Positions 1-13,033 of a DNA stretch of 13,033 bases are shown piece after piece. Origin of the DNA: Syntrophobacteraceae bacterium (GTDB lineage: Bacteria; Desulfobacterota; Syntrophobacteria; Syntrophobacterales; Syntrophobacteraceae); the NCBI GenBank assembly GCA_003165235.1, contig PLSV01000176.1, positions 1 through 13,033 on the forward strand, given 5' to 3'. The notes beneath the pieces are model-generated. The model saw only the letters and a program-made list of their open reading frames with translations, made no database searches and was not told the origin of the DNA. The position numbers and the translations under genes are program-made. The number at the start of each line of letters is the position of its first letter. Positions within the stretch are counted from its first letter, which is position 1.

Positions 1-1
1 A

Positions 2-502
2 AATGATGATCTGGCAATGGCCGGCATGGTTAGCAAGGAGACAATCGATTTTTTGACTCGAAAGATCCGGGCGGTTGAGTCAATGGTTGAACAAAAAGTT
101 CAGCTTAAGGACCAGTATCGTTATCTACTGACAATTCCCGGTATCGGAAAGATCCTGGCTCTTACCATCATGTTGGAGACCGGTCCGATCAGCCGTTTTG
201 CGAAAGTGGGAAACTACGTATCCTATTGCCGTAAAGTCAGTTCCAAATGGACAAGCAACGACAAAGCAAAGGGTAAGGGGAACAAAAAGAACGGCAATAA
301 GTATCTTGCCTGGGCCTTTTCTGAAGCAGCCGAACTGGCAAGACGCTTTGACACACAGTGCAGGGGCTATTACAACCGTAAGATGCAGAAAACGAATTTC
401 ATGGTCGCCCATCAGGCTCTTGCCCACAAACTAGCCAGGGCAGCATACTGCATCATAAAGGAGGAAGTTCCCTTTGTTCCTGGGAAAGTATTTGCGTGCT
501 GA
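2..502 (+). CDS. IS110-family transposase, C-terminal part (5' end lies outside the window)
   Basis: The frame is open from base 2, so the listed M at 17 is internal. The translation carries the Transposase_20-type signature LLTIPGIGKILALTIMLETGPISRF, followed by KKNGNKYLAWAFSEAA and AHKLARAAY. The stop is TGA at 500-502. Confidence 0.9.
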   Translation, partial: NDDLAMAGMVSKETIDFLTRKIRAVESMVEQKVQLKDQYRYLLTIPGIGKILALTIMLETGPISRFAKVGNYVSYCRKVSSKWTSNDKAKGKGNKKNGNKYLAWAFSEAAELARRFDTQCRGYYNRKMQKTNFMVAHQALAHKLARAAYCIIKEEVPFVPGKVFAC

Positions 503-860
503 GAGTATCCCGACGGATCGGACTGGTGGCGACAGTGATTATCCGGACATGAAACTTCCAACAAAAAAACCGGGACCTGCGATCACGTCGTTCACCCAAC
601 CGCTCCGCGCCACCGGAGCCGCTACGCACTGCCTCCGACGAGTCACGGTTGGACCCATTCTCGGCAACCCTGCGCGACTCCGTCGGCCCTCCGCTCAGTT
701 TGCTGTTTGGTGCAAGTTCAAAAAAACCGTGCAGTCCGAATGCCGTCATCGAATTAACGGAGCTTGACGCACATGGTTTTATCGTACTTGGACCTGGAGG
801 ACGGAGCATAAATCATGCGGTAATAAAGATGGCTGGAACGGTAACCTGACAAGGGGTTGG
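503..860 (+). other. 3' non-coding flank of the IS110-family element; candidate bridge/seek RNA region. The right IS boundary is not determined.
   Basis: This is a GC-rich stretch directly after the transposase stop with only mutually overlapping, featureless ORFs. One hairpin pairs 602-607 GCTCCG with 614-619 CGGAGC. A nested structure pairs 635-644 CCGACGAGTC with 676-686 GACTCCGTCGG (one bulge), enclosing 647-651 GGTTG paired with 665-669 CAACC. Confidence 0.3.
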
Positions 861-1294
861 AAAAACCACGAGGTTTGATTGGAAAGCCGTTCCACCCAGC
901 ACATTTTTAGCCATCATCATCTTTACTGCCCATGTCATGAGCCAGTCAAGGGGTGGCTAACAACCATGAGAATTGACCAATCCATTTGGACGTGGCATGG
1001 AACCGAAGATTTTCTGGCCCGCCGGCCGGCGGGAAGGGTTGTTTGGCAGATGTTGTCGAACGGCCTTAATCCTGATGGGTGACTGGTGCAGTGAATGCTG
1101 ACGCCAAAAATAAGGAAACTGCGGAAGTAGTGGGGTGTTGCCGGCTAATGTGATTCAGCAGGAAAGATCACTGTCGCCGCCGTCAATCGGTTGGCTAAAC
1201 GTGACCTCAGTTTCCGAGAGTTCGCTTTCATTAAAGAAGCATCTCGGAAAAAAGGTGTTTTTCCTGCGAGGGGGGAGTTTTTGCTCTTGACCGC

Positions 1295-1322
1295 TGCCTT
1301 TTAATGGGTGCCTTTTAATGGG
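1295..1322. repeat. Perfect tandem duplication, 2 x 14 bp (TGCCTTTTAATGGG)
   Basis: Read directly from the sequence: 1295-1308 and 1309-1322 are identical. Confidence 0.9.
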
Positions 1323-1673
1323 TGACCCCTCTCTTCTATTCCCAGATCATATGTGGGAATTTGCCTCTGTAGTTGGTCTTCTGAATCCCAGCTGCTGGAA
1401 ATCCCTGTCCGGTGAAATTGAACCCTTTTGCCAAAGGCCTGTCAGATCAACGCATGGCTACTGAAAATGCAGAAACCAGGTCCAGATCTGACACCTCCCC
1501 CCAAAAGCTCCGATTTTTATTGCTGACATAGAACTTTCAGGCAGTTGGATTAAGGAAATTACCTATCGTGGGTCTCCCGAGTAAAATATGATCCTGGAAT
1601 GAGAATCCCTGAGACGAGCCCATCAGATCGAGAGCCGAGTAGTGTGGAGTGTTGAGGGTGCTTAACCCATGCG

Positions 1674-2429
1674 TCATTTCGCCCAGCTTTGATATCTGCG
1701 AAGCTTTCCAATATCGGAGAGGATATCCTCTATAGAAAAATTCTGCAGCAGCACGTCTTTATATTTCTCTGTCAATTCCTCGATTTCCTGCAACCTTTTT
1801 TCGGGATCTTCTTTTTCCCAGTATCGGTTGAGTTCGTGGAAGAAGGCATCGCCGTCATGAACATTCACGTCAATGATGGTCTTCTCTTCCCCGCTCCAGC
1901 CATAAAGATATTTTTCTACCTCTCTGCGATCTTGTTGAGGTGCGTCAGATGTGAACCATAGCGTCCGGTACTCCCCATAAACGTCAGCCGGAAAATATTG
2001 AGGTCCGCTCTCTACTAAAGAAAGGCGCCCCCCTGCCAGCAGTCCTTGTGCCTCGAATAGGATGCCAAACTTGCTTGGCAAGAGCTCACGATATGCCTCT
2101 GCGAATTTGTGGTCGAGAATTTGCAATTCATGCATCAGGTCGAAAGTTAGAGTCTCCATTACTTCAAGGTTTGACGCCTGAAGCTCAAGCAGATAAATGA
2201 TACGGTCTGGGTGTAAGGAAAAGTGATGCCGATCTTCAGCACGCTGATGGCTGGCGAGAGCTGTTTTGAGCTCATCAAGAAGGACACGATAGAGTTCGAT
2301 TATCTCATATGACTTCACGAGAATTAAATGTAACCGCGCTGCGACCATCCGGTTCTTGCGTTTTCGGAGCATCTCAGCAATCGCCAGGAAATCTATTTTC
2401 TTTAGGAAAAATTTGAATAGTTCAAGCAT
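1674..2429 (-). CDS. Hypothetical protein (251 aa), downstream partner of the DUF2779 nuclease gene
   Basis: This long ORF has an ATG start preceded by GAAGGGG about 8 nt upstream. It starts 21 nt after the upstream gene's TGA stop, which implies co-transcription. I recognised no family motif. The N-terminal half looks helical. Confidence 0.75.
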   Translation of the reverse strand: MLELFKFFLKKIDFLAIAEMLRKRKNRMVAARLHLILVKSYEIIELYRVLLDELKTALASHQRAEDRHHFSLHPDRIIYLLELQASNLEVMETLTFDLMHELQILDHKFAEAYRELLPSKFGILFEAQGLLAGGRLSLVESGPQYFPADVYGEYRTLWFTSDAPQQDRREVEKYLYGWSGEEKTIIDVNVHDGDAFFHELNRYWEKEDPEKRLQEIEELTEKYKDVLLQNFSIEDILSDIGKLRRYQSWAK

Positions 2430-2450
2430 CGTATCTGCCCCTTCTCCCCA

Positions 2451-3938
2451 TCATCCCTCCTGAAAGAATTTAACCAGCCTCACAATGGCCAGAGTGTCCA
2501 GCTTGCAGTATTCAAGCATTTGCCTGGCTAATTCCCGTTTCCTGATTTCATCGGTTTCGGGATCGATTGCCTCCATGTAAGCCATTTGAGCGTCGGTTCC
2601 GTCTTGAACCTCCTCAATGCTGGCATAATCGAGGTCAGGGGCAATCGTAGGGAGTACGGCTTTGATGGACCAGGACCCCTTCATTTTCGGATGATAATAG
2701 TGTTCTCTGGCCAGCGGCAGAAGGTCAACCAAACGGTCGATCACTTTTTGAATCTTTTGCGCCTGATTTGTGTACATCTCTGCGAGTTGCCCCAATATGG
2801 TCCGTTCGAAATGGCTGTAAACAAAGATTGGGCCATTCTGACTTAGACAGCCCAGAAGCTCCCCTATGAAATCAGTCAAAGGTGATTGCCCTGTGGTATC
2901 GAGAAATTCCTTATGCCGCAATTCGCCTGGCTTCGGTTCAATATGGCATGACCACTGAAAAGGGAGCTGTTGATATGGTCGAGTGCCCTTCCAGATTGGG
3001 ACGGCAAATTGAATAGTTTCAAAATCCAGATAATACCTGGGATAGCCCAGCCGCCGCAGAGACTGGCCAGCGTCCTTGTTCAATTCAGGACTGTTCCTAA
3101 CGGTAACTCGACGAATACGCTTATGAACATCGCTCTTAAGGCGACCTTCCGGAATGTCTCGGATATCTATTATGCCCTCTTCCAGCAGTTCCTTTACAAT
3201 CTTTCCTCCTCTGGGTAAGCAAGACACAGGGAATTCCGGTAAATTTGCCGAAGGGGAACAGTATTCTCGAAAGGGGCACTCGAAGGGGTTCTTGCAGTGG
3301 GCGCCGGTTCCAATTTCAGGTTCATCACTGTCAAGCACCTTTTTCAGTTTGACAATCCTGTCTGGAATCTCAGCCATGTATCCCTGGATTGAATCCATTA
3401 CGTCTTCCTGGTGGAAAAGGCCATCGTAGTCATCATTTCCTTGATAGACAAAACTGTTGTCTATGTGCGCAATTATTACGTTTTCCAGGGGATATCCGGC
3501 ATCCTCGATCACCCATGATTGAATCGCACAATCCCAAAGATGATAGTCTTCGACTTTGGTTGAGGATTTAACCTCAATCAGTTTATAACCATTCCTAACC
3601 TTTAGGAAGATGTCACTTCTGACTAACACGTCTGAGCTGGTAAATGCTCCTTCAAAAATCGGCTCTCTGGCTTCTTGGGCGAGCAAACTACGCGTTTTTT
3701 TTACTGCACGGGACAGGTCATCTTGATATTCAACCATTACCCCATCAGGATAGAGTGTCCTTGCGACTTTGGCCACCTGGTGACCCGTCTTAATCCTGGT
3801 ATCGGCTGCATCGTTCTGTTCTGCGAGTTTGGGAAAGTGCACTTCGAGGAAAAGCCGTTTTGGACACTGAATTCCCGAGAGCAATCTGGACTTTGAAAAA
3901 AGATGCCCTGTTTTCTTGATCTCAGTGGAATCGCTCAT
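2451..3938 (-). CDS. DUF2779-type nuclease: N-terminal Cas4/RecB-like PD-(D/E)xK domain with a 4-Cys cluster, C-terminal RNase H-fold DEDD-like exonuclease
   Basis: The 495-aa ORF has AAGGAG 9 nt upstream of its ATG. Motifs seen: an early Cys in GIQCPKRLFL; D...IEVKSS (ExK); HCKNPFECPFREYC (three more Cys); YYLDFETIQF (the DxE signature typical of DUF2779); YSHFERTIL; and YCKLDTLAIV. Confidence 0.88.
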   Translation of the reverse strand: MSDSTEIKKTGHLFSKSRLLSGIQCPKRLFLEVHFPKLAEQNDAADTRIKTGHQVAKVARTLYPDGVMVEYQDDLSRAVKKTRSLLAQEAREPIFEGAFTSSDVLVRSDIFLKVRNGYKLIEVKSSTKVEDYHLWDCAIQSWVIEDAGYPLENVIIAHIDNSFVYQGNDDYDGLFHQEDVMDSIQGYMAEIPDRIVKLKKVLDSDEPEIGTGAHCKNPFECPFREYCSPSANLPEFPVSCLPRGGKIVKELLEEGIIDIRDIPEGRLKSDVHKRIRRVTVRNSPELNKDAGQSLRRLGYPRYYLDFETIQFAVPIWKGTRPYQQLPFQWSCHIEPKPGELRHKEFLDTTGQSPLTDFIGELLGCLSQNGPIFVYSHFERTILGQLAEMYTNQAQKIQKVIDRLVDLLPLAREHYYHPKMKGSWSIKAVLPTIAPDLDYASIEEVQDGTDAQMAYMEAIDPETDEIRKRELARQMLEYCKLDTLAIVRLVKFFQEG

Positions 3939-4019
3939 CCGTCTTAGCTCCTTGCAGTGGCCCTCACTTAGAGTATTATCCTACAGTCTCAGCTTACTCT
4001 TAGATCAGGATTGCGCGTG

Positions 4020-4047
4020 CTTTGACACACCAGACAACATGTCAAAG
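4020..4047. promoter_or_regulatory. Perfect 8-bp inverted repeat (CTTTGACA N12 TGTCAAAG) in the intergenic region upstream of the DUF2779 operon
   Basis: 4020-4027 is the reverse complement of 4040-4047. The repeat lies between the end of the small membrane gene (4104) and the DUF2779 start (3938). It could be an operator or a hairpin, and its function is not established. Confidence 0.3.
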
Positions 4048-4103
4048 TGAATTTTTGTTCGTTTGAATTCTATCCTGATATTTCGAGAAGTCCAATTTCA
4101 CTC

Positions 4104-4436
4104 CTATTCTTTTAAACTAATGTATCTAGCGCTGTTCGCTGGCGATTTACTCATTCTTAAATTGCAAACTTCACAACGCTTTGGATAAAACCAGAGAAAT
4201 ATAATCCACGTACAGCTTGTAGCTAATACCATAACAAGTGTTAGTACCCTCCACTTCTTTTTAAACCAAGCCCATTTATTACAATTAATGCATGGCCATT
4301 TGATTTTATATCGCAAACTGTCCGATATCCTATATCGAAGTTTGTATCCACCTTTTTTCCCGCCGAAAATAGCAGCAAGTAGGAAAAAGATTAATAATAT
4401 TAGAATGGGAAATGCACCTCCACCACTTGCATACAT
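4104..4436 (-). CDS. Small membrane protein (110 aa) with two predicted TM helices and two CxxC pairs
   Basis: A strong AAGGAG lies about 7-8 nt upstream of the ATG. Hydrophobic segments are FPILILLIFFLLAAIFGG and VLTLVMVLATSCTWIIFLWF. The Cys pairs are CINC and CEVC. The stop is TAG. The local DNA is visibly AT-rich. Confidence 0.65.
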   Translation of the reverse strand: MYASGGGAFPILILLIFFLLAAIFGGKKGGYKLRYRISDSLRYKIKWPCINCNKWAWFKKKWRVLTLVMVLATSCTWIIFLWFYPKRCEVCNLRMSKSPANSARYISLKE

Positions 4437-4630
4437 CGTCGCTCTCCTTATCAGTCAAATAAGGCTTTTCAAGGTGGAAGGTAATTACTTCCGAATAATG
4501 CATCAACCTGACCACCAACGAATCTCGCAGGGCATTTTGGGTTCGTCTGCCGCCCTAAAAAGCTCTATGCCTTATGATAAGTGATTCGCATGAGGCAGAA
4601 GTGTTTGTTTTGTATAGCAAACTCCGCAGA

Positions 4631-5275
4631 TCAGACCAGTTCCTTGATCACCGGCCATACCTTGCTGCAGAATTCGATAAAATCCTTCCGAATGGATTGA
4701 AAAAAGTCCGGCTGTATCAAAGTAACTATTTCGATCCTCTTGCCTGTTTCAAAACCAAGGCAACCGTCAGAAACAAATTCATAGATTCGGCCTGAGATCT
4801 CAACCTGGCCATCACTATTCAACAACTCTTTGGTTCCTGCAATGACATCACACAGCGTCCTAAAATCAGGGTCGCGCTTTACATATGCTGAGTAGAGCCC
4901 CATTTTTGTCGTGGCCTTCGAGGCCCTCTTTTGGGTAACCCATATTGCGAAATAGCGTTTATTATTAATCTCCCAGTCGACCTCAGGGGATCCTTTAGTG
5001 GAATCATTAATAGAGATTTGCAATGGCGTGAATGGCAGATCGGTTGCTGAAATATGATCTTTAAGGTCATTCAAAAAGTTTACTGCAACATTGGGCCACC
5101 CTGCGCTCGCTTGCTCAACATGAAATGCCGCTTGTTGCAGTTGCGCCTTGGCAGTGTCAGCGCTTGTGCCTTTGGATATTTCCGATAATTGCTTTTCCAC
5201 CCGAGGCAATGGAGCATCTATATTTATTGCTGAAGAATCAATTCTTAGAAAGTTGATAAGTTTATCTATAAACAC
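4631..5275 (-). CDS. Hypothetical 214-aa ORF; most likely the C-terminal continuation of the TIR-domain gene upstream (same frame, separated by one TAG)
   Basis: The listed start is GTG at 5275, and there is no Shine-Dalgarno sequence upstream. The frame stays open from 5275 up to the TAG at 5357-5359. The bridging peptide PNENELPDDIKNICKYNAVKYDHDYYGVFIDKLINFL looks like the usual end of a TIR_2 domain. Confidence 0.6.
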   Translation of the reverse strand: MFIDKLINFLRIDSSAINIDAPLPRVEKQLSEISKGTSADTAKAQLQQAAFHVEQASAGWPNVAVNFLNDLKDHISATDLPFTPLQISINDSTKGSPEVDWEINNKRYFAIWVTQKRASKATTKMGLYSAYVKRDPDFRTLCDVIAGTKELLNSDGQVEISGRIYEFVSDGCLGFETGKRIEIVTLIQPDFFQSIRKDFIEFCSKVWPVIKELV

Positions 5276-5356
5276 ACCATAATAATCATGATCATACTTA
5301 ACTGCATTATATTTACAAATGTTTTTAATATCATCAGGTAATTCATTTTCGTTAGG

Positions 5357-5659
5357 CTATTTAAATTCAGGAGCTAATATAGGGACTATGTTTTTATTCC
5401 TGCTTAATGCTAGAGCTATTTCTTGGCGAATCCAATCCATTTCACCTGCGCATCTATCCAAGTCTCCAGGCGTTAAAATTACGACAAAATGATCTGCTTC
5501 GTTAACACATTGCTGTAATTGCTCACCAAACTGAGAAGCGCCTAAATCGGCTACGTCCAAAAATGTCTTAATCCCACGATTACTTAATTCCATATGAACA
5601 AGCCGTGCTAACTGCTCTCCAGATCCGCGACGATAGCTGATGAAGACTTGGTATTTCAT
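5357..5659 (-). CDS. TIR-domain protein, N-terminal 100 aa, ending at an in-frame TAG inside the domain (probable disrupted gene)
   Basis: AAGGGG lies about 6 nt upstream of the ATG. TIR hallmarks are VFISYRR at the N-terminus, HFVVILTP, and DWIRQEIALAL, with candidate catalytic Glu at residue 80. The ORF stops before the last TIR helices. Confidence 0.85.
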   Translation of the reverse strand: MKYQVFISYRRGSGEQLARLVHMELSNRGIKTFLDVADLGASQFGEQLQQCVNEADHFVVILTPGDLDRCAGEMDWIRQEIALALSRNKNIVPILAPEFK

Positions 5660-5822
5660 GTGTCACCCCTTAAATGATGTTGTCTTTTTTACCCGCATTC
5701 TGGCCTAACTGAAGTTGAAATATATCATATCGGCACGCTATATAGTACCGATTTTCCCATACTAACGGAACCACGATGGTCCGTTGCCATTGCAACAGCA
5801 TGGATGTGGCCAGATGATGGGC

Positions 5823-7937
5823 TCATTTCTGGCGAAGCCATGAAGTTTGGCAAGGTATAGCATTTCCATTGAATCCAGCTTGAGGTATTGGAACAAGGCT
5901 CGCATTCGCTCCCACAAATTCCCTCTGTTTCCTCCAGCCGGGGCTGGCCACAAGATTCCTGATATTCTGTATCATGTCCTTATCCTTATTCTTTTCGCTT
6001 TCTGGAAGCTGCTCATAAGGAACGAGTAAAGGATGAATTTTTCTAGCGTCGTCTCTCTTCGGTCCGTAGCGCCATCCGTCCATGTGGCGTTCGGCCATCC
6101 AACGTCGGTGTTCCATCTCAGAAAGCTTCTCGAAAATTGTGGGATCGTTGACAGCCTGATCCAAGGGGGACAGATCCTCAGCATCACATCCGATGGTGCG
6201 AAGCTTGACAGACAAGTGGTCCGCCGACCAGCGGTTAGCGTCCTTCATGACCTCGTCCAGTTCCTCCCACAAAACCAGAGACTTATTCATTCTTTTGCCC
6301 TCAGGATAGAGCATCGGGTAAGCAGCCTCAAGTGAAAGTGCATTCAGACGAAGCAACTGTGACTGCTCCCTAATGGCTAGTTCCTGGAAAGTTTTGCCTC
6401 TCGGCAAACGGGTTGGGGCAATCAGCTTATTAAGCAGTGGCTTCAGAACGATTTTGTGCTTCTCCTGCAGACGGCCAAAAAAGTCGTGCGATTTCAGGGT
6501 ACGGTTGAGAGAGGGTATTGGGTCACGCTCGTCAAGGTGCGGAAGGCCGGAAATATCATGGGCAACGGCATGCACCAGTTCCAGCGGAGAGATCGTGGTG
6601 AAGTCATCTTTAGTAAAGGGGATTTGGGTATTGATGTATGCAGAATGGATGGTTTTGGCAAGTTCGTCTGTGACCTCTTCCATCATGACTTGGTAGCCGC
6701 AGGCATCGTCCAGGATGTTGAAGCTGTAGATATTTCGAACGGTTGTAAATTTCGCCTCCTCCCCCTCCATGAGCTTTGATAGAGAAGAGCGCATGCAAGC
6801 CACCACCGGAGTGGCGTCTGAACCGAGCATGGTGCGGACCCTCAGGGCGAGGGAAACACCGATTGAATCGTCATCAAGGGCAATGTAGACCGCCACGGGT
6901 TGACGATTGGGTGCGCCCATGATCTGCTCCGGCGAAGACAGGCATTCAGGGTCGCTATCCACAAAGCGGATTTCAACGTCTGGCACGATAAAGGAGGGGG
7001 GTGTTTTTCCGTCACCATAAACCGCAAGAAATTTCTCTGAGCTTCCCTTGATATTACGGTCAATGACGACAATTTCAAGCCGCCTCCACTCGGCGTAGTG
7101 CCCGACCCGTGCAGCCTGTTTAACGATGTTTTCGCCCATATTATCGAAGCCTATGACCACGATGGTGACGGTATCTCCGGAAAGATGTTGCTTGCGGGCA
7201 TAGAAGTCGGGGGGGTATTTTTCCATAATGACGCGGGCGGCAGTTTCGAAGACGTTGAAAATGCTGGCATCGAACTTTTCAGAGCTACTGGCAAACAGGT
7301 CGTGGCGGGCGAAGATGCTCCGCAGGCTGGAATTGGCTATATGGGTATAGCAGCGCAAATTGTTCGATTCTACCTTGCGGTCAGCCTCTGCCACATCTCT
7401 TCCTTCAAGGGTAATTTCGATGTTGGTCTGGTCATTACCAGTAATGGCAAACAGGAATTTGGCCTGGGCAGCATTTGCCGCCTCCAGCATTTTCCTGTCG
7501 GAGGCATCGCCGATCAGAACCAGCACACTACGATTCCGGCATCCGGCTATGTCGGGATGATCTTTTTGGGCCTCTATTACCACGCACCGGTATTTCTTTA
7601 CCACCAAGGTGTCAACCAGTCGCTTCCCTTTGTCACCAAGGCCGCAGATGATGACATGGCCAGTTGTCTGTCTCAGGCTGATTAAATCACACTTTGCCAG
7701 AATCTCCTTCCAGAAGGCTTTGAGTGAACCCAAGGCGGCGCCGCCTGCTCCAAGGAGCTTTGCAATCATGAAGAGGATTTTCTGTTGCTCCGGCATGCCG
7801 ACGATTATGAGAATCACACCGGCAACAACCAGCACTGCGGCAGTCAACAACATGCCGATTACCAGCCACAGCCACCAAGGGTACTTTCGTATCCAGCGGC
7901 CAAAAGCGGTATGTGGAGAGGCTATCTGTTTTTCCAT
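5823..7937 (-). CDS. Membrane-anchored protein with two TrkA-N/RCK-type Rossmann domains and a C-terminal RyR (ryanodine-receptor repeat) domain
   Basis: The 704-aa ORF has AAGGA 7 nt upstream of its ATG. The N-terminal TM segment is WWLWLVIGMLLTAAVLVVAGVILIIVG, followed by a second hydrophobic segment. The first Rossmann domain reads HVIICGLGDKGKRL...VVIE. A degenerate second one reads VTIVVIGFDNMGENI...VVIDRN. The RyR signature is EMEHRRWMAERHMDGWRYGPKRDDARKIHPLLVPYEQLPESEKNKDKD, at about nt 5946-6137. Confidence 0.9.
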   Translation of the reverse strand: MEKQIASPHTAFGRWIRKYPWWLWLVIGMLLTAAVLVVAGVILIIVGMPEQQKILFMIAKLLGAGGAALGSLKAFWKEILAKCDLISLRQTTGHVIICGLGDKGKRLVDTLVVKKYRCVVIEAQKDHPDIAGCRNRSVLVLIGDASDRKMLEAANAAQAKFLFAITGNDQTNIEITLEGRDVAEADRKVESNNLRCYTHIANSSLRSIFARHDLFASSSEKFDASIFNVFETAARVIMEKYPPDFYARKQHLSGDTVTIVVIGFDNMGENIVKQAARVGHYAEWRRLEIVVIDRNIKGSSEKFLAVYGDGKTPPSFIVPDVEIRFVDSDPECLSSPEQIMGAPNRQPVAVYIALDDDSIGVSLALRVRTMLGSDATPVVACMRSSLSKLMEGEEAKFTTVRNIYSFNILDDACGYQVMMEEVTDELAKTIHSAYINTQIPFTKDDFTTISPLELVHAVAHDISGLPHLDERDPIPSLNRTLKSHDFFGRLQEKHKIVLKPLLNKLIAPTRLPRGKTFQELAIREQSQLLRLNALSLEAAYPMLYPEGKRMNKSLVLWEELDEVMKDANRWSADHLSVKLRTIGCDAEDLSPLDQAVNDPTIFEKLSEMEHRRWMAERHMDGWRYGPKRDDARKIHPLLVPYEQLPESEKNKDKDMIQNIRNLVASPGWRKQREFVGANASLVPIPQAGFNGNAIPCQTSWLRQK

Positions 7938-8086
7938 AAGGCTATCCTTGTGTCACCTCGATGGGGTGCTCGCGGTACATCAGAACTCAGTCGCCGTTTT
8001 CGGCAAGAGCCACCTCGCCAAGCCTAAGCAAAATACCACGACTCCAGTTGCCGATCCATCATGGGAACAAACATGGCCGAATCAGC

Positions 8087-8117
8087 TAGGTTGCCTCAAT
8101 CAATCGTGCAACCTAGA
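8087..8117. promoter_or_regulatory. Perfect 9-bp inverted repeat (CTAGGTTGC N13 GCAACCTAG) upstream of the TrkA-N/RyR gene
   Basis: 8087-8095 is the reverse complement of 8109-8117. The repeat sits 150-180 nt upstream of the start codon at 7937. It could be an operator or a leader hairpin. Confidence 0.3.
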
Positions 8118-8158
8118 CAATGCGGACTCACTTACAGCCATTTCGAAAAAGGCGTCTT

Positions 8159-8215
8159 AAAAAGGTCCGTCCGGTTCATTCACAGCCAGTGGAGCCTCTT
8201 CGGACACTGCGGACC
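8159..8215 (-). terminator. Possible intrinsic terminator of the 181-aa membrane-protein gene
   Basis: On the - strand, GGTCCG (8215-8210) pairs with CGGACC (8169-8164), with an inner CAGTG/CACTG stem. It is followed directly by TTTTT (8163-8159), about 50 nt after the TAG stop. The stem contains a large internal loop, so support is only moderate. Confidence 0.3.
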
Positions 8216-8264
8216 AATGAGCAGTCGGGATTTGGATAGTCAGTGCATTGGCTTATATCGTCTC

Positions 8265-8810
8265 CTATACACCAATTCCTCTGCGCGACAGAGCCTTTTT
8301 CAGGTTAAAAACTCCCTCCTGGTCCGTGACCAAGGCTAACACCAATGGGGCTGCAAGCATGGCCAAAACTAGGCCGATTCGCCGGTTCGATGCCCGATTA
8401 CTGGCGGTTTTACCGGTCGGGGTGATGAATACTATGAAGCTGCAGATGAAAATGACCGCCATTGGCACTTTGGTGAGGAAGGCCAGCAAAGCGAGAAAGA
8501 AGTTGCCGTTGTCCTTTAAAGTACGTCCGAAAATCCAGACCAGAAGCCCATCTTCCATTGCAATAAACAGATACAAGACAAATTGACCTTCGCTTTTGTG
8601 CTCTGATGGGGAAGCCAACATACCCAGAAATAAGAAAAACACCGGAGTCAGCGAGGTCAGGAAGACAATAAAGAGATCGTTGTAATTCCTATAAATAATC
8701 GCCTTCTTCTTTAGTCCCATGACTATGCCGCAAACCACTACAGCAAGAAATAGAATCAGTGTGTACACACTAAACACATAATTCGTCCAAACCACGGGAA
8801 CTTCCTGCAC
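8265..8810 (-). CDS. Multi-pass membrane protein (181 aa, about 5 TM segments), function unknown
   Basis: The start is GTG, with AGGAGG 5 nt upstream. The ORF has repeated hydrophobic stretches (YTLILFLAVVVCGIVMGL, LTPVFFLFLGMLA, FFLALLAFLTKVPMAVIFICSFIVFI, IGLVLAMLAAPLVLALV). The stop is TAG. Confidence 0.8.
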   Translation of the reverse strand: MQEVPVVWTNYVFSVYTLILFLAVVVCGIVMGLKKKAIIYRNYNDLFIVFLTSLTPVFFLFLGMLASPSEHKSEGQFVLYLFIAMEDGLLVWIFGRTLKDNGNFFLALLAFLTKVPMAVIFICSFIVFITPTGKTASNRASNRRIGLVLAMLAAPLVLALVTDQEGVFNLKKALSRRGIGV

Positions 8811-9316
8811 TGCTTCCTCCTGTAATTGTCTGGTTTGCTATCGTTCAGGTACTTTCGAGCCCAAAAATACAAATGATGGGTATAATCACGCTAATATGTA
8901 GGTCTTTCCAGACTCTTACCAGTAAAAACCTGCTCGATGGTCTTGGTGCTTATGAAGCTTTTCCTTTTCAAAGAGGTTCAACGATAATTTCCCAATTCCC
9001 CAAAACCACCCCGCCCCATGCCTTACAGTGCATGCAGACCCATACGCCGGCAACTGGACAAAAAAGACAAGCGCCCTCTGCTGCCACACAGCTTGTTTGT
9101 CTCTTCGTCCGGTATTCCCACTTTACCACCCGTGGAAAATTGCAGCTTTGCGGGCTGCTTCCCCGCACACACGGGACAATTTACGCTCTATTGTCCAATG
9201 TTTTTGTCTTCTCCCGACATCCGGAAATTGATGAAAACATTTTGACAGTTTTTTGTATAGTTGGTCAAACACACTGCCATTAAGCGCAAAGTGGCGCCTT
9301 TTGCCGCGACGCGTCG

Positions 9317-9832
9317 TTAGCCAGAGTTTCTAAAGGCAGTTGAAGTCATTTTAATTGCATCGAACAGTTTTCTACTCGCATCTAGAGCTTTATCTGCATT
9401 TAACTGGTGCCCCAGCCACCGCAGAACTAAGCCGTCCTCGCCATCAGAGAGGGAAGAAACCTCCAGTAAGCCACGTTCAACAGAAGCCTCTCTCCCCTGT
9501 TCGATCGCGTAGTCGTCTATGTGCTCCGCCACATCACGCATTTTTTTCAAGTCCGGCAAAGCTGAGTCGAATTCCTTTAAGGCAGTTTCAACTTCCGACA
9601 TAATCGCGGGAATATTGGCTGCTAATTTGGCTGCACTACGAAATCGGGTCAGGGCGACAATCAGGAAATTGAAGTCCACGCATTTTCTCAATACAAAGCC
9701 GTCGTCTTCTGGTTCTGAGGATCGCAGGCTACAGCATTGAAGGCTAATTGACCATAACGACAGGTTTGTAAGCCTTCTAGCCCTCTCGTATGTTGCCACT
9801 GCTGTAGTTTTGATTTTAGTAGTCATGGCCAC
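9317..9832 (-). CDS. Hypothetical protein (about 169-171 aa) with an R-x4-H motif (KKMRDVAEHIDDY); possibly HEPN-like
   Basis: The ORF lies 86 nt downstream of the SEC-C gene on the same strand. The listed start is GTG at 9832, but the ATG at 9826 is the more likely start. No clear Shine-Dalgarno sequence is present. The HEPN idea rests only on the RDVAEH motif and the helical character. Confidence 0.6.
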   Translation of the reverse strand: MAMTTKIKTTAVATYERARRLTNLSLWSISLQCCSLRSSEPEDDGFVLRKCVDFNFLIVALTRFRSAAKLAANIPAIMSEVETALKEFDSALPDLKKMRDVAEHIDDYAIEQGREASVERGLLEVSSLSDGEDGLVLRWLGHQLNADKALDASRKLFDAIKMTSTAFRNSG

Positions 9833-9918
9833 AAGTATTTGTATAGTTTCTGTTAACTTCTAATAGATTACATTTAAATCGGATAAAATATGCTCCAATT
9901 GTCCAGTTATGTTGTGTG

Positions 9919-10872
9919 CTATTTTCCACAGCATTTCTTGAATTTCTTTTTACTCCCACAAGGGCATGTCTCGTTACGACCTACTTTTCTTTCTTTTTCC
10001 GGGCTCTCATGGGTACTTGGCATTGGTGTATTTTGGGTACAGTCTGATTTCGGTTCGTGGGTTTTTAGTTTGTGTTCGTAGATGACATTTCGATCTGCTT
10101 GCGATATTTTCTGTGAAATGTCGGGGAAAAAAACGATTAGCTCTCTTATCCCTCGTAAAACGTACATACGAACATCGTCTAGTATCAGGCAGATGTATCT
10201 ACGCTCAACGGGATTTTCGAGTCCTCGCCCTCGTCCCTTGTCTCCGGAACGGTAAAAACCTAAGGGCAAAGTATGTACCTGTGCCGATAAAAACTCGTAC
10301 ACGAAACGGAATGTATTTGGATTCTCCCCCATCCGCCCGATCAGTTCGTCCTGGCTATGGAGGTAGTGGTTGTTGCCCTTCAACAGTTCCTTTCGTTTCT
10401 TCTCTGGTAAGGAGAGGAAATGATGATTTTTTAAAAGTCGCCCGCGCAACTCCTGCGCTTGTTTCTCGAACCCTTCGACCTGCTCACATGAGCCGAGCCT
10501 CTCGAACATTTTTTTACGAGCCATGCAGTCATGCAGGTTGAACAGATTCCATCGGCAACCCCATTCATTAGGGGATACCCTATCGACACACAAGTAGAAG
10601 AAAGCAAGGTAGCACTCGATTAAGTTCCGAGCTAAGGATGCTACTGCGGCGAAGTCCCAATGTTCAATTCTCGCTTTAACCCAGCGGTTTCGCGGGAGCA
10701 TAAAGAGTAGGCTCATACCAGTACAGCACAGTCTTGTGAAAAGGATCGATGCCCAATAGTGGCGAGATGACGGAGAGGGACGATTTGCAGCTGCTTGGGA
10801 AGCTGCTGTGGCTATGGAAACAACTCTGTCGTATTCCTCTAAACAGGATTCATATGAGTCGGGTTGATCCAT
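9919..10872 (-). CDS. SEC-C motif protein (317 aa): helical N-terminal domain of unknown function plus a C-terminal CPCGSKKKFKKCCG zinc-binding tail
   Basis: The C-terminus TCPCGSKKKFKKCCGK is the canonical SEC-C metal-binding motif. The N-terminal segment LARNLIECYLAFFYLCVD is reminiscent of DUF5677/AbiV-like helical domains, but I have not verified this. AGGAGG lies 15 nt upstream of the ATG. The stop is TAG. Confidence 0.85.
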   Translation of the reverse strand: MDQPDSYESCLEEYDRVVSIATAASQAAANRPSPSSRHYWASILFTRLCCTGMSLLFMLPRNRWVKARIEHWDFAAVASLARNLIECYLAFFYLCVDRVSPNEWGCRWNLFNLHDCMARKKMFERLGSCEQVEGFEKQAQELRGRLLKNHHFLSLPEKKRKELLKGNNHYLHSQDELIGRMGENPNTFRFVYEFLSAQVHTLPLGFYRSGDKGRGRGLENPVERRYICLILDDVRMYVLRGIRELIVFFPDISQKISQADRNVIYEHKLKTHEPKSDCTQNTPMPSTHESPEKERKVGRNETCPCGSKKKFKKCCGK

Positions 10873-10881
10873 GAAAGATTT

Positions 10882-11073
10882 TCAATTCCTCCTAAACTGG
10901 ACAGTACAACAAAGTGTCCCGTTAATGAATCCCATTTCCCAAGGACTCGGAGCCGCCAAAGCCCTGTAAAGCGTTCGCCGCAAGACGTTGAGCGATCGAG
11001 CCACATCGTCGGAGCCCTCCATCAGTTCTGTGAGCACCCGAAAACTCGTGAAACACCCCAAAAAGCCATACAA
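10882..11073 (-). CDS. Possible small helix-turn-helix protein (63 aa or shorter), immediately upstream of the SEC-C gene
   Basis: The segment DDVARSLNVLRRTLYRALAAPSPWEMG resembles excisionase/AlpA or Fis-type HTH motifs (the ..RRTLYR.. pattern). The stop lies 9 nt before the SEC-C ATG. The start is a weak TTG with a poorly spaced SD, so this may not be a real gene. Confidence 0.3.
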   Translation of the reverse strand: MYGFLGCFTSFRVLTELMEGSDDVARSLNVLRRTLYRALAAPSPWEMGFINGTLCCTVQFRRN

Positions 11074-11903
11074 TTATCCTTTATCACGATCAAACACGCA
11101 AGGAATATACCGGTAGGCGGTTTGGGTACTCCATTTCTGGAGGCGATAGCTCTTGGGCTCAAAGCTGGCTTGATATGCAAGGACACTCTTTCAATTGGTT
11201 GCTGGATAAAAGAGTGGAAAGGTGCATCGGGTAAGGGTTGGGGCTGGAATGAAAAGCTTCAAGCGGGATATGATAGCCGAAATTGGGTCTGACCGAATAA
11301 AGTTCCTGTTATTATAGATAAAGGCGAGATACCATTATTAGTAAGTATCCGGAATCATTAGGGCAGTATCTCAATTTTGCCCTTATTTTCGAACAATTTG
11401 CCGTCACGCGGTTGCCGAACGTCGCCGCGATCAGGTTGAGGCATCTGCAGTCTCGCAAAAAGCATTCCCGTTCATGATCCACCCTCATACCTCCTTGATG
11501 GTCTCCATCATCAATACCGCTTGGGCAAGCATAAAAACTAAACATGCCTCTCCTCATCTTTGAAAAATGGGGGTGTGGAAAAACACAACCTCTCCGGATC
11601 ATACTGCAAAATTCTCTGGGTTGAAGTATCTGGAGATGGAGGCTGAACTCTCAGCGATAAAAAGCTGCCAAGTCCATTGTGCTTTACCACCTCCCGTGAA
11701 AGAAAGGGATCAGGCCTTGAAAAAGGAAAAATGGGTGAGGTGGAACGTCATAAAACACTTGAGCGAAATGATGGCGAGCGTCTCGCTGGAGAATAGACTC
11801 CAGAGAGGTCATTTGCCATCTTGAGTGCAGGCTGGTCGAGCGGTTTTAAAAATTTACAAATTCCTTTTTCAACGCCTGACCCCTTGTTTCATTCCCGTCA
11901 TTC

Positions 11904-11929
11904 CCACATTAATTCCCGCATTAATGTGG
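11904..11929. repeat. Perfect 10-bp inverted repeat (CCACATTAAT N6 ATTAATGTGG), preceded by three ATTCCC copies
   Basis: 11904-11913 is the reverse complement of 11920-11929. ATTCCC occurs at 11891, 11900 and 11912. Confidence 0.85.
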
Positions 11930-12443
11930 TGTTACCCCTTTTCGTATGCCCGCCGCCACTTGGCGTCCCGGTCCGGAGCGTACGCGGTGTCGGGCACAGC
12001 ATTCCACTCACGTTGCCCAATTGAAGCCCGGATGTTTATTTGAGCAGTGGCCCTCCGTCCCCCCTATGACAGACTTGTTAACAATACTAAACGATCATTT
12101 GCTGAAACGCTCTCGCGGACATCCCTTAGCGAGGTACTTCGCGTAGCGCGGAAGGCGACCGCTCGATGTGTCTATCATCCGCTCTGGGCGTGCGCGGGAT
12201 GCCTTCTGTGCGGAATTCCTCGATTCGTTTTAATCCCCGGGTCCCCAAATTCGCAATTCCTCAATTCTTACACCTATCAATTCCGGGTCGGGCCACGCTA
12301 AATCGGCTCCAGCCAAAGATCGATATGTAAAAAAGAGCTGTTCTGGAGGCTTAGACCGTCGTTTTCGATAGCAAAATGGTCGCTCTAAGGGAGTAGCCTT
12401 TAAAAGGATTAGTTTACCCGATGAACCCTGCATTTGCCGTTTA

Positions 12444-12881
12444 TTACTGGTTCAAACTGCTAGGATTGACGACAAATCCCTCTTTGGTTGCCGCGGACTT
12501 CAAGCGGCCGTCAAAGCAGAGGATTGTCAATCTTTCGGGATCTTCCTGGGAACCCACCAAGGCAGCCCCCAATTGACACGCGTCAGCAGCCCGCAAAGAA
12601 TGAACCTCCAGAAGCCTTAAGGCCCTCGCACGCACTCTATCAACCGCTGTGACCTCGTCGGCCCTACTCACAATGCTTGCAAGACGTTCCTTGGCTTTCT
12701 CGAATTCCTCAGCGCCTATAAGCCCATCCCTTACTCTCCGGCACAATGCACTGACCACCTCAACGCGACTCAAGCACCAGATCAGCATTCTCGGGTCATC
12801 GGCTACCACTTTGATGCAATATTCAGTGTTTTCTTCATTGATGAGCAGGGGGACGATTGCCGAAGAATCCCAGAACTTCAT
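12444..12881 (-). CDS. vapC: PIN-domain toxin, VapC family (type II toxin-antitoxin)
   Basis: The N-terminus MKFWDSSAIVPLL carries the first PIN acidic residue. Later motifs are SRVEVVSAL and AADACQLGAAL. The ATG overlaps the upstream gene's stop in an ATGA junction. Its size, 145 aa, is typical for the family. Confidence 0.88.
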   Translation of the reverse strand: MKFWDSSAIVPLLINEENTEYCIKVVADDPRMLIWCLSRVEVVSALCRRVRDGLIGAEEFEKAKERLASIVSRADEVTAVDRVRARALRLLEVHSLRAADACQLGAALVGSQEDPERLTILCFDGRLKSAATKEGFVVNPSSLNQ

Positions 12882-13033
12882 CTCCCACCTTCTCTTTCTT
12901 CGAGAAGGGCTTGCAAGACTCCCTTCCCGGCAGGCATCTTATCTTTATCAAAGAAATCAGGTGGAAAAGCCTCCCTATCCTGCGCCTTGGTGATCAAGCC
13001 AAGGCGTTCGGCCTCTTCTATCCATGCCGCTTC
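12878..13033 (-). CDS. Antitoxin partner of VapC, C-terminal 51 codons only (5' end lies outside the window)
   Basis: My own translation of the - strand is EAAWIEEAERLGLITKAQDREAFPPDFFDKDKMPAGKGVLQALLEEREGGR, ending in TGA at 12878-12880 and open to the window edge. It shows the classic 4-nt ATGA overlap with vapC. The antitoxin family cannot be told from this fragment. Confidence 0.7.
   Translation of the reverse strand, partial: EAAWIEEAERLGLITKAQDREAFPPDFFDKDKMPAGKGVLQALLEEREGGR

Follow-up and report, generated by a model that had tools for sequence, protein, structure and literature searches.

We begin with the question that this locus raises: could a bacterial membrane protein that carries a RyR repeat be the receiving partner of the TIR protein encoded beside it? 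The two genes lie in a 13,033-nucleotide stretch of DNA from a Syntrophobacteraceae bacterium (the window). The features on which the argument draws are listed here, with the kind of evidence in brackets.

7942..8043 (-): remnant of a SLOG-SLATT gene, last 33 codons and stop, in which an internal TGA (7987-7989) replaces a conserved Trp (tblastn, translation)
5823..7937 (-): intact gene of a 704-aa membrane protein (ORF, Pfam TrkA_N and RyR, AF2 model, Foldseek)
7710..7877 (-): N-terminal membrane hairpin, hydrophobic helices aa 21-46 and aa 50 to ~76-89 with a 3-residue loop (hydropathy, DSSP on the AF2 model)
7188..7658 (-): RCK1 (aa 94-250), the TrkA-N Rossmann domain, whose dinucleotide-binding signature G99-L-G101-D-K-G104 and E122 is intact (Pfam, alignments, Foldseek)
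6717..7172 (-): RCK2 (aa 256-407), a further Rossmann domain whose motif, GFDNMG...VVID, is degenerate (AF2 secondary structure, Foldseek)
5913..6140 (-): single RyR repeat, aa 600-675, predicted receptor for a signal of the cyclic ADP-ribose type (Pfam RyR, PDB matches, alignment to gp68)
5660..5822 (-): spacer of 163 nt between the two genes; the TIR ATG is preceded by a GGGG ribosome-binding site (sequence)
5357..5659 (-): first 100 codons of the TIR gene, with a catalytic-type Glu, E80, at 5420-5422 (Pfam TIR_2, PADLOC)
5357..5359 (-): in-frame TAG at codon 101, interrupting the TIR domain (sequence, homologue alignment)
4631..5356 (-): remaining TIR frame, comprising the TIR domain's final ~40 residues and a ~200-aa C-terminal domain, presumed to be the sensor (read-through translation)

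The membrane protein and its RyR repeat

A preliminary description of this DNA called the 704-aa protein membrane-anchored and read in it a canonical Rossmann motif (GLGDKG...VVIE), a second, degenerate Rossmann domain and a clear RyR repeat, all of which we find. Hydropathy and the AF2 model agree on two N-terminal helices; the canonical motif is present, with a TrkA_N match at aa 95-185 (E 6.9e-19, Pfam); the quoted RyR motif GWRYGPKRDDARKIHPLLVPYEQLPESEKNKDKD is there too, with PF02026 at aa 600-669 (E 5.6e-18, 65.4 bits vs a gathering score of 27.4). The second Rossmann domain is real, and the structure check that had been proposed bears this out, as the AF2 model (pLDDT 81, pTM 0.76) contains two tandem Rossmann/RCK domains whose best Foldseek matches are the RCK domains of K+ channels and transporters. 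GsuK, TrkA, KtrA and Slo1 lead these matches, with the tandem-RCK fold at probability 1.0; the match to TrkA and GsuK runs over ~410-440 aligned columns, the TM-score normalised to the target is 0.48-0.75 for 4j9v, 4g65 and 5but, and RCK1 also matches the KTN-NAD+ structure 1lss. The protein is ordered as a two-helix membrane hairpin, a tandem RCK pair and, appended C-terminally to that pair, a helical region of ~190 aa and the single RyR repeat. The family alignments (A3, A4) keep the dinucleotide signature GxGxxG...E of RCK1 across the whole family, G99, G101, G104 and E122 being invariant or at least 90% conserved in both, and in RCK2 G263 and G268 are invariant.

Does this architecture make a K+ channel? 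In the AF2 model only 3 residues join the two helices, leaving no pore loop or selectivity filter in the hairpin; G[YF]G is absent from the window protein and occurs, bare, in only one of its 34 close homologues, and T-x-G-[YF]-G is found in 0 of 51 wider-family members. A Kch-type K+ channel was rejected for the short loop, the missing T-x-G-[YF]-G and a Kch score of 27.8 bits against a cut-off of 425. A soluble gating-ring subunit like TrkA or KtrA was rejected as well, on the grounds of the protein's own membrane hairpin, the lack of TrkH/KtrB at any locus and a TrkA score of 33 vs 289 bits. These two sub-threshold matches are all that NCBIfam returns, and PADLOC has no match for the protein. 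The wider family comprises ~2,695 clusters at 50% identity (E<=1e-30). The homologues sit on bacterial MAG contigs, and the full architecture has no relatives among the 2.9 million viral contigs of IMG/VR.

We turn to what the RyR repeat may bind. It was shown in mid-2026 that phage RyR (PF02026) proteins bind 2'cADPR, 3'cADPR and cADPR, and it is in such counter-defence proteins only that the binding of these ligands by RyR repeats has been demonstrated (PMC13232231; doi 10.64898/2026.06.04.730250). All six 3'cADPR-binding residues of the phage RyR Tad gp68 (H129, W132, K147, H154, K170, D171) have counterparts in the window protein (H610, W613, R628, H635, K651, D652), aligned without gaps at identical spacing in a domain of 39% identity, and the H, W, H and D of phage RyDEP are spaced in the same way. 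Every one of these positions other than R628 is at least 90% conserved in the close family. In the PDB, RyR Repeat12 and a Bacteroides RyR-like protein are matched by sequence at E values as low as 1.8e-32. The conservation of all six ligand positions makes the RyR domain itself the best candidate for the signal receptor. The preliminary description had treated this domain as an echo of cADPR biology and had looked to the Rossmann domains for the sensor; this reading needs correcting in favour of the RyR repeat.

The TIR partner, in the window and in relatives

The gene downstream was described as a same-strand TIR gene that keeps its candidate catalytic Glu, and so it is: the open reading frame is TIR_2 (E 9e-12, Pfam), its PADLOC matches are ThsB and SAVED-TIR, and E80, in DWIRQEI, is invariant in 13 partner TIRs. 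The TAG that interrupts it stands where 7 of 8 homologues have Phe (FKFP), and conservation persists beyond the stop, with P108 and Y126 kept. Because a DUF5677/SEC-C gene in the window ends ...CCGK-TAG, we take TAG to be an ordinary stop here. Read through, the frame extends to 4631 and totals 342 aa; only the TIR of locus L005, 382 aa long, is related to it over the full length (E 2e-25), and the ~200-aa C-terminal domain has no match in Pfam or NCBIfam. The spacer before the TIR gene has a counterpart of 160 nt in locus L001.

On the other side of the RyR-protein gene lies the SLOG-SLATT remnant, which had been overlooked. It is 70% identical (E 4e-9, tblastn) to genes of 615, 595 and 592 aa that lie upstream in loci L001, L005 and L013, are intact there and bear SLOG (YAcAr) and SLATT signatures, and its 4-nt junction with the RyR-protein gene is retained as in these relatives. 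Judged from sequence, the ancestor of the window copy had three genes, SLOG-SLATT, RCK-RyR and TIR, of which the first is now lost and the third carries a nonsense codon. Since a TAG cuts the TIR gene and no more than 33 codons of the SLOG-SLATT gene survive, with the RyR gene alone intact, the module in the window is probably inactive; a broken copy permits no conclusion on function in the source organism. The window as a whole has a mosaic make-up that includes an IS110 fragment, a PIN gene and broken genes.

Does the pairing hold elsewhere? The preliminary description had staked its idea on a survey of gene neighbourhoods, and in that survey the co-localisation recurs across genomes, at what looks well above chance. 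A TIR_2 gene directly adjoins the RyR-protein gene on the same strand in 9 of 9 distinct loci with flanks from the clade at 56-78% identity, a count that comes from few, related metagenome loci and is not set against a formal baseline of how often TIR genes lie nearby. The gaps are 18-160 nt, or the genes overlap. The TIR gene is upstream in six loci (L003, L007, L009, L010, L017, L021) and downstream in L001, L005, L013 and the window; the six are intact two-gene cassettes with no SLOG-SLATT gene and no other candidate effector. Chromosomal contexts vary (purL/metallophosphatase, pyrG/M16 peptidase, ATP synthase/CoA ligase), other neighbours include GmrSD, PIN/MazE and HigB, and the tree of the RyR proteins follows cassette type. 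At 340-990 aa, the partner TIRs are long TIR_2 proteins with several domains and variable sensor regions; they resemble ThsB-type proteins in PADLOC and NCBIfam and diverge faster than the RyR proteins (60-84% vs 78-90% identity).

In the wider family, of 21 loci whose flanks each cover 3 kb or more, 12 have a TIR or DUF4062 gene, mostly less than 1 kb away on the same strand, and ~40% have neither. DUF4062 is a TIR-like NADase (doi 10.64898/2026.05.01.722283). Partners in the wider family and in the clade at 45% identity are DUF4062-STAND-WD40, TIR-STAND-TPR, TIR-TPR and TIR-WD40 proteins. Many loci add SLOG-SLATT, AAA-RyR or STAND proteins, the SLOG-SLATT gene being co-operonic in L001, L005, L013, L015, L019 and L036; the closest relatives (L001, L005, L013) and the 45% clade have it in the operon. 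One RCK homologue, P0033, has no RyR domain, and it lies in a housekeeping context with no TIR gene beside it.

A candidate signalling module and its alternatives

Combining these observations, we consider it somewhat probable that the window carries the decayed remains of a Thoeris-like module for anti-phage signalling, built on a TIR protein and on an effector not described before. The computational tests applied here all favour the pairing, proposed earlier, of a TIR signal synthase with a nucleotide-sensing membrane protein; the effector role of the 704-aa protein, its signal and any defence phenotype are what we infer beyond that. In the intact relatives, infection would activate the TIR_2 protein via its variable C-terminal sensor region, and the TIR would convert NAD+ to an ADP-ribose-derived signal, most likely a cADPR isomer. 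The receptor for this signal would be the RyR repeat at the C-terminus of the membrane protein, where the pocket is kept as in the phage RyR proteins. RyR repeats function as two-fold dimers, so that signal binding should make the tandem-RCK assembly change its conformation or its oligomeric state; the window protein, having a single repeat, must dimerise. The RCK assembly might then pull on the two-helix hairpin and cause an ion leak or membrane depolarisation, and with it abortive infection. A second input, from NAD(H) or an adenine nucleotide, may come in at the conserved GxGxxG...E site of RCK1. In L001, L005, L013 and the 45% clade the co-operonic SLOG-SLATT protein is itself a plausible signal-activated pore, so that the killing there may not fall to the RyR protein.

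Could the RCK-RyR protein instead be a host sink or regulator that sequesters or hydrolyses the TIR product and sets a threshold or reset, while a SLOG-SLATT pore or TIR-driven NAD+ depletion does the killing? A His/Asp dyad makes RyDEP a glycosidase (PMC13232231), and because the window pocket conserves its equivalents, H610 and D652, a degrading or buffering role is possible. The same residues are kept in sponge-type phage RyR proteins that do not catalyse hydrolysis (PMC13232231), and for this reason they are no argument for hydrolysis as such. The sink also gains from the six loci with a co-operonic SLOG-SLATT gene and the remnant in the window, from the listing of 'SLOG and 4TM' proteins as putative Thoeris effectors by Yirmiya et al. 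(doi 10.64898/2025.12.03.692087), and from the RyR gene being the only one that stays intact in the window. We nevertheless hold it unlikely, as the six two-gene cassettes have no other candidate effector and a sponge would hardly call for a membrane-anchored tandem-RCK machine of 700 aa. We rate lower still, as improbable, that the protein senses NAD+ depletion, with the TIR or DUF4062 partner a plain NADase and RCK1 reporting falling NAD(H), or RyR rising ADPR, to the membrane. The family-wide conservation of the RCK1 signature would fit, as would the binding of NAD+, NADH or ADP by GsuK and KTN domains (4gx2, 4gx1, 1lss), the reported hydrolysis of NAD+ by DUF4062 to ADPR with no cyclic signals (doi 10.64898/2026.05.01.722283) and the linear ADPR that the RyDEP pocket retains after cleavage (PMC13232231). 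However, the RyR pocket agrees with that of proteins under selection to bind cyclic isomers at nanomolar strength, the TIR_2 partners are ThsB-like, and a second effector would be redundant where NAD+ depletion is already lethal or arresting.

A third account denies any functional link: the protein would be a housekeeping regulator of K+ transport or of a channel, stranded in a defence island beside an unrelated TIR pseudogene. TrkA_N is indeed typical of K+ transport, JGI labels the homologues 'voltage-gated potassium channel Kch', some wider-family loci have no TIR gene, and the window, as described above, is a mosaic. Yet the N-terminal region has no selectivity filter, the NCBIfam scores fall below both cut-offs, TrkH/KtrB is in no locus listing, and the TIR adjacency is kept in different contexts and in both gene orders, whereas the homologue in a housekeeping context, P0033, is the one that lacks RyR. 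We regard this account as very unlikely indeed.

Relation to known systems and significance

The Thoeris-like module that we favour has its closest parallel in Thoeris types I-XI, where a ThsB TIR works with ThsA/C/D/E/F-L effectors and where, in types II, V, VI, VII and X, a membrane-spanning effector with a ligand domain is the rule (Yirmiya et al. 2025, doi 10.64898/2025.12.03.692087). Common to both are a two-gene core, in which a TIR with a catalytic Glu adjoins a protein that joins a nucleotide-ligand domain, here a predicted one, to a membrane-acting part, variable TIR sensor regions, a mobile cassette and defence-island neighbours. The window family differs in its effector, a two-helix hairpin with tandem RCK and RyR, and in its long multi-domain TIR_2 proteins. 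The defence databases and literature searched contain no defence system with a TrkA-N/RyR effector, as had been stated before; the text and supplements of the Thoeris survey (doi 10.64898/2025.12.03.692087) have no 'RyR', 'TrkA' or 'NAD' label, and overlap with its 'Ion channel - type X' effector is possible. Phage RyDEP (PMC13232231) and RyR Tad gp68 (doi 10.64898/2026.06.04.730250) share PF02026 and the six mapped ligand residues; they are, however, small soluble dimers (~120-185 aa) and serve the virus by destroying or sequestering the signal, while the window protein is a host membrane protein beside a signal-making TIR. Assignment to the RyDEP/RyR Tad type was rejected on size (704 aa), membrane location and bacterial contigs.

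With the RCK/KTN K+ channels and transporters (GsuK, TrkA/TrkH, KtrAB, Slo1) the protein shares the tandem-RCK fold and the RCK1 dinucleotide motif, and with GsuK an RCK pair fused directly behind two membrane helices; it differs in having no pore helix or selectivity filter, no TrkH/KtrB partner, and an added RyR repeat and helical region. SLOG-SLATT and other nucleotide-activated 2TM effectors, reportedly described by Burroughs et al. in 2015 and including ThsH of type VII Thoeris, likewise fuse a cytoplasmic ligand domain to a small membrane hairpin and are co-operonic with TIR genes. Here the sensor would be RyR instead of SLOG, with the tandem RCK as transducer, and in several loci both proteins are present together, neither standing in for the other. 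Eukaryotic RyR Repeat12 is homologous (E 1e-28 to 1e-32), shares the pocket residues and is also attached to a membrane ion-conducting machine, whereas the window protein has a single repeat and is otherwise unrelated to the RyR channel. The link between cADPR and the animal ryanodine receptor is unsettled.

Signalling by TIR domains with ADP-ribose-derived messengers is common to bacteria, plants and animals, and the receptors that read these messengers are a limit on present understanding. A broader proposal, which we offer tentatively and think somewhat less probable than not, is that host RyR repeats are widespread native bacterial receptors for TIR-made cyclic ADP-ribose signals, coupled through the RCK ring to the membrane hairpin, and that the phage RyR sponges and glycosidases are captured host copies. 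If true, the phage RyR arms race would gain its missing host side in this large cellular family, and Thoeris-type immunity a new effector class; a large family of multi-component systems would be defined as well, with RCK-RyR, AAA-RyR and SLOG-SLATT proteins and TIR or DUF4062-STAND sensors. It would also provide a prokaryotic path from a cADPR-type signal via an RyR domain to membrane ion flux, an antecedent of the disputed animal link, and the question that joins RyR repeat, cADPR and ion flux would become testable in a simple two-gene bacterial system.

Domain architecture of the RCK-RyR protein

The features of the TIR/RyR locus in the window are as follows.

7945-8043, minus strand: SLOG-SLATT remnant (last 33 residues), ending 4 nt short of the RCK-RyR ATG
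5823-7937, minus strand: RCK-RyR gene, 704-aa product
5357-5659, minus strand: TIR_2 ORF of 100 codons (E 9e-12), terminated by TAG

In the 704-aa protein, Pfam places a TrkA_N domain at residues 95-185 (E 6.9e-19) and a RyR repeat (PF02026) at residues 600-669 (E 5.6e-18). The AlphaFold2 model, for which 31 homologues served as input (pLDDT 81, pTM 0.76), begins with two long helices (residues 21-46 and 50-89) connected by a three-residue joint, followed by tandem Rossmann/RCK domains (residues ~94-407), a helical region and the RyR repeat. A Foldseek search of the PDB matches GsuK, the TrkA gating ring, KtrA and Slo1, all tandem-RCK proteins, with a probability of 1.0. The preliminary description of a membrane protein with a Rossmann domain, a second degenerate one and a RyR repeat is borne out by these results, the two Rossmann domains being tandem RCK domains. 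Both the GxGxxG motif of RCK1 and its acidic residue E122 are retained throughout the RCK-RyR family, which makes a second nucleotide site in RCK1, besides the RyR repeat, plausible.

A canonical K+ channel or TrkA orthologue is ruled out by the lack of a selectivity filter, the sub-threshold scores and the lack of a TrkH/KtrB partner. The hydrophobic hairpin contains no pore loop, G[YF]G is absent from the 704-aa protein, T-x-G-[YF]-G is found in none of 51 wider-family relatives, and the NCBIfam TrkA and Kch scores are about one tenth of the curated cut-offs. Because of these motif and score results, the JGI annotation of homologues as "voltage-gated potassium channel Kch" is unjustified.

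The TIR gene and the decayed locus

The TIR_2 ORF lies on the downstream side of the RCK-RyR gene after a spacer of 163 nt, and its frame runs past the TAG to position 4631, giving a read-through product of 342 aa. Since seven of eight TIR homologues have a Phe (F-K-F-P) at the TAG position and conservation is clear beyond it (P108 and Y126 in the TIR alignment), the TAG does not mark a natural gene end but stems from a recent nonsense mutation or an error in the sequence. A recoded sense codon is ruled out, because the DUF5677/SEC-C gene in the window finishes at a TAG directly past its terminal motif, so that TAG is an ordinary stop here; two other called ORFs, with no known function, likewise stop at TAG. 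The candidate catalytic Glu that the preliminary description had pointed to (E80, in DWIRQEI) is indeed retained and does not vary within the family of this TIR or among 13 TIRs that adjoin RyR proteins elsewhere. Outside its own contig, the C-terminal region of ~200 aa has a single relative, the 382-aa TIR of one homologous locus (L005).

The TAG comes from a single source, a 17,160-bp metagenome contig (ENA ERZ27254231) on which other genes are split as well: an IS110-family transposase, in two ORFs, and an aldehyde:ferredoxin oxidoreductase, as AFOR_N (96 aa) and AFOR_C (293 aa). The coordinates of these broken genes are 17-502 (plus strand) in the window and 10892-11912 and 13466-15217 in L103, on the same contig. 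Several broken genes on one contig point to genome decay or to assembly/consensus errors, which bears on the reality of the TAG; a sequencing or assembly error is a possible origin, and so is general decay.

Upstream, the SLOG-SLATT remnant is 70% identical (E 4e-9) to a ~600-aa protein that precedes the RCK-RyR gene in three relatives (L001, L005, L013), with a TGA (7987-7989) in place of a conserved Trp. Those ~600-aa proteins have a SLOG-like (YAcAr) N-terminal part and SLATT-type membrane helices in the C-terminal part. Taken together, the tail and the upstream gene of the relatives indicate a three-gene locus that has decayed in the window, leaving the RCK-RyR gene alone intact. The SLOG-SLATT tail is the only such remnant, as nothing of the relatives' long (~980 aa) downstream TIR is found in the window. 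This copy of the module is probably non-functional. The spot of the missing SLOG-SLATT gene body is occupied by a 181-aa multi-helix ORF (8265-8810, minus strand), a predicted membrane protein with no family match.

Elsewhere in the window, Rfam, tRNA and repeat scans give nothing relevant to the TIR/RyR locus. A 495-aa DUF2779 protein (2451-3938, minus strand) has Cas4-like PD-(D/E)XK nuclease matches in PADLOC and is followed after 22 nt by the gene of a 251-aa protein without a family match (1674-2429, minus strand); in L013 and L014, the SLOG-SLATT/RyR/TIR locus has a 144-aa DUF2779 fragment immediately upstream of it. The DUF5677 protein with its C-terminal SEC-C zinc motif (9919-10872, minus strand), matched by the PADLOC candidate models PDC-S12 and E2 in the SEC-C tail only, and the 171-aa ORF of unknown function downstream of it (9317-9832, minus strand) may together be a further small module with a defence or toxin role. 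At the edge of the window, 12444-12881 (minus strand) encodes a VapC-like toxin with a PIN domain; the related locus L013, too, is flanked by a MazE/PIN pair. A 110-aa ORF (4104-4436, minus strand) in an AT-rich patch (GC 37%) encodes a predicted membrane protein with two CxxC pairs and no family match. Two stretches of more than 1 kb each (500-1670 and 10870-12440) contain no convincing ORF, Rfam family or tRNA; within the second lies an inverted repeat of 25 nt (11704-11728 / 11861-11885, 92% complementary, 132 nt apart).

Gene neighbourhoods across genomes

In the close clade (56-78% identity), a same-strand TIR_2 gene directly adjoins RCK-RyR in every distinct flanked locus. A TIR of ~410-450 aa lies upstream in six loci (L003, L007, L009, L010, L017, L021), and one of ~980 aa lies downstream in L001, L005 and L013. 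The two-gene cassettes (TIR and RCK-RyR) are inserted between differing housekeeping genes; the three-gene cassettes have GmrSD and toxin-antitoxin genes as neighbours. Intact two-gene examples span L007 4752-8058, L010 4641-7989, L017 4623-8055 and L021 4653-8034, and a three-gene example spans L001 948-7960. Identity among the RyR proteins clusters by cassette type, and the partner TIRs diverge faster. At 45% identity the neighbour is a SLOG-SLATT protein, to which L019 adds a DUF4062-STAND-WD40 giant, and L016, a remoter locus at 26% identity, also has such a giant upstream. A 2026 report describes DUF4062 as a TIR-like NADase (doi 10.64898/2026.05.01.722283). Immediately upstream of the L019 locus (DUF4062-STAND-WD40, RCK-RyR, SLOG-SLATT) is a gene for another ADP-ribose-handling enzyme, an ADP-ribosylglycohydrolase (PF03747, L019 1-39).

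A profile search of 1.84 billion representatives gives a wider family of 2,695 clusters at E<=1e-30, and TrkA_N and RyR are both present in 49 of 51 sampled members. The 76 immediate same-strand neighbours in 80 metagenome loci include 17 RyR-domain, 10 AAA, 9 TIR_2 and 7 WD40 proteins. Using multi-seed HMMs and phmmer searches for the TIRs, we find TIR or DUF4062 in 27 of the 80 wider-family loci (local HMMs) and in 12 of the 21 with at least 3 kb on each side, mostly less than 1 kb away and co-directional. Partner architectures are TIR-STAND-TPR, TIR-TPR, TIR-WD40, DUF4062-STAND-WD40 and a recurrent ~850-aa protein with AAA and RyR domains. As a control, an RCK homologue lacking the RyR domain is surrounded by housekeeping genes and has no TIR neighbour. 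Thoeris is reported in ~8% of genomes, and from this frequency we estimate that a TIR would adjoin any one gene by chance in well under 1% of cases. The preliminary description had staked its proposal on co-localisation beyond chance, and the close clade and the wider loci point to just that.

The AAA-RyR partner (~850-970 aa, an AAA ATPase in the middle and a RyR repeat of its own at the C-terminus) adjoins RCK-RyR in ~24 of the 80 loci (L027-L030, L032, L034-L038, L049, L050, for example L028:175-2703; and L059, L060, L076, L085, L089, L094-L096, L098, L102), so that such loci encode two different RyR-domain proteins. In one copy (L032:4454-7375) the N-terminus carries a RelA_SpoT nucleotide-synthetase domain.

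The RyR repeat as likely receptor and the proposed effector

Phage RyR-domain proteins, namely RyR Tad gp68 (doi 10.64898/2026.06.04.730250) and sponge-type homologues of RyDEP (PMC13232231), bind 2'cADPR, 3'cADPR and cADPR with nanomolar affinity; RyDEP itself cleaves these signals (PMC13232231), and pocket residues are defined in both 2026 preprints. When gp68 (from NC_048653) is aligned with the window protein, H129, W132, K147, H154, K170 and D171 fall, with no gap, on H610, W613, R628, H635, K651 and D652. All of these except R628 are at least 90% conserved in the close family, and H610 and W613 are conserved throughout the wider family. The RyR repeat is thus likely to be the receptor of a TIR-made signal.

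We propose that the variable C-terminal region of the TIR would sense infection, whereupon NAD+ would be converted into a cADPR-type signal. The signal would be bound by the RyR repeat, a two-fold dimer in all solved examples, and the bound repeat would reorganise the tandem-RCK assembly and through it the membrane hairpin, leading to ion leak or depolarisation and abortive infection. Architecture, gene linkage and pocket conservation are what we observe of this scheme; the remaining steps we infer. In the main rival reading, the RyR protein would serve to buffer or degrade the signal, and killing would be due to SLOG-SLATT or to NAD+ depletion. Such a sink draws support from the SLOG-SLATT genes in the same operons and from the conserved His/Asp pair; the six two-gene cassettes in which no other effector is present weaken it, and we consider it unlikely.

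The membrane-effector scheme follows the same logic as Thoeris. Among the described Thoeris effector types, with type X ("ion channel") left aside, none is an RCK-RyR protein; six of six inspected plasmid loci found through a type X TIR are type II macro-domain systems. The 704-aa protein has no match in PADLOC and is covered by no NCBIfam model. The 2025 survey of TIR systems (doi 10.64898/2025.12.03.692087) lists 29 putative effector classes, and effectors of the RyR, TrkA or NAD-binding kind are named nowhere in the accessible part of its text and tables. Host RyR effectors are not discussed in the phage RyR papers (PMC13232231; doi 10.64898/2026.06.04.730250), the Aravind-lab conflict-system surveys consulted do not mention an RCK-RyR effector, and in the literature searched TIR systems are nowhere connected with RyR or TrkA proteins of the host. 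Scans of viral contigs give no relatives of the full-length family. All this agrees with the earlier remark that no described defence system with a TrkA-N/RyR effector was known.

The interpretation as a putative Thoeris-like system with a previously undescribed tandem-RCK/RyR membrane effector is partly supported at the level of sequence. Of the earlier effector and signal interpretation, gene linkage and the ligand pocket stand in its favour; the sensor had been assigned to the wrong domain, and the locus was originally larger and has decayed. What gives the system its high interest is that a bacterial pathway from TIR signal to RyR domain to membrane can be tested directly in intact relatives.
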